DNA of 63,605 nucleotides, the filler included, from Candidatus Eiseniibacteriota bacterium (GTDB lineage: Bacteria > Orphanbacterota > Orphanbacteria > Orphanbacterales > Orphanbacteraceae), in the NCBI GenBank assembly GCA_043809585.1. It is 6 parts of 6 records of this genome, joined end to end, with 100 filler letters (N's around TTAATTAATTAA, not from the genome) between each part and the next. Parts side by side here need not be neighbours in the genome. Positions count along the whole stretch, not along the records: positions 39,551 to 61,482 come from JBDROZ010000031.1; 5 more parts are not named here. One strand, 5' to 3'. A program made the translations under genes and the position numbers. Positions within the stretch are counted from its first letter, which is position 1, and each line of letters begins with the position of its first letter. The notes under the pieces were generated by a model. That model searched no databases and was not told the DNA's origin. It worked only from the letters and a program-made list of their open reading frames with translations. This document shows, one piece after another, positions 1 through 63,605 of this stretch.

Positions 1-91
1 CCTCACAGGGAGCCCAACCCTCCTCGAGAAGTTCCAAAGCCCGACGCCGACGCTCTTCCAAGAACTCCGGACTGCCGTGTGGCCTCATCAT
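1..91 (-). CDS. Transposase N-terminal fragment (IS630-type winged HTH), partial
   Basis: Not in the ORF track. AGGAGG (95-100), then ATG at 91 or 88: MMRPHGSPEFLEERRRRALELLEEGWAPCE, running off the window. Confidence 0.65.
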   Translation of the reverse strand, partial: MMRPHGSPEFLEERRRRALELLEEGWAPCE

Positions 92-106
92 CCACCTCCT
101 GCCCGG

Positions 107-136
107 AGTATAGGACTTTATTTATGCGATTGTCAA
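107..136 (-). promoter_or_regulatory. Sigma70-type promoter for the transposase
   Basis: TTGACA (136-131), 18-nt spacer, TATACT (112-107), just upstream of the AGGAGG RBS. Confidence 0.6.
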
Positions 137-161
137 TAGCCAACATCCCGGAGGTCTGCCG

Positions 162-2270
162 GTGAAAAACTCGTCATTCTTCATCGTTCTCTTCGCGCTC
201 GTCACCCCATCGTTCCTCCTCGCCGAAACTTCGCCCCCGGAGGAGACGGAAGAGGAGTATTGGGGCCGCCCCATCGTCGTCACGGCGACCCGGTCGGAGC
301 AGGATCTGACCAAGGTGGCGGCCAACGTGACGGTGCTCACCGAGAGCGACATCCGGGCCGCCGCCTCACAGACGGTGGACGATCTTCTTCGATCCATCCC
401 CGGTTTTTCCACGCTCCGCCAGTCGAGCAGTCTCGTGGGGAGTTCGACGGCTCAGGCCGCTTCGCTCCGGGGCGTGGGGGCCACCTCGGCGAGCCGGACC
501 CTGGTGATGGTGGACGGGGTGCCGGCCATGGATCCCTTCGGCGGATGGGTCGTCTGGAACCGGATCCCCCTGGAGAACGTCGAGCGGATCGAGGTGGTGC
601 GGGGAGGGGGCTCCGGGATTTGGGGAAACCTCGCCATGGGGGGGATCGTCAACATCCTCACCGAGCGGCCCCGGGGGCGCTCGGTCCGGCTCATGGCCGA
701 GGGGGGATCTGCGGGGACGGCGAACTTGAACTTCTGGGGCGCCGACCGGGAGGGGCCCTGGAGCTACTCTTGGGGCGGCCGCTACTACGAGACGGACGGT
801 TATCACATCGTGCGCGAGGACCAGCGCGGGAACGCCGACATTCCCGCCTACCTGCAGCACGAGGGAATCCAGGGCCGGTTGGCGTACGACCTCTCGGCGG
901 GGTCGAACGTGTACCTCCAAGGAGGCTACTACGACGAGGACCGGAAGAAGGGGACCCCCCTCGACTTCGGGGGGACCATCACCCGAAGCTACGGCGCCGG
1001 CGGCGACTTCGTCACGCCGGGCGGGAGCGAGTGGGACGTCAACGTCTTCACGATCTTCCAATCCTATGACAGCGCCACCGGCCGGCTTTCGAGAGATCGG
1101 AATTCCATCACCCCGAACGCCTATCAGTACGACGTCCCCTCCTCGTCGATGGGGGCCAATTGCCAGTGGTCGAAGAAGGCCGGCAAATCGCACCACCTCT
1201 TTCTCGGCGGCGACTACCAGAGGATCGAAGCGGAGAGCAACGAGTGGCTCGACTACTCGGAGACGATCTTCACCACCCAGAAGGAGGTGGGGGGGACCCA
1301 GCAGCTCGCGGGCGCCTACGCTCAGGAGATCTACACCCCTTCCCTCTATTGGAGCATCGTCGCCGCCGCACGGGTCGACTACGTGCGGAACTCGGACGGC
1401 TTCTACCGTACCATCGATCTCGAAACGGGCGGGCTGGAGCGCCGCGACGCGTACGACCCGTCGTCGACCACCTCGCTCAATCCGAGCCTGGGCGCGGTCT
1501 ATCACGCGAACGACGATCTCTCCTTCCGGGGCTCCGTCTACCGTTCCTATCGGGCCCCCACGGTGAACGAGCTGTACCGGGGCTTCGCCTCCCGGGGCGT
1601 GGTGAACGAGGCGAATCCGAACCTGGAGCCCGAGTACCTCATCGGGGGCGAGGCGGGAGTCGACTACCGGCCAGGGCGGGTCTTTTTCGGGAGGATCACG
1701 GGCTTCTGGAACGAGGTGGAGAACACGATCACCCAGAGGACCATCGGCATCGCCGAGTCGAACGGCGATGTGATCGAGCCGTGCGGCCCCCTCCGCGAGG
1801 GGGAAGTCTGCCGCATCCGGGACAACGTGGGGCGTCTCCTCACGGCCGGAGTCGAACTGGAACTGAACTACCGGCCCTACAAGGAATGGACACTCTCCGG
1901 GAGCTATGTCTTCGACCACACGGAGATTCTCGAGTCGGACGAGGCGGAACTCGTCGGGAAGTGGCAGCGCCAGGTGCCGCGACACCAGTTCGTCCTGAAG
2001 GCGAGGTTCTCCGACCCCTCGATTCTCACTCTTGCCGTGCAGGGACGGTACGTCGGGGAGCGTTACGAGGACGATCTGAACGACCAGGAGGTGAACGACC
2101 TCTTCGTGGTCGACCTCCATCTCGCCCGGGGCCTCGGCGCCGGACGGGAGGTCTTCGTCAGCGTGGAGAACCTGCTCGACAACGAGTACGAGGTGCGGAC
2201 CTCCACCACGGGCATCGTCGAGACGGGAATGCCCCGCTTCGTTCACGGCGGCGTCCGAATTCGGCTCTAA
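162..2270 (+). CDS. TonB-dependent outer-membrane receptor
   Basis: Signal peptide, TonB-box-like IVVTATRS, plug motifs (LRGVG, TLVMVDGVP, IERIEVVRG, GGIVNI), NPNLEPE, and barrel C-terminus ENLLDNEY...PRFVHGGVRIRL. GGAGG RBS at 150-154. Confidence 0.93.
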   Translation: MKNSSFFIVLFALVTPSFLLAETSPPEETEEEYWGRPIVVTATRSEQDLTKVAANVTVLTESDIRAAASQTVDDLLRSIPGFSTLRQSSSLVGSSTAQAASLRGVGATSASRTLVMVDGVPAMDPFGGWVVWNRIPLENVERIEVVRGGGSGIWGNLAMGGIVNILTERPRGRSVRLMAEGGSAGTANLNFWGADREGPWSYSWGGRYYETDGYHIVREDQRGNADIPAYLQHEGIQGRLAYDLSAGSNVYLQGGYYDEDRKKGTPLDFGGTITRSYGAGGDFVTPGGSEWDVNVFTIFQSYDSATGRLSRDRNSITPNAYQYDVPSSSMGANCQWSKKAGKSHHLFLGGDYQRIEAESNEWLDYSETIFTTQKEVGGTQQLAGAYAQEIYTPSLYWSIVAAARVDYVRNSDGFYRTIDLETGGLERRDAYDPSSTTSLNPSLGAVYHANDDLSFRGSVYRSYRAPTVNELYRGFASRGVVNEANPNLEPEYLIGGEAGVDYRPGRVFFGRITGFWNEVENTITQRTIGIAESNGDVIEPCGPLREGEVCRIRDNVGRLLTAGVELELNYRPYKEWTLSGSYVFDHTEILESDEAELVGKWQRQVPRHQFVLKARFSDPSILTLAVQGRYVGERYEDDLNDQEVNDLFVVDLHLARGLGAGREVFVSVENLLDNEYEVRTSTTGIVETGMPRFVHGGVRIRL

Positions 2271-2580
2271 TTTCGGGGGACACAATACTGAATAGGTTCA
2301 CTCGGGGACACAATACGGAATAGCCGGTTCGGGGGACACGATACCTGACTCGCGAAGGTTCACTCGGGGACACAATACGGAATAGCCGGTTCGGGGGACA
2401 CGATACCTGACTCGCGAAGCACCTGCGGAGACGAAATCCGGCGGTTTGTCGTTTGAAGAGAACGATTTGAACGTGACGATCCCGCTTACCCACCTCACCG
2501 GGGAAGGGGCATGGTGTCCCCCGAACTGCGAGTTCGGTATTGTGTCCCCCGAACTACGAGTTCGGTATTGTGTCCCCCGG
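2271..2580. repeat. Cluster of GGGGACAC(A/G)ATAC REP-like motifs including an exact 62-bp tandem duplication
   Basis: Five plus-strand motifs (about 2275, 2304, 2331, 2366, 2393) and three inverted GTGTCCCC motifs (about 2514, 2542, 2570). 2294-2355 is repeated at 2356-2417. Lies between convergent genes. Confidence 0.85.
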
Positions 2581-4080
2581 TTTGCGGTTGTTCTTCCGCA
2601 AGTCCCGGAGGAGGCGGGCGAGGTCCGTGAGAACCCTCCGTCCCCCTGGAACGACGATCCAGCCGATCCCGTCGAGGGCGAGGAAGAGGGGAAGGTCGAT
2701 CCAGAGCGCCGAGAGGGGGGAGCCGGGATAGCCGTCGAGGCTCATGAGAAGGGCGAGTCCTCCCCCCGCGAGCAGGGCCGCCGCCGCGGGCCTCCCGATC
2801 GTCCCGTAGAAGTCGCTCATGCGGATGGGCGATCCCCGGAAGCAGTAGAGCGCGCCCGGCAGGAGGAGGATCCCCGACGCGATCGAGAATCCCGCCGCCA
2901 CCCCCGCCGGTCCCCACTTGATCCCGATCAGGAACGCCGCCGCCGTGACCGCGGTCGCGGCGATCTCCCACCGGAGCTGCCTCGCCGCCCGGCCGAGGGA
3001 GACGTACGCCCAGCCCGTGCCCATGTGGAGGAGGGTGACCAGGGCGACGGGAGAGAGGATCCGGAAGATCGGGATCGCCGCCTCCCACTGATCGCCGAGG
3101 AGGAGGTAGATCACTTTCCGTGTGTCGAGCACCAGAAAGCAGATGACCGGCATGCCGAGAGTGGTCATGAGGAGCATCCCCTGCCGCCAGTAGCGGCGGT
3201 AGCGGTCGGGCTCGTCCTGAAGACGGGAGAGCACGGGGACGGCGACGCGGGCGACGGGGAAGGAGAGCTGCTGGAAGGGGGCGACGAGCCACCCCGCCGC
3301 CTTCGCGTAGAGGCCGAGGAGCCGGGCGTCGGTAAATCGGCCGATCAAGATGCGGTCCAGGTTCCGCCCGACGCTCCGGACGAGGCGTGATCCGCTGAGG
3401 TACCCGCCGAAGGCGATCATGCCCCTTACCTCGGCGGGCCGGAACCGGCGATCCGGCCGCCAGTCGCAGATCCGCCAGCAAAGCAGGGTCTGCACCGACG
3501 CGGTGACGAGCCGGAGGACCAGGAGGGACCAGAAACGCCCCCCCTTCCATGCCGTGGCGACCGCCGCGGCGACCCCCACGAGTTGGGAGAAGAGCTCCAC
3601 CGCGGCGAGCGCCCCGAAACGCATCCGGCGGCGGAGGAGGGCCCGGTGCTGGAGGGAGAGGGCGTCGATCAGGGAGACGACGCCGAAGAGGGGGGTGATC
3701 CCGAGGAGCGCGGGCTCCCCGTAGAACCGGACGAGGAGGGGGGCGAGGATGATCGTGATCACCGCGACGGCGAGGCCGAGCAGGCCGTTCAACCAGAAGA
3801 GGGTGCTCACCTGTTCCTGGGTGACGACCGCTTGCTGCACCGTGGCCGTCGGAAGGCCTAGGTCCCGGAGGATCACGAGGAACATCATCACCGCCACTAC
3901 CATGGCGATGAGGCCGAAGTCCCGGGGCGTGAGGATGCGGGCGAGGATCATGGTGGAGCCGACGGTGAGAGCGAAACGCCCCGCCTGGGCGGCCATGGTC
4001 GCCGCGCCCCCCCGGATGGATCGTCCACGGAGATCCTCTTGAAGGCCGTCGGTGCGGAGGTGTCTGTCGTTCCGTTCCAG
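2554..4080 (-). CDS. Polysaccharide flippase (Wzx/WzxC-like, MOP superfamily)
   Basis: DLRGRSIRGGAATM...ILARILTPRDFGLIAM, DLGLPTATVQ, NLDRILIGRF...LGLYAKA, about 12 hydrophobic segments. Start uncertain: the ORF extends to 4257, AAGGAG precedes a CTG at 4080, and the first ATG is near 3996. Confidence 0.88.
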   Translation of the reverse strand: MERNDRHLRTDGLQEDLRGRSIRGGAATMAAQAGRFALTVGSTMILARILTPRDFGLIAMVVAVMMFLVILRDLGLPTATVQQAVVTQEQVSTLFWLNGLLGLAVAVITIILAPLLVRFYGEPALLGITPLFGVVSLIDALSLQHRALLRRRMRFGALAAVELFSQLVGVAAAVATAWKGGRFWSLLVLRLVTASVQTLLCWRICDWRPDRRFRPAEVRGMIAFGGYLSGSRLVRSVGRNLDRILIGRFTDARLLGLYAKAAGWLVAPFQQLSFPVARVAVPVLSRLQDEPDRYRRYWRQGMLLMTTLGMPVICFLVLDTRKVIYLLLGDQWEAAIPIFRILSPVALVTLLHMGTGWAYVSLGRAARQLRWEIAATAVTAAAFLIGIKWGPAGVAAGFSIASGILLLPGALYCFRGSPIRMSDFYGTIGRPAAAALLAGGGLALLMSLDGYPGSPLSALWIDLPLFLALDGIGWIVVPGGRRVLTDLARLLRDLRKNNRKPGDTIPNS

Positions 4081-4272
4081 GATCCGGTCTCCTTGCTTCG
4101 CCCCTCGGGGGCCCGCGCTCCTCGCAGACCCGAAGATGCCCGAACTCCGCACTCGCCTCTCGGAGAGGTCCTGCCCAGGATACACGACCCCGCCGGCATG
4201 GGACCAGAGATCCCTCCGGGGGACCCGGTGGCCCTCCCGGGAACCGGGCCCGGACAATCATCGAGTTTTGAC

Positions 4273-4301
4273 TGGACGGTTTTCGGGGTTGGCGCTACTC
4301 T
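4273..4301 (+). promoter_or_regulatory. Candidate sigma70 promoter for a small structured RNA
   Basis: TGGACG (4273-4278), 17-nt spacer, TACTCT (4296-4301). Confidence 0.35.
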
Positions 4302-4307
4302 TAAAAA

Positions 4308-4570
4308 AAGAGAGGGGTCCGCGGCAAGGACCGCGGCGGCGCTTCAGCCTCGGGCGGGCATGGCGCCGGGCGAGGATGGGACTCGCCGATCGCTCCGCGC
4401 CCGGGAAGGAGGTGATCCGTTGAATAACGACCGATGCGGCTTGTTGGAGGTGGCGGCCCCGTAAGGGCACCTACCACGCAAGTGGCACCAGGGTCACCCC
4501 GGCGGGGGAACCCACCGCCACCGATAACGGCACTGTGACGGCCCCGCTCCGGAAGGAGTGGGGCCGTTCT
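4308..4570 (+). ncRNA. Candidate structured small RNA or small-ORF mRNA
   Basis: Several hairpins with GNRA loops (CCC-GTAA-GGG 4458-4467, CCAC-GCAA-GTGG 4474-4485), long-range pairing of 4411-4418 with 4491-4498, and a 13-bp terminal hairpin at 4538-4567. Confidence 0.45.
4420..4464 (+). CDS. Putative 14-aa small peptide MNNDRCGLLEVAAP
   Basis: Extended Shine-Dalgarno AAGGAGGTGAT (4406-4416), TTG start, TAA stop in a hairpin loop. Confidence 0.35.
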   Translation: MNNDRCGLLEVAAP

Positions 4571-4704
4571 CATGAGACCGGGTTCGAGTGAGGATCGTCA
4601 TCGATGACGATCCTCACGTATGATGGTCAGACGGCACTGTGACGGCCCCGCTCCGGAAGGAGCGGGGCCGTTCTCGTGAGACCGGGTTCGAGTGGGGATC
4701 GTCA
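4527..4704 (+). repeat. 74-bp direct repeat (period 104), each copy with a terminator-like hairpin, around a perfect 30-bp palindrome
   Basis: 4527-4600 nearly matches 4631-4704. Hairpin ACGGCCCCGCTCC-GGAA-GGAGYGGGGCCGT. Palindrome GTGAGGATCGTCATCGATGACGATCCTCAC at 4588-4617. Confidence 0.9.
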
Positions 4705-4714
4705 CCCATTGCCT

Positions 4715-4776
4715 AAATAGGGACAGTCACCTATTAGCCTTCTCCGTCCTGAGGCAATAGGTGACTGTCCCTATTT
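4715..4776. repeat. REP-doublet-like perfect 21-bp inverted repeat
   Basis: AAATAGGGACAGTCACCTATT (4715-4735) and AATAGGTGACTGTCCCTATTT (4756-4776). A related copy is at 15019-15064. Confidence 0.85.
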
Positions 4777-4783
4777 GACGCGC

Positions 4784-5689
4784 TCAGCGCACCCGCTTGC
4801 CGAAGTGCTGGTCCACGTTGCGGGGGTAGACGTACTCCTCGAAGGAGTAGGTCCGGCCGTCGTCGCCGGTCACGGCCATTTGAATGATCAGTGTGGTCCG
4901 GAGAGACGCGCTCTCCCTCTGATACTGGACCCGGAACTTGGTGACGTTCTCGCAGAGGGGCAAAGACTCGGTGATTGTCTTCGTTTGGGTGTATTCCCAC
5001 AGAACCCCCGTCCCCGAGTACCACCGGTACCACCGGGGGTTGAGAGAGTCTTCGTTCTTCTGCCCGTCCTCGTCGTCGTCCTTCTTGTCCATTTGGTCCA
5101 CATTGCCGTCTCCGTCGTCGTCGATCCCCCGGATTCCGGAGTAATTGTCCCCGTTCATGTCTTCGCCGAGGTCTTCGTCGATGGAACCGTCGCCGTCGTC
5201 GTCTCGTCCGTTCAGGTTCTCCTCGTTCTTCAGCCTGTACGGCCAGTAGTCCTCGTCGTCGTCTTCTTTGTCCCCGCTCGTGTCGATGTAGCCGTCTCCG
5301 TCGTCGTCCACGCCCTTGATCCCCGGCACATCGTTCAGGACCATGTCTTTATCCGTGTCCTCGTCGATCCGGGGGAAGAGGGAGTCGCCGAAGTAGAAAT
5401 CCCCGTCGTCGTTAATGAAGCCGGAGAGGGCGAGGATGTCCCGCTCCGGTTCGTAGCCGTTCGGGATGAGGAGGAAGGTCGCCCGTTTCGCGGCGCCCGA
5501 CATCCGCTCCATGGCGGCGAGGCCGTCGTAGTAAGTGGAAAGGGTCCCCCCCTCCCGGGCGTTCGCCTGGAGAAGGGACCGGGTGAAGCCCGAAAGGGCG
5601 ACCGCGATGAGCGCCGTGATCGAGACGGCGATCATCAGTTCGAGAAGGGTGAGCCCCTTCGATCCGAGGGGTTGCAGGGTGCTTCTCAT
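4784..5689 (-). CDS. Prepilin-type minor pilin (PilW/GspJ-like) with acidic DDDGDG repeats
   Basis: KG|LTLLELMIAVSITALIAVAL class III signal with E5; three DDDGDG motifs. Confidence 0.85.
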   Translation of the reverse strand: MRSTLQPLGSKGLTLLELMIAVSITALIAVALSGFTRSLLQANAREGGTLSTYYDGLAAMERMSGAAKRATFLLIPNGYEPERDILALSGFINDDGDFYFGDSLFPRIDEDTDKDMVLNDVPGIKGVDDDGDGYIDTSGDKEDDDEDYWPYRLKNEENLNGRDDDGDGSIDEDLGEDMNGDNYSGIRGIDDDGDGNVDQMDKKDDDEDGQKNEDSLNPRWYRWYSGTGVLWEYTQTKTITESLPLCENVTKFRVQYQRESASLRTTLIIQMAVTGDDGRTYSFEEYVYPRNVDQHFGKRVR

Positions 5690-6087
5690 GGGATCTTCTC
5701 GATGTCGCCCTTCGTGTCGACCACGACGGTGGAGAGGGAGTCGCCCCTGAAGATGACGGTCACGAGCTTGACGTCCGGCTCGTTGCTCCCGTCTCCGTTC
5801 AGGTCGATGCCGGAGACGCGGCGGGTGATGGTCTCGGCTTCTCCGCCGATCCAGGTTTCCATGGAGGCGGCGCCCAGCTTGTCGAAGGGGGTGGCGATGG
5901 ACAGTTCCAGGGCGCTCCGGAGATGGCTTTCCGTCGGAACCCGGGTCACCGCCGTTCCCTCCGCCTGCAGGCCCGAAACATAAGCGCCCGCGACGGCGGT
6001 GACGATGACGCCTAAGATCGCGAGGGAGAGGGCCACCTCGACGAGCGTGAAACCTCGCCGTCCCGACTGAATCCTCCGGCTATTCAT
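5686..6087 (-). CDS. Prepilin-type minor pilin (PilV/GspI-like)
   Basis: RRG|FTLVEVALSLAILGVIV; overlaps neighbouring genes. Confidence 0.85.
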   Translation of the reverse strand: MNSRRIQSGRRGFTLVEVALSLAILGVIVTAVAGAYVSGLQAEGTAVTRVPTESHLRSALELSIATPFDKLGAASMETWIGGEAETITRRVSGIDLNGDGSNEPDVKLVTVIFRGDSLSTVVVDTKGDIEKIP

Positions 6088-6655
6088 GAACCGATACCCT
6101 CCCGGTCAGAGAATCGACGGCGATTCGGACGCGTCTATTCCCCCGCTCGATCGTGGCGGCGCCGGAGGCCGACGCGGAGCCGATCTCGTCGAACTCGACC
6201 CATTCGACACCCCCGAAGTCGGCCTCGATCCGATCCACGCCTCCGCCTCCCACACTTCTGTCCTCCGACAGCTCGATGACGTAGTCCAGGCCCCGCGCGA
6301 ACGGGTGTCCGGCGGGGGCGAACTCCCAGTCGTCGGCCTTGGTGGATCCGATCGACACGATCGATGTGTCCCGAAGGTCGTCCCCGCCCGCGGAGACGAG
6401 CCGCTCCACGGTCACGGTCATCGTTGCGCCGTCGAAGCTGACCCGCGAGGGGAGCCCGGAGTTGATCGCGTAGAGACGTCCGTACTCGAGGGCCGTGACG
6501 ATCCCGTCCGTCGCCGCCCGAATCGCTCCGTCCTCGAGAGAGGACCCGAGCCAGGAAACCGCGAGCCCGCCCGCCAGGCCGAGGATGATGACGACGAGAA
6601 GCGCCTCGATGAGCGTGTAGCCCCGGTCCGTCTGGTTCTTTCGCGTGGCTCTCAC
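6080..6655 (-). CDS. Prepilin-type minor pilin (FimT/GspH-like)
   Basis: RG|YTLIEALLVVIILGL, ALEYGRLYAI, C-terminal VDSLTGRVSV typical of GspH/FimT. Confidence 0.85.
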   Translation of the reverse strand: MRATRKNQTDRGYTLIEALLVVIILGLAGGLAVSWLGSSLEDGAIRAATDGIVTALEYGRLYAINSGLPSRVSFDGATMTVTVERLVSAGGDDLRDTSIVSIGSTKADDWEFAPAGHPFARGLDYVIELSEDRSVGGGGVDRIEADFGGVEWVEFDEIGSASASGAATIERGNRRVRIAVDSLTGRVSVHE

Positions 6656-8289
6656 GGCCTCGTCACCGCCATGTCGAAAACGAAGCTCCCGGAGGTGTTC
6701 ACGTAGGTCACCGCCTCCCCGGCGCCGAAGCCGCCGTCATCGTGCACGGAGCTCACGAGGGTCTTCAAGTTGTCCACGACCAGGCAGACGGTCTCATCGG
6801 TTCGGGCGACCGACTGAAGCCGGAGGCGATGGATGTTCATGCTGATCGCCGGCCCCGACTTCACGGGGATCGAGGAGAAGCCGGTCCCCTTCGTCCACTC
6901 GAGGTAGAAGATCTTTCCGTACGATTGCTTCCCCCACGCGAAGAGGGCCTCGTCCCCCGTCGATCGCCACGCCACGTCGAAGGAAACGACCTGGTCTGAA
7001 GGGAGGTTGGTCTCCACCTCCCGGTGGTCGGTCCATGCGCTCCCGTTCCAGACGACGAGATGGAGGTCCGAGAAACCGTCTCCGGCGGCGAGGAGCATGT
7101 AATTGTCCGTCGGATCGGGCTCGAGCCGGAAGAGCTGCCCCTGGCGGCCGAAGTCCCAGATGTCTTTGGCCCCATCGAAGCCCGTTCCGGTCCATTCCCG
7201 GTACCTACTCTTGTTGTTTCCCTGCTCGCCGTAGACGACGAGGGCGTGCCCGGAGAGCCTCTCATAGGCCAGGTCGAAGGCCCCGGTATTGAGGAGGGGA
7301 ATCTTGTCGTCGATCTTGCCTTCCGAGGAGAACCCGTCGCCGTCCCAGACGAAGGCCTCCAGCTCATCGTCCCCGTTCAGGACCACGGCGAGAATCTCGT
7401 CGGTCTCCGGATGGGACGCCATTTTCACCACGTGCGCTTCCGGCTTGTTCAATTGGAAAGCCGTGTCCGGCGGATTCGGAGCCCATGCGGCGCCGTTCCA
7501 AACGGAGTACATGACCGCGTTATACCCGTCGGTTCCCGCGAGGAGCAAGGCATCTCCCGTGACGGACTCGTACGCCAGATCGAAGCACTGTTCGCCCCCG
7601 TAGGACGGGAAGCCCATTCGGTTTCCCCACGCCGACCCGTCGAAGACCGAAACCTCGACGGTGCCGTCCGACTTCTGCACTCCCATGACCATCTCATTCG
7701 ACCGGGGGCTCCCCTCGAGTTCGACCCAGAGCGCCTCCGCCGGGTCGGCGTAGGCGAAGGCGTCGTCGGTCCAGGTGCTGTCGGTCCACTCCCGCCACTT
7801 CGGCCCCGGGTTGCCGGGGTAGGCGACGCCTCCGATCACGAGGTAGTCGGACCAGTAGGCGGTGTAGAGGCGCTCCTGGAATCCCGGGACTCCCATGAAG
7901 GCGACGTACGACTGCCGGGCGACGAAGTCGCCGTACTGCCCGATGGCGGCGATGGTCGCGAAGGTCGTCGAGGTGGGAACCCGGACCCTGTAGCCGTACC
8001 GGCCGCCGGCGAGGGAGTGCATGTAATAGGTCGTGTCGTTCTTGATCGAGCCCGCGTCGTTCCGGATCGCCCACAGCCCGTGCTGGATCGCCGTGTCCGC
8101 CAGATACTCCGCTTGGATCCGATCGTGCCGGCCGAGCACCGCGGACGAGAGGATGCCGGACCGGCTGATGAAGGCGAGGGCGAGTGTGGTCAGGATCATG
8201 GTCATCACCAGGATCGCCACGTAGGAGAAACCGGACCGGCTCCTCCACACTCTTTTCGCCGGAGGGAGATTCTGTTCACTGCCGCTCAT
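6652..8289 (-). CDS. PilX/GspK-like pilin fused to a repeat (beta-propeller-like) domain
   Basis: RSG|FSYVAILVMTMILTTLAL (no E5), QAEYLADTAIQHG, then repeated WxGxxW/F motifs. Start placed at ATG 8289. Confidence 0.75.
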   Translation of the reverse strand: MSGSEQNLPPAKRVWRSRSGFSYVAILVMTMILTTLALAFISRSGILSSAVLGRHDRIQAEYLADTAIQHGLWAIRNDAGSIKNDTTYYMHSLAGGRYGYRVRVPTSTTFATIAAIGQYGDFVARQSYVAFMGVPGFQERLYTAYWSDYLVIGGVAYPGNPGPKWREWTDSTWTDDAFAYADPAEALWVELEGSPRSNEMVMGVQKSDGTVEVSVFDGSAWGNRMGFPSYGGEQCFDLAYESVTGDALLLAGTDGYNAVMYSVWNGAAWAPNPPDTAFQLNKPEAHVVKMASHPETDEILAVVLNGDDELEAFVWDGDGFSSEGKIDDKIPLLNTGAFDLAYERLSGHALVVYGEQGNNKSRYREWTGTGFDGAKDIWDFGRQGQLFRLEPDPTDNYMLLAAGDGFSDLHLVVWNGSAWTDHREVETNLPSDQVVSFDVAWRSTGDEALFAWGKQSYGKIFYLEWTKGTGFSSIPVKSGPAISMNIHRLRLQSVARTDETVCLVVDNLKTLVSSVHDDGGFGAGEAVTYVNTSGSFVFDMAVTRP

Positions 8290-8584
8290 GACCGAACACA
8301 CTTCTCCTCGAGGGGGGAGGGACGATCCCCGCAATCGGTTATCCGCGGATCTCTTATCCCCATGTTCGGCACCGCCGGCGATCCGGGTGAGGGGGGACGG
8401 GGGAGCGAGAACAGGGCGGAGAGCAGGCTGTCAGAGGGTTACTGATTGCAGGACAGCGAGTTGTGCCGGTTACTCTGGGGCCGCGCTCCGACCCCTGCCT
8501 TCCCGAATCCATTGACGTACCGGCCCCGCTCGGCCATGATGACTCCATTCGCGATTCCGTGATTCTTACGAAAGGAGCTTTGTG

Positions 8585-9145
8585 ATGATGCGTCGATTCG
8601 CGTGGATGCCGGTCCTCCTCCTCGCGGCCATGGGACTCTTCGGGTGCGGCGGCGGTGGTTCGGAAGAGGGGGCGGAGAAGGCGGCGGAGACCGTGGCGGA
8701 GACCGTGGAAAACGCCCCCCAGAAGTCGGAGGCGCCGAAAACGATGACGGCGGACGAGATGAAGACCGCTCTGGCCGAGAAACTGCAGATCGATCTGAGC
8801 GACATGGTCGAGCATGAGAGCGGTTTGAAGTGGATCGTCCGCGAGGAGGGGACCGGCGCGGTTCCCCAGAAAGGCCAGAGGATCAAGGCCCACTACACCG
8901 GTTATCTCCTGAACGGAACCAAGTTCGATTCGAGCGTCGATCGGGGCGCGCCCTTCGAGACACCCATCGGAGTGGGCCGGGTCATCCAGGGGTGGGACAT
9001 CGCCTTCACGAACATGAAGGTCGGCGAGAAGCGCGTCCTCTTCATCCCTCCCAGTCTCGCCTACGGCGCTCAAGGCGCCGGCAACGTCATCCCGCCCAAC
9101 GCGGAGCTGGTCTTCGACGTTTCGCTGATCGACATCATGCACTAG
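8585..9145 (+). CDS. FKBP-type peptidyl-prolyl isomerase, lipoprotein
   Basis: Lipobox LFGC; HYTGYLLNGTKFDSSVDRG, VIQGWD, IPPSLAYG, IPPNAELVFDV. AAGGAG RBS. Confidence 0.95.
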   Translation: MMRRFAWMPVLLLAAMGLFGCGGGGSEEGAEKAAETVAETVENAPQKSEAPKTMTADEMKTALAEKLQIDLSDMVEHESGLKWIVREEGTGAVPQKGQRIKAHYTGYLLNGTKFDSSVDRGAPFETPIGVGRVIQGWDIAFTNMKVGEKRVLFIPPSLAYGAQGAGNVIPPNAELVFDVSLIDIMH

Positions 9146-9282
9146 CCTGGATTATGCATGAATCTCCGTCACGAGGGCTCGGATCGCCTGACGAGAAGCC
9201 GACTTGGACGAGCCGCCACCGGAGGCAGGGACCCGTCGGGCAGTTGGGCTTATCGCGCCCATCGAAGCGATAAGCCCTAGTG
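9143..9282 (+). mobile_element. MITE family A, long variant, left part; its TAG is the FKBP stop codon
   Basis: Begins C-TA-GCCTGGATTATGCATGAATCTCC. Reverse complement at 9383-9520; first part shared with 17801 and 29479. Confidence 0.8.
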
Positions 9283-9382
9283 NNNNNNNNNNNNNNNNNN
9301 NNNNNNNNNNNNNNNNNNNNNNNNNNTTAATTAATTAANNNNNNNNNNNNNNNNNNNNNNNNNNNNNNNNNNNNNNNNNNNN
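9283..9382. other. Artificial contig linker (also 17701-17800, 29379-29478, 39451-39550, 61483-61582)
   Basis: N-run, TTAATTAATTAA (stops in all six frames), N-run; identical 100-nt format five times. Confidence 0.98.
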
Positions 9383-9520
9383 CTAGGGCTTATCGCTTCG
9401 ATGGGCGCGATAAGCCCAACTGCCCGACGGGTCCCTGCCTCCGGTGGCGGCTCGTCCAAGTCGGCTTCTCGTCAGGCGATCCGAGCCCTCGTGACGGAGA
9501 TTCATGCATAATCCAGGCTA
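9383..9520 (-). mobile_element. MITE family A, long variant, inverted copy
   Basis: Reverse complement of 9143-9280; ends ...CCAGGC-TA-G. Confidence 0.8.
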
Positions 9521-9762
9521 GGAGAGACCTCGCTTCTCCCGGCCCGGCACCCCCCGCCCGCTCCCCACGGGTGTCCCGTCGAGGCAGCTCGCTCCTAACT
9601 TGTTCGAAATCAAGCGGTTCAAGGACGTGTCCCGGGGACGACCGGGAGCCCGGAATCCGCACTGGAAATGGACACGTAACTTGTGGTAAAATCATGCGTT
9701 AGAGTACTCGGTCACCACCCTGAAATCGTCCATGGCCCGACGCCCCCCCTGGAGGAATCTCG

Positions 9763-12267
9763 ATGAACCGGTTTTCGGCGGCCCTTTTATTTCTCGTTTT
9801 CGTGGCGACCGCGGTGTTCGCGGCGGCTTCGGAGCGCTCCCTCGTGGTGGTGACCGATCCCGCTCCGGATCTCACCGCCCGCCTCGTCGATCGCGGCGTG
9901 ATGGTGGTTCGCGATCTGGACGAGGTGCTCCTCGTCGCGGCGTCGCCGGAAGACCGGGTTCGCCTCGAGGAAGAGAACGCGGCGTGGCTCGAGATCGAAC
10001 CGTCGGTGGAGGGGAAGAACTTCTACTCCGTGGCGGTTCACGGGCACGGCGCAGGCTCGTTCGAGGAGGCGGCGTCGGACGTGCGCGTGCTCTGGCGGCG
10101 GGGCGCGATCGCCGTCGTCGAGGGGCCGGCGGAGGGGGCGGAGCGTCTCCCCATGGCCGGGTATCACATCGCCAAGGTCTTCCTGAAGACGATCCGCATG
10201 ATTCCAGAGCGGGAGACCGGTCTCGTCCGGAAGGCGGCCGTCGCCGATCCCGTCATCCAGGCCCTCGTCGATTCGGTTTCCGAGAGTTCGATCACGGGGT
10301 ACGTGCAGCGGCTTCAAGACTTCAAGACCCGCTACGCCAGGAGCGACAGCTGCCAGGCGGCGGCGAACTGGCTGAAGGCGAAATACGAGTCCTTCGGAAT
10401 CGACAGCGTCTACTTCCATCACTTCGACGGCGAGATCAAGGATAACGTGGTCGCCGTGATTCCGGGCGTGACGGACCCGAGCAAGATCGTCGTCATCGGC
10501 GGGCACTACGATTCGATCACGGGCAATCACAACAACGCGCCGGGGGCGGACGACGACGCTTCGGGCACGGCGTGCGCCCTCGAGTGCGCCCGGGTGCTGA
10601 GCAAGTACCGGTACGACTACACCTTGGTCTTCATGGCCTGGGGGGGCGAGGAGCTCGGCCTCATCGGGAGCCACGCCTACGCCGATCTCGCCGCCCAACG
10701 CGGGGAGGACATCATCGGCGTCGTGGCGGTCGACATGATCGGCTACTTGGCGCCAGGAGACGTGATCGATCTGGACATTGTGAGCAACCCCTCCTCCGCT
10801 TTCCTCCGGGACCTCGTCATGGACGTGGGCCAGGATTACGTGCCCGGGTTCTCGATCGTGGACGGCGCGATCCCGGGGGGCGCGAGCAGCGATCACGCCT
10901 CCTTCTGGGCCGCCGGCTTCCCGGCGATCCTCTTCTTCGAGGACACGGGGGAGTACAGCCCCTACATCCATAGCTCGAACGACAAGGTGGGGATCAGCTA
11001 CAACAGCGGGACCCTGGTGGTGAATTCGGTGCGGACGGCGGCCGCCCTGCTCGCGACCCTGGCCGGACCGTACCAGGTCGCCCTGGAGCACACACCCCTC
11101 GCGAACACGGCGGACACGGCGAACCCGTACCGGGTGGCCGCGGACATCGAGGCACCGGGCGGTCTCAATCCCGATTCCCTGATCGCGCGGTACGCCGTGA
11201 CGGGGGGGGGGACGGGCGAGGCGCTCCTCATGGCGACGGGCAACGGAAACGAGTACGAGGGGTTCATCCCGGCCCAGCCGGGGGGAACGACGGTCGGCTA
11301 CTGGCTCGTCGCGGAGGACGCCGACGGGGACCGGGCCGTCTCGCCTCTCGGCGCGCCGTCGGTGGTCCACTCCTTCTTCGTCGGCGAGATCGCCACGTTC
11401 CTCGCCGACGATTTCGAGAGCGAGAGCGGTTGGACCGCGGGTGCGCCGGACGACGACGCCCTGGAAGGGATCTGGGAACGGGCCGATCCGAACGGAACCT
11501 GGTACGACCAGGTTCCGGTCCAGCCGGAGGACGATCACACGGACGCGCCGGGGACATTCTGCTTCGTCACGGGGAACGCGGATCCCGGCGAGGGGCAGCG
11601 GGCGAACGAGGTGAACGGGGGGAAGACGACTCTACTCTCCCCCGTCTACGACCTGTCGGGCCTCCCGAACGCGGGGGTCCGTTACCGGCGTTGGTACTCG
11701 AACGACACGGGATTCCTCGACCCGGACGTTTGGCGGGTGGACGTCTCCTCCGACGGCGGGGAGACGTGGGTGAACCTCGAGACCGAGCCCCGGAGCGATC
11801 GCCGGTGGGTTCTCGTCGAGAGGAAGATCGACGACTATGTCCCCCTTACCTCGCAGGTGGTCTTCCGGTTCGTGGCGGAGGACTCGAACTACCCGACCGT
11901 GGTCGAAGCGGGGGTCGACGACTTCGAGATCGTCGTGTTCGAAGAGGTCGCGACGGACGTGGCGGCGGGCGCCCTCCCGGCGCCGGCCCGCGCGAGGCTC
12001 GCCCGGAACGTGCCGAACCCGTTCAACCCGGCCACGCGGATCACGTTCACCCTGCCCGAAGGGGGCGCGCGGGTGAGCCTCAGGATCTACGACGTGACGG
12101 GGCGTCTGGTCCGTACGCTGGTCGACGGCGTCCGCGAAGCGGGAGGCCATTCGGTGTCGTGGAACGGCGCCGACGATCGGGGACGGAGCGCGGCGAGCGG
12201 GGTCTACTTCTCCCGCCTGACCTGGAAGGAGCAGTCCGAGACGGAGCGCATGGTCCTTCTCCGCTAG
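9763..12267 (+). CDS. Secreted M28 aminopeptidase with extra beta domains and FlgD-Ig C-terminal domain
   Basis: IGGHYDS, PGADDDASG, GEELGLIGS, DMIGY, SDHASF, PYIHS; C-terminal NVPNPFNP...SGVYFSRL...MVLLR. Confidence 0.92.
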   Translation: MNRFSAALLFLVFVATAVFAAASERSLVVVTDPAPDLTARLVDRGVMVVRDLDEVLLVAASPEDRVRLEEENAAWLEIEPSVEGKNFYSVAVHGHGAGSFEEAASDVRVLWRRGAIAVVEGPAEGAERLPMAGYHIAKVFLKTIRMIPERETGLVRKAAVADPVIQALVDSVSESSITGYVQRLQDFKTRYARSDSCQAAANWLKAKYESFGIDSVYFHHFDGEIKDNVVAVIPGVTDPSKIVVIGGHYDSITGNHNNAPGADDDASGTACALECARVLSKYRYDYTLVFMAWGGEELGLIGSHAYADLAAQRGEDIIGVVAVDMIGYLAPGDVIDLDIVSNPSSAFLRDLVMDVGQDYVPGFSIVDGAIPGGASSDHASFWAAGFPAILFFEDTGEYSPYIHSSNDKVGISYNSGTLVVNSVRTAAALLATLAGPYQVALEHTPLANTADTANPYRVAADIEAPGGLNPDSLIARYAVTGGGTGEALLMATGNGNEYEGFIPAQPGGTTVGYWLVAEDADGDRAVSPLGAPSVVHSFFVGEIATFLADDFESESGWTAGAPDDDALEGIWERADPNGTWYDQVPVQPEDDHTDAPGTFCFVTGNADPGEGQRANEVNGGKTTLLSPVYDLSGLPNAGVRYRRWYSNDTGFLDPDVWRVDVSSDGGETWVNLETEPRSDRRWVLVERKIDDYVPLTSQVVFRFVAEDSNYPTVVEAGVDDFEIVVFEEVATDVAAGALPAPARARLARNVPNPFNPATRITFTLPEGGARVSLRIYDVTGRLVRTLVDGVREAGGHSVSWNGADDRGRSAASGVYFSRLTWKEQSETERMVLLR

Positions 12268-12302
12268 GCGGGCACGGGAAGTACACAGAAAAGTCTGTCA
12301 TG

Positions 12303-12339
12303 CCGTCCGGGGGGGGATCCTCCCCGGGCGGTTTTCATT
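12303..12339 (+). terminator. Intrinsic terminator between convergent genes
   Basis: CCGTCCGGGG...CCCCGGGCGG stem followed by TTTTCATTT. Confidence 0.6.
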
Positions 12340-14868
12340 TCAGAGGGCCCGGGTGGCTTTCGCCGACACCCGGACCGCGAGGAGGGTGAAGTCGTCTTCG
12401 AAGGTCCGGGCGCCGGTGAACTCCTCCACCTCCCGCTCGACGATCTCGAGCAGCTTGTCGAGGGGTTCCTTCCGGTGGGTCTGGGCGAGGCAGGCGATCC
12501 GCTCCTCGCCGAAGTCGTCCTCGTCCCCCCGCCGCGCTTCGCTCACCCCGTCGGTGAAGAGAAGGAGCGTATCCCCCTCGCCGAACTTCACCGTTTCCTC
12601 CCGGTACACCGAGCCGGGGAGGACGCCGAGCAGCAGCCCCCCCTCGCCCAGCCGTTCCGTGCCGCCGTCGGCGCGGGCGAGGACCGGGAAGTTGTGCCCC
12701 GCGTTGACGTAGGTCAGCTTTTTCCTCTTCGGGTCGGCCATGGCGACGAAAAAGGTGATGAAGAGGTCGCTCGGCGTGTTGTCGTAGATCAGGGCGTTCA
12801 CCCGGCGGACCACCTCGTGGAGCGAGATGCCCACGTCCTTCACGGTTCGGAGGGAGGCCTGCAGATTCGACATGAGAAGGGCGGCGCCGACCCCCTTGCC
12901 CGCCACGTCGCCGATGGCGATCAGCGTGCGCCCGTCGGGGAGGGGGAGCACGTCGTAGTAGTCCCCCGCCACGTCGAGGCAGAAGCGGATCTTCGCCGCC
13001 ATCTCGAGGCCGGGCGTCTCGGGGAGTTTCCGGGGAAGGAGACCCTCCTGGATCCGCCGCGCCACGTCGAGTTGTTCCTCGAGCTTCTGTTTTTCCAGCC
13101 TCTCCTCGAGGAGGCCCAGGTTCTCCGCCACCAGGGCGATCTGCGCCGCGAGAGACCGGAGCAGATCGAGCTCCTCGGGCGTGTAGTCCTCGTCGTTCGT
13201 CTTCTGTCCGAGGAGAAGGAAACCGACCGGGCCCGTCTGGGTCGCGAGGGGAAGAAGGACCGCGGCCCGGGTAGCCCCGAACCAGCGTCTCTGTTCCTCG
13301 TTCAGGACGACCCGGTCGCTCGCGATCAGCTCGTCGACCAGAAGCGGGCCCCCCCCCGACTCGAGACTCCCCACGAGGCTTCGGAACGACTCGTACGGAT
13401 CGTGGCCGTTCCCCTCGTCGTCCAGATCGGGCGAACCTCCCGGAAGGATCGGCCGGACCTCGCACGCCGCGAGACCCGCCGAGAGCCGCTCCGACAGCCC
13501 GCTCCAGAAAGTCCGGGCGTCCGACGTCCGCTCGGCGCTCTGGAGGAACCCGCGCAGCAACCGGCGGAGCCGGACCCGCTCCGGATAGAAACGCTCTTCG
13601 AGTAGAACGCGAACCCGTCGTTGGGCCGGCACGAATCCCATGGCGAGCATGAACCCGACCACGAGGGTCGGCGTCCGGCTCTCCACGTTGAAGTACTTCA
13701 GCAGCAACTGCCCGAAGGTGTAGAGGATCCCGAAAACGACGACCAGGAACGCTCCGTTCACGGCGACCAGCCGGGTGCCCCGCCGCACCTTCGCCTGCAC
13801 CTCGAGGAGCCGGTAGCGCCCGAAGGCGTAGGCGAAGGAGACCGGAATCAGCAGGAGGGTGAAGATGATGGCGTTGAAGAAGTAGAGCTTGGCGAGGGTC
13901 GACCACGCCTGGAACCACGGGTTCGCGAACGCGACCATCCAGGCGAGAAGGAGGTTCAGGAGAAGCCCCGGCGCCGAGCCCTGCAGCACCAGGCGGGTCT
14001 GGCGACGGGCGAGGAAGTTCTCGGACCGAAACGCCTGCCAGACGAGAAACCCGAAGGCGAGGCCGAGGAAGAGGGTCCGGTGGATCGCGTCGAAAAGGAA
14101 GATCCGGTTCTGGCCGGCCGTGACGGCCATGGCGCAGTAGAGGACGCCGGGGGTGAAGAAGAGCAGGTTCCACCGGGTCCGGTGCCGGCGGTAGAAGCCG
14201 AGGGTCTTGGGGAAGACAACTTGAAGCTTCCAGAAGAAGACGGGCCCGAAGAGGGAGAAGAGGAAGAACGCCGCCGTGATCCCCTGTTGGTAGGGGATAT
14301 CGAAGCGGGCGTAGTTTTCGGCCACCACGTTCAGGGTCTGCATCATGCCGACGGCGGTGGCGAAGCAGAAGAGGGCGAGGACCCGAACGGCCGACGACGA
14401 CGGGCGGCGCAGGAAGGCGCCGAACCCGAGGACGACCAGGGTCACCGTGATCAGCGTGCGGAGCACGAAGAGGCTCACCACCTGCACCCGGAGGGGCCCC
14501 GGAATCGACCGGGTGACCACGGTGCTCTCGTAATCCCTCCCGCCGTGCCGGAACTTCACGGGGATCACCTTGCCCGCCGGCGTGGTCGGGTTGAAAACGC
14601 TGAAGTAGTTCTCGGCGTTCGCGGGGAGCCCGTCAACTTCGAGAAGGCTGTCGCCGACGGCGGGGTAGGGGAACGCGGTGAAGTCCTCGGTGGCCACTTC
14701 GGTGAAGATCGCCGGCGCGTCGGGGGGAAGGATCAGGAAGCTCCATATGTCCCCCATGCCGACGAAGGTCTCGACCTTGGTGTAATCCCTGGCGAGATAC
14801 ACGCCCGACCAGGCGAGCACGATCACGAAGAGGGCGATGACAACGCCATTGAGGAGCTTGTCGCGCAC
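12340..14868 (-). CDS. Membrane-bound PP2C/SpoIIE (RsbU-like) phosphatase with PDZ-like, multi-TM and GAF-like regions
   Basis: VAGDYYD, IGDVAGKGVGAALLM, FITFF, NAGHN, FTDGVSEA, DDFTL; GAF-like LLGQKTNDEDYTPEELDLL. Start placed at GTG 14868. Confidence 0.9.
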   Translation of the reverse strand: MRDKLLNGVVIALFVIVLAWSGVYLARDYTKVETFVGMGDIWSFLILPPDAPAIFTEVATEDFTAFPYPAVGDSLLEVDGLPANAENYFSVFNPTTPAGKVIPVKFRHGGRDYESTVVTRSIPGPLRVQVVSLFVLRTLITVTLVVLGFGAFLRRPSSSAVRVLALFCFATAVGMMQTLNVVAENYARFDIPYQQGITAAFFLFSLFGPVFFWKLQVVFPKTLGFYRRHRTRWNLLFFTPGVLYCAMAVTAGQNRIFLFDAIHRTLFLGLAFGFLVWQAFRSENFLARRQTRLVLQGSAPGLLLNLLLAWMVAFANPWFQAWSTLAKLYFFNAIIFTLLLIPVSFAYAFGRYRLLEVQAKVRRGTRLVAVNGAFLVVVFGILYTFGQLLLKYFNVESRTPTLVVGFMLAMGFVPAQRRVRVLLEERFYPERVRLRRLLRGFLQSAERTSDARTFWSGLSERLSAGLAACEVRPILPGGSPDLDDEGNGHDPYESFRSLVGSLESGGGPLLVDELIASDRVVLNEEQRRWFGATRAAVLLPLATQTGPVGFLLLGQKTNDEDYTPEELDLLRSLAAQIALVAENLGLLEERLEKQKLEEQLDVARRIQEGLLPRKLPETPGLEMAAKIRFCLDVAGDYYDVLPLPDGRTLIAIGDVAGKGVGAALLMSNLQASLRTVKDVGISLHEVVRRVNALIYDNTPSDLFITFFVAMADPKRKKLTYVNAGHNFPVLARADGGTERLGEGGLLLGVLPGSVYREETVKFGEGDTLLLFTDGVSEARRGDEDDFGEERIACLAQTHRKEPLDKLLEIVEREVEEFTGARTFEDDFTLLAVRVSAKATRAL

Positions 14869-15018
14869 CGATCTTCCTCTCGGGCGGTGATCCAGGGGAC
14901 CCGGGTGGACTCGGGTAGTATACACGAGGGGAGGGGACCTTGTTCCCGGTCTTCACCCCAGTAGACGGACCGAAGGCCGTCCGGGTTGCGAGGAGAAATA
15001 GAAAATACAATTGACAAA

Positions 15019-15064
15019 GGGGACGGTCGCCTATTTCCACATCTGGGAATAGGTGACTGTCCCC
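15019..15064. repeat. Second REP-doublet-like inverted repeat, same family as 4715-4776
   Basis: GGGGACGGTCGCCTATT and AATAGGTGACTGTCCCC; both mismatches give G-U pairs on the plus strand. Confidence 0.75.
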
Positions 15065-15188
15065 ATCTTCCCATTGTCCGTTATCCGCTTTCCAAACGAG
15101 CAAGATCGTGGAAGCGCCGGGAAAGGAGCGGCGGATATGCTTGGACAAGTGCCCGGAGCGTCCCTCTTTGTCGGCCTATCGATGGGGA

Positions 15189-15470
15189 CTACCAGCGTTC
15201 GCGGGATCCCCCTCCGCCGCCACCTCCCTGTCGGGGCTTCGCCTCGTCGACTTTGAGGTTCCGCCCGCCCATGTCCAGACCGTTGGTGGCCTGGATCGCG
15301 GAGACGGCCTCGTTGTCCTCCATCTCCACGAAACCGAAGCCCCGGGGCTGTCCCGTGTAGCGGTCGATGACCAGGCTTGCCGAAAGAACGTTGCCGTGCT
15401 GGGCGAACAGGTCCCGCAACTGATCCTCGGTGGCGCTGAAGGGCAGGTTTCCGACGTAGATCCGTTTCAT
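15189..15470 (-). CDS. RRM RNA-binding protein with Gly-rich tail
   Basis: RNP2 IYVGNL, RNP1 RGFGFVEM; GGAGGAG RBS before ATG 15470. Confidence 0.95.
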   Translation of the reverse strand: MKRIYVGNLPFSATEDQLRDLFAQHGNVLSASLVIDRYTGQPRGFGFVEMEDNEAVSAIQATNGLDMGGRNLKVDEAKPRQGGGGGGGSRERW

Positions 15471-15854
15471 GCTTCTCACTCCTCCGGAGTCGGCGTTCGC
15501 CTCGCGGGGAACGTCAGGGTACCAACACGTCGCTCCGGTCGATGACGGAACGACACCGAGCGAGAGGAGCACGGACACCTGGTGAGGGATCGGGAATGCA
15601 TCTACGGTTGGAAGGCGTTGTGAACCTCGAACAGTAGTGCACCCATCCGGGCCGGCGCACAGGACCTCTCACGAAATCGATGATAGCAGAGATCGGGGAA
15701 TCGGGGGGAATAAACGGGATGGGGGAGGGGAACTGTCGGGGCTTGACGGCTGCGCTCTTCGCCTGACGCCCCTGCCCCGGCCACCCGCCCGTGGCGGGGA
15801 ATGATCATCAAGGCTTGCCGATCCTCTGATTCCGTTCGTCCTGGTAGCAGCCTC

Positions 15855-17243
15855 TTATCGGAACAAGGATTTCACGCCGCCCCAACTGGTTCGATGGATG
15901 GAGGTGGAGCCGCACCCCTCTCCGAATGCTCCGATCTGACCGCAGTCGTATCCGTCCGGGTGGTTTCCGGACAGGCAGGGAGAGTCGCCGCGGAGGGTGA
16001 AATCGTTCGAGGCGAGATCGCAGAACAGTGGATCGGCGGAGAAGTTGCCGTCCACTCCGTTCTGGTCGGCAAAGCACCCGGCCCAATCGCCCCCCGAGTT
16101 GCCGTACATGTCGGTGCAGAGAAACGTGGACGATCCGAGGGGATCGCAATTCACGGTTTCGCCTCCTTCGTGGAACGCGACGATGATCCGTTCGAAGACG
16201 AGGGGTGCACCATCCACCGTATAGAGGAATGAACCAGCGTCCCAGGCCGTGTTCGAGACGAAAGTGCAATCGAAGAAGTGGGCCGCGAGCCCCCCCGCGA
16301 CGACGACCCCTCCGCCGAAGCGCGCGTAATTCCCGGTGACCACGCACTCGCGAAACGTCGGTGTCGCGCCGCTGATCGCGATCCCCCCCCCGACCACCAC
16401 GGACCGGTTGTCCTGAAAGAGGCATCGCTCGAAAACCGATTCGCCGGATCCGGAGACGTACACTCCGCCGACATGCTGATACGCTTCATTCTCGATGAAC
16501 GAGCAGTCGGTGAATGTCGTATTCGAGGCGCCGTCGACCATCATCGCGCCTGTGTTCGTCCCCCGGTTTCGATAGAAGACGCATCCTTCGAGAGACCCGC
16601 CGCACTGCTGGAGATCGAGCCCCGCATTCGTCAGGGTGACCCCGTTCTCCTCGAAGCGGGTGTTCCGAATCACGGGAGAGGAGCGCAGGGCGGACATCCC
16701 CCCTCCGGACCAGGCGAAATTCTCCAGGAAGACGCAATCGATCAGCTCCGGCGAGCTGTCGAGGGCGTAAAGGCCGCCGCCGTTCCCGACGGAGGAGTTT
16801 CCTATGAAACGGACGCTTTCGAATGTCGGGGAAGACCCGGCGATGCAGAGTACGGCTCCGCCCGAGTCGGGCACGACGCCGTTCGTGATCGTCACTCCTC
16901 GGAGAAGGGTTTCCGGGCCCTCACCGGATCGGAAGACGAAGCCCCGATGCGGCGACCCCGTGCTCCCTTCACAGTCGATGACGCACGGCCCGCCTCTCTT
17001 GCTCGGCGGCCATGACTCGGCGGTGACCAGCAAGGCCTTTCCCGCGAGATCGATATCTCTGTTCCCGTTCCCGGAAAACGTGCCGTCCGCGAGCTCCACC
17101 GTATCCCCCACCGCCGCCGAGTCGATCCCCGCCTGGATCGTCGGCGCGTCGCCCGTGCCGTTCGGCTCGATGTGCCAGGTGGCCGGGAGGGCAAGGGATG
17201 CCGAGAGGAGCAGAAAGCCGAAGCCGATGAGAGGGCGAACCAT
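15855..17243 (-). CDS. Secreted right-handed parallel beta-helix repeat protein with SWGxVKxLFR tail
   Basis: Signal peptide, TIQAGIDSAAVGDTVEL, repeated FxxN...GGG units, NFSADPLFCD...SPCL, ends TSWGGVKSLFR. Start placed at ATG 17243. Confidence 0.85.
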   Translation of the reverse strand: MVRPLIGFGFLLLSASLALPATWHIEPNGTGDAPTIQAGIDSAAVGDTVELADGTFSGNGNRDIDLAGKALLVTAESWPPSKRGGPCVIDCEGSTGSPHRGFVFRSGEGPETLLRGVTITNGVVPDSGGAVLCIAGSSPTFESVRFIGNSSVGNGGGLYALDSSPELIDCVFLENFAWSGGGMSALRSSPVIRNTRFEENGVTLTNAGLDLQQCGGSLEGCVFYRNRGTNTGAMMVDGASNTTFTDCSFIENEAYQHVGGVYVSGSGESVFERCLFQDNRSVVVGGGIAISGATPTFRECVVTGNYARFGGGVVVAGGLAAHFFDCTFVSNTAWDAGSFLYTVDGAPLVFERIIVAFHEGGETVNCDPLGSSTFLCTDMYGNSGGDWAGCFADQNGVDGNFSADPLFCDLASNDFTLRGDSPCLSGNHPDGYDCGQIGAFGEGCGSTSIHRTSWGGVKSLFR

Positions 17244-17401
17244 GACATTCCCTCCATCCGGGGGTGGAATCGGGAGCCCAGCCAGGGAGAGCAAACGGAC
17301 ACTATAACAATAACATACGAAGAGCGAGGAGTAAAGGGGAAAGAGGGGGCGGGGGAGAGGAGGGAGCCCGAAGTTTCCCTTCCGGAGGGCGGCGGGACGG
17401 T

Positions 17402-17700
17402 GGTCCGGCTTCGGGAGGGATGGGGGCATAACCGGGGAGCTATCACCATCCTTCACGACGCCTCTTCTACGAGCCCGGAGAATGGGAGGGCTCCTTCCCG
17501 CCGTGCGACGAGCGTTCCAGTCTGCCCCTCTATCCCTCCCTCAGCCGGCCCCCCCGCCCCGCCCCGAGGTTCTGAGCGCGGTAAGGGCGGCGGGACGGGA
17601 GGCCGGCTTCGGGAGGGATGGGGGCATAACCGGGGAGCTATCACCATCCTTCACGACGCCTCTTCTACGAGCCCGGAGAATGGGAGGGCTCCTTCCCGCC
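17402..17700. repeat. Structured repeat family C, two tandem copies (period about 198; second truncated)
   Basis: CCGGCTTCGGGAGGGATGGGGGCATAACCGGGGAG...CCCGGAGAATGGGAGGG at 17405 and 17603. Confidence 0.9.
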
Positions 17701-17800
17701 NNNNNNNNNNNNNNNNNNNNNNNNNNNNNNNNNNNNNNNNNNNNTTAATTAATTAANNNNNNNNNNNNNNNNNNNNNNNNNNNNNNNNNNNNNNNNNNNN

Positions 17801-17972
17801 TCATGCATGAATCTCCGTCACGAGGGCTCGGATCGCCGGACGAGAAGCTGACTTGGACGAGCCGCCACCGGAGGCGTAGTCATGCACTACGTCGAGGAGG
17901 CGGCGACGGAAAGGAGGCTTCGCAGGCGGCGATCCGAGATCGCAGTAGGAGATTTGTGCATAATCCAGGCTA
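17801..17972 (+). mobile_element. MITE family A, short variant (about 181 bp reconstructed); its end is the alpha-2-macroglobulin stop
   Basis: Ends GGAGATTTGTGCATAATCCAGGC-TA-G, the imperfect inverse of the family left end. Near-identical to 29479-29650. Confidence 0.85.
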
Positions 17973-20900
17973 GGGCGCCACAATCCGCACCTCCCCGCCT
18001 TCCCCGATTCCCCGCACCGCCGGATCGTACATGGCCTCCGCCTTCACGGGGGGGAGGGTGAAGGAGCCGACCGAGACCGCCCGGAGTCCGTAGTAGAAGC
18101 ACTTCCTCTCCGCGTCGGCGTCGGTGAAGAGGAGGAGCCGGTCGTCCCGAATGTCGATGTAGTCGGCGCGGAGGGCGTTCTCGGTCTTGATCCACTCGAA
18201 GGCCTGCCGCTCCATGAGGCGGGGGTTCTCGATCTCGAGACCCGCCGGAACGAGATCGGCGACCACCACGTTCCGGATCGCGCCACGATCACTCCCGACG
18301 GTGAGTCGGCAGACGATCACTTCCCCTTGGGGAATCCCGAGGAGATCGACCGGACGGCCGTCCGCGTCGAAGTAGGCGCGCTCGACGAAGACCCCGTCTC
18401 TCCGGGGCCCCTCCTCCCCCTCCCGCGGAATGCCCTCGGCCAGCACCGTGTAGTAGGCGATGCCCGATCCCTTCGCGTCGATCCGGACGGTCCGTCCGTC
18501 CCAATCCTCGCCGCGCACCGTGAGGGATCGTTCGCCGCCGAACTCTCCCACCGACTCGCCGTCCACCGTCACCTCGCCGGCGGCGAACTCGGTCTCCGTA
18601 TTCTCCGCCAGCTTGCCGAGGGCGAGAAGGGCGAATGCGTTCTCCTGGGTGTTCGATCAGCGCCCCTCGTCGGCGTCTTCGGCGAGACGCCGGATGAGAA
18701 CCGGCACCTGGGCGTTTCCCGGATCGACGGTGGCGAGGACCTCCAGACGGATCGCTTCGTCCCGCGCTTCGGACCGCCACGTCCGTCCCGTCGTCCTTCC
18801 CCACCCCGCTCCCTCCGGACCCACCGGGAGGAGCTGCTCCATCATCACCCGGTTTCCGAGGAGACCGTAGGCGCCCGCGAGGAGCGCCCGGGCGGCGTTC
18901 GTCATCTCTTCCGTTTCATTCCGGGCCAAGTAGGAGCAGGCCCCCCGGTCCGGTCTCCCCGCCCGGGCCAGAACGTAGGCGGCGTACGCCCGGGCCGAAA
19001 GGCGCTCCCACCGCTCCCAGGAACGGAACCAGGGAGCGTCGGACGAGCGGGCCACTTCGGCCGCGACGGCGAGAGCGCCGTCGAGAATCCCCGGCGGCAC
19101 CACATACCCTTTGCGGGAGGCCTCGACCAGGAAGTGGGTCGCGTAGACCGTGGACCATGGATTGTCCGGCACGCTCCCCCGGCCGGGCCAATAGGCGAAT
19201 CCGCGGCCCGGCACCCACATGGCCGCGACCCGGTCGATCGCCGAGTTCACGTAGTAGTCCGCCCCCCCCGCGGTGAACGCCCCCGGCGCGATCTCGGCCG
19301 CGAGATCGGCGAGATAGAGAAGGGGAAACGCCCGGGAGACGGTCTGCTCCGTGCACCCGTACGGGTAGCGGAGGAGGTAGGGGATGGCCGCCGCGAAGCT
19401 CCCGACGGGAAGACCCGACACGGTCACCGTGGCGCTCCCCGTACCGGCGTGCCAGCGGTCCGGGAGAACGATCTCCGCCGGCTCTCCCCGCCGGACGACA
19501 CCCCGGGTCACATCGGTCTCGAGAGGCCAGGGGGGGCGCACCGCGAGATCGGTCGCGGTCGTCGTCCGCTCCCCTTCCGCTTCGCCCGTGAAGCGAAAGG
19601 TCGCCTTCCCGATCCCCTCACCGGCGACGGCGAGGAAGGAGACTACCCCCTCTCTCCCGCCGGCGAGGCGGATCCCCTCTTCCCGCTCGGGCGCGTCCAC
19701 CGGGCCTTCGAGATCGAGTCGCACCCGGATCGGGATCTCGGCGCCCGTCTTCTCGGTCACGCCGTTGTAAACCTGAACCGGGATCTCCACTTCGTCCCCG
19801 GGCGCGAGGAAACGGGGAAGGTTCGAGGTGAGCACGATCGGGTCGCGGACGCGGATGAGGGCGTCCGCCGAGCCGAGGCGGTCTCCGGCGGCGGCGACCA
19901 CCATGACGCGGAGGGCGCCGGAGAACTCGGGAACGGGGAGGCGTACTTCCCTCCAATCACCGCTCCCCTCGATCACGCCCGACCAGAGGGCGACCGGCTT
20001 CACCCGGCGGACCGAGATGGGAGAGAGGTTTTTCCGGCGCGCCGCTCCGCCGGAAGCGGAGGAACTCCGGAGCACCGTCTCGTACTCGGGCAGGAGGAGG
20101 CTCCAGAGGTCGTGGCTCGCCACGGCGAGCCTCCGGCGGCGGAAGAAGTGGTCGAGAGGCGAGGGAGTCTCGAAATCGGTGATCTGCAGGATGCCCTCGT
20201 CCACCGCCGCCACCGTCACCTGCCCCCGCCTCCCTCCGGGCAGATCGGGAAGGCGGAAGGAGAGCACGAGGTCGTTTTCGGGCCGCATCGATTCCGGCGC
20301 GCGGATCTCCACGGCGAGCCGCGAGGGCTCCCGGTCCATGACGATCGGGACGGCGCCGAAGGCCCGGGCCGGCGCATGAATCTCGAGCGACCCGAGAGGC
20401 CGGAGAAGAAGGGCCGTGAGATAGGCGTTCGGTTCGGCCTCCTCGGGGAGGCGGAGGGATACGACCGCCGAGTTCGAGTCGAGACGGATCCACTCCTGAT
20501 GCAACACGCTCTCTCTCTCGATCGAGAGAAGAAGGAGGCCGGCGAAGGGCGCCTCGATCTCGGCCCGCACCATGTCGCCGGGACGGTAGACATCCCGGTC
20601 GAGTTTCAGGTTCACCTTCTCCGGATTGGACATCGCCCAGGGCGAATACCCCCACCCGTACACGTAGAAGGGGATCGACCCCCGGGCGCCCCGGCCCGGC
20701 GATTCGACGACGAGTCGGTAGCTCCCGTGGCGGGGCACGGTCACTTCGAACCGGCCCGCCCCGGCGGTCAAGGAAACGGCCTTATCCTGCTCCAGCTCCT
20801 CGTCCATCTCGGAGACGTACCGGTATCTCCCCCGGCGGTCCCGCTCGATCGTGGTCCGCCACCGCTGCCGATAGACGCGCAGCCTCCCCTCCGGATCGGT

Positions 20901-23471
20901 GACCGGAATTCCCGCTTCGTCGACGAGGACCGCTTCGAAGGGGATCGGCTTCCCCGGCTCCACGTAATCGCTGTTGTCCGAGTCGCCGACCCGGCGAAGG
21001 CCGACGAGGTGGGAGACGGGCGAGTAGGTGAACGTCCGTGTCCCGCCCACCGCCCGGCCTCCCCCCAGCTCGGTCGCCTCGACGGTCACCGTCGCGCGAA
21101 GCCACCCGTGGTAGTCGGGAAACGGGGGGGGCACGATCTCCCAGTGGACCATTCCCTCGACGTCGGTCTTCTTCTCGCCGAGCCCCTGTTCCGGGATCGA
21201 GGAATCCTCCGGCGGATCGCCGAACCGGAATCCCGGCCATTCGGCGAAGGAAACGCTCTCCGGGGAGAAACGGAGGCGGGCGACGGCGCGGCGTTCGGCC
21301 GCGGGGGGGCCGAAGAGGGTCATGGCCCGGGCGACCGTCACGATGCCGTCCCCCGGTCCGGCGCGGCCGGAAGATTCCCCGTTGACGAGAAGGTCCAGGT
21401 CGACCTTCATCCGGTCGGGCATGAAGTCCTCCACCTGGAGGTCGAGACGACCGATCACCGTGTTCTCGTCCAGGTGGAGTGCCGCCGGGTACGCCCCCGT
21501 GGCGGCCCAGTCGGGAATCTCGAGTTCCGCTTCGGCGAAGCCGTCCGCGCCGGTGGTCACCCGGATCTCGCGAAAGACCTTTCCATCGGGACCGTGGACG
21601 CGAAGGGTGAGCGGGAAGGGGCTCGGCGGCAGGCGGCGGCCGTCCCGAACGATCCAGGCGATCCGGGCCCGGTCCCCCGGCCGGTAGATGCCCCGGTCGG
21701 AGTAGACGAACGCTTCGTACCCCCGGACGAGGGGATCGACGCCGCCCACGTCGAAATCGCCGGTCGGGATGCGGGTGTCGCCGAGCAGGAGGAAGCTGCG
21801 GTCGTCCCCCCGGGCGGCGGTGACGAGGAACGGCTCATCGCCCGGGCGGCCCGCGCCGAGATCGGAAAACGAGGCGAATCCGTCGGGGCCGGTCCGTCCC
21901 GAAGCCAGGACTTGATCGTTCCGAGACCGCACCGCGATGTCCACCGAGGGAATCGGTTCGAGGCGATCGATCGAGACGGCGCCGACCCGGATGCCCCCCT
22001 CCGAACGCTTCGCCACGAGACCGATATCCGTGACGAGCACGAATCGCGAGGCGCGGAGTCGGCGGCTGTCCGCGTCGCGGACGGAGAGCCGGAAGATTCC
22101 CTTCTCGTCGGAGCGGAGGTGCTCGTCGAGCGCGATCGGCGTGACCACCGTTTCGTTCGGCCGCTCCTCCGACACATCCAGGTCGGACCGGTAGAGGTTC
22201 GCTCCGTACTCGTTGACGTCGCCCCAGAATCGGGCGGAGCCGGCGAACCCCGACCGGTGGAAGAAGTGAACCAGATTGTTCTCGTAGACCCGGTCGATCT
22301 CCACATTGATGCGATCGACGTTGACGGTGCGCACCGCCACGCGCCGGTCGCCTCGAAGGGCGAGGACGCTGCCTTCGCCCGCGATCTCGAGCGTAGGAGT
22401 CAAATCGCCGACCAGGACGGAGACCCGGAAGTCCCGTTCCAGGGCGAGTCCCGTCTCGGAGATCAGATCGCCCGGAAGGCGGAGGTCGTACGCGGTTCCG
22501 ATCTGCCAGTCGGCGAAGAGGAAAGCGTCGGAGCCGCGGAGATCGATGGTGACGGCCCCCACGTCCGGCTCTACCTGCAGGCTCCGAGCCAAGGTGCGAT
22601 CGTCCACGGGCGCGGAAAAGGAGAGGCGGATCGCCTTCCGGCCCTCCACGACGACGAACTCCGCCGACTCGATCACGAGCCGCTCCCTGGCGGGGATCGA
22701 CATCTCCCGCCTCACCGTCTTGCCGAGGGTCGCGCCTCCCACGACGGGGGCGAGGTCCCCGTCCAGTTCGGCGACGAGGGTGAGGTCCCGTTCCCCCCGC
22801 TCGATCGACTCACTCCGGAACGAAATAAGCTCCGACGGCTCCGCGGTCTCCACCTCGAACCGGAGCGCGCCCCGGCCGGAGAGATCGAGGGAGAGCCGGT
22901 CTTCGAAGGCACCCGGATCGACGGGATAATTGAAGGAGACCGTTCCCTTGATCTCATAACGGGGGGGCGCCCCCGGGAGGGCCTCCCGGAAAAGCCGCAC
23001 ATCACCGACGGCGAACGGCTCGGCGACGAACAGGAACCGTCTCTTGCCGCGGAGCTTGACCCCCCGCGCCTTCCCGATGCCGGGATCCAAGGTGATGGTG
23101 TACGTCCGGTTCGGGAGAAACCCGTCGTCCGGTACGAACTCGAGCTTGTCCGGCGCCGCCCACCGCCACACCCCGGGGACATCGGGATCGATGCCGGCGC
23201 CCGGCTCTTCGACGTAGGAGCCCGGTCTCACCTCCGGCGGCATGACGGGGCCGGAAAAGAGGAGCGCCACGGGGGATGCGAGATCGATCTTCCCCGAAAA
23301 GGGATCCGTGGAAAATACGGCCACCTCGTTCGGTCCGAGGTCGCCCGGCTCGAGGCCCTCCTCCTTCCCGCCGCAGCCGGCCGAGAGGAGACCCGCGAGA
23401 AGGGGAACGACCACGAGTCGGGAAAGAAGGGAGAGAGGGAGAGAGAAGGGAGAACGAGACGGGTTCGTCAT
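17970..23471 (-). pseudogene. Bacterial alpha-2-macroglobulin (YfhM-like lipoprotein) interrupted by one in-frame TGA at 18657-18659
   Basis: Lipobox LSAGC, SDRGIYRPGD, VAAVDEGILQ, LPRFLAPGD, thioester YPYGCTEQ. The frame continues past the TGA as SNTQENAFALLALGK...AEAMYDP to 17970. Confidence 0.85.
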
Positions 23472-23814
23472 GGCGGACTCCTTCCGGCGGATCCGAAACC
23501 GCCCCGCCCGGGGCATCACCCGCCGGGCGCCGGCAGGAACGTTGATACCTCATCCGCTGAGGGTCGAGTGGTACGGAGTCGACCATACACAACGGAGAGT
23601 CGTTGTACAAGATGGACGGGGTAGCCTTGATCCGTCACCAGGGGCGGTGTTGTCTTATCTGGTGACGGTCACCCGTTTGCCCCCCCTTCTTGTCCATGTC
23701 TTTTGACTGGAACAAGAGAAGGAACTTGCATAGATTCTCGGGCATCGGTGCTTGCGTCCCCCCTTGGCCGAAACCTTCGCGATCGGGGCCGCCCGGCCGG
23801 CCCGGAGCAAGACC

Positions 23815-25791
23815 ATGGGACGTAGGACGATCCTCGTGCTCGGGATCCTCTCGTTTGCCGCGCCCTCCGCCCTCTTGGCCCAAGAACAGGTGCAGCCCCC
23901 CTATCAGCGAACCAGCAACATCTACGCGAACGAGCTCCGGAGCATCCTCCGGGACATCGATCAGGTCCGGTTCGAGCTCGGTCTGGTGGAGGTGCCTCCC
24001 TTCTTCTGCCTTCCCCCCCGCCTCCCCTCCAAGCAGGAGGCTCTGGACGATCTCTACCTGCTCGGACTGGCGATCCGGAATCTGGACATCCGCTTGGGCC
24101 GGGTCGAGAAGGAGGCCCAGAAGCAACTGAGCCTGCCGGGCGCGGGCACGAAGCTCGGTCCGGACTATCCGAAATTCCAAGGGATCGGGCCCCAGTCGAC
24201 CGGCACCAACCTGAACTACTGGGCCCTCGCGCGGGAACCCCTCACGCAGGTCACGATCGCGTATACGGCGAAGAAGAAGGAGATCGAGGAGACCGAGGAG
24301 CGTGACTGCGCTCCGAAGCCTCCTGCTCCGCCGAAGCCGGTCGACTGGTTCGAAGGGTTGACCCCGCCCGTGTTTCACGAGATCACCTTCGCCCCCCTCC
24401 CCCCCTTCCACTGCTCCCAGGACGAGTACTGGGCGCTCCTCTTCGTCATTCATCCCGACTACAACGAGGCGGCGGAGAACGCCGAGGCGGCCGGCACCTA
24501 CCGGACCAAGCTCTACAACCGGCTGCATGCGGCGATCGACACCGGTTCCGACGGGGCGACCCTCGCGAAGCTCCGGAAGGACCTCGAGAAAGCCGAGGCG
24601 AACGTGAAGGAGCAGAACCGCCTCTCCGACGAGATCGCCGCGCACTACGAGAAGGCGAAGAAGATCCCCGTCATCGACTGCAGCACGAAGCAGGGGGAGG
24701 GCGCGGTGAAGGAGGGGAGCGGCGGGGGCGGTTCCCCGGGGACGGGGGCGGGCGGAACGGGCGCGCAGGGCGGAGCGTCCGGCGGGGACGGGGGGACGGG
24801 GAGCGGCGCCGCCGAACCGGACTCCCCGAGTGATCGCTTCGGATTCCTCGGTACCGATTCCCTCGGCGGGCGAGGTTTCGGTCTGGAGTTCGCCCCGGCG
24901 ATGGTCTTCGGGCACCAGAGCCTCCCGGACTTCGTCTACCTCGGCCTCGAGAACTCGATGGACGTCAAGACCTTCGGGGTCGAGCACCTCGACGATGGGG
25001 ACGGTTTCGTCGGGTTCGAGGGGGAAGGGGCGTTCCGCTTCGGGAAAGGCCTTCGCTCCACCGTCCGCATCGGCTTCAGGACCTTCGTCGTCGAGATCGA
25101 AGGGGAGGAGGAGAGCGTCGACCCGATGGGAGAGAAGCTCCTCATCCCCTTCGTGAACACGCCGGGGGTCGCGCTCGGCACGAACGTCGCCGAGGGGACG
25201 GCCGGCGGCGCGAACGTCGTGACCGGCCTCGGCTACGCATTCCGGGGGGAGAACACCGCGATCCAGGCCACCTACGAGTACACCCGGAGCGCCGGGCCCG
25301 GTGAGTGGACAGGTACGGCGGGCTTCGGGCGGACCTGGATCAGCCAGACCCAGTCCCTCGCGGGAAAGATCACGGGCTTCGGGATCGACTTCGATTACGA
25401 AACGTCCATCGATGTGCATGTGAACCGCGTCATCTTCGGCGCCGGGTACACCTATCCCGTGCCCTCCCTCCCCGCCCTCTCTATCAACGGGTCGCTCACC
25501 GGCTTCCTGAACTTCGCGAACGCCGAAGGGACCGACCGGGTCGATCTGTCCGGCGCCCAGACGATCTCGGAGAGCCGCGATCTCTCCCGGGACGAGACCA
25601 CGGGGGGCGTCGCGGTTCGATTCGGCAGCGGCTACGAGTGGGCCGACGGTAAGCTCGTCTTCGTGCACTACACGCGCTTCCACGACAAGACGACGCCGGT
25701 CGTCAGCCGCGAAGGAGACGGCCCGAGCGAGATCCGCTTCGACGCGTCGGACTACGATTTCTTCATTGTCGGGGTGAAGATCGAGTTCTAG
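23815..25791 (+). CDS. Uncharacterised exported protein: helical Cys-containing N-domain, Gly-rich linker, probable C-terminal outer-membrane beta-barrel
   Basis: Signal peptide MGRRTILVLGILSFAAPSALLA, GSGGGGSPGTGAGG linker, alternating-hydrophobic strands, ends VGVKIEF. Confidence 0.7.
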   Translation: MGRRTILVLGILSFAAPSALLAQEQVQPPYQRTSNIYANELRSILRDIDQVRFELGLVEVPPFFCLPPRLPSKQEALDDLYLLGLAIRNLDIRLGRVEKEAQKQLSLPGAGTKLGPDYPKFQGIGPQSTGTNLNYWALAREPLTQVTIAYTAKKKEIEETEERDCAPKPPAPPKPVDWFEGLTPPVFHEITFAPLPPFHCSQDEYWALLFVIHPDYNEAAENAEAAGTYRTKLYNRLHAAIDTGSDGATLAKLRKDLEKAEANVKEQNRLSDEIAAHYEKAKKIPVIDCSTKQGEGAVKEGSGGGGSPGTGAGGTGAQGGASGGDGGTGSGAAEPDSPSDRFGFLGTDSLGGRGFGLEFAPAMVFGHQSLPDFVYLGLENSMDVKTFGVEHLDDGDGFVGFEGEGAFRFGKGLRSTVRIGFRTFVVEIEGEEESVDPMGEKLLIPFVNTPGVALGTNVAEGTAGGANVVTGLGYAFRGENTAIQATYEYTRSAGPGEWTGTAGFGRTWISQTQSLAGKITGFGIDFDYETSIDVHVNRVIFGAGYTYPVPSLPALSINGSLTGFLNFANAEGTDRVDLSGAQTISESRDLSRDETTGGVAVRFGSGYEWADGKLVFVHYTRFHDKTTPVVSREGDGPSEIRFDASDYDFFIVGVKIEF

Positions 25792-25968
25792 GTCGCCGGG
25801 GGAGGCGGAATCCGTAAAACCGGGCGACCAAGATAAGCGCCCGGAATCGTATCGAGACCAGGGGGATCCGCCGGTTTCCGTGAGGCACCGGCGCCCTCTC
25901 CGAGAGGTCCCCGTTGGACAGGGGGCCGGGAATGGCATACACTTCCTCTATCCCCCTGGCCTCTCCAC

Positions 25969-28900
25969 ATGAACCGGGAGGATGCCGTGAAATCCGAGCG
26001 CCTGCCGGGGAGACGGGCGGCCCGCGCCGGCCTTCCCCTCCCTTCGATCACTCTCTCGCTCGTCCTGTCCCTTCTCATTCTGTTCGCGGCCCCGGGCGAG
26101 GCGGGTCCCCGTTTCTGCGGGCGTCCCCCCGGAGAGCCGCTCCCCGGGCATCTGCGCGTCCTGATGGAGCGCCCCGATCGGGACCGGGCGCCGGGCGGGG
26201 ACGAGTTCGTCCGACGGCTCGAGCGGATCCAGGCCAACCGCCGGGCGGTGGCGGCCGGACAGATGACCGCCGAGGAGGCCCGCCTCCGGGGGGGAATCGC
26301 GATCACGGGACATCAGGATGTTCCGGTCTTTCCCTTCCTTTACGACAACACCCCCGTTCCCCCCTTCTCGCGGGAGAGCCTGGAGGAGCACCTCTTCACC
26401 GGTCCCTGGTTCACCGGCACCGCGAAGGAGTACTTCACGGAAGTCTCCTACGGGCAGTTCACCATCGACGGCGTCGTGGCCGACTGGTATCCCCTGCCGG
26501 AGATCGACACCTACTACGAGGGGAGCAACAACGGCTCCAATCCGGCGACGGACAAGTTCGGCGAAGCGATGTACGAGATCCTGGCCGCCCGGGATCCCGA
26601 GATCGACTTCGGGCTCTTCGACAACGACGGGGACGACGGCATTCCCAACTCGGGGGACGACGACGGGAAGGCGGACTGGGTCGTCTTCATCACGCCGGAG
26701 AACGACGGCGCCTGCGCCATCACCACCTGCCCCTTCACCGGCAGCGACAACATCTGGTCCCACCAGTGGTATCTCAGCCAGTGGGACGGGACGTACACGA
26801 CCGACGACGAAAGGACCGGCGGCGGCAACATCAAGGTCGACCGCTACTTCGTATCCGCCGGCCGCGCGTGCGACGTCGGGTTCCCGAACGGGATCGGTAC
26901 TTTCTGCCATGAGTTCGGCCACGTTCTCGGGCTCGGGGACTACTACGACGGCTCCGGCCATTCGGAAGGCATCGGCCACTGGGGCATCATGGGGTCGGGC
27001 GGGTGGAACACCACCGACCTCCCCTCGCACATGACCGCCTGGGCGAAAGAGCAGCTCGGGTGGCTCTATTACTTCAATGTCAACCAGGATCAGACCCTCT
27101 GCCTCCCCCCGGTGGAGACGAACCCGATCGCCGCGCGGCTCTGGACCAGCGGCGAGGAGGGGCAGCAGTATTTCGTCGTCGAGAACCGGCAGCCGATCGG
27201 ATTCGACTCTGGGCTCCACGCGCCTGGGCTCGTCATCTACCACATCGACGAGACGGTCTCGAACAACAACCACGAGAACCACAAGCGGATCGACGTGGAG
27301 TGCGCCGACGCGTTCACCGCAGAACACGTGGTGGACGCCGACCACCTCGATCTGGGACGCTGCATCGGGGGGAACCGGGGGGACGCGGGGGACCCGTGGT
27401 GCCCGGCGACTCAGACCACCTTCGACGGCAACTCCATCCCCGACTCCCGCTCCTACTCCGGCGCCCCGACGGGAGTGGCGGTCCGGGACATCAGCACGTG
27501 CGACGGCGGGGTGGGCGGTGCGATCTGCGCCGACTTCGAGGTGGGGGTGACCCTCACCGCGGACCTCTGCATGCAGGACTGCGACTCCGACGGCTGCGCC
27601 GAGATCTCCTCCTGCGAGCCTTGGTGGGCCACGCCGGCCCTCTGGATCGACCACAACGGGGACGGCATCGACGACCTGCCGTCGGAGGACATGGAAAACG
27701 TCCTCTGGTACAAGGTGTGGAACGCCGGGCCGGAGCCGCTCGCCGGGGCCACCATCGAGATCTACACGCACATTCCGGGGCTGGGCCTCCGGTGGCCCGA
27801 AGCGGGCGAACTCCTCGCTTCGGAGACCATCGACGAAGTGATCCTCTCCGGGGCGTCCTACGTGGACAGCGTCAAGTTCGTCTACCCCCCCACCCCCCCG
27901 AACGTGGACCACTACTGCATCGGGGCGCGGGTGCAGCACGACCTTGACCAGGCGAACAGCCAATACCCTCCCCACGACGACAATCTGGTCCAGGTGAACC
28001 ACCAGATCCTGGTGGAGCGGGCGGAAGGGGGCTTCACCGGCGGAGGCGGGCACCTCACGGGCGGGCCCTTCTCCAAGACGTCCCGGCTCCGGATCCACGA
28101 GGGCGGCGCGTACTACGGGAGGCTCCTCGAGGTACGCCTCGGTTCCCCCCCGACCTTCGACGACTGGAGTCTGCCCGAAACATGGACCCTCCAGTTCGAC
28201 TCGGGGCCCTACCTACCGCCTCCGGGGATGTTCGATTCGTTGGACGTGGTGGTGGGGAGCGCCGCCGCGGAACACGGGGAGACGGCCCACATCCCCCTCA
28301 CCCTCTGGGACGTGGAGAACGGGGCCGCCGCCGGAGGCGTGATCCTGGACTACCGGATCGACGACAACGACCCCACCCCTCCGGCGGGCCTCGAGGCGGA
28401 GTGCCTCCCGATCGTGCTCGATCAGATCGGCGGGCCGTCGGCCCGGCTCGACTGGCCGGAGGTGACCCTCGATATCAACGGCCTCCCCGAGGTGATCCGG
28501 TACTACGAGGTGTACCGGGGGGACAACGCCGGGAACCCGGAGACGCTCGTGGAGCGGGTGATCGTGGACGGCGATTTCGACGCGCCCGGCTTCCAGTGGT
28601 TCGACTACGTCCTCCGGGACTCGGGCGTGGTCTACGGCTACCGCGTGAAGGCGGTCGACGGCGCGGGGAACGAGAGCGGCTTCTCGCCCTCCGCGGGCCT
28701 CGACTTCCTCGCCTGCGAGGCGGCGACCGGCGTGGAATCCCCGGAAGCCGGCCTCCCCCGGGGTCTTCACCTCGCACCGCCGAGCCCGAACCCCTCGCCG
28801 AGGAGGACGACCCTGACCTTCACCCTTCCCGCCTCCCAGCTGGTGAGGCTGAACATCTTCGACGTCAGGGGGCGCCGGATCGCCTCCCTCGTGGACGGAG

Positions 28901-29040
28901 AGGTCTCCGCCGGGAGCAATCAGGCCGTCTGGAGCGGCATGGACGGGGCCGGGAACCGCGTTCCCCCCGGAGTCTACTTCGCCCGGCTCGAAGGACCGGA
29001 CTTCGTGGAGACCAGGAAGATCGTCCTTCTGGGGAAATAG
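25969..29040 (+). CDS. Secreted M6 (immune inhibitor A-like) metalloprotease with FlgD-Ig C-terminal domain
   Basis: YFTEVSYGQF, HEFGHVLGLGDYY, WGIMGSGGW, YFVVENRQ, GLVIYHIDE; C-terminal PSPNP...PGVYFARL...KIVLL. Confidence 0.92.
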   Translation: MNREDAVKSERLPGRRAARAGLPLPSITLSLVLSLLILFAAPGEAGPRFCGRPPGEPLPGHLRVLMERPDRDRAPGGDEFVRRLERIQANRRAVAAGQMTAEEARLRGGIAITGHQDVPVFPFLYDNTPVPPFSRESLEEHLFTGPWFTGTAKEYFTEVSYGQFTIDGVVADWYPLPEIDTYYEGSNNGSNPATDKFGEAMYEILAARDPEIDFGLFDNDGDDGIPNSGDDDGKADWVVFITPENDGACAITTCPFTGSDNIWSHQWYLSQWDGTYTTDDERTGGGNIKVDRYFVSAGRACDVGFPNGIGTFCHEFGHVLGLGDYYDGSGHSEGIGHWGIMGSGGWNTTDLPSHMTAWAKEQLGWLYYFNVNQDQTLCLPPVETNPIAARLWTSGEEGQQYFVVENRQPIGFDSGLHAPGLVIYHIDETVSNNNHENHKRIDVECADAFTAEHVVDADHLDLGRCIGGNRGDAGDPWCPATQTTFDGNSIPDSRSYSGAPTGVAVRDISTCDGGVGGAICADFEVGVTLTADLCMQDCDSDGCAEISSCEPWWATPALWIDHNGDGIDDLPSEDMENVLWYKVWNAGPEPLAGATIEIYTHIPGLGLRWPEAGELLASETIDEVILSGASYVDSVKFVYPPTPPNVDHYCIGARVQHDLDQANSQYPPHDDNLVQVNHQILVERAEGGFTGGGGHLTGGPFSKTSRLRIHEGGAYYGRLLEVRLGSPPTFDDWSLPETWTLQFDSGPYLPPPGMFDSLDVVVGSAAAEHGETAHIPLTLWDVENGAAAGGVILDYRIDDNDPTPPAGLEAECLPIVLDQIGGPSARLDWPEVTLDINGLPEVIRYYEVYRGDNAGNPETLVERVIVDGDFDAPGFQWFDYVLRDSGVVYGYRVKAVDGAGNESGFSPSAGLDFLACEAATGVESPEAGLPRGLHLAPPSPNPSPRRTTLTFTLPASQLVRLNIFDVRGRRIASLVDGEVSAGSNQAVWSGMDGAGNRVPPGVYFARLEGPDFVETRKIVLLGK

Positions 29041-29223
29041 GACGATCGTGGCCATTGCTCAGCCCCAACCCCCTGGCTCCCCGAGCTGGCACAAGACGTG
29101 GGAGCTTCTTGAAAGGTCGAGGTTCGTTTTCGATGAGGAAGGCGCCTCCCCTTCCCGGGAGGGCCCGCCGTCGGTCGAGGGTTCTCGTCCGGGGGGCGGG
29201 CGGAACCCTCTCCCGTGCCGGGC

Positions 29224-29378
29224 TAACCTTAATCCGGCAAAAAATCCCGGTGCAAATCGCTGACGCTCGCGCGATAGCACGCCATCTGCCGCAGTGCTCG
29301 CATTCACCAATGCTCACATATCGTTGGATATGCTCCGCTTGGTGAATGCTCCGCGCTGCAGCATCTGACGCACTCTCG
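29224..29378 (+). mobile_element. MITE family B, left part
   Basis: C-TA-ACCTTAATCCGGCAAAAAATC terminus; 29258-29378 is the reverse complement of 39330-39450. Confidence 0.8.
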
Positions 29379-29478
29379 NNNNNNNNNNNNNNNNNNNNNN
29401 NNNNNNNNNNNNNNNNNNNNNNTTAATTAATTAANNNNNNNNNNNNNNNNNNNNNNNNNNNNNNNNNNNNNNNNNNNN

Positions 29479-29650
29479 TCATGCATGAATCTCCGTCACG
29501 AGGGCTCGGATCGCCGGACGAGAAGCTGACTTGGACGAGCCGCCACCGGAGGCGTAGTCATGCACTACGTCGAGGAGGCGGCGACGGAAAGGAGGCTTCG
29601 CAGGCGGCGATCCGAGATCACAGTAGGAGATTTGTGCATAATCCAGGCTA
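29479..29650 (+). mobile_element. MITE family A, short variant; its end is the stop of the 93-aa gene
   Basis: Near-identical to 17801-17972. Confidence 0.85.
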
Positions 29651-29929
29651 GACGGAGTGCTCGCCGAGGGTCCGGGCCAACTCTTCCGCCGACGGAGTTT
29701 CCCCGTCGTTCAGACGGCGGAGAAAGGCTTCGATGATCTCCTTCGCCTCCTCCTTTCGCTTCTCCCGGATGAAACCGTCGTGGAAGTGCCGGCCCGCGAG
29801 CGCCCGGTTGATCTCGGTCTCCTTGTTGTGGTCGCCGAGCTCCGTGAAGTAGACCACCCGGTACCGCCTTCCGTATTCCTCTTCCCGGTAGATCTCGAAC
29901 ATGATCTTCGCCGACATCAGCTCGGCCAT
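29648..29929 (-). CDS. Small hypothetical protein, last visible gene of the activase operon
   Basis: GGAGGTGA RBS, starts 3 nt after the upstream stop, normal composition (MFEIYREEEYGRRYRVVYFTEL...). Confidence 0.75.
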   Translation of the reverse strand: MAELMSAKIMFEIYREEEYGRRYRVVYFTELGDHNKETEINRALAGRHFHDGFIREKRKEEAKEIIEAFLRRLNDGETPSAEELARTLGEHSV

Positions 29930-29932
29930 GAC

Positions 29933-32900
29933 TCACCTCCTCGCGATCGCGGGATCCCGCCGCGGCGGGGTTCCGGCGGCCTTCGCCCGAAACTCCGCCT
30001 CCAAATGGCGGAGCCGCTCCTCCACATCCACCCGCTTCCGGTTCTTCCGGACCATGTCCTCCCGGTAGGTCTTCAGGAAGTAGGCGATCGTCTCGACGCG
30101 GATCTTGATCGAACCGGTCGGCTTGTTCTCGTCGATGTCCTTGAAACTGAAGCAGGGCGTGCCGGACGTTTCGATCATCTCCTCGATCACCGTGTAGATC
30201 GGGGCGTCGTGGCCGCACTTGAAGTTCGAGAGCTCGAGGGCCACCAGGTTCGGGTGCCGGGCCACGTACTTCGCCGCGAACACCTTGGCCGTCGTGTTCT
30301 CGCTGTAGCTGTTCTTCCACACGTCCTCGACGCTCCGGGAATCGCGGATGCGCCCCTCCTCCACGTCCTTGCCGAACAGACGTTCGAGGATGTCGTCATC
30401 CATCGGAAGAGACATTTGCGTGAAGATCGGATAGCCGAGCTTCTGAAACTCGACCAGGATCTCGTGGTTGATGCCGGGGTCGTTGTGGTACGGGCGGCCG
30501 AGAAGGACGATGCCGAGCCGCTCCTCTTCCTCCAACTGCCGGAGGATCCGCCGTGCCTCGCCCCGCCGGATCTCGTTCACGAATCGATCGAGCGCGCCGT
30601 ACCCCGCCTCCACGGCCCGGCGGTTCTCCGCCGGCGTCAGGCCGAGCAGGTCCCGGAACTCCGTGTGCATCTGCCTCTCGAAGAGCTCCGGCTCTCCCGG
30701 ATTGACGAACGTGTCGAGGTAGCGGACTCCCGCCTCGGCGAAGAGGTCCCCCTCCTTGGTGAACGCCGCCTTCACCGCCTCCGGTGTGGCGGTCACGGTC
30801 GGGCAGGCCCGGTGGCCCCGGCACCCGGAGAATTCGCCCGGCAGGTCGTCGATCATGGGGAAGAAGATCCAGTCGAGGGGTTTCTTCGCGTGATGGACGT
30901 GAAGGAGATTGTGCACGTGGGGGATGCCGAGCTTGCTCGGGAAGCAGGGGTCGACGGCCCCCCGCTTCGCCCCTTCTTTGTAGAGATCTTCCGTCGTGTA
31001 GTCGGACCAGACCAGGTTCTTCCCCGGGACTCCGAGGCTTTCGAAGTAGGCCGTGAAGAGGGGAGCCAGGGAGTACATGTTGAGCGCCCGGGGCATTCCG
31101 ATCCGGACGCTCTCCCGTCTCCGCCGCGCGCCGGCCCTTCCCCTCGCGCCGGGCGTGAGGGCGAACTTCGGCTCCCCCTCCTGGGCGAGGGGAGGGGCGT
31201 ACGACCGGAACGCCCCCTTCGCCGCGATCTCCACCAGATTCGGGTTCGCCTTCTTCACCGCGTCGAGGCCCTTCTTGATCTCCCGCATGTCGTCCACGTC
31301 CTCGACGGTCCCCTTCTCGCAGGTGGCGATGATGATCCGGTTCGTGCCGGGGGGGAGGGGGAGCCGGGATTTGCCCTTCTGCGCCGGGCCGCCCGCCTTC
31401 TCCTCGTCCATCGCCCGCCGGGCCTCCGCCGACGCGTCGATGGACGCCGCATCTGCGTTCCCCTCGTCCGCCGCCTCCCGGTGACGGATCCGCGCCGCGT
31501 GGGGCTCTTCCGGACCCATCTTGTACGGGAAGGGATCTTCGCTTTCCGGGTCGTGGGCGGTCTTCACGTCGATGAAGGTCCGGAGGCACTTGTTCTTGCA
31601 GAAGTAGCAGCGCGTTTCCTCGCTCCGGGTGGTGGTGTACTCGATCCCCTCCACCGCCTCGAGGCCGATGAAGGTCGTCTCGTGGCCGTTCTCGTGGAGC
31701 CGTGCCGCTTCGAGGGCGGCGCCGATCGCGCCCGACTCCCCCGTGTGCTCGTGGACGAAGACGTTCGGCTTCTCGTCCTTCCCCCGGAACCGGCTCTCGA
31801 TGAAGTCGACCTGGGCCTTCACCGCCGCCAGGTTGTTCTGGGTGCCTCCTTGGAGCACGAAGTTCGAGCCGAGTTTCGCGAGGTTCGGAATCTGGCTGAC
31901 GTAGAGCCAGATGTTCTTCGGAAGAACGCTCGCGAGCCCCGCCATGATCTCCTCCGGCCGCCACCCCTGGCGCTGGAAGTCCACGATGTCCGACTGCATG
32001 AAGACGGCGCATCCGTAGCCGAACTCGGGGCGGGCCTTCGCCGAGAAGGCGAGATCCGCGAACTCCTCCACTTTGTGGCCGAACCCCTCGGCCGTGTTTT
32101 GGAGGAAGTAGCCGTTCCCCGCCGAGCACTGGGTGTTCAGCTTGAAGTCCTTCACCTGGCCGTTGTTCAAGATGATGATCTTGATGTCCTGGCCGCCCAC
32201 GTCGCAGATCACGTCCACATCGTCGTAGTAGTGAAGGGCGCTCTTCGTGTGAGCCACGGTCTCCACGAGGGCCACGTCGCCGCAGAGGGCATCCCGGAGG
32301 ACGTCCTTCGCGTAGCCCGTGGTCCCCACGCCGAGCACCACGAGGGTCGCCCCCCCGGATTCGACCTGGCCCCGCAGCTCACGGAACATCTCGATCGTGT
32401 CCTCGATCGGGTTCCCCTTCGAGAGCTGGTACGCCTTGGCGAGCAGCTTCTTCTCCGGCGACATCAGGACCGCCTTCGTCGACGTCGAGCCGCCGTCGAT
32501 GCCGACGAAACCGCGCACCACTTCGCCGGCGGCGAAGTCCGCCGGCGCCCATGGCTTCTTCCGGTACCGTTCGAGAAAGGCGGCGAGCTCCTCGTCGCTG
32601 GCGGCGAGACCCGTGCCCCCCCTCGTCCGCTTGTCCTCTTCCCGGCCCACCTCGATGTAGTGCCGGAGCCGCCCGCACCCGTCGTAGGTGCCGGCGTCCG
32701 GGTCCTCCCGCCTGCCGAACTCGGCGGCGCCGAGGGCGGCGAAGTACTGGGCGTTTTCGGGCACGCGGATCAGCTCTTCCATGGGGCGGTCCGGCACCGG
32801 CACGTTTCGCTCTTTCCACATGGCGGGAATGTTCTGGCGCCACGCCTCGACCATGCCACGGATGTACGTGTTCGGCCCGCCGAGGAGAAGGACCACCGGC

Positions 32901-33598
32901 CGGAGCGTGTGGCCCCGGGTCAGCACCGAGAGGTTCTGCTGCACGATCGACTCGAAGAGGGAAGCCATCAGCTCTTCCCGAGGCACCCCCTGCTTTTGGA
33001 GGCCGTTGATGTCGGTCTCGGCGAAGACCCCGCACTTGCCCGCCACGTGGTGGAGCCTGATCCCGTCGTAGCCCTGCTCGCAGAGCTCGGCAGGAGGAAT
33101 CTGCAGCTTGGCGTTGATCTTGTCGATCACGGCGCCGGTCCCCCCCGCGCACTTTTCGTTCATGGAGGGGATCTTCTTCTTCTGGGCCGAGCCCTGCATC
33201 TCCTTGAAGACGATGATCTTCGCGTCTTGGCCGCCGAGCTCCACCACCGAGTTCGCCTCGGGCATGAGCTTTTCCACGGCGAGGCTGACGGCGGTCACCT
33301 CCTGGACGAACTTCGCGCCGAGGTGCTTCGCGATGCCCGCCCCTCCGGAGCCGGTCACGAAGAGGCGGAATCTCTCGGGGCCGAGATCGAGGTCCGATTC
33401 GATGCGCGTCAGGAACTCGAGGACTTTCTCGGGCTGCTTGGTCATGTGGCGCTGGTAGTCGCGCCAGAGGATGCGGTCCGACACCGGCTCCACCACCACC
33501 GCCTTCACCGTCGTCGATCCGACGTCGAGGCCGATGAGAAGGCTCCGGTCCGCCGCCGCCCGGTCGATCGGGGCGACCTCCTCCGCTTTCCGGATCAC
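29933..33598 (-). CDS. CoA-substrate-specific enzyme activase (two BadF/BcrAD ASKHA ATPase domains) fused to a DUF2229-like domain
   Basis: GLDVGSTTVK, ELGGQDAK, MNEKCAGGTG; second repeat GIDGGSTSTK, DVGGQDIK, LNTQCSAGNG; IGMPRALN, CFPSK, GRPYH, SNFKCGHD. GTG start overlaps the upstream TGA. Confidence 0.9.
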   Translation of the reverse strand: MIRKAEEVAPIDRAAADRSLLIGLDVGSTTVKAVVVEPVSDRILWRDYQRHMTKQPEKVLEFLTRIESDLDLGPERFRLFVTGSGGAGIAKHLGAKFVQEVTAVSLAVEKLMPEANSVVELGGQDAKIIVFKEMQGSAQKKKIPSMNEKCAGGTGAVIDKINAKLQIPPAELCEQGYDGIRLHHVAGKCGVFAETDINGLQKQGVPREELMASLFESIVQQNLSVLTRGHTLRPVVLLLGGPNTYIRGMVEAWRQNIPAMWKERNVPVPDRPMEELIRVPENAQYFAALGAAEFGRREDPDAGTYDGCGRLRHYIEVGREEDKRTRGGTGLAASDEELAAFLERYRKKPWAPADFAAGEVVRGFVGIDGGSTSTKAVLMSPEKKLLAKAYQLSKGNPIEDTIEMFRELRGQVESGGATLVVLGVGTTGYAKDVLRDALCGDVALVETVAHTKSALHYYDDVDVICDVGGQDIKIIILNNGQVKDFKLNTQCSAGNGYFLQNTAEGFGHKVEEFADLAFSAKARPEFGYGCAVFMQSDIVDFQRQGWRPEEIMAGLASVLPKNIWLYVSQIPNLAKLGSNFVLQGGTQNNLAAVKAQVDFIESRFRGKDEKPNVFVHEHTGESGAIGAALEAARLHENGHETTFIGLEAVEGIEYTTTRSEETRCYFCKNKCLRTFIDVKTAHDPESEDPFPYKMGPEEPHAARIRHREAADEGNADAASIDASAEARRAMDEEKAGGPAQKGKSRLPLPPGTNRIIIATCEKGTVEDVDDMREIKKGLDAVKKANPNLVEIAAKGAFRSYAPPLAQEGEPKFALTPGARGRAGARRRRESVRIGMPRALNMYSLAPLFTAYFESLGVPGKNLVWSDYTTEDLYKEGAKRGAVDPCFPSKLGIPHVHNLLHVHHAKKPLDWIFFPMIDDLPGEFSGCRGHRACPTVTATPEAVKAAFTKEGDLFAEAGVRYLDTFVNPGEPELFERQMHTEFRDLLGLTPAENRRAVEAGYGALDRFVNEIRRGEARRILRQLEEEERLGIVLLGRPYHNDPGINHEILVEFQKLGYPIFTQMSLPMDDDILERLFGKDVEEGRIRDSRSVEDVWKNSYSENTTAKVFAAKYVARHPNLVALELSNFKCGHDAPIYTVIEEMIETSGTPCFSFKDIDENKPTGSIKIRVETIAYFLKTYREDMVRKNRKRVDVEERLRHLEAEFRAKAAGTPPRRDPAIARR

Positions 33599-35412
33599 GC
33601 GGCCACCCCCTTCCCGCGTTTCTCCCGGACCGGGAGGCTCGGGTCGGCGGCCGGGAGCGCGGACGGAGCGGTCCCCTCGCGGCGCACGCCCTCCTTCCTC
33701 ATGCGGGCCGCCACGTGGAGGGCGAAGTTCGCCGCCTCCCCCGAATACCCCTTGGTGTGGGGCAGGGGGTACATGGGGCGCTTCAGCTCGGCGTGGACGT
33801 CGGCGTACGCGCGGATCTGCGGGAGGGGATAGCCCCCCTTCGCGAGGGCCCGTTCGAACTCGTCCCGCGCCTTCGTCCGCGCCTCGCCGAGGGCCATCTG
33901 GACGCGGCTGTGGGCGTTGATCTCCCCTTCGCCGCTCGTCTCGATGGGGAGGTAAATCATGTCGGGGTAATGGGAGACCACCGCCGCCTGGGCGCCGTCG
34001 GACTGGGTCGAAGGCATGCATCCGAAGGGCTTCAGGGAGAGCACCATGTGGGCGAGGTCCTTGTGGTGGTAGTAGATGTTCTTCGCCACCTCCAGGTGCC
34101 CCTCGCCGCCGCCGGCCCGGCTGTTGTAGAAGGGGTGGCCCATGCGCTCGAGTTCGAGTTGGTCCGCGAGGGCGTGGGCCGTGCCGCCGAGGGCCGTGCG
34201 GAGGCGATTATATTCCCGGTGAAAGAGGGTGCGCGCGAAGGCGAGGCGGCGGAGCTTCTTCCGGGCCCGCCACTCGATCTTGGTCCGCTTCCAAGGCTCC
34301 CGCCACCCCGGAACGACCATGCCCTCCTCGAGACCTTTCCGATCCCTGATCTTGTTCATGGCGCCGTGAATCATGTAGGTAATCCAGGTCCCTATCGGCT
34401 CGACGAGAACCTGGGCGTTCTCCCGCTCGAGGAAGGCGAACATGTTGAAATTGCCGTCCCCTTCGGTGGTCTGGGCCCAGAACTCGCCGGTGATCTTGAC
34501 GAGGGGCTTCACCCGGAGCCGGTCGACGTCGACGCGGTCGAAACGCTCCCGGGCGCGGGACATGGCCTTCACGAACTCGTCGCCCGTCAGCTGGTCGAGG
34601 AACTTCCCGACATAGGCCGCCTTCGACGCGAGGCCGGGCACGCGGGCCGCCGCGCCCCCCCACCGGCCTTCGAGCTCGAACCGCTTCTTCGCTTGGATCG
34701 TCTCGTACAGGTCCTCGATCACATCCCGGAGGGCCCGGTCCGTCTCGCCCGGATTCGTCTCGTAGGGACGGATGCGGTAGGCGACTTCGTTGACCAGGTC
34801 GCCCATGTTGAAGGCGTTCAGGATTCCGAGGAAGAAATCGAGGTTCATGGCGAGCCCGTCTTCCACGTCCGCTTGGTCGAGTCCGCCCGACTGTTGGAAG
34901 AGGATCACCCGGAACTCTTCGAAGCCGGCATTCCGGAGGGCGAGCCGGTACTCGGCTTCGTACATGCCGAAGCGGCAGGGGCCGCAGGCCCCGGCGGTGA
35001 GGTAGATGTAGTCGTTCGAGATCGCCGTGCGATTCATTCCGCCCTGTTCGAGCCCCTGGAGGTACTGGACGAGATTGCCCACGGTGAAGTAGGTCGGATT
35101 GCACTGGCCGTTATTGCCGTATTCCTTTCCGAGCTGGAAGGCGCGGACGTCGGGGGGGGGAAGGTAGGCGCACTTGTATCCGAGGCTTTCGAAGGCGGCC
35201 TGGAGGAGCTTCTCGTGTTTCCAGGTGAGGCCGCCGAAGAGGAGCGTCGTGTGGGCCCGCTCTTTCGCGGTGAAGGGGCGCTCCTTCGGTTTCGAGTATG
35301 GGCGGGGGCGCTCTTTCGCGAGTCCCGCCTCTTGCTCCCAACGCCGCCAGACCTCGCCGAGCTGCCGCTCGATTCGTTTTTCTTCGGTAGGGGACAGGGT
35401 CGAGTTCGTCAT
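33595..35412 (-). CDS. 2-hydroxyacyl-CoA dehydratase-like Fe-S partner of the activase
   Basis: GNNGQCNPTYFTVG, GACGPCRFGMY, KITGEFW, LKPFGCMPS. Confidence 0.82.
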   Translation of the reverse strand: MTNSTLSPTEEKRIERQLGEVWRRWEQEAGLAKERPRPYSKPKERPFTAKERAHTTLLFGGLTWKHEKLLQAAFESLGYKCAYLPPPDVRAFQLGKEYGNNGQCNPTYFTVGNLVQYLQGLEQGGMNRTAISNDYIYLTAGACGPCRFGMYEAEYRLALRNAGFEEFRVILFQQSGGLDQADVEDGLAMNLDFFLGILNAFNMGDLVNEVAYRIRPYETNPGETDRALRDVIEDLYETIQAKKRFELEGRWGGAAARVPGLASKAAYVGKFLDQLTGDEFVKAMSRARERFDRVDVDRLRVKPLVKITGEFWAQTTEGDGNFNMFAFLERENAQVLVEPIGTWITYMIHGAMNKIRDRKGLEEGMVVPGWREPWKRTKIEWRARKKLRRLAFARTLFHREYNRLRTALGGTAHALADQLELERMGHPFYNSRAGGGEGHLEVAKNIYYHHKDLAHMVLSLKPFGCMPSTQSDGAQAAVVSHYPDMIYLPIETSGEGEINAHSRVQMALGEARTKARDEFERALAKGGYPLPQIRAYADVHAELKRPMYPLPHTKGYSGEAANFALHVAARMRKEGVRREGTAPSALPAADPSLPVREKRGKGVAA

Positions 35413-35626
35413 GGCGGATTACCCTCCGATGATGCGAACCGGGGGAGTGGTGGGGGTGTGGGCGGGATTGTGGGAGAGGGGAGGACAGGAGTCAAAGCAG
35501 TAGATTTGTGATAGTTATGATCGTTCATTAGGAGAAATGATCGATGGGTGAAGGGCGGACGGGAGTCCGGGACTGATGGTGTAGTACGGGCGGGTCCTGT
35601 CCTGGGGCGGCGTGGCTCATCTCCAT

Positions 35627-35770
35627 GTCGCCGGATGCTCGGATCCGGCTACGGGGCTTGCCCGCCCCGCCCCTCGCTGGGGAAGCCCGCCTCCGCTGGG
35701 CAAACGCTCGGGGCGGACGGGCGGCGCCCCGGCCACCAAGCACCGGCGACGGAATTTCGGAAGCGACGCC
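35627..35770. repeat. Structured repeat family D, copy 1
   Basis: Reverse complement of 58533-58676 (144 bp) with scattered substitutions. Confidence 0.88.
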
Positions 35771-36049
35771 TGTGCCGCGCGTGGGCTCGGAAGGCCGTTC
35801 GTCCTGAGTGCCGCCGGTCCTCCGGCGGTGTATCGAAGGACCGTCCGGAGGGGGAGGAGAGGCATCCGCCCGATGGGGTACTCGGGGTGGGGATCTTCCG
35901 TGCCGCGCGCCGAGTCGGATCGCCAGTCTGGCCTCGGCTTCCTGCCTTGCGAGTTTCACGCGCGGCACGATCAGCACCGGTCTTCGAGCACCCGGGAAGG
36001 CGAACGTCATCCCTTTTCTTTCACCCGAGCATTCCGAAGTACCGATCCG

Positions 36050-36192
36050 CCGGCAGTCCTTACTGATCATATCCGGCCACGGGCGGGTGGCGCCGATGGG
36101 GGCCCGCGAGGAGCGCAGCGAAGCGAGCACTGCAGCGGGCAATCGGCGACAGGACCCGCCCGTACTAGATGAACAAGCAGACCACCTGGCTA
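36050..36192. mobile_element. Degenerate MITE-like long hairpin ending at the moeB stop codon
   Basis: Nested stems ACGGGCGGGT/ACCCGCCCGT (36079-36088 and 36154-36163), CGCCGAT/ATCGGCG, GCCCGC/GCGGGC; ends CTGGC-TA-G. Confidence 0.4.
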
Positions 36193-37425
36193 GTACTTCG
36201 GGATGCTCGGGTCCACCTCTTCCGCCCATGCGTGGATCCCGCCGACGAGGTTGTAAACCCGACCGTAGCCCTGGTAGGTGAGGAACATCGCGGCGTGGAG
36301 GCTGCGAATTCCCGTGCGGCAGACGCAGACGATCTCCTTCGAGCGGTCGATCTCGTGGAACCGTTCCGGAATCTCGCCGATGGGGATGACGACCGCCCCC
36401 GGGATCGCGCCGATCTGCGACTCGAGAGGCTCTCGCACGTCGAGGACGACCACGCCGTCCCCCGCGTCGAGCTTCTCCTTCAGCGTCCTCGGCTCCATGG
36501 AACCGACCGGGGCGCGGCGCTCCGCCCCCCGCCCCGTCCCCGCCGCGCGGTCGACCAGTTCGCTCACCCGGCGCCGGTGGGATTCTTCCGTCGCCCCCCC
36601 GGGGCCCGATCCCGGAAAGCCGCAGAACGCCTCGTAGTCGATCAGCTCCCGAACCGCCGGGTCCTTGCCGCAGACCGGGCAGCCTGGGTCCTTGCGGAGC
36701 TTCATCTCCCGAAAGGTCATGCGGAGGGCGTCGTAGAGGAGCAGCCGCCCGGCGAGGGTCTCGCCCGCGCCGAGGAGGATCTTGAGCGTTTCCGTCGCCT
36801 GGATCAGGCCGATGATGCCGGGGACGACGCCGAGGACCCCCCCGGCGGCGCACGACGGGGTGAGGCCGGGGGTCGGCGGCTCCGGATAGAGGCAGCGGTA
36901 GCACGGTCCCACCCGGGCGTCGAAAACCGTCGCCTGCCCCTCGAAGCGGAAAACGCTCCCGTGAACGTTCGGTTTCCCGAGGAAGACGCAGGCGTCGTTC
37001 ACGAGGTAGCGGGTCGGGAAGTTGTCCGAGCCGTCGGCGATCACGTCGTACCCGACGAGGACCTCCATCCCGTTCGCGGCGGTAAGCGGCCCGTCGTGGG
37101 CGACCGTCTCCACATGGGGATTCAGATCCTTCAGACGGTCGATGGCGGAGGATGTTTTCAGGCGGCCCACGTCCGAGGTACCGTGAATCACCTGCCGTTG
37201 AAGATTGGATTCGTCCACGGTGTCGTAGTCGACGATGCCGATCCGGCCCACGCCCGCGGCGGCGAGGTAGAGGGCGAGGGGGGACCCGAGGCCGCCGGCC
37301 CCGACGAGAAGCACCCGGCCCGCCTTCAGCCTTTCCTGGCCCTTCCGGGTCACCTCGGGAAGCACCAGGTGCCGGCTGTATCGGAGGACTTCCGCCTTCG
37401 AGAGAGAGCAGAGACGCCCGTTCAT
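36190..37425 (-). CDS. moeB: MoeB/ThiF adenylyltransferase fused to rhodanese (MoeZ-type)
   Basis: RYSRHL, VGAGGLGSP, SNLQRQ, DNFPTRY, PCYRC, CPVC; rhodanese DVRE...VCRTGIRS...LVGGIHAW. Confidence 0.93.
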   Translation of the reverse strand: MNGRLCSLSKAEVLRYSRHLVLPEVTRKGQERLKAGRVLLVGAGGLGSPLALYLAAAGVGRIGIVDYDTVDESNLQRQVIHGTSDVGRLKTSSAIDRLKDLNPHVETVAHDGPLTAANGMEVLVGYDVIADGSDNFPTRYLVNDACVFLGKPNVHGSVFRFEGQATVFDARVGPCYRCLYPEPPTPGLTPSCAAGGVLGVVPGIIGLIQATETLKILLGAGETLAGRLLLYDALRMTFREMKLRKDPGCPVCGKDPAVRELIDYEAFCGFPGSGPGGATEESHRRRVSELVDRAAGTGRGAERRAPVGSMEPRTLKEKLDAGDGVVVLDVREPLESQIGAIPGAVVIPIGEIPERFHEIDRSKEIVCVCRTGIRSLHAAMFLTYQGYGRVYNLVGGIHAWAEEVDPSIPKY

Positions 37426-37889
37426 GGTCGTCGCCTTTCTTTCGGGTTCCGGCCGCCGCCCGTCCGGATCGGCGCCGGCAGGAAGCGAGATCGATCCTCC
37501 GCGAGGCGCCACACCCGGAACCGGCCGGGCCGGCCGCCCCGCGTCTCCCATATAAGGTAGAAGAAATCGGGCCAGGCTTCCTCGAGATCGGCGCTCGACG
37601 GGTCGGGGGGGAGGCCGGGATGAGAGTGATAGACGCCGAGAATCGACGCGCCCCTCTCGCGCGCCCTGGTCTCGGTCCGTAAGTAGGCTTCGGGCGAGAT
37701 CATGTAGCCCGAGATACGTTCCCCGGGGCTTCTCTCATTTCCCGCGGGCCAGGCATCGGTGACCACCGGCTCCGCCCGGTTCCGATCTCCCACAAGGAAA
37801 CCGCAGCACTCTTCCGGATGGGCGCGGGCGGCGTGGCGCTGCACCGAGATCAGCGCGGGGGGTTCCATGCGAAGCGCGAACGGCATCAT
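37422..37889 (-). CDS. JAB/MPN+ (Mov34, M67) metallopeptidase, Mec/CysO-peptidase-like
   Basis: HPEECCGFLVG and YHSHP...PSSAD; ATGA overlaps on both sides. It is the C-terminal part of track ORF 37422..39248. Confidence 0.9.
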   Translation of the reverse strand: MMPFALRMEPPALISVQRHAARAHPEECCGFLVGDRNRAEPVVTDAWPAGNERSPGERISGYMISPEAYLRTETRARERGASILGVYHSHPGLPPDPSSADLEEAWPDFFYLIWETRGGRPGRFRVWRLAEDRSRFLPAPIRTGGGRNPKERRRP

Positions 37890-39205
37890 CCCGCACCGTG
37901 TCCGGAAATCCCGGCGCCGGTCCCCGGCGGATCGACGGCGTTCGGGTGGAAGAGGGTCTCGGTCTCCGGCTTTCGGTAGACGAGAAGAATCCCGAGAGCG
38001 ATCAGGACCAGAACCGACGAGGAGCCGAAAGGCGCGGCCGGCCCGAAGGCGTCGTAGAGGCCGCCCATGGAAACGCCGCTGATCGAGCGGCCGAGGCCGG
38101 TGACGCCCTGGTTCAGTCCCTGTACGCGCCCTTGATCCTCTTCGTGGGTCGCCGACGAGAGAAGAGACGTGACGGTCGGCGTGCTGAGGGCGATGCCGAT
38201 CGAAATGAGGAAGAGCGAGATCCAGAGGACCGAGTAGTGTCCGCCCGGGATGAGCGCGGCGAGTCCCGCGGCGATCATTAGGTACCCCGCCCGGGCGAGG
38301 TTCAGTTCCCCGAAGCGGGGCACGAGGGGACGGAGCCCGCCCCCCTGCACGGCCGCGCCGACGAGAAAGAAGACGCTGAGCAGTTTGCCCGTCTGCATGA
38401 CGTCGTATCCCCACCGGTCTTCGGCGAGCACCACGAGGGTCCCCTGGATCACCGAGAGCCCCGTGGTTCCGATGAGCACGGACCCGAGCAGTCGGCCGAC
38501 GCTCCGGTGTGCGAGGGCGAGGCGCCAAACCCGGGCGGCGCTCTTCCGGATCCGTCGGACGGCCTCGGCGTTCCGGGGGGCGGTCTCGGGAAGGGCGGCC
38601 AGGGCGATCACGAGGGCGAGCGCCTCGAGGGCGACGTTCATCCAGCCCACGGCGGCGTACGAGACGTGAGCCGCGACGATCCCGCCGAGGATGGGGCCGA
38701 TGATGAACCCGATGCCCGCCGTCGCCCCGAGGATCCCCATCCCCCGGGCCCGCTGCTCCGAAGGAAGACAGTCGGCGACGACCGACGCGCCCAGGGTGAG
38801 CTGGGCCCCGAAGAGGCCGAACATGGCGCGGGAGGCAAGAAGCCAGAAGAGGGCGGGAGAGAGCCCGAGCAGCGCCGCGAGCCCGCCGGACGTGTTCCCG
38901 AAGGACGGGGCGTACGCCCACATCCCGTAGCTCACCAAGGAGCCGGCGAGGGAGAAGAGCATCACCGGTTTCCGCCCGATCCGATCCGAGAGCCCGCCCC
39001 ACAAGGGTTGGAGGAAGATCTTCGGCGCCGCGGTGAGAAAGAAACAGAGGGTGACGTGAAACGCCGAGCCCCCGAAAGAGCGGACGTAGTAGGCGATCAC
39101 CGGGATCGTCGCGCCGAGGGAGACGAGCTCCAAGAGAAGAATGACCGAGATGGACGGCGGCAGCCGGTCCTTCCCGAGGATCGATTCGCCCCGATTTCGG
39201 ATCAT
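37886..39205 (-). CDS. MFS transporter (TetA/DHA1-like)
   Basis: Motif A GGLSDRIGRKP, motif C GFIIGPILGG, about 12 TM segments. Confidence 0.92.
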   Translation of the reverse strand: MIRNRGESILGKDRLPPSISVILLLELVSLGATIPVIAYYVRSFGGSAFHVTLCFFLTAAPKIFLQPLWGGLSDRIGRKPVMLFSLAGSLVSYGMWAYAPSFGNTSGGLAALLGLSPALFWLLASRAMFGLFGAQLTLGASVVADCLPSEQRARGMGILGATAGIGFIIGPILGGIVAAHVSYAAVGWMNVALEALALVIALAALPETAPRNAEAVRRIRKSAARVWRLALAHRSVGRLLGSVLIGTTGLSVIQGTLVVLAEDRWGYDVMQTGKLLSVFFLVGAAVQGGGLRPLVPRFGELNLARAGYLMIAAGLAALIPGGHYSVLWISLFLISIGIALSTPTVTSLLSSATHEEDQGRVQGLNQGVTGLGRSISGVSMGGLYDAFGPAAPFGSSSVLVLIALGILLVYRKPETETLFHPNAVDPPGTGAGISGHGAG

Positions 39206-39291
39206 GAGTCCGCTCCGTGGGCGGCTTCGTCCGCCCGGTTCCGATCAAGGTGTGTCGATTGTCCCTGATCTCCGGGCCTTCGTCTATTCGT

Positions 39292-39450
39292 TAGCCTTGA
39301 TCCGGCAATAAATCGCGAGTGAAAACGCGCGAGAGTGCGTCAGATGCTGCAGCGCGGAGCATTCACCAAGCGGAGCATATCCAACGATATGTGAGCATTG
39401 GTGAATGCGAGCACTGCGGCAGATGGCGTGCTATCGCGCGAGCGTCAGCG
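39292..39450 (-). mobile_element. MITE family B, right part (inverted)
   Basis: TA-GCCTTGATCCGGCAATAAATC terminus; shares 121 bp with 29258-29378. Confidence 0.8.
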
Positions 39451-39550
39451 NNNNNNNNNNNNNNNNNNNNNNNNNNNNNNNNNNNNNNNNNNNNTTAATT
39501 AATTAANNNNNNNNNNNNNNNNNNNNNNNNNNNNNNNNNNNNNNNNNNNN

Positions 39551-39880
39551 AGATTGCGCGCGCCCGGAGAATGGGAGGGTTTGCTCCCGCAGCACGACGA
39601 GCGTTCCAGTCCGCCCCGATCCCCCCCCTCCTCCGATCCGCCGCCCCGCCGGTCCGATCTCCGCCGGTCACTAGGGGGTGACGAGCAGTTACCTGTTTCT
39701 GCGTGCGGCGGGACGGGGAATCGGCATCGGGAGGGGCCGGGGCATAACCGGGGAGCTCATGGAAGATCTGCGCACCGCAGATTGCGCGCGCCCGGAGAAT
39801 GGGAGGGTTATCTCCCGCCGCACGACGAGCGTTCCAGTCCGCCCCGATCCCCTCCCTCCTCCGATCCGCCGCCCCGCCGG
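39551..39880. repeat. Structured repeat family C, two diverged tandem copies
   Basis: AGATTGCGCGCGCCCGGAGAATGGGAGGGT...CTCCCGC.GCACGACGAGCGTTCCAGTCCGCCCCG at 39551 and about 39780. Confidence 0.85.
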
Positions 39881-40020
39881 AATCATGCCCCCCCGTTCGC
39901 CATGAGTGCCGCCCGGTCCTCCGGACGGGCATTGCGCACGAGCACGACTGTTCCAGGGCGCAGAGGAGGGGTTCGAGGAAAACAGCCTCTTCGCGCTCCG
40001 TCCCCGTCCGAACGGTTCCT

Positions 40021-42060
40021 CTATCCCTTGCCCGCGATGATCGCGAGCACGATCGGCAGCAGAATGAGGAAGATCCCCATCAGACTCTCGCCGGCGATGA
40101 TGCCGGACGCCACGGGGAAGGTATACAGCGCGTCCCTCTTCGGCCACTTCTTCTTCACCACGTAGCCGATCACGCCTCCCACGAACATGGAAAAACCGTA
40201 ATAGAAATGGAAGGTGAACGCGAGGCCGAGGCCCATGGGGGACGGGATCCACATGTGGTACTTGGGCGGCGTGATCCGCTGAAGCGCGACGAGCAGGATG
40301 CCGACCAGGCCGCCGATGATCAGCGCGAGCCGCGCCGTGGGATGCAGGGCGCCGAGGCCGGCGGAGAGGAGCTTCGCCACCGACGCCCAGACCATCGCCG
40401 CCGGCGCGGGCCACTGGGCGGTGCCGAGCGACGTCGCATCCGGGACGAGCAGGTAGAACACGGGCACCGTGACCGCCGTGCCCACGAAGATGCCGGCGAA
40501 CTGGGCGAGGAACTGTTTTCGCGGGTTCGCGCCGAGCACGTAACCGCTCTTGAGGTCGATGAGGAGGTCCGACGCGCTGTCCGCCACGCCCGCCGTGATG
40601 CACGCCGCCATCAGATTGATGTTCTGCGTCTGTACCGGCGCATTCACGCGGAGCGACTTCGGCGTGATGGCGCCGTACATCAGCTGCGTCACCTTCCCCA
40701 TGGCCCCGACGGGGGTCGTGTCCGTCTCGCCGGCCACGCGGCACGCCACGAGGGCGAGAAAGAACGAGAGGATCACGGCGAGGATCCCCATCCAGACGGG
40801 CATCTGGAAACCGACGTGGGCGACCCAGATGACGCCGACGGCGCCGACGAGCCCGCCCGCGGCGAACCAGAGCGGGGGGACCTCGACCTTTTCCATCTCG
40901 GCGAGCGCGTCCGTGAGATGGTCCTTCTTGCGCGGCGAGAAGAGGTTGGTCAGCCCCGAGAGAGCCCGCCCCACGGCGCGCCACTGGAACGCGAAGGCGA
41001 GGAGGCCGCTCGTCACCATGCACGACGCGCCTCCCCAGAGGGACCACGAAACCATGCTCCGGTAGTCGAGGGATTCGATGACGCCGATCTGATACATGTG
41101 CGGCACCAGAATCCCCCAGCAGAGGACGGCGCCGATGAGCACGCTCGTGGCGACTCGGATCCCCATCAGCGCTCCGCCCGCGACGAGGAGAAGGCTCCCT
41201 TCGGCGCCGACCGTGTAGCGGAACATCGACTGCCCGAAGAGCGGGTAGGCGGCGTGAATCAGCACGAACTGGCTCGTCGTCGCGCCGATTTCGCGGAGCA
41301 TGTCCATGCCGTCCCGGAGGAGAGTGATGAGCGCCCCGAGACCGCCGGCGATGAAGAGGGACCGGGCCGACTTCTCCCCCTCCTCGGCGCTCGTCACCGT
41401 CCCTTCGACGTCGGCCACCGCTTCGAGCGCCTTTTCCTCCGCCGACTTGTCCTCGGAGGCGCCTTCCCCCTCCGGCTTCGCCTCCGCCGCCTCCGCTTCG
41501 ATCGTCGGCCCCTCGAGGGCGGGGACATGTTCGATGTCGGCGTGAAGACTGCGAAGCGTCATGGCGGCGGCGATCCCCGACGGAAACCGGAGCCGCTCGA
41601 TGTTGATCATCTGCCGCTTCATCGGAATGGCGAGGGTGACGCCGAGCACGGCGAGGAAGAAGATCCACGCCGTGAGGAGCCCGTAGGGGATGTGCGCGCC
41701 CGTGACGAGCAGGAACGCCGCGATGGCCGAGACGAGCGTCCCCCCCGTGGAGTAGCCCGCCGACGACGCCGTCGACTGCATGGCGTTGTTCTCGAGCACG
41801 GTCATGTCGCTCTTGACGAGACCCACCTTGCGCAGCGCCTTCCAGATGGCGAAGGAGAGGACGCAGGCGGTGATTGCCACGCCGAAGCCCCACCCGGTCT
41901 TGAGGCCGATGTACAGGTTGGTGAGCGAGAGAACCGCGCCGAGGCATCCCCCCATGATCACGGCGCGCCAGGTGAGCTGCCGCATGTCCCCTCGGTAGTG
42001 CTTCCGGAACCACTGAAGCTCGAGTTCGTCCGGTGTCATCTTCCGATCGGTCGCCGCCAT
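40021..42060 (-). CDS. OPT/YSL-family oligopeptide transporter
   Basis: QLTWRAVIMG, NLYIGLKTGW, LENNAMQSTASS, LRFPSGIA, GETDTTP, DLKSGY, ASGIIAGESLMG. Confidence 0.92.
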   Translation of the reverse strand: MAATDRKMTPDELELQWFRKHYRGDMRQLTWRAVIMGGCLGAVLSLTNLYIGLKTGWGFGVAITACVLSFAIWKALRKVGLVKSDMTVLENNAMQSTASSAGYSTGGTLVSAIAAFLLVTGAHIPYGLLTAWIFFLAVLGVTLAIPMKRQMINIERLRFPSGIAAAMTLRSLHADIEHVPALEGPTIEAEAAEAKPEGEGASEDKSAEEKALEAVADVEGTVTSAEEGEKSARSLFIAGGLGALITLLRDGMDMLREIGATTSQFVLIHAAYPLFGQSMFRYTVGAEGSLLLVAGGALMGIRVATSVLIGAVLCWGILVPHMYQIGVIESLDYRSMVSWSLWGGASCMVTSGLLAFAFQWRAVGRALSGLTNLFSPRKKDHLTDALAEMEKVEVPPLWFAAGGLVGAVGVIWVAHVGFQMPVWMGILAVILSFFLALVACRVAGETDTTPVGAMGKVTQLMYGAITPKSLRVNAPVQTQNINLMAACITAGVADSASDLLIDLKSGYVLGANPRKQFLAQFAGIFVGTAVTVPVFYLLVPDATSLGTAQWPAPAAMVWASVAKLLSAGLGALHPTARLALIIGGLVGILLVALQRITPPKYHMWIPSPMGLGLAFTFHFYYGFSMFVGGVIGYVVKKKWPKRDALYTFPVASGIIAGESLMGIFLILLPIVLAIIAGKG

Positions 42061-42227
42061 GGGGTTCCTTTCTCTATGGAGGGGGCTTCGGTGAAAGACG
42101 TTCCGAAGCATACCCGCGGGGAGCGGCTTTGGCAATCTCCCGTAACCGAATGGACCGGATCCCGCCGGGCGGATAGAATGAAGGGGCCCTACGACCGGCG
42201 GGATCCCCCACCCCGGAGAGCACGATC

Positions 42228-42949
42228 ATGAGACGGCTGACCGCGCTGTACGCCCTCTTCGTTCTACTTCACCTCGCGGCGTCATTCCTTTTCCCCGAGC
42301 GCCTCTGGGGCGTTCATCACTTGCGGTGCCTTCCGCCGGCCGCGGCCTCTCTCTGGATGCTCGCCGCCCTCTCTCTCTTCATCCCCGGGGTGAGGCGACA
42401 TCTCGCGGCCGCCGCCTTCCGGGTCACGGAGGCGGGGAGGGCGCGGGATACGACGCCGAGGCGGAGGCGGTCTTCGAGAAGGCCCTCGCCGTTCGCGAGG
42501 ATCCGACGAACCTGACCAATCTCGGCGTGATTAGGGCCGCCCGGGGGAGGACGAACGAGGGGATTCCCCTTCTCGCACGGGCTCTCGAGATCGATCCGGA
42601 CTACGGCAACGCTCTTTGGTCTCTCGCCCGGATTCGATTCGAAGAGAGAAACCCCGTGGCGGCCGAATCTCTCCTGCGGCACCTTCTTTCCATCGAACCG
42701 GGGAGGACGGAAGCACTTCGACTGCTCGGACGATGTCTCCTCGCAACGGACCGCCCCGCCGAAGCGATCCCCCATCTCCGGGCCGCGACGGAGAGATCGT
42801 CCGGGGACTCCCCCCTCGGGACGGATCTCGGCGTGGCCCTTGCCCGGGCCGGAAAGGTCGACGAAGCTCGGGTCGCTCTCAGGAAGGCATGCGATCTCGA
42901 TCCCGAGAACCGGATCGCCCGGAACCTGCGGGAGAGTCTCGGCGACTAG
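42228..42949 (+). pseudogene. Frame-broken membrane protein/TPR gene, probably internally deleted
   Basis: Hydrophobic N-terminus (LWGVHHL) in one frame, TPR repeats (EKALAV, NLG, ALEIDPDY, LGVALARAG) in another from about 42440 with no start codon of their own. Confidence 0.6.
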
Positions 42950-43707
42950 GGCCGGAGCGCCGGCTCGACGTGGCGCTTCCGGAGCTCCTCGAGACGCCGG
43001 CCGAGAGCCAGCGAGTCGGCGAGGGCGGGACCGAACTCCCGGAAGGGGCGGGAGAGACGGAACCGGGCGATGTCTTGATGCCACGCCTCCGCCGCCATTC
43101 CCCCGGCGAGGAGGACCCGGTACCAGCCCACCGCGAACGACGTTCCTCCGGCGGATACGGACTCGGCGAAGCGAAAGGCGTGGAAGAGGAGCATCTCCCG
43201 GAGGGGCACGGCACGCCGGAAGATGTGAAGCCAGTGGGCATGGTGGGAATCCGGGAGGATCCGGAAAGGGATCCCTTCGCGGCCCCTGCGCGCGATCGCG
43301 AGGGCGAGACCGACTTGATCGCTCCTCGTCACCGCCCGGTCCCCCGGAACGCCATCGTCAAAAAGCCGCGCGCTCCTTCGGATGAAGTCCGCCCAGAGGG
43401 AACCGAACCAGATTCCCCGGGGGATCCAGAGCACGCCGCCGCCGTAATACGGGATCATCCGGTGAACATCCCCCGCCTGCCCCGGGTAGCGGTGTTCCCG
43501 CGGGATAGGACAGTCGAGCCTCCCCCTCATGCGACGCCGCACCGAATCGGGGGGCTCGCCGACGCAGACCATGTGAAGGGGAACTCCGGAAGCCGCCCCT
43601 CCGTAATCGATCCAACTCGCGAGAAAGAAAAGGGCCCGAGTCTCGAAGTCGGGACGCTTCCCCGGACGGAAGTCGGGGACCGTGACCACATCGAAGGGAA
43701 CGGACAA
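42946..43707 (-). CDS. Hypothetical, glycosyltransferase-like protein, possibly degenerate
   Basis: C-terminal part of track ORF 42946..45057: FETRALFFLASW, PYYGGGVLWIP, SDQVGLALAI, LLFH resemble GT8-like NxG/DQ motifs. TTG start at 43707. Confidence 0.5.
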   Translation of the reverse strand: MSVPFDVVTVPDFRPGKRPDFETRALFFLASWIDYGGAASGVPLHMVCVGEPPDSVRRRMRGRLDCPIPREHRYPGQAGDVHRMIPYYGGGVLWIPRGIWFGSLWADFIRRSARLFDDGVPGDRAVTRSDQVGLALAIARRGREGIPFRILPDSHHAHWLHIFRRAVPLREMLLFHAFRFAESVSAGGTSFAVGWYRVLLAGGMAAEAWHQDIARFRLSRPFREFGPALADSLALGRRLEELRKRHVEPALRP

Positions 43708-43721
43708 GAGATGCCCCCAGG

Positions 43722-45236
43722 CTAGCTCTTCACCACGAAGAAGGCCTTGGCCTGGTCGGTCGCCCCGTCCGCGAGGTCCTTCACCCGTATGATCAGTGTG
43801 TAGCGATCCTCGGGAAGGGACTCGGTGTCGAGGGAGATCCGGCGGGCCGCCATGCTCCCGTCGCTCTGGGAGCGGAAGGTCTGGCTGATCCCCTGCTCGA
43901 GCCTCCCCTCGCTGCTCCCGCCGAAGAAGCTGACGAAGCGCTCCGCCTTCGTTCCGAAGAGTGTGTACTCCACCTCGTAGAGCCCCTTCCCCCCTTCGCC
44001 GGTCGTGATGTGATACACCTCGAAATAGACGTTTACATCCTCGCCGGGGGCGTAGATGCGGATCGGCCGGGGCACGATCCGGTATCCCCCGCGGAGGTAC
44101 GCTCCCTCCGCGCGGGTTTCCCGGTCGAAGGAAACGGCGAAGAGGAGGTCGCTGACGCGGACCGAGTCTCCCCCGAAGTCGGGCGCCTCCACGGGCGTTT
44201 CCATGATGCCGTGGTTTTGCGAGCGCACGTCGATGACCCGGAGGGCGAGATTGTAGAAACCGGGAGCGACGGAGAAGGAATCGCTCGTGACGATCCACGA
44301 GGAGCGCCCCCCGACCGGGTCGGAGGCGTGGACGAGGTTCTCCACGTGCCGCTCCACGAGGTTCAGGTTCTCGTCCAGCAGGGCGCTGCGGCGCTGGATC
44401 TTCGCCGTCTCCCGCCCCTCCTCGACCGCCCATTCCGTCTTTTCGAGGGGAACGAGAAAGCCGACGAGCAGGTCGGTCTTCCCCCCCGCGCCGGCGAAGG
44501 AGGTGACGTCGAAGAAGAAGCGGAACGTCTCCGACCCTTCGTAATCGTAGTCGTTGATCTCCGGCACCTTCACCCACCGGTGCTTGCCGTCCTCCTGGAA
44601 GCGGCGGGCGAGGGTCGGATCGACTTCGACATCGTTCACCTTCAGGAACTGCTCGAAGCTCTCCTCGAAGAGAAGCTCGTCGTCCACGGACCATCCCGTG
44701 TCCTCCCGCAGGTTCTGGTCCAGGCCTCCGATGAGAGAGACCTTCTCGTCGAGTCCCTCGACGTACTCCCCCCGGAGGCGCCAGTCCTCGAACCAGAGGA
44801 TCATGTCCGGGTAGAGCCAAAACTCCCGGGGCGGGACCATCCCGGTGTGGATCGCGACCTCGCCCGGAAGAATCTCCCGGCGGTCCGGTATTCCGAAACG
44901 GATGTACGACTTCGCCCGGTCGTCGTAGACGAACCGGTCGTCCTCGTTCCGGAAGGTGCGGATCGCCTCGACGACGCGCCGCTGGTGCTCCATCTCCCGC
45001 TGGTTTTCGTCGGTGGTCGGCGTGGGGTCCGCGGCCGCCCAGAACCGGCGGCGCCACTCGGCCCGGTCTTCGGGCGGGTACGATTCGTATTCGAGGCGCC
45101 GGTCCTCGCTCAGGATGACGGTGAAGAAACGGTCCTCCCCCGGATGGGGCTCGACGTACTCCTCCCCGTCCGCGGCGGGTAGGGCCGGCGCGAGAAGGAG
45201 GATCAGAAGGATCGCATGAAAGATCGCGGTCGACAT
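43722..45236 (-). CDS. GWxTD-domain-like exported protein
   Basis: Signal peptide; FWAAADPTPTTDENQREMEHQRRV...YDDRAKSYIRFGIPD; C-terminal VYFEVY Ig-like domain. Confidence 0.78.
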   Translation of the reverse strand: MSTAIFHAILLILLLAPALPAADGEEYVEPHPGEDRFFTVILSEDRRLEYESYPPEDRAEWRRRFWAAADPTPTTDENQREMEHQRRVVEAIRTFRNEDDRFVYDDRAKSYIRFGIPDRREILPGEVAIHTGMVPPREFWLYPDMILWFEDWRLRGEYVEGLDEKVSLIGGLDQNLREDTGWSVDDELLFEESFEQFLKVNDVEVDPTLARRFQEDGKHRWVKVPEINDYDYEGSETFRFFFDVTSFAGAGGKTDLLVGFLVPLEKTEWAVEEGRETAKIQRRSALLDENLNLVERHVENLVHASDPVGGRSSWIVTSDSFSVAPGFYNLALRVIDVRSQNHGIMETPVEAPDFGGDSVRVSDLLFAVSFDRETRAEGAYLRGGYRIVPRPIRIYAPGEDVNVYFEVYHITTGEGGKGLYEVEYTLFGTKAERFVSFFGGSSEGRLEQGISQTFRSQSDGSMAARRISLDTESLPEDRYTLIIRVKDLADGATDQAKAFFVVKS

Positions 45237-45294
45237 GGGCGCCTCACGGGGGGACCGTCACCGGGGCTGTCACCCCGTTCCCCCCCGGCAGGTT

Positions 45295-46722
45295 CTACTC
45301 GGTGATGGTGAAGTCCGCCGAGACCCGATCCGTTCGATCCGAGGTCAGATCCCGGGCCTCCAGGACGAGCGCATAGGCCCCCGCGGGCAGCCCCGCCGTC
45401 TCGAGGGCGATGTGCCGGCCCCCGCCCGGCCCCCGGAGGACCGATGCGAATTTTTCGATCCGGCCGGGCTCGAACTTCCCGCCGTCCGTGCCGCCGAAGG
45501 AAGCGGCCCAGTCGCCGGGAGGGCCTTCGAGGCGGTAGTCGATTTCCATATAGTAGCGCCCGTCCCGATCCTCCCGCACGTGACCGATCTCGAAGTAGAA
45601 GTGGACCGTTTCCCCCCGGGAGAAGCGCCCCCCCGGGCGGGGGACGATCCGGTGTTCCCTTCTTTCGTAGAGGCCCTTCTGCCGGAAACTGGTGGTCACC
45701 TTCCCCGCGACCACCGGCCCGCCGACGCGGATGTCCGGCCCGCCGTAGTCGGGCACGACGATGTTCGTGAAGCGAATCTCCCGCGGCCCCGCCCCCTCCT
45801 CGTCCAGCCGGAGAACGAGCTGGTATTCCCCCGGCGCCACGGAGAAGGTGTCGACGGTTACGAATCCGCCCGCCGGATCGCCGCCGACGCCCCCCCGGAG
45901 GGCGGTGTCTTCCCCGCGCGCCACGATCGCGAGCACAGAGTCCCGGATCGCCGCGCGCCGCCGGAAAATGACCGGCGCCCCGTCCCGGACGGACGCCGAA
46001 TCGGGGACGAGGAGAGCGACGAGCACGTCCGTCTTCCCGTCCGCCCCGGGAAAAGCCCAGTAGTCGTGAACGAAACCGACGGATCGTCCCGTCTCGGGGG
46101 CGAATCCGTTCCGCTCCGGAACTTCGTCCCACAGCCTCGCGCCCTCCCCCACGAGTCGCCGACCTTCCTCGGGCACGAGCCCCTCGGCGCGAAAGGCCTC
46201 GTCCATCGCCTCCCGGGTTCCGGCTTCGCCCTCCGCCGTTCTTCCTGACGGGGATATCCGGATCCCCTGCCGGTAGCTCCCCTCGCCGCTCCGGGCCTCG
46301 AATCCGAAAACGAAATCGCCGTAGAACCAGATCTCCCTCAGGACCCCGTCCCCCCCGTCCGGGGCGGAGACCGAGAGGGGCTCGCCGAAACGGACGAGGG
46401 CCCGCGCCCGGTCGTCCCAAACGAAGAACCCCGAAATTTCGCGAAACCGGCGAATCGCCGCGACCACCCGCCGTTGGTGCTCCCTCTCCCGTTCGTTGAT
46501 TTCCGTGGTCGGCGTCGGGTCGAGGCGCGCCCACCGGGCTCTCCGGAACGCCCCTTTCTCCTCGTCGGGCAGAAACTCGTACACCGCCCGCTCCTCCTCG
46601 GAGAGCACGACCGTGAAGAACCGGTCCTCCATCGGGCGAGGTTCGTCTGTTTCCACGCCCGCCCTGAGGGGGACGGCGGCGGCGAACGAGCAAACGAGAA
46701 CGATGCCGATGCCTGATTTCAT
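45295..46722 (-). CDS. GWxTD-domain-like exported protein, paralog
   Basis: WARLDPTPTTEINEREREHQRRV...WDDRARALVRFGEP; HFYFEI. Start placed at ATG 46722. Confidence 0.78.
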   Translation of the reverse strand: MKSGIGIVLVCSFAAAVPLRAGVETDEPRPMEDRFFTVVLSEEERAVYEFLPDEEKGAFRRARWARLDPTPTTEINEREREHQRRVVAAIRRFREISGFFVWDDRARALVRFGEPLSVSAPDGGDGVLREIWFYGDFVFGFEARSGEGSYRQGIRISPSGRTAEGEAGTREAMDEAFRAEGLVPEEGRRLVGEGARLWDEVPERNGFAPETGRSVGFVHDYWAFPGADGKTDVLVALLVPDSASVRDGAPVIFRRRAAIRDSVLAIVARGEDTALRGGVGGDPAGGFVTVDTFSVAPGEYQLVLRLDEEGAGPREIRFTNIVVPDYGGPDIRVGGPVVAGKVTTSFRQKGLYERREHRIVPRPGGRFSRGETVHFYFEIGHVREDRDGRYYMEIDYRLEGPPGDWAASFGGTDGGKFEPGRIEKFASVLRGPGGGRHIALETAGLPAGAYALVLEARDLTSDRTDRVSADFTITE

Positions 46723-46824
46723 GAAGACTCCCGCGCGGAGGTTCGACTCCTTCGATGTCGTCCCACTATACCGTGGTTCGGCGGAGACACAAGCTCGACG
46801 GAGCATGATGACGTGGGCGGGCAT

Positions 46825-47451
46825 TCAGGCGGAACGCGGGGACTTCTCCGGCAACTCCTCGGAAATCCGGACGGCGGCGGAAACAGGAAACCGGAGGCGC
46901 CCCAAGGTGATGGCGTAAATCGGTGTGAACGCGAGAATGAGCAGGTCGAGAAGGATCGATCTGTTCTCGACATACCAGAGGTCTTTCAGGAAGAGGGCGG
47001 GGCCGCCCCCCTCCGACCATGCGCGGTTCCGATGGCCGATCTGGGCGACTCCGGTCATCCCCGGCTTGACGGAAAGCCGGCGATCCACGAGGGCCGGAAC
47101 ATACCCGTGTCCCCCCATATCCGACGAGAACAGATCTTTGGCGAGGAGGGGACGGGGCCCCACGCAGGACATGTCTCCGCGGAGAACGAGAAGCAGCTGC
47201 GGGAGTTCATCCACGCCCGTACGCCGGGCGAGACGGAGTAGCGGCCCGGCCCGGAGGCTCCCCCTTTCCATCTTCAGGGAGCAGAACTTCAAGATTTGGA
47301 TCTTCTTTCCACGGAAGCCGACGCGTTCTTGGCGAAAGAAAAGGCCCGGATAGGAACCGGCGCGGGTGCAGAGCCACATGAAGGGGATCGTCGCCAGCAA
47401 GAAGGGGAGAAGCGCCAACGCGCAAGAGACATCGATCAACCGCCGGATCAC
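46825..47451 (-). CDS. Bacterial sugar transferase (monotopic phosphoglycosyl transferase)
   Basis: FFRQERVG, ILKF, DELPQL...GDMSCVGPRP, VKPGMTGVAQ, DLWYVEN. GTG start overlaps the upstream TGA. Confidence 0.9.
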   Translation of the reverse strand: MIRRLIDVSCALALLPFLLATIPFMWLCTRAGSYPGLFFRQERVGFRGKKIQILKFCSLKMERGSLRAGPLLRLARRTGVDELPQLLLVLRGDMSCVGPRPLLAKDLFSSDMGGHGYVPALVDRRLSVKPGMTGVAQIGHRNRAWSEGGGPALFLKDLWYVENRSILLDLLILAFTPIYAITLGRLRFPVSAAVRISEELPEKSPRSA

Positions 47452-48317
47452 GAGAGGAGCCTCCCTTCCCGCAGTTCGTCGAGATAGGTCTCCACGCTCG
47501 TGCAGGGAACGATGCGGAGGAGGTTTTCCATCTTTCTCCGGACGGTCGATCTTCCTCCGTAGTACCGCCATTTGTGCCACGGAGCGACGCTCACGGTCGG
47601 GGAACGAGGACAGAGATCTCGGGGATGCACGTAGTAAACCACGGGGCGATTCTGCCGGCGTACTCTTCTCGAGCAGCGGCGGATATACCACTCGGGAAGG
47701 AACCGCAAGAACCCGCCTCCCGAGAATACGACCGGCCACATGAGGACGGGTTCCGCCGAAACGGGGATTTCCCGAACGCCCCCGATTCCTTCCCCTTGTC
47801 GATGAGGGTCGTGCGGGCCTCCTCGAACACGGCGCCCGGGAAAGACACCGGGGAAACGGCTCGAATCGTATTCGATCCCTTCATCCCGCAGCACTTCGAG
47901 ATAGGAGAACGGGCACTCTCGAACACCGAAGCCGGGGGCCCGATAGCCGCGGGGACGGATTCCGGCGATGCGCTCGATCACCTCGGACGAACGCCGGAGA
48001 TCGTCTCGGAACTCGGCTTCCGTCATCGTGGATGGGGCCCGATGATGGTATCCGTGGGAGGCGAGACCGTGACCTCGGAGCCGGAGTTCCCGCACCAGAT
48101 CGGGCGTCCGTTCCGCGAGGGACCCGACGAGAAAAAACGTCGCCCTGCTTCGAAAGCGATCGAGAAGATCGAGAAGAGGACGAATGTCCTTCTCCACATG
48201 GAGCGGGGGCGGATCTCCCTCACTCGGGGAAGTTCGCCCCCGCCGGAGAATGTGAAACCAGTCCTCGTAGTCCACGGTGAGTATGTTCGGAGAACCGCTT
48301 TCCGCGTATCCGTTCAC
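47448..48317 (-). CDS. Polysaccharide deacetylase (DUF3473-type)
   Basis: TVDYEDWF, ATFFLVG, ASHGYHH, GYRAPGF, YDSS, GGGFLR, YVHPRD. Confidence 0.9.
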   Translation of the reverse strand: MNGYAESGSPNILTVDYEDWFHILRRGRTSPSEGDPPPLHVEKDIRPLLDLLDRFRSRATFFLVGSLAERTPDLVRELRLRGHGLASHGYHHRAPSTMTEAEFRDDLRRSSEVIERIAGIRPRGYRAPGFGVRECPFSYLEVLRDEGIEYDSSRFPGVFPGRRVRGGPHDPHRQGEGIGGVREIPVSAEPVLMWPVVFSGGGFLRFLPEWYIRRCSRRVRRQNRPVVYYVHPRDLCPRSPTVSVAPWHKWRYYGGRSTVRRKMENLLRIVPCTSVETYLDELREGRLLS

Positions 48318-49249
48318 CCGCTGACCCTCCTATGCGAGCGCAACAGGTTCCAGACGGAGAGGCCGACCAAGCGAACCGCGATACCTCCGAGCACGGGCAC
48401 CCCGGCGGGACTCCACCACCGGTTATATTTCAGGTAGTACAGGGCCATGGAGCGATGGAAGTGGTAGAGCATGCGGAACGTCGAGTGACGCGTCACCTCG
48501 CCCTTGAGGTGCACGACCGTGCCGGATGGGGCGTATCCGATCGCCCACCCCTTCTTGCCGGCGCGCAGGCACCAGTCCATCTCCTCGGCGTACATGAAGA
48601 AGCGCTCGTCCAGGGCGCCGATATCCCGGAGCGCCTCCCTTCGGATCATCATGTAGCAGGCGTCGATCAAGGGGACTTCCTGGGTGGTGTTCTCGTCCAA
48701 ATAGAAGGTGTCGTATCGGGCGAAGACCCGGCTCCGCGGGAACAGGCGACTGAGCCCGGTCATTCGCGCGAAGGCGTCCCACGGGGAAGGGAAAACCCTC
48801 TTACAAGAAGGGTCGAGAGAACCATCCGGTCGAACCACCTTCGCGGAAGCGGCGGCCCATTGCCGGTGATTGTCCATCGTACCGGCGGTGCTCTCGATCG
48901 CACCCGGGCCGACGATCGTGTCCGGGTTGAGAAGGAGAAGATAACGACCGGCGGCCGCGCGCATGCCCTGATTGCAGGCGGCGGCGAAACCCCGGTTTTC
49001 CGGGTTCCTCAGAACACAGACGTCCGGAAACCCGGCCCCCACCAGAGAGGCGGTGCCGTCGGGCGAGGCGTTGTCGACGACGATGCACTCGAGGCGTAAG
49101 GTCCCGGCGCCACCGGGCAGAGAAGCGAGGCAGTCGCCGATGAAGGCGCGGCAGTTATAGGTAACTATGATTACGGAAACGTCCGGGGCCAGGGATGCGG
49201 ATCGTTCGAATGCCGGGTCGGATCTTGGACCGGGACCGTCAAGGATCAT
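48314..49249 (-). CDS. Glycosyltransferase family 2 (WbbL-like)
   Basis: SVIIVTYN, VVDNASPDGT, NRGFAAACNQG, LLNPD, LDERFFMYAEEMDWC. Confidence 0.92.
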   Translation of the reverse strand: MILDGPGPRSDPAFERSASLAPDVSVIIVTYNCRAFIGDCLASLPGGAGTLRLECIVVDNASPDGTASLVGAGFPDVCVLRNPENRGFAAACNQGMRAAAGRYLLLLNPDTIVGPGAIESTAGTMDNHRQWAAASAKVVRPDGSLDPSCKRVFPSPWDAFARMTGLSRLFPRSRVFARYDTFYLDENTTQEVPLIDACYMMIRREALRDIGALDERFFMYAEEMDWCLRAGKKGWAIGYAPSGTVVHLKGEVTRHSTFRMLYHFHRSMALYYLKYNRWWSPAGVPVLGGIAVRLVGLSVWNLLRSHRRVSG

Positions 49250-49695
49250 AGAAGCCTCCCTCCACCACCACCCCCGGGGGACACCACGACGCCCGGGGAG
49301 GTGCCTCCGGCGACTTTACGGCAGGAAAGGGTAGGGAGAATTGTGCCGAAAAGCCGGAAGGCCTCCACCCCGAAGCAAATCCAAGAGAAACACGAGTGAG
49401 ATTGGCGACTCCTGATTCTTGGCTATTTTACATGAAGACAGCTTCGATTTCAACCCGTTTCCGAAGAGGCGGGTATCCGTCTTCGTCGATACCCCCGGGC
49501 CCCGCGGCCGGGCCGGGCGGTGGTTTCCTCCTTATCCTCTTTCGGGGGAAGCCTTGGTGCGTGCGGAGTTTCGCCGGGGGGGCGCGACAAGATTCAAGTG
49601 CGCCACGGGTCCCTTCGAGGAGGGGAAAGAAGGAGAATCGGGATCGTAGGCACTCGGTCACGCTCGCAGAAGGAATTCCAAACGAACCTCGGGCC

Positions 49696-49888
49696 CAGCC
49701 TTGATTTTTCATAAGATCTCGGCTCAAAGCGCTATCGCTCGCGTGCCAGCACGCCATCCGGAACCGTACTCGCCCTCACCATGGCTCACGTATTGTCAAA
49801 TACGCTCTCCATGGTTCGGGCTACGTGCGGCCCCGGCTGACGCACTCTCACGCGTTGGATCTCGAGTTTTTATGAAAGATCAAAGCTA
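49696..49888 (+). mobile_element. MITE family B, complete diverged copy (193 bp); its end is the DUF6029-like gene stop
   Basis: Imperfect TIRs GCCTTGATTTTTCATAAGATCTCG and CGAGTTTTTATGAAAGATCAAAGC-TA-G. Internal CGCTCGCG..AGCACGCCATC, GCTCAC and CTGACGCACTCTC are shared with the 29224 copy. Confidence 0.72.
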
Positions 49889-51448
49889 GAACTGGCTGAC
49901 CAGCTTCAGCTCCACGCCCTGCAATTCCGGAACCTGCTGGCAGACGCCGCCGACGCAGATGGTCCCTTCCTGGCGCTTACCCACCGTAAGGGTAAAGTGC
50001 TGGGTCTGATTGAAGAACCAGTCGATCTGGCCGTAGAGGAAGTCGTCCTTCTTCTCGCGGCAGGTCCCTTCCGACTCGTCGCAGTAGTCGGCGTGTTCCG
50101 CCACGAGTGAGAAGCCGAGGTCTTGATCCACGTGGTATTCGAGCAACCCGAAGTGGGTTCGGTTCAGCCCGGCTTGGGTCGTGCTCTCCTGGTACTGGTA
50201 CTCGCTCCGGAGGCTCCAATCGTCCCCCGAGAAATACTCGAACTCCACGATCGGGGTGTGGTTCCTAGATGAGTCCCTCCGAACGTCGGTGTAGTCGTAA
50301 ACCAGAGCGATCGCGTATCTCTCGCCAATGTACTGCCGCCACTCGGCATACCACTCCGCGAAACTATGCTCGCCGTTCTGTAATTCAGACTTGGTCCGAT
50401 TGAGAGTAATCGTCGTCCCCTCGATGGGGGGCGAGATGACGCCCTCGACCTGGTATCCCTTTTCGTCGTCCATGTCGAGCTGGTGGGCATGGCGGGTGAT
50501 GAGCGTGTATCCCGTCTCCCGGGCCACGGCGGGGGCCAGGTTATAATCGGTCTCCGTCCCCCACGGTCTGAATCGAAACCGCCTGTAATCCTTGTATTCG
50601 GCGGTGATCGCCACTCCGCTGAGGGGGAAAAGGTTGACGGCGGCGTAGTGCCCCCGGCCGCGTACGTCGTCATAACCCAACGTATCCTCTCCAACCGGCA
50701 CGCCGTTTTCGCGGATGACTCGAACGTCCTTCGATGTCAAAAACAACCGGTTGATGCGGCCGGCCTCGTAGTAGACATCGAAGAAATCGTGGGTGTAGGA
50801 GACGCGCCCCCCCAAGGCCTCGATGTGCCGGGGGCTGTGAATCGCGGCGCTTTGGTGCTGCGCTGGATCTTCCGTCGATTGCATCAGATAGCTACCGCCG
50901 GTCCGGAGCCCCCACCCGAGGTCCACACCAAGATCCGTTCCCCGAAGGACCGCGCTCCGCTCGTTCGTCTGGGCCTCCTGAATGCGCCCCGTCAGCGCCT
51001 TCATCTCGAGAGGGCCGACATTCCCCTGGAGCAGTACGCCGTCCATGTTCGTGTCGACGCCGATCGACCGCTCTTCATAGGAGCGGAAGAGAAGCCCCCG
51101 GCCGAAGATCCCGTAGAAGTTCCCCACCCGGAGGCCTCCGTAGGGGAACTCGACCGCCGCGAAATGCTGGGTGAAGCCCTGGCGGAGAGAGTCGGGTCCG
51201 CTCTGGAAGGGGGGAAGGAAGGCCTCGTACCGGAAGCCGACCAGAAAGCGCCGGAACCGTATGTCCGCCTCCAGGTAGTCCTCGAAGATCTCCTCCGGGT
51301 CGGTGGGCACCCGGTCCGGGTCACTGTTGAACGAGTACTGCATCTCGTTCAGCCCTTGAACGAAAACGGACTCTTCGGCGAACGCGGGAAGAGCCGCGAG
51401 GAGCGTGACGAGCGCGAGCGACAGCGACAGGGCGACGTGAGAACGCAC
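49886..51448 (-). CDS. DUF6029-like outer-membrane beta-barrel protein
   Basis: Signal peptide, GNFYGIFGRGLLFRSYEE...D...DG, EYKDY, C-terminal GKRQEGTICVGGVCQQVP...SQF. Confidence 0.75.
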   Translation of the reverse strand: MRSHVALSLSLALVTLLAALPAFAEESVFVQGLNEMQYSFNSDPDRVPTDPEEIFEDYLEADIRFRRFLVGFRYEAFLPPFQSGPDSLRQGFTQHFAAVEFPYGGLRVGNFYGIFGRGLLFRSYEERSIGVDTNMDGVLLQGNVGPLEMKALTGRIQEAQTNERSAVLRGTDLGVDLGWGLRTGGSYLMQSTEDPAQHQSAAIHSPRHIEALGGRVSYTHDFFDVYYEAGRINRLFLTSKDVRVIRENGVPVGEDTLGYDDVRGRGHYAAVNLFPLSGVAITAEYKDYRRFRFRPWGTETDYNLAPAVARETGYTLITRHAHQLDMDDEKGYQVEGVISPPIEGTTITLNRTKSELQNGEHSFAEWYAEWRQYIGERYAIALVYDYTDVRRDSSRNHTPIVEFEYFSGDDWSLRSEYQYQESTTQAGLNRTHFGLLEYHVDQDLGFSLVAEHADYCDESEGTCREKKDDFLYGQIDWFFNQTQHFTLTVGKRQEGTICVGGVCQQVPELQGVELKLVSQF

Positions 51449-51451
51449 GCT

Positions 51452-52000
51452 TTATCCTTCTTCGGACCCCACGGCCCTGGACGGGCCGGCGAGGATCTTG
51501 TCGATCTCCTCGATCACGATCTTCTCGTGGCCCGGCGAGTAGCCGAGCTTGGAGAAAGCGATGGTGTGATCCATGTCCACGAGGAAGAGCTGCGGAATGC
51601 TCCGGAACCTGTAGAGCCGCATCATGTCGCTGTTCGGGTCGAGCAACACCTCGAAGGAGAACTTCTTGCTCTTCACGTAAGAGCGTACTTTGGCGGTGGA
51701 GCGGGGCGAGTCGGTGTTCACCGTGAGCACCGTGACGCCCTTGTCGGCGTACTCCTTCGAGATCTCGTCGGTGCCCGGAAGGGCGTGTAGGCACGGTTTG
51801 CACCAGAGGGCCCAGAAGTCGATCAGCACGGGGCCTTCTTTCAGTACGTCGTAAAGGTTGACCGTCTTCCCCTCCATGTTCTTGAGCGTGAAGTCGGGGG
51901 CGACGCTACCCACGGCGACTCCCGGCCCCGATCCGGCGAACGCGGCGCCGGCGAGGAAAAGAGCCGCCCATACCGGGGCGATGTGAATCAGTCGCTTCAT
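51452..52000 (-). CDS. TlpA/ResA-like thiol-disulfide oxidoreductase, exported
   Basis: APDFTL, IDFWALWCKPC, IPQLFLVD; signal peptide. Confidence 0.92.
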   Translation of the reverse strand: MKRLIHIAPVWAALFLAGAAFAGSGPGVAVGSVAPDFTLKNMEGKTVNLYDVLKEGPVLIDFWALWCKPCLHALPGTDEISKEYADKGVTVLTVNTDSPRSTAKVRSYVKSKKFSFEVLLDPNSDMMRLYRFRSIPQLFLVDMDHTIAFSKLGYSPGHEKIVIEEIDKILAGPSRAVGSEEG

Positions 52001-52134
52001 CGATCGGAACTCCTTACGCCCGGCCCATCACCGGGTGGCCTTTCGTGAACGGGGCGGCTCCGGCGTCCGGAACCGCCCTCACATTCTACCGCGAGGCCGA
52101 GGGGCATGCAACACAAGGGGCTTCGAGACCGCTC

Positions 52135-53502
52135 CTACCGGAGAAGCGTCAACTTTCGTGTCTCCACGCGGTCACCGGCGGTCATCCGGGCGAAGTAGAC
52201 GCCGCTCCGCACCGGTGCCCCCGAACCGTTCGTGCCGTTCCACACGAGGGAAGTCTCGCCCGCGGCCACCGGGCCGTCGAGCAGGGTCGCGACGGACCGT
52301 CCGCTCCCGTCGAAGATCTCCACTTTCGCCCGGGCCGGCTCGGGCAAGACGAGGGAGAAGGTGGTGGTCGGGTTGAACGGGTTCGGGCGGTTCGGGCCGA
52401 GGGCGGGACGGACGGGCGCTCGGCCGTCCCCCCCCGCCACGCCGACGGTGGCGTCGAAGAAGGCGAGGGTGTTGTCGATGATCGCCTGGCGCGTGGCGAG
52501 ATTGCTGATCCCCTCGAGACCGAAGGCGAGGTAGACCGTGCGGCGGGCGCCGGCGTTCGTGTGGACCCCGGCCGCGTAGGAAGTGTTGTCGTAGGTGAAG
52601 GCGACGTTCCCCGAACCGCTCGCGGCGATGCCGTCGGGAGTCCACTGGTTCCCCGCGCCTCCGGCGATGGAGAAGGAGAGGCCGTCGCCGATCGGGTCCC
52701 GGGGGTCACCGGAGATGTCCGTGGAGCCGCTGTTGTTGACCTGGTACGACACGCCGAGATAATCGGCGAGAAAATCGCAGCCCGCGCTCGAGTAGTCGGC
52801 GCTCCCCGGATCGCACAGGTTGTACGCCGTCTGCTGCGACGAGAGGAGGAGCTTTCCGCCGTTGTCGAGGAACGCGGTCAGGAGCGTGATGTCGACGGGC
52901 TCCAGGGTCGGCACGTCCCCGCCGGTGAACCAGATCGCCCGGCCGATATTGTTCATGAACGTGCCGGAGACGGCCTCCTCCCGCCGGGGCCACCGGCCCC
53001 AATCCATGCCGCTCGGGAGGGCGTCGGTGAAGTAGGTTTGATGCGAAACCCCCCCATCGTCGTCCACCAGGAGCAGATCGATGCCGTTGGTGATCGCCGC
53101 CAGGTGCCAGCTCGCGACCTCTCCGGGGGCGCTCATCGGGTAGACCGTGAGGAGGACGTCGGCGCTCCCCTCGAGCAGGTATGTGCTGATCCACGCCTCG
53201 ACGGTGTCCACGTCTCCCGCGGCCACGGTCACCGTGTCCTCGTTGATGAAGGGGGCGAGGCAGAGGCCGTTCACGCAAATGGACGCGGTCCATTCCCAGG
53301 TGACGCCGGGCGGAAACTCCTCGGACTTGCCGATGAAGAACTCCACGGGGGTCGCCTCGTTGTTCTCGAGCAGGCAGAGAATCTTGAACAGAGTCCCCAA
53401 CGGTCCGGTCTGCACGGGGTCGCTGCAGGTGAAGTCGTAGTCCACGGCGAACGCCGCCGCGGGAACCAGGATCGCCATCGCCACGGTAATCCAACGCATC
53501 AT
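52135..53502 (-). CDS. Secreted protein with FlgD-Ig C-terminal domain and ICVNGLC motif
   Basis: Signal peptide, WTASICVNGLC, LLLVDDDGG...IWFTG domain, NRPNPFNP...SGVYFARM...KLTLLR. Confidence 0.85.
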   Translation of the reverse strand: MMRWITVAMAILVPAAAFAVDYDFTCSDPVQTGPLGTLFKILCLLENNEATPVEFFIGKSEEFPPGVTWEWTASICVNGLCLAPFINEDTVTVAAGDVDTVEAWISTYLLEGSADVLLTVYPMSAPGEVASWHLAAITNGIDLLLVDDDGGVSHQTYFTDALPSGMDWGRWPRREEAVSGTFMNNIGRAIWFTGGDVPTLEPVDITLLTAFLDNGGKLLLSSQQTAYNLCDPGSADYSSAGCDFLADYLGVSYQVNNSGSTDISGDPRDPIGDGLSFSIAGGAGNQWTPDGIAASGSGNVAFTYDNTSYAAGVHTNAGARRTVYLAFGLEGISNLATRQAIIDNTLAFFDATVGVAGGDGRAPVRPALGPNRPNPFNPTTTFSLVLPEPARAKVEIFDGSGRSVATLLDGPVAAGETSLVWNGTNGSGAPVRSGVYFARMTAGDRVETRKLTLLR

Positions 53503-53538
53503 GTTCCTTCCTGCCTTCCTCGATATGCGTCTAAACCC

Positions 53539-55008
53539 CTAGCGGGTGCTGCCCGCCTGATACACCTTTCTCGTGGAGGGGGACTCGACGAACGCGACCG
53601 CCTCCAAATTGCCCGTGTTCCACTGCCCCGACACCGCGGCGGCGAATCGGAAGGACTCGCTCTCGCCGACGAGGAGGGAGAGGTCCCGCCCCCCGGTTCC
53701 GGGGAGATACCGCCGGAGAATATCGTCGAAATGAGTCAAACCGTTCGTCGCGTCGTACTCGATGCCGGTCTCGATGATGGCCACCACGAGGACCTCGTCC
53801 CCCTCGGCCGTGTCGGCGAGCTTCTTGACAGTCCCGCTCGCCACGATCGAGTCCCCCTGGAGGGCGGTGCTCACGTCGACCGTGAAGAAGGGCACGGCGC
53901 CCATCGCGGCCTCCACCGCGGCGAGAAGCCCGTCGTACTCCTCCGGCGCCATGAATCGGACCCCGTTGATGAAGACCTGGGGAAGAGCGGCGACTCCGAA
54001 CTGGCCCCGCCGCTCGTTCATCTGCGCGGGATTATCGAGATAGAACGGGTCGGCCGGCGTGGGCCAGTTGAGATGATTGGCCACGCTCACGGCCTTGTCG
54101 AATCCGAGCCGGAAGAAGAGGAGTTCCAGGTTCTCTTCTACCTCCACGCACGGATCGCAGGCGGTGTTGGAGAAGTGCTCGATGTAGACGAGGCGGGAGG
54201 GAGGCGGAGGCGGCTCGAGAGTGAACTGAACTTCGATCAGTGCACCGGCGGCTACCACGGCGACGATCGAATCGGGCGACGAAATGTACCCGTCGAGAGC
54301 CACCCGAACGACGTACTCCCCTTCATCCACAGAGAGGGTATCCGGCGTCGTCCGTCCGGTTTCCAAACCGTCAAGAAATATGGCCGCACCGGGCGGATTC
54401 GAGAATACAGCGATCTCCCCCGTTTCCGTCGGTGTCAAGACGAAGCTCGCTTCTGCAACCCCCTCAGCCAAGACGGTTACGAGAGTTGACTGGGGCGACG
54501 ATTCAAACCCAGACAGCATGACCCGAATCTCATGATCTCCGACACAAACATCGGTGAGTGTGTCCGGAGTCACCTGTCCCGTTTCAACGCCATCGAGAAG
54601 GATGGAGGCCCCGGTAGGCTCAGAAATCACCTCAACGGAGCCTCGCGGAAGTGCGGTGAGCGTGAAGACCGCCTGCGAAAGGCTACCCTCTGCGACCGTG
54701 ATCGTGTCGACCTCGGGAATCCTATCGTGGCATTCCAGGACGACCCAAACCTCGTGGGTCCCTACGGAAACGTCGCCCAGCGTATCCGGTGTGGTGAGTC
54801 CCTTATCGACGCCATCCAAAAAAATGGCCGCGCCGGGGGGCGCGGACGTCACCTCGATCGATCCCTTCGGGTTGGCGGAGCCGTTCCCCGGCTCCGACGG
54901 ACTATTACACTTCGCGCCGCACCCACCGATCGACGGAAGCCAAATGAGCGCGACCACGAGACCCGGACACAAATACGCGACGGCCCCAAGGCCCCGTCGA
55001 GCGAACAT
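53539..55008 (-). CDS. Probable lipoprotein with three PEGA domains and an Omp28-like thioredoxin-fold domain
   Basis: Three GxIxVxSxPxGAxIxLDG...TPDTL repeats; IEHFSNTACDPC, HLNWP..DPFY, LPQVFING, LEAVAFVE. Confidence 0.85.
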   Translation of the reverse strand: MFARRGLGAVAYLCPGLVVALIWLPSIGGCGAKCNSPSEPGNGSANPKGSIEVTSAPPGAAIFLDGVDKGLTTPDTLGDVSVGTHEVWVVLECHDRIPEVDTITVAEGSLSQAVFTLTALPRGSVEVISEPTGASILLDGVETGQVTPDTLTDVCVGDHEIRVMLSGFESSPQSTLVTVLAEGVAEASFVLTPTETGEIAVFSNPPGAAIFLDGLETGRTTPDTLSVDEGEYVVRVALDGYISSPDSIVAVVAAGALIEVQFTLEPPPPPSRLVYIEHFSNTACDPCVEVEENLELLFFRLGFDKAVSVANHLNWPTPADPFYLDNPAQMNERRGQFGVAALPQVFINGVRFMAPEEYDGLLAAVEAAMGAVPFFTVDVSTALQGDSIVASGTVKKLADTAEGDEVLVVAIIETGIEYDATNGLTHFDDILRRYLPGTGGRDLSLLVGESESFRFAAAVSGQWNTGNLEAVAFVESPSTRKVYQAGSTR

Positions 55009-55167
55009 ATCGGATCTCCTTAGCAGCTGCGTGGGAGAACGAACTTGTTGATCCAGGTTAAGATCTTACCAAATCAACCCCGCGTTGTCAACCCATAATC
55101 GCCTGAAAAAATTGAAGTTAGGAGCATTCTCCCCCGAAGCGGGGGCCGGAGGGAAATCGCCCCCGGC

Positions 55168-56337
55168 TTATCTCCCAAGAGATTGTAGCAGTTCGAGATA
55201 GCGGCGGCTCTCCCCTTCCCATCGGTGGCGCTCGTAGACCCGGATCCCCTTCTCCATCACCGACCGGGTCTTTTCCGGGTGGTCGTGGACCTCCCGGATC
55301 GCCCGGGCGAGGTCTCGTTCGTCGTCCGGCTCGAAGTAGAGGAGCTCTTCATCGGAGTAGTAGTCGAGCACGCCGGGGAGGCGGGAGGCGATCACGGGGC
55401 GGCCCATGCGCAGATATTCGAAGATGCGGGTCGGCAGATTCCTCTCGGTGAAGACGTTTCTCCGGTTCGGCACGAGCCCGAGATCGGCGGCTTCGATGTG
55501 GGACGGGATTTCGGCGAGGGGGCGGTGGCCGAGGAACCGAACCCGGTCGTCGATCCCGAGTTCCCGGGCGAGACGGGCGAACTCCTCCGCGCCGTCGCCG
55601 TCGCCGATCGCGTCCAGCAGGGCGCCGGGGATCTCGTCCTTCAGGAGCGCCAGGGCGCGGAGGGCCACGTCGAGTCCGCTCCGGTGGACGAGGGTCCCGT
55701 GATAGATCAGCCGGAACGAATCGTCCTCCCGGAAGCGCGGCGGCCGTCTCTCGGGAAAGATCTTCTCGTCCGGCGAGTTCAGGACCAGGTGGATCTTCGA
55801 CCCTTCGATGCCCCGTTCGATCAGAGTGCGGCGGAACGCCTCGGAGGTGGTGATCGCGGCGTCGGCCCGGGCGATGGAGAACGACTCGACCCGGGTGAGG
55901 GCGCGGATCAGCTTCGATTCGTCGGAGAGGCCGTACTTGGCGATGTACACCTCGGGGACGAGGTCGTGGAGGTCGAGCACGACCCGCGCGCCCCGCAGGC
56001 GATGGAAGAGGCCGCAGAGGACGAGGAGGTCCGGCATGTTGTGGGCCTGGAAAACGTCGTAGCGGCGGCGCATCGCGAGGGCGGTCGCGAGAATGAAGGC
56101 GAGCAGGAGGAAGGACCCGTATTCGAAGAGATACCGGGCGGCCCCCCCCCGCTTCCGGCGGATCGGGAGCCGCAAATAGCGGACGCCGCCGACCGTCTCC
56201 TCCCGGGCCTCCCCTTCGTTCCGGAGGCAGATGACGTCGACCCGGGCGCCCGCGGCGGCGAGCGCCTCCGCCTCGCGACGGACCCGAGGATCGTCGGGGC
56301 AGTAGGAGTGGACCACCATGCAGGCCGAGGAGATCAT
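55168..56337 (-). CDS. Glycosyltransferase family 4
   Basis: DPRVRREAEAL, HNMPD, DLHDLVPE, PTRIFEYLRMGRPVIAS. Confidence 0.92.
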   Translation of the reverse strand: MISSACMVVHSYCPDDPRVRREAEALAAAGARVDVICLRNEGEAREETVGGVRYLRLPIRRKRGGAARYLFEYGSFLLLAFILATALAMRRRYDVFQAHNMPDLLVLCGLFHRLRGARVVLDLHDLVPEVYIAKYGLSDESKLIRALTRVESFSIARADAAITTSEAFRRTLIERGIEGSKIHLVLNSPDEKIFPERRPPRFREDDSFRLIYHGTLVHRSGLDVALRALALLKDEIPGALLDAIGDGDGAEEFARLARELGIDDRVRFLGHRPLAEIPSHIEAADLGLVPNRRNVFTERNLPTRIFEYLRMGRPVIASRLPGVLDYYSDEELLYFEPDDERDLARAIREVHDHPEKTRSVMEKGIRVYERHRWEGESRRYLELLQSLGR

Positions 56338-56338
56338 C

Positions 56339-58063
56339 TCATGAGGCCGATTTCGGCTTCCGGATCAGGTAATCCGCCACGGCCAGGTTTTCGAGGCCCG
56401 AGCGCTCGAGCACGTCGATCGCGTCGGCCGCGCTCGACACGATGGGGAAGCCGTGAAGATTGAACGACGTATTCAGGACCACGGCCCGGCCTGTCCGCTC
56501 CGCGAAGCGGGAGATGACCCGGTGGAAGCCGGGGTTTTGCCCCTCGTGGACGAACTGGGGCCGCGCGCTCCGGTCGTAGGGCTGCACCCCCGCCGGGAAC
56601 TCGACGACTTTCTCCGTGGAGTCGAAGGTCATGATCATGTAGGGGGCGTCCATCTTCTTCGGGTTGACGACGTACTCGTCGCTCCGCTCTGCGAGCATGG
56701 CCGGCGCGAAGGGCATCCAGAAGTCACGGTTCTTGATCATGTCGTTGATGATGCGGACCACGTCGCCGCTCGTCGGGTCGGCAAGGATCGAGCGGTTGCC
56801 GAGGGCCCGGGCGCCGAACTCCATCGGGCCGCAGGCGCGGGCCACCACCTCGCCGTCGGCGAGCATGTCCCCCACCTTCGTGTCGAGATCGGCCGGCTTC
56901 TCCACTTCGTACCCCTTCGACTCGAGAGTGGAGCGCATCGCCTCCACGTCCTTGTTCTTCGTCTCCGGGCCCCAGTAAACCGAGCCGAGGGCCGGGATCT
57001 CGAAGGGCGACCCCTTCTTCGTCATCTCCTCTTCGTAAACACGGAAGGCGGCGCCGATGCAGTTCATTTCGTCTCCACAAGAGGGGAAGACGAAGAGGCC
57101 GTCCACCTCGGGCATCTCGTAGATGCGCTTGTTCGCCTTCACGTTCATGAAGACGCCCCCGCCGAGGGCGAGGTGATGGACTCCGGTCTCGCGCACGGCG
57201 TTCGCCGCCCACGTGGCGAGGTGCTCCTCCGTCCATTGCTGCAGGCCGGCGGCGATCCAGTCGAAACGCTGCCGCGCGACCAGGTTCTTGAAGAACTCGT
57301 AGCTGTAGTACGTGTGGGGGATGCCCGGCTCCCTCTCCCACGTCAGGCCGTTGCCGACGAAGTGAAACAGGTTCTTGAACTTGCCGTAGCTGATCTTGGC
57401 GCCCGACTCGGGCGCGTAGGGGGCCATTCCCATCAGCTTGTACTCGTGCTCGTTCGGCACCATGCCCATGACGAAGGTGATCTTCGCGTAGATGGAGCCG
57501 AGAGAGTGGGAGTCGTCGATCGTGGCGATCGGGTCGCCGAGGCGGCCCTTCTCGCCGATCCGCACGCTCGCGCAGAGATCGTCCCCCATGCCGTCGCAGG
57601 TGAGGACGAGGACCTCGCGGTCTTTCCATGGCGCGCCGTGGAAGGCGGCGGCGGCGTGGGCGGTGTGATGGTCGATGAAGAGCGCGCGCTCCGCCGGGAG
57701 CCCCGCCTTCCGGATGTCGTCGAGGCGGTCCTCGCGGCGGCTCCGGCGATGGATGGCGGTGGCCGGGGTCTTCTTCATGATCTGCCGGAAGGCGTAGGAG
57801 AGGCTCTGAGAGGCGGCGTACTCCTCCAGCATCTCTTCCCGGGTTTTCGCGTAGGGGACGTGCTTCGAGTGCATCGCCACGAAGTCGATCTCGCCCGGAT
57901 CCGTGCCGGTCGACTCGAGGACCCACCGGATCGCGCCGGTCGGGAACGAGAACTGGTTCTTCGAGCGGGTGAGCCGCTCCTCCTGAAGGGCCGCGACGAC
58001 GACGCCGTCCTCGACGAGGCAAGCCGCCGCGTTGTGCCCGTCGTGAATTCCGAGAATCTTCAT
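56339..58063 (-). CDS. Carbamoyltransferase (NodU/CmcH family)
   Basis: MKILGI.DGHNAA, EERLTR.K, HHTAHAA, DGMGD, EYKLMGMAPY, GGVFMNVKAN, EFGARALGNRSILADP, LNTSFNLHG. Confidence 0.94.
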   Translation of the reverse strand: MKILGIHDGHNAAACLVEDGVVVAALQEERLTRSKNQFSFPTGAIRWVLESTGTDPGEIDFVAMHSKHVPYAKTREEMLEEYAASQSLSYAFRQIMKKTPATAIHRRSRREDRLDDIRKAGLPAERALFIDHHTAHAAAAFHGAPWKDREVLVLTCDGMGDDLCASVRIGEKGRLGDPIATIDDSHSLGSIYAKITFVMGMVPNEHEYKLMGMAPYAPESGAKISYGKFKNLFHFVGNGLTWEREPGIPHTYYSYEFFKNLVARQRFDWIAAGLQQWTEEHLATWAANAVRETGVHHLALGGGVFMNVKANKRIYEMPEVDGLFVFPSCGDEMNCIGAAFRVYEEEMTKKGSPFEIPALGSVYWGPETKNKDVEAMRSTLESKGYEVEKPADLDTKVGDMLADGEVVARACGPMEFGARALGNRSILADPTSGDVVRIINDMIKNRDFWMPFAPAMLAERSDEYVVNPKKMDAPYMIMTFDSTEKVVEFPAGVQPYDRSARPQFVHEGQNPGFHRVISRFAERTGRAVVLNTSFNLHGFPIVSSAADAIDVLERSGLENLAVADYLIRKPKSAS

Positions 58064-58195
58064 CGTCCTCTCCGCCTGGGTCCACCGTTTCCGTAGGGAC
58101 CGACCATGGTACCCCACCGCCGGGCGGGGCACAATCCCGCTACCGAAGTATCGGCGGGGCATGGAATTAGCTTAATGAAGGGTGGTGGGCGGGTC

Positions 58196-58351
58196 GGCGG
58201 TCCGGCTTCGGGAGGGATGGGGGCATAACCGGGGAGTTGTTGCGGTCTTTCGCGACGCCTCCTCTACGAGCCCGGAGAATGGGAGGGCTCTCTCCCGCCG
58301 TGCGACGAGCGTCCAAGTCTGCCCCTTCATCCCTCCCGAAGCCGGACCGCC
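58196..58351. repeat. Structured repeat family C, complete single copy
   Basis: 24-bp perfect terminal inverted repeat GGCGGTCCGGCTTCGGGAGGGATG, plus GGGGCA/TGCCCC, enclosing two internal stems. Confidence 0.9.
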
Positions 58352-58532
58352 GCCCCGCCTACGAGCGATGACACGGCGTCGAGGGAGATGCCCCTTCCCT
58401 CGAGCGCGGCACGAACCGAACGCGCGACCGGGCTTGTCCGCCGAAGCCGCAGGCGAAGGCGGATGGGCGGCCGCCTCTCCCTCCCTCCCTTCGCGGCTGT
58501 CCCAGGAATCATGAATGCAGGGGGGGATTGGC

Positions 58533-58676
58533 GGCGGCGCTTCCTAAACTCCGTCGCCGGTGCTTGGTGGCCGGGGCGCCGCCCGTCCCTCGCGAGCGTT
58601 TGCCCAGCGGAAGCGGGCTTCCCCAGCGAGCGACGGGACGGACAAGCCCCGTAGCCGGATCCAAGCATCCGGCGAC
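58533..58676. repeat. Structured repeat family D, copy 2
   Basis: Reverse complement of 35627-35770. Confidence 0.88.
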
Positions 58677-58793
58677 CCGACAATGATGGGCGCCGCCGGA
58701 GTTCCCCTTCCCGTTTGACCTCCCTCCCCCAAGCCCGTATCATCTTCGGGACTATCGCGATACTCCAACCCCCCGGAATCGAGGAAAGACCAG

Positions 58794-60134
58794 ATGCAGT
58801 TCAAGGAAGTGAGAATCCCCGAGGGCGACCTTATTCAGTACAAGAGCGGCAAGCTGGTCATCGGCGACCGCCCCGTGGTGGGCTATCTCCGGGGCGACGG
58901 CATCGGCCTAGACATCGGCCCGGTCATGAAAAAGGTGGTCGACGCCGCCGTGGAGAAGGCGTACGGCGGGAAGCGGGCCGTCGCCTGGTGCCCCCTCTAC
59001 GCAGGCCTCGAAGGCCTTACCCGCTACGGCAGCGAGTTCCCCGACGAGACCGTGGAGGCGATCAAGTTCCTCCGCGTCGCCATCAAGGGCCCCTTCACGA
59101 CTCCCATCGGAGAGGAGACCCATGTCTGCCTGCACTGCGCCCACCAGCAGTACCACCCGGGCGCCTGCGACAAGTGCAAGAAGGACGACGGCGTCTGCCC
59201 GCGCTTCCGCTCGATCAACGTCCGCTTCCGCCAGCGCCTCGATCTCTTCGCCTGCGTCCGCCCGATCCGCTACTTCGAGGGCGTGCCGGCGCCGAACAAA
59301 TACGCCGACAAGGTCGACTTCGTCATCTTCCGGGAGAACACGGAGGACGTGTACGCCGGCTACGACTACGAGAACGGCAGCGAGATGGCGAAGGCGATCA
59401 TCGCACTCATCAAGGAGAAGGACGGCCGGGAGATTCGCTCCGACTCGGGGATCGGCGTGAAGCCGATCTCGGTCTACGGCACCCAGAGGATCGTGCGGAA
59501 GGCCCTGCAGTGGGCCGTGGCCCAGAAACTCCCGTCGATGACGCTCGTCCACAAGGGCAACATCATGAAGTTCACCGAAGGGTCCTTCGCCAAGTGGGGC
59601 TATGAGCTGGCGGAGAAGGAGTTCGGCGGCGTCACGATCAGCGAGAAGAGGCTATGGGACGAGTTCGGCGGCAAGATGCCCCAGGGGAAGATCCTCGTGA
59701 AGGACCGGATCGCCGATTCCATCTTCCAGCAGATCCAGACGCGCCCCGACGAGTACAGCGTCCTCACCCTGCCGAACCTGAACGGCGACTACCTGTCGGA
59801 CGCGGCCATCGCCCTCGTCGGCGGCCTCGGCCTCGGACCGGGCGCCAACATGTCCGACGAGGTGGCCCTCTTCGAGGCGACCCACGGCACGGCGCCGAAG
59901 TACACGGGGCTGGACAAGGTGAACCCGGGATCGCTGATCCTCTCCGCCGTGATGATGCTGAACCACATGGGGTGGAACGAAGCGGCGGACCGGATCCTCG
60001 GCGGGATGGAGAAGGCGATCAAGGACGCGGAGGTCACCTACGACCTGGCCCGCCTCATGCAGCGCGAGGGACGGAAGGGCGTGAACGAGGTCTCCTGCAG
60101 CGGGTTCGGCGAGGCGATCGTCGCACGGATGTAG
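58794..60134 (+). CDS. icd: NADP-dependent isocitrate dehydrogenase (E. coli type) with Cys-rich insertion
   Basis: GDGIGLDI, IKGPFTTP, FRENTEDVYAG, LVHKGNIMKFTEG, NLNGDYLSD, FEATHGTAPKY, VTYDLAR. Confidence 0.96.
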   Translation: MQFKEVRIPEGDLIQYKSGKLVIGDRPVVGYLRGDGIGLDIGPVMKKVVDAAVEKAYGGKRAVAWCPLYAGLEGLTRYGSEFPDETVEAIKFLRVAIKGPFTTPIGEETHVCLHCAHQQYHPGACDKCKKDDGVCPRFRSINVRFRQRLDLFACVRPIRYFEGVPAPNKYADKVDFVIFRENTEDVYAGYDYENGSEMAKAIIALIKEKDGREIRSDSGIGVKPISVYGTQRIVRKALQWAVAQKLPSMTLVHKGNIMKFTEGSFAKWGYELAEKEFGGVTISEKRLWDEFGGKMPQGKILVKDRIADSIFQQIQTRPDEYSVLTLPNLNGDYLSDAAIALVGGLGLGPGANMSDEVALFEATHGTAPKYTGLDKVNPGSLILSAVMMLNHMGWNEAADRILGGMEKAIKDAEVTYDLARLMQREGRKGVNEVSCSGFGEAIVARM

Positions 60135-60175
60135 CGGCCCGCGGGCGGCCGTCACCGAAGCCGGGATGTCATGAG

Positions 60176-61246
60176 ATGAGCGAAGTCTATTACGCTCCGG
60201 GAAAGCGAAGCGACTCGAACCGGGAGACGACCCGGAAGGTGGACGTTCTCTGGGAGGCGGCCCGCCTGGGCGACTGCTTCGGGCGTCTCGATCTGACGGC
60301 GATCAAGCTCCACGTCGGAGAGCCGGGGAAGACCACCTTCGTAAGGCCCGTGGTGGCCCGGGCCCTCGTCGAGCGTCTGCGGATCGTCGGCGCCCGCCCG
60401 TTCCTCACCGACACGTGCGTCCTCTACAAGAGCCCCCGGAACAACGGCGTCGGTCACGCGCGGGTCGCCTCGAACCACGGCTTCTCCATCGAGCAGACCG
60501 GCGCCCCTTTCCTTCCGGCGGACGGGCTCTCGGGAGAGGAAGAGGTGGAGATGGAGGCCGGCGGGAAGCACTTCAAGACCGTTTCCATCGCCGCCGGCAT
60601 CGCCCGGGCGCGAAGCATGCTCGTCCTCTCCCACGCCACGGGCCATCTCGCCACCGGATTCGGCGGCGCCCTCAAGAACGTCGGCATGGGGTGCGCCACG
60701 AGGAAAGCGAAACTCCGGATGCACTTCGGCCGGCAGCCGGACATTTCACCGGACCTCTGCGACGGGTGCGGCGAATGCGCCGCCGCGTGCCCGGAAGAGG
60801 CCATCGCGATCGACGGCACGGCGGCGATCGATATGGACCGGTGCATCGGGTGCGGGGCGTGCGTCGCGCGCTGCGTCCGGGACGCCGTCGCCTTCGACTG
60901 GACCGTGTCGGGGATCGAGCTTCAGGAGAGGATCGTGGAGCACGCCGCGGCTGTCATCCGGGCGCGCCCGAAGAAGATCGTCTACGTCACCAGTGCGACA
61001 TCCATCACCAAAGATTGCGACTGCCTGGGTTCGCCCCAGGAACCGGTCTGCGAGGACATCGGCATCCTCGCGTCGTGGGACCCGGTGGCGATCGACGACG
61101 CGATCCTCCGCATGATCGAGGAACGATCGGGCAAGACCCTCGAATCCATGACGTACCCCCTCCACGACGCCCGAGCCCAGATACGTTATGCCGTCAAGAT
61201 GGGTCTCGGCCGCCCCGCCTCCAAGATCATCAACGTCGGCGGGTAA
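60176..61246 (+). CDS. DUF362-family protein with two 4Fe-4S ferredoxin motifs
   Basis: AIKLHVGEPG, PFLTDT, GFGGALKNVGMG, CDGCGECAAACP, CIGCGACVARC, DCDC, DPVAID. Confidence 0.88.
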   Translation: MSEVYYAPGKRSDSNRETTRKVDVLWEAARLGDCFGRLDLTAIKLHVGEPGKTTFVRPVVARALVERLRIVGARPFLTDTCVLYKSPRNNGVGHARVASNHGFSIEQTGAPFLPADGLSGEEEVEMEAGGKHFKTVSIAAGIARARSMLVLSHATGHLATGFGGALKNVGMGCATRKAKLRMHFGRQPDISPDLCDGCGECAAACPEEAIAIDGTAAIDMDRCIGCGACVARCVRDAVAFDWTVSGIELQERIVEHAAAVIRARPKKIVYVTSATSITKDCDCLGSPQEPVCEDIGILASWDPVAIDDAILRMIEERSGKTLESMTYPLHDARAQIRYAVKMGLGRPASKIINVGG

Positions 61247-61292
61247 CGCCTCTCCGTGGACAGACGCTGGAATCGGTCCCTAACGTGGGGGG

Positions 61293-61481
61293 TTATTCGC
61301 CCACGGGGCGCCAGCGGCGCAGATCGATCGAGTTGGCGACGACCGACACGGACGACAGGGCCATGGCGAGGGCGGCGATCTCCGGGGGGAGCGTGATTCC
61401 CCAGGGGGAGAAGAGTCCCGCGGCAAAGGGGATCATCACCACGTTGTAGACGAGGGCCCAGAAGAGGTTCTGCTTGATCTT
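61293..61481 (-). CDS. C-terminal fragment of a heavy-metal P1B-type ATPase (CopA-like), truncated by the contig end
   Basis: Not in the ORF track: [22 protein letters not shown]...[24 protein letters not shown]; the YN and MxxSS motifs are typical of Cu(I) pumps. Confidence 0.9.
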
Positions 61482-61842
61482 GNNNNNNNNNNNNNNNNNN
61501 NNNNNNNNNNNNNNNNNNNNNNNNNNTTAATTAATTAANNNNNNNNNNNNNNNNNNNNNNNNNNNNNNNNNNNNNNNNNNNNGGCTCAGGATGTCGGACC
61601 GCCGGCCCTCACAAACAGGAACAGGCCGCGCGCTTCAGCACAAGAGATGATCCCCCTCGGGATCGACAGGGATCCTCTCGCGAAAGTCACATGCGATCAT
61701 CCCTCCGGGGTTGGCCGAGTTCCTCGCCCCGCGGATCGAGGGGCCCCGCGGGAGGATTGCCGCCCGACGGCGATCTCGACACGGAGGGAGGACGCATCGC
61801 TTTCGCTAATGGGCCTTTTCCGGTCGCCGCCGGCTAACTTGC

Positions 61843-61872
61843 TTGACTTCATCTGGTTAAGTGTGGTATACA
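61843..61872 (+). promoter_or_regulatory. Candidate sigma70 promoter
   Basis: TTGACT, 18-nt spacer, TATACA with an extended -10 TG; about 120 nt upstream of ATG 61991. Confidence 0.5.
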
Positions 61873-61990
61873 TTAAGCGTCTTCGATGTCTCCCCGTCCG
61901 CCGTTGCCCGGCACGATGAATCGCATGGAATCGATCGGATCGCCGAAAGGCCGTCCGCTCTCCGGCCCATCTTTCCGAGGAGGTCGTCCG

Positions 61991-63605
61991 ATGGTCCCCA
62001 CGCGCCGCCCGGTTCCCCTCCCCGTCCTGCTTGTCCTCCTGGTCCTTTGCCTTCCAGTGATCGCATATGCCACCGATCCCTCAGGAGGAACCGGAGGGAG
62101 TCCGATCAACGGGTCCCTGGGCGTCCGTGTGATCGACGGGAACACGCAGGCGCCCCTCCCGGGTGCGTTCGTCATGGTCGGCCTTTACGACGGGTGGCCT
62201 TTCCCCGGGAACTGGGGATTCACCGACGGCGCGGGGGAGATCACCTTCGCCGACCCGGGCCTGACGGGACCGGTGACCGTGACGGCGGGCTTTGCGGGGT
62301 ACGGTTACTTCACGATTCTCGACGTGAACGGCGACGACCTCGTCCTTCCCCTCGATCCGATCACCACCGCCGGGGCGGAGTACGAGGTCGGTGATTTCGT
62401 CTCGGGTATCGACGTCAACAACGGCGCGTTCAACCTCGGTGACGGGAACCTGGACATGGCGATCGTCCTTCCGGCCCTCTCCATGGAAGACATGATGGCC
62501 TTCGATATGGGGAGTCTGTTCGGTCCGCCCGACACACTCGACATTCTGGGAACGCCTTTCGCCGTTCCCTCGAACATGTTCATCCCCTCCCAGTACGAAG
62601 TTCTCACGGAAATCGTTAAGGATCACTACGGACTCCTCCTCGAGGCCGGCGATTTCACACTCACCGCACTCTCGGGGCGGATCGCCCTCCAGGATCTGGC
62701 GAACGCCGTCGATATCATGGACCTGATTCCCGCCCTCCACTGGCGGGAGACGGATATCCTGGATATCACCGTGACCGGGCCGTCGGCCTCCGCCGATCTG
62801 TTCGTCGACCCGGATCTCGTGAACACCGTGGGGCTCACGGTCGGGAACCTGCCGGAAAGCGGCACCGCCTGGTGCATCTCCGCCGGCGACCTGGACGGGG
62901 CGAACGGCAACGGCCGACTCGCGCCCCTCGGCATCGGCTCGATCTCCTGCCCCGGAGGCGCGGGCCCCTGCGGCGGATCGGTCTCCCTGACGACCACGGC
63001 CGCCTCGGGTGAATTCGCCGGCATGACCTACTTCCCGGCGGTGGCCTTCGACTCGGACATCGGCGACGACGTCCTGGTCGCCATGAACCGGTCCGCCCAC
63101 GGCCAGACCTACTCGGAGACGATCGACGATTTCTTCTCTCCCCTCGATCTCTCGTACGACAACGGCCTCTTCTCCTGGAGCGACACGGAAAATCCAGTCT
63201 CGGGGAGCCCCGCCGTCGATCTGCACATGGCGCGCCTCGAGAACGCCGCGGGCGATTCCGTCTTCTGGAGGTTTCTGCTCCCCGGCGACCGTCTCTCCAT
63301 GCTCGTCCCGTGGCTTCCGCCGACCGCTCCTCCGGCGCCGGGCGAGGGAGGCGCCCTCGCGTGGCGGCACGTATCGGCCGCCCTCGGATTCGACCTTGCA
63401 GCGTTCGACTTCGACGCCTTCCCCTTCTCCGACATCATCGCCCACGCCAGCCATCTCGCCCTCGACGGGCGGAGCGTCTTCTTCGGAAGCATCGCGACCG
63501 GCGTGGATGAATCGAACGCGCCCTCACGGTTCCCGATCCAGGGGAACGAACCGAACCCGTTCAACCCCCGGACGACGATCCGCATCGACCTTCCCGAAGA
63601 GGCGG
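61991..63605 (+). CDS. Secreted hypothetical protein with FlgD-Ig C-terminal domain, partial
   Basis: Absent from the ORF track because no stop falls in the window. GGAGG RBS, signal peptide MVPTRRPVPLPVLLVLLVLCLPVIAYA, and in-frame GNEPNPFNPRTTIRIDLPE at the edge. Confidence 0.85.
   Translation, partial: MVPTRRPVPLPVLLVLLVLCLPVIAYATDPSGGTGGSPINGSLGVRVIDGNTQAPLPGAFVMVGLYDGWPFPGNWGFTDGAGEITFADPGLTGPVTVTAGFAGYGYFTILDVNGDDLVLPLDPITTAGAEYEVGDFVSGIDVNNGAFNLGDGNLDMAIVLPALSMEDMMAFDMGSLFGPPDTLDILGTPFAVPSNMFIPSQYEVLTEIVKDHYGLLLEAGDFTLTALSGRIALQDLANAVDIMDLIPALHWRETDILDITVTGPSASADLFVDPDLVNTVGLTVGNLPESGTAWCISAGDLDGANGNGRLAPLGIGSISCPGGAGPCGGSVSLTTTAASGEFAGMTYFPAVAFDSDIGDDVLVAMNRSAHGQTYSETIDDFFSPLDLSYDNGLFSWSDTENPVSGSPAVDLHMARLENAAGDSVFWRFLLPGDRLSMLVPWLPPTAPPAPGEGGALAWRHVSAALGFDLAAFDFDAFPFSDIIAHASHLALDGRSVFFGSIATGVDESNAPSRFPIQGNEPNPFNPRTTIRIDLPEEA

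Follow-up and report, generated by a model that had tools for sequence, protein, structure and literature searches.

The question raised by this locus is what is encoded on the plus strand between two genes in the window, by which we mean the whole 63,605-nucleotide stretch of Candidatus Eiseniibacteriota DNA analysed here. A first-pass annotation had described an intergenic structured RNA, antisense to both neighbours, and had read it as a roughly 260-nt sRNA or a translationally silenced small-peptide mRNA. Both flanking genes lie on the minus strand and the RNA unit on the plus strand, but the gap is larger than that description implied, since the flippase most likely starts at the ATG at 3996 and the non-coding gap is therefore 3997-4783. 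Judged by comparison with its homologs, the unit is a structured RNA of ~265 nt with a stand-alone gene of its own (~4308-4572, plus strand); homologs and covariation also argue for a plus-strand RNA of about the size first proposed, with its own 3' terminator, that neither neighbour explains. The plus strand has a folding energy of -149.1 kcal/mol (z = -3.94), a stability that 0/200 shuffles equalled. All the sequences quoted in the first description were found at the locus on direct read, including these pairings:

4316-4320 / 4328-4332, plus strand: hairpin GGTCC/GGACC
4351-4356 / 4398-4403, plus strand: pairing CGGGCG/CGCCCG
4369-4374 / 4382-4387, plus strand: hairpin GGCGAG/CTCGCC

The RNA belongs to a family with a single copy in each genome that has it, spread over Eisenbacteria and two or more related groups of phylum rank. 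BLAST returned matches in 2/5, 6/9 and 41/206 genomes, and covariance model R1 in 6/9, 54/151 and 82/151 genomes of three phylum-level groups (the 54 being 41 strong matches and 13 weak ones verified by alignment), with exactly one R1 match in 53/54 and 81/82 of the positive genomes. About half of the genomes searched yielded no copy of the RNA, an absence that is uninformative either way because these genomes are incomplete MAGs. Further genome sets (G001, G004, G220, G338, G371-G375, G324 and G377) gave no match, and G003 gave a match of 25.6 bits, which stays at candidate level. The only pattern match in a viral collection was rejected as a relative, since the model is blind to it and the match marks a normal phage gene led by a strong SD. 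A scan of the whole window against Rfam 15 gave 0 matches at the gathering threshold; with E up to 10, the sole plus-strand match overlapping the unit within 4100-4900 was CC2171, whose 20.1 bits fall far short of its threshold of 75, and ARAGORN found 0 tRNA or tmRNA genes in the window. The novelty of the RNA thus stands, and it represents a family previously uncatalogued (not in Rfam 15). Our search of article listings and texts found no description of such an RNA, and the accessible part of PMC11109978 has 0 mentions of Gemmatimon, Eisenbacteria or 16S.

The homolog search with covariation analysis, which had been named as a check on the structure, found homologs in many genomes and compensatory changes in the helices. 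Across eight helices in a MAFFT alignment of 81 sequences, 87.3% of cells were paired (maximum when slid, 53.0%) and both sides had changed in 35/52 pairs; in a 32-sequence MAFFT alignment the values were 87.7%, 57.3% and 28/52, counts that overstate the number of independent events because the aligned sequences are phylogenetically related. Neither alignment was fitted to structure, and 0/500 shuffles reached the observed values in either. The G.U cells (143/1646, summed from the 32-sequence helix table) support the plus strand. The 5' domain consists of three covarying hairpins, listed here with the hairpin P5c further downstream:

4319-4324 / 4331-4336 (4319-4336), plus strand: P1, the 5' hairpin CCGCGG/CCGCGG, 87.5% paired, two-sided change in 6/7 pairs
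4337-4368, plus strand: P2/P2b hairpin, invariant GGG (4352-4354) in the apical loop; P2 89.5% paired, two-sided change in 7/8 pairs
4369-4387, plus strand: P3 hairpin GGCGAG/CTCGCC, invariant UGGG (4377-4380) in the loop, 99.4% paired
4497-4514, plus strand: P5c hairpin, CCCC 4497-4500 with GGGG 4505-4508, then invariant ACCCA 4510-4514 (alignments A1 and A4)

P2b is 90.3% paired, its pair 45:55 being GC41/AU14/CG12, and three pairs of P3 covary (e.g. CG37/AU25/GC11/UA6). The sequence of P5c is variable, with G196, A200 and C201-C203 invariant in A1 and A4. From the invariance and complementarity of the P3-loop UGGG and ACCCA 4510-4514 we infer a contact between the two. The GGG of the P2b loop can pair with CCC 4400-4402, the three pairs being GC in 71-79 of 81 sequences with little variation. 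When this pairing was extended to a pseudoknot between the P2b loop and CCCCGA, the outer two pairs proved weak (20 and 33 of 81 cells unpaired) and were rejected; as a candidate, the GGG/CCC core alone is retained, and it hardly varies. A start-codon stem predicted by RNAalifold on A1 (P4, UCCAUUGG/UUCGGUGGA) was also rejected, being uncompensated in three copies (L104, L110 and L119) and having its 3' strand used by the covarying helix P4' described below.

The ends of the transcription unit are marked by two elements:

4268-4273, plus strand: TTGACT, -35-like, probably belonging to the promoter of the RNA gene, a candidate in the window
4538-4572, plus strand: intrinsic terminator with a 13-bp stem, GGAA loop and tail UUCUC, 94.4% paired, two-sided change in 10/11 pairs

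The -35/-10 pair claimed for the window was not borne out: the best -10-like hexamer, TACTCT (4296-4301), lies 22 nt from TTGACT, a consensus scan found no sigma-70-like site, and the proposed spacing is not canonical. Among the homologs, 36/39 occurrences of TTGAC fall 85-99 nt 5' of the modelled core (in 38/93 units), a constancy of position that favours the plus strand, and a TTGACA-N17-NAnAAT arrangement is discernible in the main clade. The 13-bp GGAA-loop hairpin was found as described, at 4538-4550/4555-4567 with one G.U. The tail after it is weak in the window (GTTCTCATG); in 71/81 copies the 9 nt that follow the stem include at least 4 T, again in favour of the plus strand. Two studies yielded short metatranscriptome contigs of relatives that hold almost only the RNA (233 nt, equivalent to 4332-4529, and 170 nt, equivalent to 4332-4499); they hint at expression, with DNA carry-over possible.

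Between the 5' domain and the terminator lie a ribosome binding site, a mini-ORF and a set of long-range helices:

4406-4418, plus strand: extended SD AAGGAGGTGATCC, complement of the whole single-stranded 16S rRNA 3' tail, from the 16S 3' ends
4420-4464, plus strand: mini-ORF of 14 codons, TTG (4420-4422) to TAA (4462-4464), MNNDRCGLLEVAAP, in the frame of ORF 4039-4464
4441-4530, plus strand: P4', UUGUU 4441-4445 (ORF codons 8-9) with AACGG 4526-4530, 86.3% paired, two-sided change in 5/6 pairs
4449-4522, plus strand: P5 (a:d), GGUGGCG 4449-4455 (ORF codons 10-12) with CGCCACC 4516-4522, 98.9% paired
4456-4468, plus strand: P5a hairpin, stop TAA 4462-4464 in its loop, 81.1% paired
4482-4486, plus strand: element c (GUGGC), 3' arm of P5b (4474-4485) and, by covariation, alternative partner of d (4516-4522)

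The ORF overlaps the 5' strands of both P4' and P5. P4' occurs as UUCGG/CCGAA, UUAGU/ACUGA and UUGUU/AACGG, and RNAalifold on A4 predicts it independently. P5 closes a multi-branch domain whose junction is closed in most single-sequence folds. The key pair of a:d is GC63/AU11/GU3/other4, and that of c:d GC58/AU12/GU2/other9; c:d is 86.4% paired (maximum when slid, 60.5%), with two-sided change in 5/6 pairs. The covariation of a and c lies mainly in one column, which changes from G-C to A-U and has mismatches in 4/81 cells for a:d and 9/81 for c:d. The (a,c,d) triplets were G,G,C in 55 sequences and A,A,T in 8, in a table whose regex for c picks the wrong segment in some sequences. When a was masked, d folded onto c in 49/86 copies. 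On these patterns d is a shared 3' strand with two covarying, mutually exclusive partners, a within the ORF and c downstream of it.

We see about an even chance that this stand-alone RNA gene works as a ribosome-dependent switch of the leader-peptide kind. The ribosome would load via the extended SD, with its fixed 7-nt spacer and UUG or GUG start; translation of the mini-ORF would have to unzip P4', P5 and P5a, upon which d would pass to c, and the RNA would switch from a closed to an open fold and back, depending on whether it is being translated. Since no constant gene lies downstream, the output most likely acts in trans, through a binding surface that would be exposed or hidden or through control of the lifetime of the RNA itself. 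Attenuators of the trpL type have a promoter, a short SD-led ORF, four alternatively pairing segments and a T-tailed terminator. The RNA here is like them, and like rnTrpL, in its own promoter, strong SD, ORF of ~14 codons whose 3' part overlaps alternative helices, intrinsic terminator and a peptide sequence largely irrelevant to the switch, and in that a released RNA could act in trans. According to the accessible parts of the reports on Sinorhizobium, the attenuator RNA rnTrpL acts in trans and has a 14-residue peptide, peTrpL (10.1101/606483, PMC7968998, PMC7298713). Unlike these systems, the present RNA has neither a constant downstream operon nor a regulatory codon run, it adds a covarying 5' domain of 100 nt and an SD of 15 nt, its alternative helices share the 3' strand d and not the terminator stem, and the family is conserved in sequence across phyla whatever the context.

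The SD itself bears on a different reading, for which 6S RNA offers the analogy. 6S RNA keeps RNA polymerase bound until a short product RNA has been synthesised; by analogy only, the RNA here would likewise mimic the nucleic-acid substrate of a core machine and be released by synthesis of a short product, capturing the whole 16S tail in a helix of ~15 bp and parking the 30S or 70S ribosome on a weak UUG/GUG start until the ribosome, by translating the mini-ORF, opens the 3' domain (a:d to c:d) and is set free. The strong SD noted at first was confirmed as AAGGAGGTGATCC at 4406-4418, the sole match with at most 1 mismatch in 63.6 kb, where 0.11 were expected. The 16S rRNAs of 4 carrier genomes end in ...CTGGATCACCTCCTTTCT, and pairing to this tail runs over 15-19 contiguous pairs, G.U included, in 92/95 copies (14-16 Watson-Crick pairs in 64/95), far beyond the ordinary SDs of the window. 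The start codon was TTG in 56 of 96 copies, GTG in 40 and ATG in 0, which would suit a slow conversion. A single copy per genome, a housekeeping-like distribution and the metatranscriptome contigs also agree with ribosome capture. In the accessible parts of work on Bacteroidia, the extended SD of rpsU (bS21) forms a long SD-ASD helix in the initiation complex (PMC9976891, PMC13000457; also PMC7797042), and on Flavobacterium rpsU mRNA this helix, of 13 bp, gives unusually stable complexes with tRNA-independent start placement (PMC9976891, PMC13000457).

Nevertheless, a sponge for ribosomes would need copy numbers near the ribosome level, a plain efficient loading site would share the same features, and AGGAGGTGATCCATTG serves a phage gene in L230 as a strong SD of the ordinary kind. 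Capture of ribosomes is an unlikely function, though one to be kept in mind. The comparisons behind it also go only part of the way. 6S acts on a different machine and is rod-like with a central bubble, whereas the fold here is multi-branched; RF00013 (6S RNA) had no match at the locus, and 4/5 carriers have a separate 6S gene. In the rpsU case, too, the SD is complementary to nearly all of the 16S 3' tail (over 13 bp, as against ~15 here), but, as far as the accessible text of those reports goes, it heads a normal protein gene under bS21 autoregulation in a host otherwise without SDs, while the host here uses SDs (13/31 genes against 6/30 controls). A link to bS21 and ASD sequestration was rejected on this ground, together with the ordinary SDs of rpsU in two carriers and the failure of a PF01165 search to find a match in 3/5 long-contig carriers.

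How accessible the SD is bears on the silencing proposed for the mRNA. In thermodynamic ensembles most of the SD is predicted to pair (0.73), and such pairing may restrict ribosome loading; the partners are heterogeneous among copies (local upstream 0.26, 5' domain 0.14, 3' part of the ORF 0.15, rest 0.13), and conserved occlusion was rejected. Translational silencing by a sequestered SD was thus not upheld, the ensembles of 96 copies showing no constant SD partner. GGTGATCC (4411-4418) and GGGTCACC (4491-4498), the pairing first proposed to hide part of the SD, are complementary, but they involve a stretch that varies among the aligned homologs; their helix is in the window's own MFE and was rejected as a family feature, as its 3' arm lies in this non-conserved stretch.

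It is also conceivable, though a rather slim prospect, that the RNA is a purely non-coding sRNA in which the SD-like run and the frame are by-products of constraints on the RNA (a:d, P4', binding of protein or RNA) with no role for the ribosome. The predicted pairing of most of the SD and the difference of peptides among clades would fit, as would the entropy by codon position, which is 1.16/1.22/1.39 in codons 2-8 and 0.48/0.25/0.21 in codons 9-14, the latter being most conserved at third positions (0.21), a sign of RNA-level constraint. However, over nt 1-33 of 91 distinct sequences frame 0 has 0 stops where frames 1 and 2 have 85 and 88, and the frame is 12-15 codons long in 96/96 copies. 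Insertions and deletions compensate one another, which leaves start and stop in the same frame: the distances from start to a and from a to stop were (28,14) in 70 copies, (28,17) in 14, (23,13) in 7, (29,13) in 3 and (25,14) in 2, five frame-preserving classes only, whose sums are all multiples of 3, while other anchor distances take all residues mod 3. In 14 sequences that lost the usual stop, a new one lies 3 nt downstream. The GGAGG-to-start spacing is 7 nt in 95/96 copies and SD variants stay compatible with 16S, the commonest, GATCC>GGTCC, retaining pairing as G.U. Selection thus appears to preserve translation of the frame and not the peptide.

The stop codon takes part in this pattern. 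It lies within the P5a loop in the alignment rows inspected, with loop sequence and stop position (+0 or +3) varying. The two GNRA-capped hairpins first described are present in the window, GUAA holding the stop and GCAA at 4474-4485, but the cap is not the conserved feature: the P5a loop is G/U-U-A-G/A or contains UGA, so it is the stop codon that is conserved. tmRNA is likewise a single-copy housekeeping RNA whose short frame lies between structured domains and whose stop codon sits in a hairpin. The RNA here is alike in these three respects, but has no tRNA-like domain, which in tmRNA is built from the 5' and 3' ends, possesses an SD and start codon, both absent from the tag frame of tmRNA, and ends in a terminator hairpin; a separate tmRNA gene was above cut-off in 4/5 carriers.

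If the frame is translated, its product could be a functional peptide of 12-15 residues, and the structure would then stabilise the mRNA or control its translation. The open frame, strong SD and constant length agree with this, most copies follow the loose pattern M-[DNS]-S-x-[RS]-x-[GSA]-[LS]-V-E-V-[AT]-S-[SP], and peTrpL, in the parts of its reports accessible, sets a precedent for a functional leader peptide of 14 residues. The 14-codon frame was indeed kept among homologs, but its amino-acid sequence was not: 78 different peptides occur among 96 copies, there is neither coding periodicity nor a third-position excess, and in a divergent clade of ten sequences the conserved GGAGGUGGCG is read in another frame to give ...SGGGGS or ...ISGGGCS. 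Sequence conservation, moreover, reaches ~60 nt past the stop. The first proposal of a small-peptide mRNA is left doubtful by these results, even with the frame retained, and we regard a functional peptide as improbable. Dual-function sRNAs are likewise stand-alone small transcripts with a translated small ORF (PMC12310071, PMC12612679); in the accessible parts of these reports the small protein is conserved and functional, whereas here the frame is kept and the peptide is not, and no purifying selection on amino acids was found in the mini-ORF.

A leader acting in cis, as a ribosome-dependent attenuator of the downstream gene, is very improbable. The layout is the textbook one, with promoter, short ORF with SD, four segments in alternative pairings and T-tailed terminator, and a short SD-led ORF does appear to precede alternative helices. 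However, the next gene in the window is convergent, and of 96 units, 43 have a downstream neighbour on the opposite strand and 31 have one on the same strand, with none called for the other 22. Neighbours vary, the largest common cluster covering 9/75 loci, so that the RNA is stand-alone and not tied to constant neighbours; neither a co-oriented operon nor downstream genes of one pathway, as for a riboswitch or cis-regulatory leader, were found, and the mini-ORF has no constant run of regulatory codons in 96 copies. The covarying terminator is present, the alternative helices avoid its stem, and inspection of alignments and folds revealed no antiterminator. The terminator looks constitutive, and no cis output of the switch is therefore visible. 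That the unit is a remnant of a REP/MITE-type repeat or mobile element, or a chance fold in GC-rich DNA, is refuted to a negligible probability by its copy number (one per genome, not many dispersed copies, and no second copy in the window) and its compensatory changes across three phylum-level groups, even with REP-like palindromic repeats just downstream in the window.

To our knowledge, few single-copy structured RNAs are common to whole phyla (tmRNA, RNase P, SRP and 6S), and each newly found one has opened a field. The present RNA is unusual in its 16S-tail complement, ~2 bp longer than the 13-bp rpsU helix (PMC9976891, PMC13000457), which is the longest natural case in the literature consulted; in a frame that is preserved as a frame and not as a peptide; and in its two mutually exclusive covarying helices, so placed that the choice between them would fall to a translating ribosome. 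Should the switch model be true, it would be a sensor of the leader-peptide type free of any operon, and hence a general trans read-out of translation status in almost unstudied phyla; if the RNA captures ribosomes, Eisenbacteria and related phyla would possess a new class of translation-machinery regulator. The RNA also provides a test case for the behaviour of very long SD-ASD helices outside Bacteroidia. Addition of the family to RNA databases would improve the annotation of lineages known from MAGs only.

Some features concern the window itself. The long ORFs 4039-4464 (plus strand) and 4301-4573 (minus strand) were rejected as a protein gene, as spacing between anchors has no mod-3 constancy among homologs (a-to-d distance mod 3, 37/22/29; P3-loop-to-SD distance, 18/49/14). 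As a separate observation, a stop-free minus-strand frame of some kind crosses the core in 82/96 units. A synteny search via the flippase gave 70 pattern matches, 0 of them confirmed. Finally, a tandem direct repeat of 79 nt (94%), at 4527-4605 and 4631-4709, includes the 3' hairpin:

4631-4709, plus strand: second tandem copy of the 3' module (linker, terminator and flank), from the 79-nt repeat, 94%

In a DNA contig of a relative, 4551 is joined to 4658 with 3 other letters between, so that it carries a single copy of the 3' module; the tandem duplication is specific to the window.

The structured RNA lies at about 4308-4572 on the plus strand, inside a non-coding gap whose flanking genes are on the minus strand. 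The sequence features quoted for it in the first-pass annotation were all found, namely three 5' hairpins, AAGGAGGTGATCC, a TTG-TAA frame, two GNRA-capped hairpins and a 13-bp hairpin with a GGAA loop. The elements of the region are:

2554-3996, minus: Wzx-type flippase (Pfam Polysacc_synt_3, E 6e-74; extent assumes an ATG start at 3996)
4268-4273, plus: TTGACT, -35-like
4296-4301, plus: TACTCT, best -10-like candidate, 22 nt from TTGACT
4406-4418, plus: AAGGAGGTGATCC, the extended Shine-Dalgarno (SD), unique within the window
4420-4464, plus: mini-ORF, TTG at 4420 to TAA at 4464, encoding MNNDRCGLLEVAAP
4538-4567, plus: 13-bp hairpin, GGAA loop
4784-5689, minus: first gene of a prepilin-type cluster, on the other side of the gap

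We have high confidence that this is a real, conserved plus-strand gene for a structured RNA of a new family. No known Rfam family was matched at gathering thresholds across the whole 63.6-kb window (Rfam 15, zero matches), a permissive scan of 4100-4900 gave far-sub-threshold noise only, ARAGORN called neither a tRNA nor a tmRNA, and no account of this RNA turned up in our literature searches. Related genomes were located via the isocitrate dehydrogenase of the window, and BLAST with the gap retrieved ~240-nt stretches, 71-74% identical, in 2 of 5 of them, and matches in 6 of 9 genomes of one phylum-level group and 41 of 206 of another. A covariance model of the RNA core, R1, built on window 4364-4527 (167 positions), matched 6 of 9 and 54 of 151 sampled genomes, the latter comprising 41 strong matches and 13 weak ones (27-37 bits) that alignment identified as divergent homologs, as well as 82 of 151 in a third phylum-level group, entered via loci with the NCBI titles Krumholzibacteriia, Gemmatimonas sp. 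and 'Fibrobacteraceae'; the genomes searched are MAGs, in which an R1 miss does not equal absence. R1 found nothing in ten other genome handles, and one further handle gave a 25.6-bit match (score only). Almost every positive genome holds exactly one copy, and because it is single-copy the RNA is not a repeat.

Secondary structure was assessed on MAFFT alignments of 32 and 81 sequences not fitted to the structure, with partners slid by 1-3 columns and 500 shuffles as controls. An eight-helix model paired 87.7% of cells in the 32 sequences (at most 57.3% when slid) and 87.3% in the 81 (at most 53.0%), with 28 and 35 of 52 pairs, respectively, changing both sides, and 0 of 500 shuffles reached the observed pairing. 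The RNA first proposed from the window alone has, in this way, both related copies in many genomes and covariation, and an independent RNAalifold run on the 81 sequences recovered every helix listed here.

Pairing of each helix in the 81-sequence alignment
P1 (4319-4336): 87.5% of cells paired; 6 of 7 pairs change both sides
P2, re-registered (4337-4368, with P2b): 89.5%; 7 of 8 pairs covary
P2b: 90.3%
P3 (4369-4387): 99.4%
P4' (4441-4445 with 4526-4530): 86.3%; 5 of 6 pairs covary
P5 (4449-4455 with 4516-4522): 98.9%
P5a (4456-4468): 81.1%
Terminator (4538-4572): 94.4%; 10 of 11 pairs covary

Invariant G runs occupy two hairpin loops (C-GGG-C in P2b, UGGG in P3) and invariant C runs two single strands (CCCC 4 nt before the SD, ACCCA in the P5 junction), and these loops and strands may form tertiary contacts. 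The helix that was said to hide the SD does form in the minimum free energy (MFE) fold of the window but is not conserved; predicted SD partners are heterogeneous among copies, and conserved occlusion of the SD was rejected.

The plus strand folds at -149.1 kcal/mol (z -3.94 vs shuffles) and the minus strand more weakly (-134.5 kcal/mol, z -3.32). The -35/-10 pair claimed for the window was not confirmed, with 22 nt between its best elements and no sigma-70-like site there in a promoter scan of the window. Among homologs, 36 of 39 TTGAC occurrences fall 85-99 nt 5' of the core modelled by R1, and the main clade shows TTGACA-N17-NAnAAT. In 71 of 81 copies, four or more T stand within the 9 nt that come after the covarying 3' hairpin. 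G.U pairs make up 143 of 1646 paired cells (summed from the 32-sequence pairing table); read from the opposite strand, these cells would be A.C mismatches. Placement of TTGAC, the 3' hairpin with its T tail and the G.U cells together indicate that the plus strand is the transcribed one. Two metatranscriptome studies yielded contigs from close relatives that are almost wholly RNA unit (233 nt covering 4332-4529; 170 nt covering 4332-4499), but since contigs show neither strand, ends nor level they give no more than a hint of expression.

Among the 96 copies aligned by R1, GGAGG precedes the start codon by 7 nt in 95, and that codon is TTG in 56, GTG in 40 and ATG in none. The 16S 3' ends of four carrier genomes read ...CTGGATCACCTCCTTTCT, and 92 of 95 copies can pair with this tail over 15-19 contiguous positions when G.U is counted (64 of 95 over 14-16 nt by Watson-Crick pairing alone); in the commonest SD variant, GAUCC to GGUCC, the pair is retained as G.U. 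Ordinary genes of the window have ordinary SDs in 13 of 31 cases vs 6 of 30 mid-gene controls, so the host ribosomes read SDs. The same extended SD and TTG start occur before an ordinary long ORF in a phage gene with AGGAGGTGATCCATTG on an IMG/VR contig (L230, 9263-9311).

Frame length is 12 (7 copies), 13 (2), 14 (73) or 15 (14) codons, ending in TAG (64), TAA (20) or TGA (12). Counted over 91 distinct sequences, stop trinucleotides that begin at nt 1-33 total 85 in the +1 frame and 88 in +2, but 0 in the frame of the ORF itself. Indels either leave the frame unchanged or are compensated, with start-to-AGGUG and AGGUG-to-stop distances, measured to the conserved AGGUG, of (28,14) in 70 copies, (28,17) in 14, (23,13) in 7, (29,13) in 3 and (25,14) in 2. 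Spacing among other conserved anchors takes all values mod 3, and on this ground a protein gene on either strand was rejected; a stop-free minus-strand frame crosses the core in 82 of 96 copies. Judged from these counts, selection is keeping the mini-ORF frame open. The peptide frame proposed earlier therefore stands as a frame, but the peptide itself varies: the 96 copies encode 78 different peptides, entropy by codon position is 1.16/1.22/1.39 in codons 2-8 and 0.48/0.25/0.21 in codons 9-14, and the conserved GGAGGUGGCG falls in a different frame in ten divergent copies, whose peptides therefore read ...SGGGGS or ...ISGGGCS, not ...VEVASS. By the same comparison, the peptide sequence is not what selection keeps. 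In the alignment rows inspected, the P5a loop contains the stop despite differences in loop sequence. For the stop-bearing GNRA cap that the window has, a conserved stop codon is the better description. It is probable that ribosomes engage the mini-ORF and that selection acts on it as a frame.

P4' and P5 take their 5' strands from the 3' two-thirds of the ORF, P4' from codons 8-9 and P5 from codons 10-12 (segment a, GGUGGCG), with P5a directly after, and therefore a translating ribosome would have to open all three. Segment d (CGCCACC), which forms the P5 3' strand, could alternatively pair with segment c (GUGGCG), between P5a and P5c, and the opening of P5 would leave d free to do so. The c:d helix pairs 86.4% of cells vs at most 60.5% when slid; its key pair (GC 58, AU 12, GU 2, other 9) and that of a:d (GC 63, AU 11, GU 3, other 4; 81 sequences) both covary with the same d column, and the (a,c,d) triplets are (G,G,C) in 55 and (A,A,U) in 8, the mixed classes being mostly wobble-compatible. 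With the ribosome footprint masked in silico, 49 of 86 copies pair d within the a-d interval, c being the partner in most of them. We give about even odds to mini-ORF translation toggling a:d and c:d.

By analogy, the RNA would work most like a ribosome-dependent leader-peptide switch, and the nearest reported precedent for a trans-acting leader RNA is Sinorhizobium rnTrpL/peTrpL (10.1101/606483, PMC7968998, PMC7298713). A ribosome decoy analogous to 6S RNA seems unlikely. A cis leader was rejected: flanking ORFs are not conserved, the biggest common neighbour cluster covers 9 of 75 loci, and of 96 units, 43 have their downstream neighbour on the opposite strand and 31 have it on the same strand, with no neighbour called for the other 22. 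Unlike attenuators, which are defined by a constant downstream operon and regulatory codons, this RNA has neither. PMC7797042, PMC9976891 and PMC13000457 describe bS21-dependent hiding of the anti-SD (ASD) in Bacteroidia, and the latter two a 13-bp SD-ASD helix on Flavobacterium rpsU, which the SD of our RNA resembles in a different biological setting; a link to this system found no support, with ordinary rpsU SDs in two carriers and Ribosomal_S21 (PF01165), present in one or two copies in two Eisenbacteria-group genomes, not matched in G267, G346 and G271 (third-group, apparently long-contig genomes). Identity with tmRNA or 6S RNA was dismissed on finding a separate tmRNA and a separate 6S each in 4 of 5 long-contig carriers.

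The closest relative (L101, G011:C32; 85% identity) has a ~185-nt insertion between the equivalents of 4486 and 4490, in the variable P5b/P5c region, and its bounding ~20-nt inverted repeats therefore make it a long extra hairpin or MITE-like; an RNA-library contig has a 23-nt insert after 4500. In the window, a tandem duplication of 79 nt (4527-4605 and 4631-4709, 94% identity, period 104) includes the 3' hairpin and copies linker, terminator and 3' flank of the RNA, the second terminator stem being perfect (C replacing U). A relative has one copy of this module, since in its DNA contig just 3 other letters separate 4551 from 4658. A perfect 30-nt palindrome, GTGAGGATCGTCATCGATGACGATCCTCAC, lies at 4588-4617 where both repeat copies meet, and half of it is found again, in degenerate form, at 4692-4709. 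On the minus strand, P1 and an A7 run resemble a terminator (4303-4332), a hairpin with a T run behind it, which could block read-through from the pilin operon into the flippase gene; the A run beside P1 is not conserved among homologs. That operon side (4784-9142, minus) is a run of pseudopilin-like genes with the prepilin N-terminal methylation motif PF07963, beside ORFs without Pfam matches. A perfect 21-bp inverted repeat (4715-4735 and 4756-4776), which looks like REP-type palindromes, directly follows the convergent pilin-like gene, and a third copy of its arm, with 2 mismatches, is found 10 kb away at 15048-15068.

Follow-up and report, generated by a model that had tools for sequence, protein, structure and literature searches.

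Isocitrate dehydrogenase (IDH) is among the best-studied enzymes, and the loop carrying Ser113 in the E. coli protein is the textbook case of control by phosphorylation in an active site. In the window, by which we mean the whole stretch of 63,605 nucleotides analysed here, a single gene encodes an IDH in which this very loop is interrupted by a cysteine-rich segment of 31 residues. This raises the question of whether the segment is fortuitous, is a structural element built around a metal, or is a switch acting where E. coli uses phosphorylation. The gene and the elements of the insert are located as follows:

58794..60134, + strand: icd gene for a type-I, homodimeric-type NADP isocitrate dehydrogenase, ORF of 446 aa (protein P0001)
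59112..59204, + strand: 31-residue Cys4 insert, residues 107-137, filling the place of a two-glycine hinge
59127..59138, + strand: knuckle 1, C112-L-H-C115, both Cys invariant in insert-bearing relatives (140/140 and 91/91 in the two forms described below)
59142..59150, + strand: H117-Q118-Q119, directly after knuckle 1 (insert-column comparison)
59166..59177, + strand: knuckle 2, C125-D-K-C128, both Cys invariant (140/140 and 91/91)
59196..59198, + strand: fifth cysteine, C135, not conserved
59211..59213, + strand: S140, equivalent by alignment to E. coli Ser113, which binds isocitrate and is the target of AceK in E. coli

On the basis of its sequence, P0001 belongs to the type-I NADP isocitrate dehydrogenases, the activity itself being predicted. 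It matches the Pfam family Iso_dh (PF00180) with E 2.7e-74 and 250.9 bits against a cut-off of 27, and the NCBIfam equivalog of NADP-dependent IDH (NF005425) with 517.8 bits (cut-off 490); with TIGR00183 it scores 552.4, slightly below the cut-off of 567.3, because the insert splits the match in two. The solved type-I IDHs (E. coli Icd, 1ai2/3icd/1cw7; A. fulgidus, 2iv0; B. pseudomallei, 3dms) are 53–56% identical to P0001, and they superpose on its AlphaFold2 model with Z of 55–56 and rmsd of 1.5–1.9 Å over about 400 residues, the body reaching Z 56.4 and 1.5 Å over 400 residues with E. coli IDH 1cw7. The set of catalytic, substrate and metal residues is complete (S140, N142, R146, R156, R180, Y187, K254, D308, D332 and D336, mapped from the alignment ranges against the solved E. 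coli chain), and we take these to correspond to S113, N115, R119, R129, R153, Y160, K230, D283, D307 and D311 of E. coli. Complete is also the NADP-specificity set, K369, Y370, V376, Y416 and R420, presumably the counterparts of K344, Y345, V351, Y391 and R395. Profiles, superposition and residue checks therefore agree with the first-pass annotation of this DNA, which had described the remainder of the enzyme, NADP motifs included, as intact. In the genome, which is 97.5% complete, no true IDH other than P0001 was found, the next match being just 39% identical. A DNA contig of 365 nt from run X1, which may be the source sample of the window, showed 0 differences over 59000-59364 and thus spans the insert. 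Contigs from the RNA libraries of runs X2, X22 and X23, which may be DNA carry-over, cover parts of the gene, none of them the insert, and a 234-nt RNA-library contig, with the same possible origin, is identical over 59830-60063.

The insert (residues 107-137) reads E-E-T-H-V-C-L-H-C-A-H-Q-Q-Y-H-P-G-A-C-D-K-C-K-K-D-D-G-V-C-P-R and is flanked by TTPIG before and FRSIN after. The 20 best solved IDH chains all align as 1-106 plus 138-446 and none of them covers 107-137; in the alignment with an insert-less relative, just G-G is found where the insert sits. The replacement of two residues by 31 at 59112..59204, proposed in the first-pass annotation, was confirmed by translation and alignments, and the five Cys and four His had been counted correctly; on the other hand, the spacing given there, CxxC-x10-CxxC, is actually CxxC-x9-CxxC (C112, C115, C125, C128). 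The insert ends three residues ahead of the substrate-binding Ser, S140, which could be equated with Ser113, as already proposed for the serine of RSIN, since residues 138-446 align to 111-416 of E. coli 1ai2.

To what extent relatives share this segment was evaluated by several searches. A word-indexed protein search with residues 85-160 as the query returned 758 of 846 candidates at E <= 0.001, and the 31-residue insert was present in 120 out of 120 among the matches listed. A second search, with P0121 as the query, the member that diverges most (64% identity), gave 565 of 651 candidates, 120 of them listed. Pooling both, we obtained at least 184 proteins with the 31-residue form, hereafter type A (CxxC-x9-CxxC), carrying 140 distinct insert strings. 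In all 140 strings the cysteines at insert positions 6, 9, 19 and 22 are invariant, so that, judged from the sequences compared, the Cys pattern is not due to chance. By contrast with these four, the fifth Cys (insert position 29) gives way to T in 67 strings, to A in 8 and to V in 2, with C in the remaining 63, and of the 140 strings 130, 101, 134 and 115 retain the four His in turn.

A scan of genome contigs (best 80 of 599 stretches) revealed a second form in a locus labelled Cloacimonadota (L015), in which 35 residues are inserted at the identical point. A protein search from L015 found this form, hereafter type B (CxxC-x14-CxxC), in 120/120 among the matches listed, with the four Cys invariant in 91/91 distinct strings and 0 of the 4 His positions of type A kept. 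The two types have in common the pattern aromatic-V-C-L-x-C-[AS]-x-[QE]-Q ... C-x-K-C-G ... [VI]-T-P-R-F-R-S, and for this reason we consider them homologous. Q119 does not vary in either form; at position 118 type A has Q and type B has E, and the residue after knuckle 2 is G in most relatives and K in P0001. Type B, as exemplified by L015, shares with the window insert the insertion point and the four invariant Cys, together with L72, L75 and T371 of the enzyme body; it differs from type A in having five residues more between the knuckles and one fewer behind them, a positive net charge (mean +1.35, against −1.8 with a range of −4 to 0 in type A), no EGR segment and a clade of its own, and its enzymes are about 57% identical to that of the window. 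Thus, of the Cys/His module envisaged in the first-pass annotation, the four knuckle Cys stood (140/140 and 91/91, which also answers whether the Cys are conserved in insert-bearing relatives), but the fifth Cys and the four His proved variable and, not being conserved, are no general ligands.

As for the sources, the labels of metagenome-assembled genomes (MAGs), taken as given, are Gemmatimonadota, Eisenbacteria, Acidobacteriota/Holophagae, Aegiribacteria, Hydrogenedentota, Latescibacterota, Myxococcota and Planctomycetota for type A, and Cloacimonetes, Bacteroidetes, Armatimonadota, KSB1, Marinimicrobia and Elusimicrobia for type B. The alignment of IDH homologs and the mapping of the insert, a check proposed with the first description, thus revealed two homologous length variants under many phylum labels. 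When the 1.84 billion representatives of a 50%-identity clustering were searched exhaustively by phmmer, 10,117 proteins had E <= 0.001; among the best 150 of these a CxxC...CxxC pair occurs anywhere in only 3 (P0121, P0131 and P0214), and therefore the type A enzymes form one tight cluster. A cultured host was sought in the clusters of 10 proteins, where all members were of MAG or metagenome origin and no isolate name was found. Comparison of the sequences also revealed purifying selection on the non-Cys residues of the insert, whose mean pairwise identity is 0.67 in type A, against 0.76 for the enzyme body (27 rows), and 0.72 in type B, against 0.77 (20 rows).

The structure of the whole protein was predicted by AlphaFold2 from a 76-row alignment, with a mean pLDDT of 95.5 and pTM of 0.93. 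The blocks spanning residues 101-140 had pLDDT of 90, 94, 95 and 91, and the insert was modelled, with the confidence of 90-95 that these values indicate, as a three-stranded mini-sheet (strands 110-112, 118-119 and 134-136). The three strands were retained when the insert was modelled as an isolated 39-mer from a 7-row alignment (mean pLDDT 78, core 87-88), and in both predictions they flank the knuckles. The isolated insert, compared with 48,161 PDB representatives, gave a best Z of 3.7 and none of 5 or more; at this level (Z <= 3.7) almost every look-alike is a zinc-ribbon or rubredoxin-like domain of the Cys4 type (eL40, the C-terminal domain of LapB, rubrerythrin, Nob1, MCM, Rpb12). In Foldseek the top match was the LapB C-terminal domain (4zlh; E 0.41, probability 0.98, TMq 0.68, rmsd 1.4 Å over 33), every match had E of 0.4 or worse, and the LID of adenylate kinase (4qbi, 1zin) appeared at E 0.9-2.1. 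A search of PDB sequences with the insert profile (hmmsearch) retrieved eL37 at E 0.009, and a Pfam scan of the insert alone, with E up to 10, found no family. The look-alikes of residues 100-142 in the ESM Atlas had scores of 0.77 or less and were IDH fragments exclusively, and therefore gave no lead to a donor domain. Altogether, the models are consistent with a zinc-ribbon fold class, at a similarity that does not establish it statistically. What had been described as a metal-binding module is therefore well sustained, though indirectly, by the invariant Cys4, the confident prediction of its fold and the zinc-ribbon look-alikes, but the fifth Cys and the His belong to no general site.

Has the rest of the enzyme changed together with the insert? 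In a 98-row alignment including 51 insert-less rows, five columns of the enzyme body hold a residue that both insert clades conserve and that enzymes lacking the insert seldom have:

Position 72: L in the insert clades, E in 44/51 insert-less enzymes
Position 75: L in the insert clades; T in 13, A in 11 and F in 7 of 51 insert-less enzymes
Position 192: F in the insert clades, W in 32/51 insert-less enzymes
Position 301: L in the insert clades, V in 29/51 insert-less enzymes
Position 371: T in the insert clades, A in 44/51 insert-less enzymes

Moreover, W81, present in 35/51 insert-less enzymes, is missing from both insert clades, type A having E and type B V or I at this position. The corresponding segments of the window gene are:

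59004..59027, + strand: helix 71-78 of the AlphaFold2 model, with L72 and L75, a putative docking surface for the insert
59898..59906, + strand: K369-Y370-T371, the NADP-specificity pair with the adjoining insert-tracking Thr (column comparison)
60066..60074, + strand: E425-G426-R427, an extra segment specific to the type A clade (column comparison), a gap in 47/51 insert-less rows and in 20/20 type B rows

L72 and L75, three residues apart, and the loss of a nearby Trp would fit a hydrophobic surface on which the module docks. The pattern of L72, L75 and T371 would not, however, amount to independent co-evolution if types A and B go back to one ancestral event, since one origin was not rejected, as follows from the phylogeny.

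Of the 137 rows assembled, 47 with and 90 without the insert, 98 remained after every other named locus lacking the insert had been dropped; these, with the insert columns removed, were used to build a tree by FastTree. Type A formed one clade with support of 100 and a long stem (0.37), and type B one clade with support of 99; the backbone between them was not resolved. Single origin was evaluated with IQ-TREE in quick mode (LG+G4) on 52 hand-picked rows (12 type A, 12 type B and 28 insert-less): the tree holding A and B together had a log-likelihood 31.8 above that of the free-search tree, with AU p = 0.85, in a short search run without a mixture model. A single origin of the two inserts is thus not rejected by these sequences, nor is it proven.

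At the level of genomes, the full type A enzyme was found in 6 of the 31 sampled (G000, G001, G004, G007, G008 and G024); in G024, which is unrelated to the window organism, it is 80% identical. The G004 enzyme is identical to P0300, a protein with the NCBI label Candidatus Eisenbacteria, which makes this the probable phylum of the window genome. Within the phylum of the window organism the insert occurs in 5/10 species genomes and 3/7 genera, the other five genomes having an insert-less IDH at 58–62% identity, and in none of the 10 genomes were both forms seen together. In the phylum of G024 it occurs in 8/10 genomes, including 4/4 of high quality. The high identity across phylum labels, and the patchiness within one family, suggest replacement of the gene by transfer. 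The either/or pattern in the phylum, and the finding of a sole IDH in a 97.5%-complete genome, indicate that P0001 is the housekeeping enzyme.

Taking these results together, we lean, without great assurance, towards the reading that the insert is a structural Zn(Cys)4 cap, seated on helix 71-78, in place of a flexible glycine hinge. The two CxxC knuckles on the three-stranded mini-sheet would bind one metal ion, probably zinc and less likely iron, and the module would be a permanent structural part of a housekeeping NADP-IDH. A rigid cap, stapled by metal, would thus take over from the glycines in the ‘phosphorylation loop’, where the active-site cleft opens, and may pack on helix 71-78 of the large domain, near the NADP-binding loop. 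Rather than serving as a target for a kinase, it might shape the rigidity of the loop and the closure of, and access to, the cleft, with whatever effect this may have on catalysis. Directly at the base of this reading are the insert itself, its invariant Cys4, the purifying selection, complete sets of catalytic and NADP residues, a fold predicted with confidence and the clades; zinc as the metal, the docking on helix 71-78 and any catalytic effect are added to these as what we infer. Residues that are no ligands, Q119, G133 and R137 among them, are strongly conserved, as might equally be expected of a role in regulation or docking, and structure alone does not account for the acquisition and retention of the module at exactly this loop.

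The natural comparison for a regulatory role is E. coli, in which AceK modifies the same loop at the Ser conserved in the window IDH. Unlike E. coli, the window organism has neither AceK nor isocitrate lyase: the check for aceK proposed in the first-pass annotation, made with the AceK kinase domain (PF06315), gave no match in the genome, 97.5% complete, although the control detected the domain in E. coli, and the same genome yielded no isocitrate lyase (PF00463), a profile that matched 8/14 reference genomes as a control. For this reason the earlier suggestion that the insert could block the access of the kinase does not apply here, and regulation by the insert, if any, would be metal- or thiol-based rather than by phosphorylation.

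A regulation of this kind would consist in a redox- or zinc-responsive switch, in which oxidants or zinc limitation free the metal, the loop next to S140 unfolds or refolds and the IDH activity changes, altering the supply of NADPH and 2-oxoglutarate at the point where E. coli uses phosphorylation. The position of the module three residues ahead of the substrate-binding Ser and a genome devoid of AceK favour it, as does a heme-copper oxidase encoded by the window organism, which therefore meets oxygen; Zn(Cys)4 sites act as redox switches in Hsp33 and RsrA, which offers a precedent. Nevertheless, no computed result speaks for reversibility, the fifth Cys is not conserved, and the genome has no glyoxylate shunt towards which flux could be diverted. 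Moreover, the site is equally invariant in type B, with the labels Cloacimonetes, Marinimicrobia, KSB1 and Elusimicrobia. These groups are usually regarded as anaerobes, and this counts against a redox switch. On balance we judge a switch rather unlikely.

The fate of 2-oxoglutarate was also examined. The N-terminal domain of 2-oxoglutarate dehydrogenase (OGDH; PF16078) was undetected in the window genome and in its family, with a single occurrence among the 31 genomes, and the alpha subunit of 2-oxoacid:acceptor oxidoreductase (TIGR03710) scored above the cut-off in the window genome. The latter was above the cut-off in the insert-bearing G000, G001, G004, G007, G008 and G024 as well as in the insert-less G002, G005, G006 and G009; a link between the insert and the type of enzyme oxidising 2-oxoglutarate was thus discarded, PF16078 and TIGR03710 not separating the two groups. 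Around the gene, a downstream DUF362/4Fe-4S gene is syntenic in 3 of the 8 loci with an insert, these three belonging to a single genus of the window's family, and the carbamoyltransferase neighbour is kept in 0/8, so that no partner gene is conserved. In the upstream intergenic region Rfam gave at most sub-threshold matches to microRNA precursors.

These neighbourhoods bear on whether the zinc ribbon could be a site at the cleft on which a partner protein docks, either a regulator or a neighbouring enzyme of the pathway. Zinc ribbons often mediate interactions, and the surface residues of the insert are strongly constrained, as would be expected of such a site; but no neighbour is conserved beyond the one genus with the DUF362/4Fe-4S gene, the net charge is opposite in sign between the two variants (−1.8 vs +1.35), and the type of 2-oxoglutarate-oxidising enzyme does not follow the insert, so that we hold a docking site to be improbable. 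Even less credit can be given to a rubredoxin-like Fe(Cys)4 centre conferring electron transfer, which the rubredoxin domain of rubrerythrin and the rubredoxin-like domain of LapB among the structural matches might suggest: the spacer between the knuckles, of 9 or 14 residues, is far below that of rubredoxins, the NADP determinants are intact, and a site for a flavin or another redox partner is not evident. A moonlighting, nucleic-acid-binding zinc ribbon, to which the ribosomal eL40 and eL37 among the best look-alikes could point, is hardly credible, the type A insert being acidic to neutral (−4 to 0, mean −1.8) and the look-alikes having in common with it a generic fold and nothing more (Z <= 3.7).

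The structural cap, which we prefer, can be set beside known systems. With the E. coli-type IDHs (1ai2, 3icd and 1cw7; 2iv0; 3dms) the window enzyme shares the fold, the family profiles and the catalytic and NADP positions; it is unlike all solved type-I IDHs in that a 31-residue stretch with Cys4 supplants the two hinge glycines ahead of the Ser113 counterpart, and its clade differs from the usual IDH also by L72, L75, the absence of W81, T371 and the extra EGR 425-427. Zinc-ribbon and rubredoxin-like modules (LapB 4zlh, eL40, eL37, Nob1, the MCM zinc finger and Rpb12) have, as the insert, two CxxC knuckles on short beta-hairpins; however, the matches are weak (Z <= 3.7, Foldseek E of 0.4 or worse) and extend to no sequence family, and the module of the window sits in an internal loop of a metabolic enzyme instead of forming a terminal or free-standing domain. 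Gram-positive adenylate kinases (1zin, 4qbi), with a structural Zn(Cys)4 site in their LID, offer no more than an analogy: there, too, a small pair of Cys4 knuckles sits in a mobile part of the active site of a core metabolic enzyme. Some lineages of adenylate kinase have this zinc site and others lack it, the metal-free ones retaining a lid of similar size; insert-less IDHs, by contrast, have the two glycines alone, and the two enzymes are unrelated and weakly matched in structure.

No description of such an insert in IDH was found in the full-text literature outside subscription journals, and sequence searches of the PDB returned no solved IDH structure with it. New here are the definition of types A and B as supported clades, the test of a single origin, the either/or pattern within a phylum, the body positions that track the insert and the absence of AceK and isocitrate lyase. 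The Cys4-insert IDH is shared by hundreds of uncultured bacteria: a strictly conserved, putatively metal-binding mini-domain is found at the Ser113 loop under some 14 phylum-level labels, in what is the sole IDH of many bacteria. There is a small chance, which we would not rate highly, that a built-in metal or thiol switch at the AceK-type loop is an independent and widespread means by which a dozen phyla, mostly uncultured, control the TCA cycle and their supply of NADPH post-translationally. A large share of environmental bacteria run their TCA cycle on an uncharacterised form of IDH. If the module is regulatory, the flux of carbon and NADPH would be controlled at a point not recognised before; if it is structural, it would offer a clean natural case of a zinc staple exchanged for a glycine hinge, of use in studies of cleft closure and in enzyme engineering.

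The neighbourhood of icd, the gene of the NADP-dependent isocitrate dehydrogenase (IDH), lies in positions 39551-61482, the only part of the window that belongs to this one contig (G000:C31, 21,932 bases); the remainder is N or belongs to other contigs, and the window is therefore a composite. The following features were located in this part:

49886-58162, minus strand: cell-envelope-type gene cluster upstream of icd
58185-58362: 178-nt element upstream of icd, in the intergenic region between divergent genes
60066-60074: E-G-R within REGRK, residues 425-427 of the IDH, a smaller clade-specific addition
60167-61246, plus strand: gene of a DUF362 protein, directly downstream of icd

The minus-strand cluster encodes a DUF6029 protein, a FlgD-Ig-like protein, a PEGA/Omp28 protein, a GT4 glycosyltransferase and a carbamoyltransferase. 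The 178-nt element ends in 35-nt inverted arms, 94% complementary, its predicted fold is highly stable (-132 kcal/mol, z = -8.2), and about 45 near-full-length copies of 79-95% identity are spread over many contigs of the genome; these features resemble those of a dispersed repeat of the MITE/REP kind. On the other side of icd, the DUF362 protein carries an embedded two-cluster 4Fe-4S ferredoxin domain, and the synteny of the two genes was found at only three loci, all in one genus of the same family as the window organism.

Within the IDH itself, the E-G-R addition was present in all the enzymes with the 31-residue Cys4 insert (type A) of the 98-row alignment, and missing from those with the 35-residue insert (type B) and from 47 of the 51 insert-less enzymes.

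Among the 10 genomes of the phylum (G000-G009), each genus has either an insert or an insert-less IDH, even inside one family, and no genome was seen to hold both; the insert forms are 82-85% identical to the window IDH, versus 58-62% for the insert-less ones. This either/or split within phylum and family suggests that icd, a core TCA gene, was swapped by xenologous replacement.
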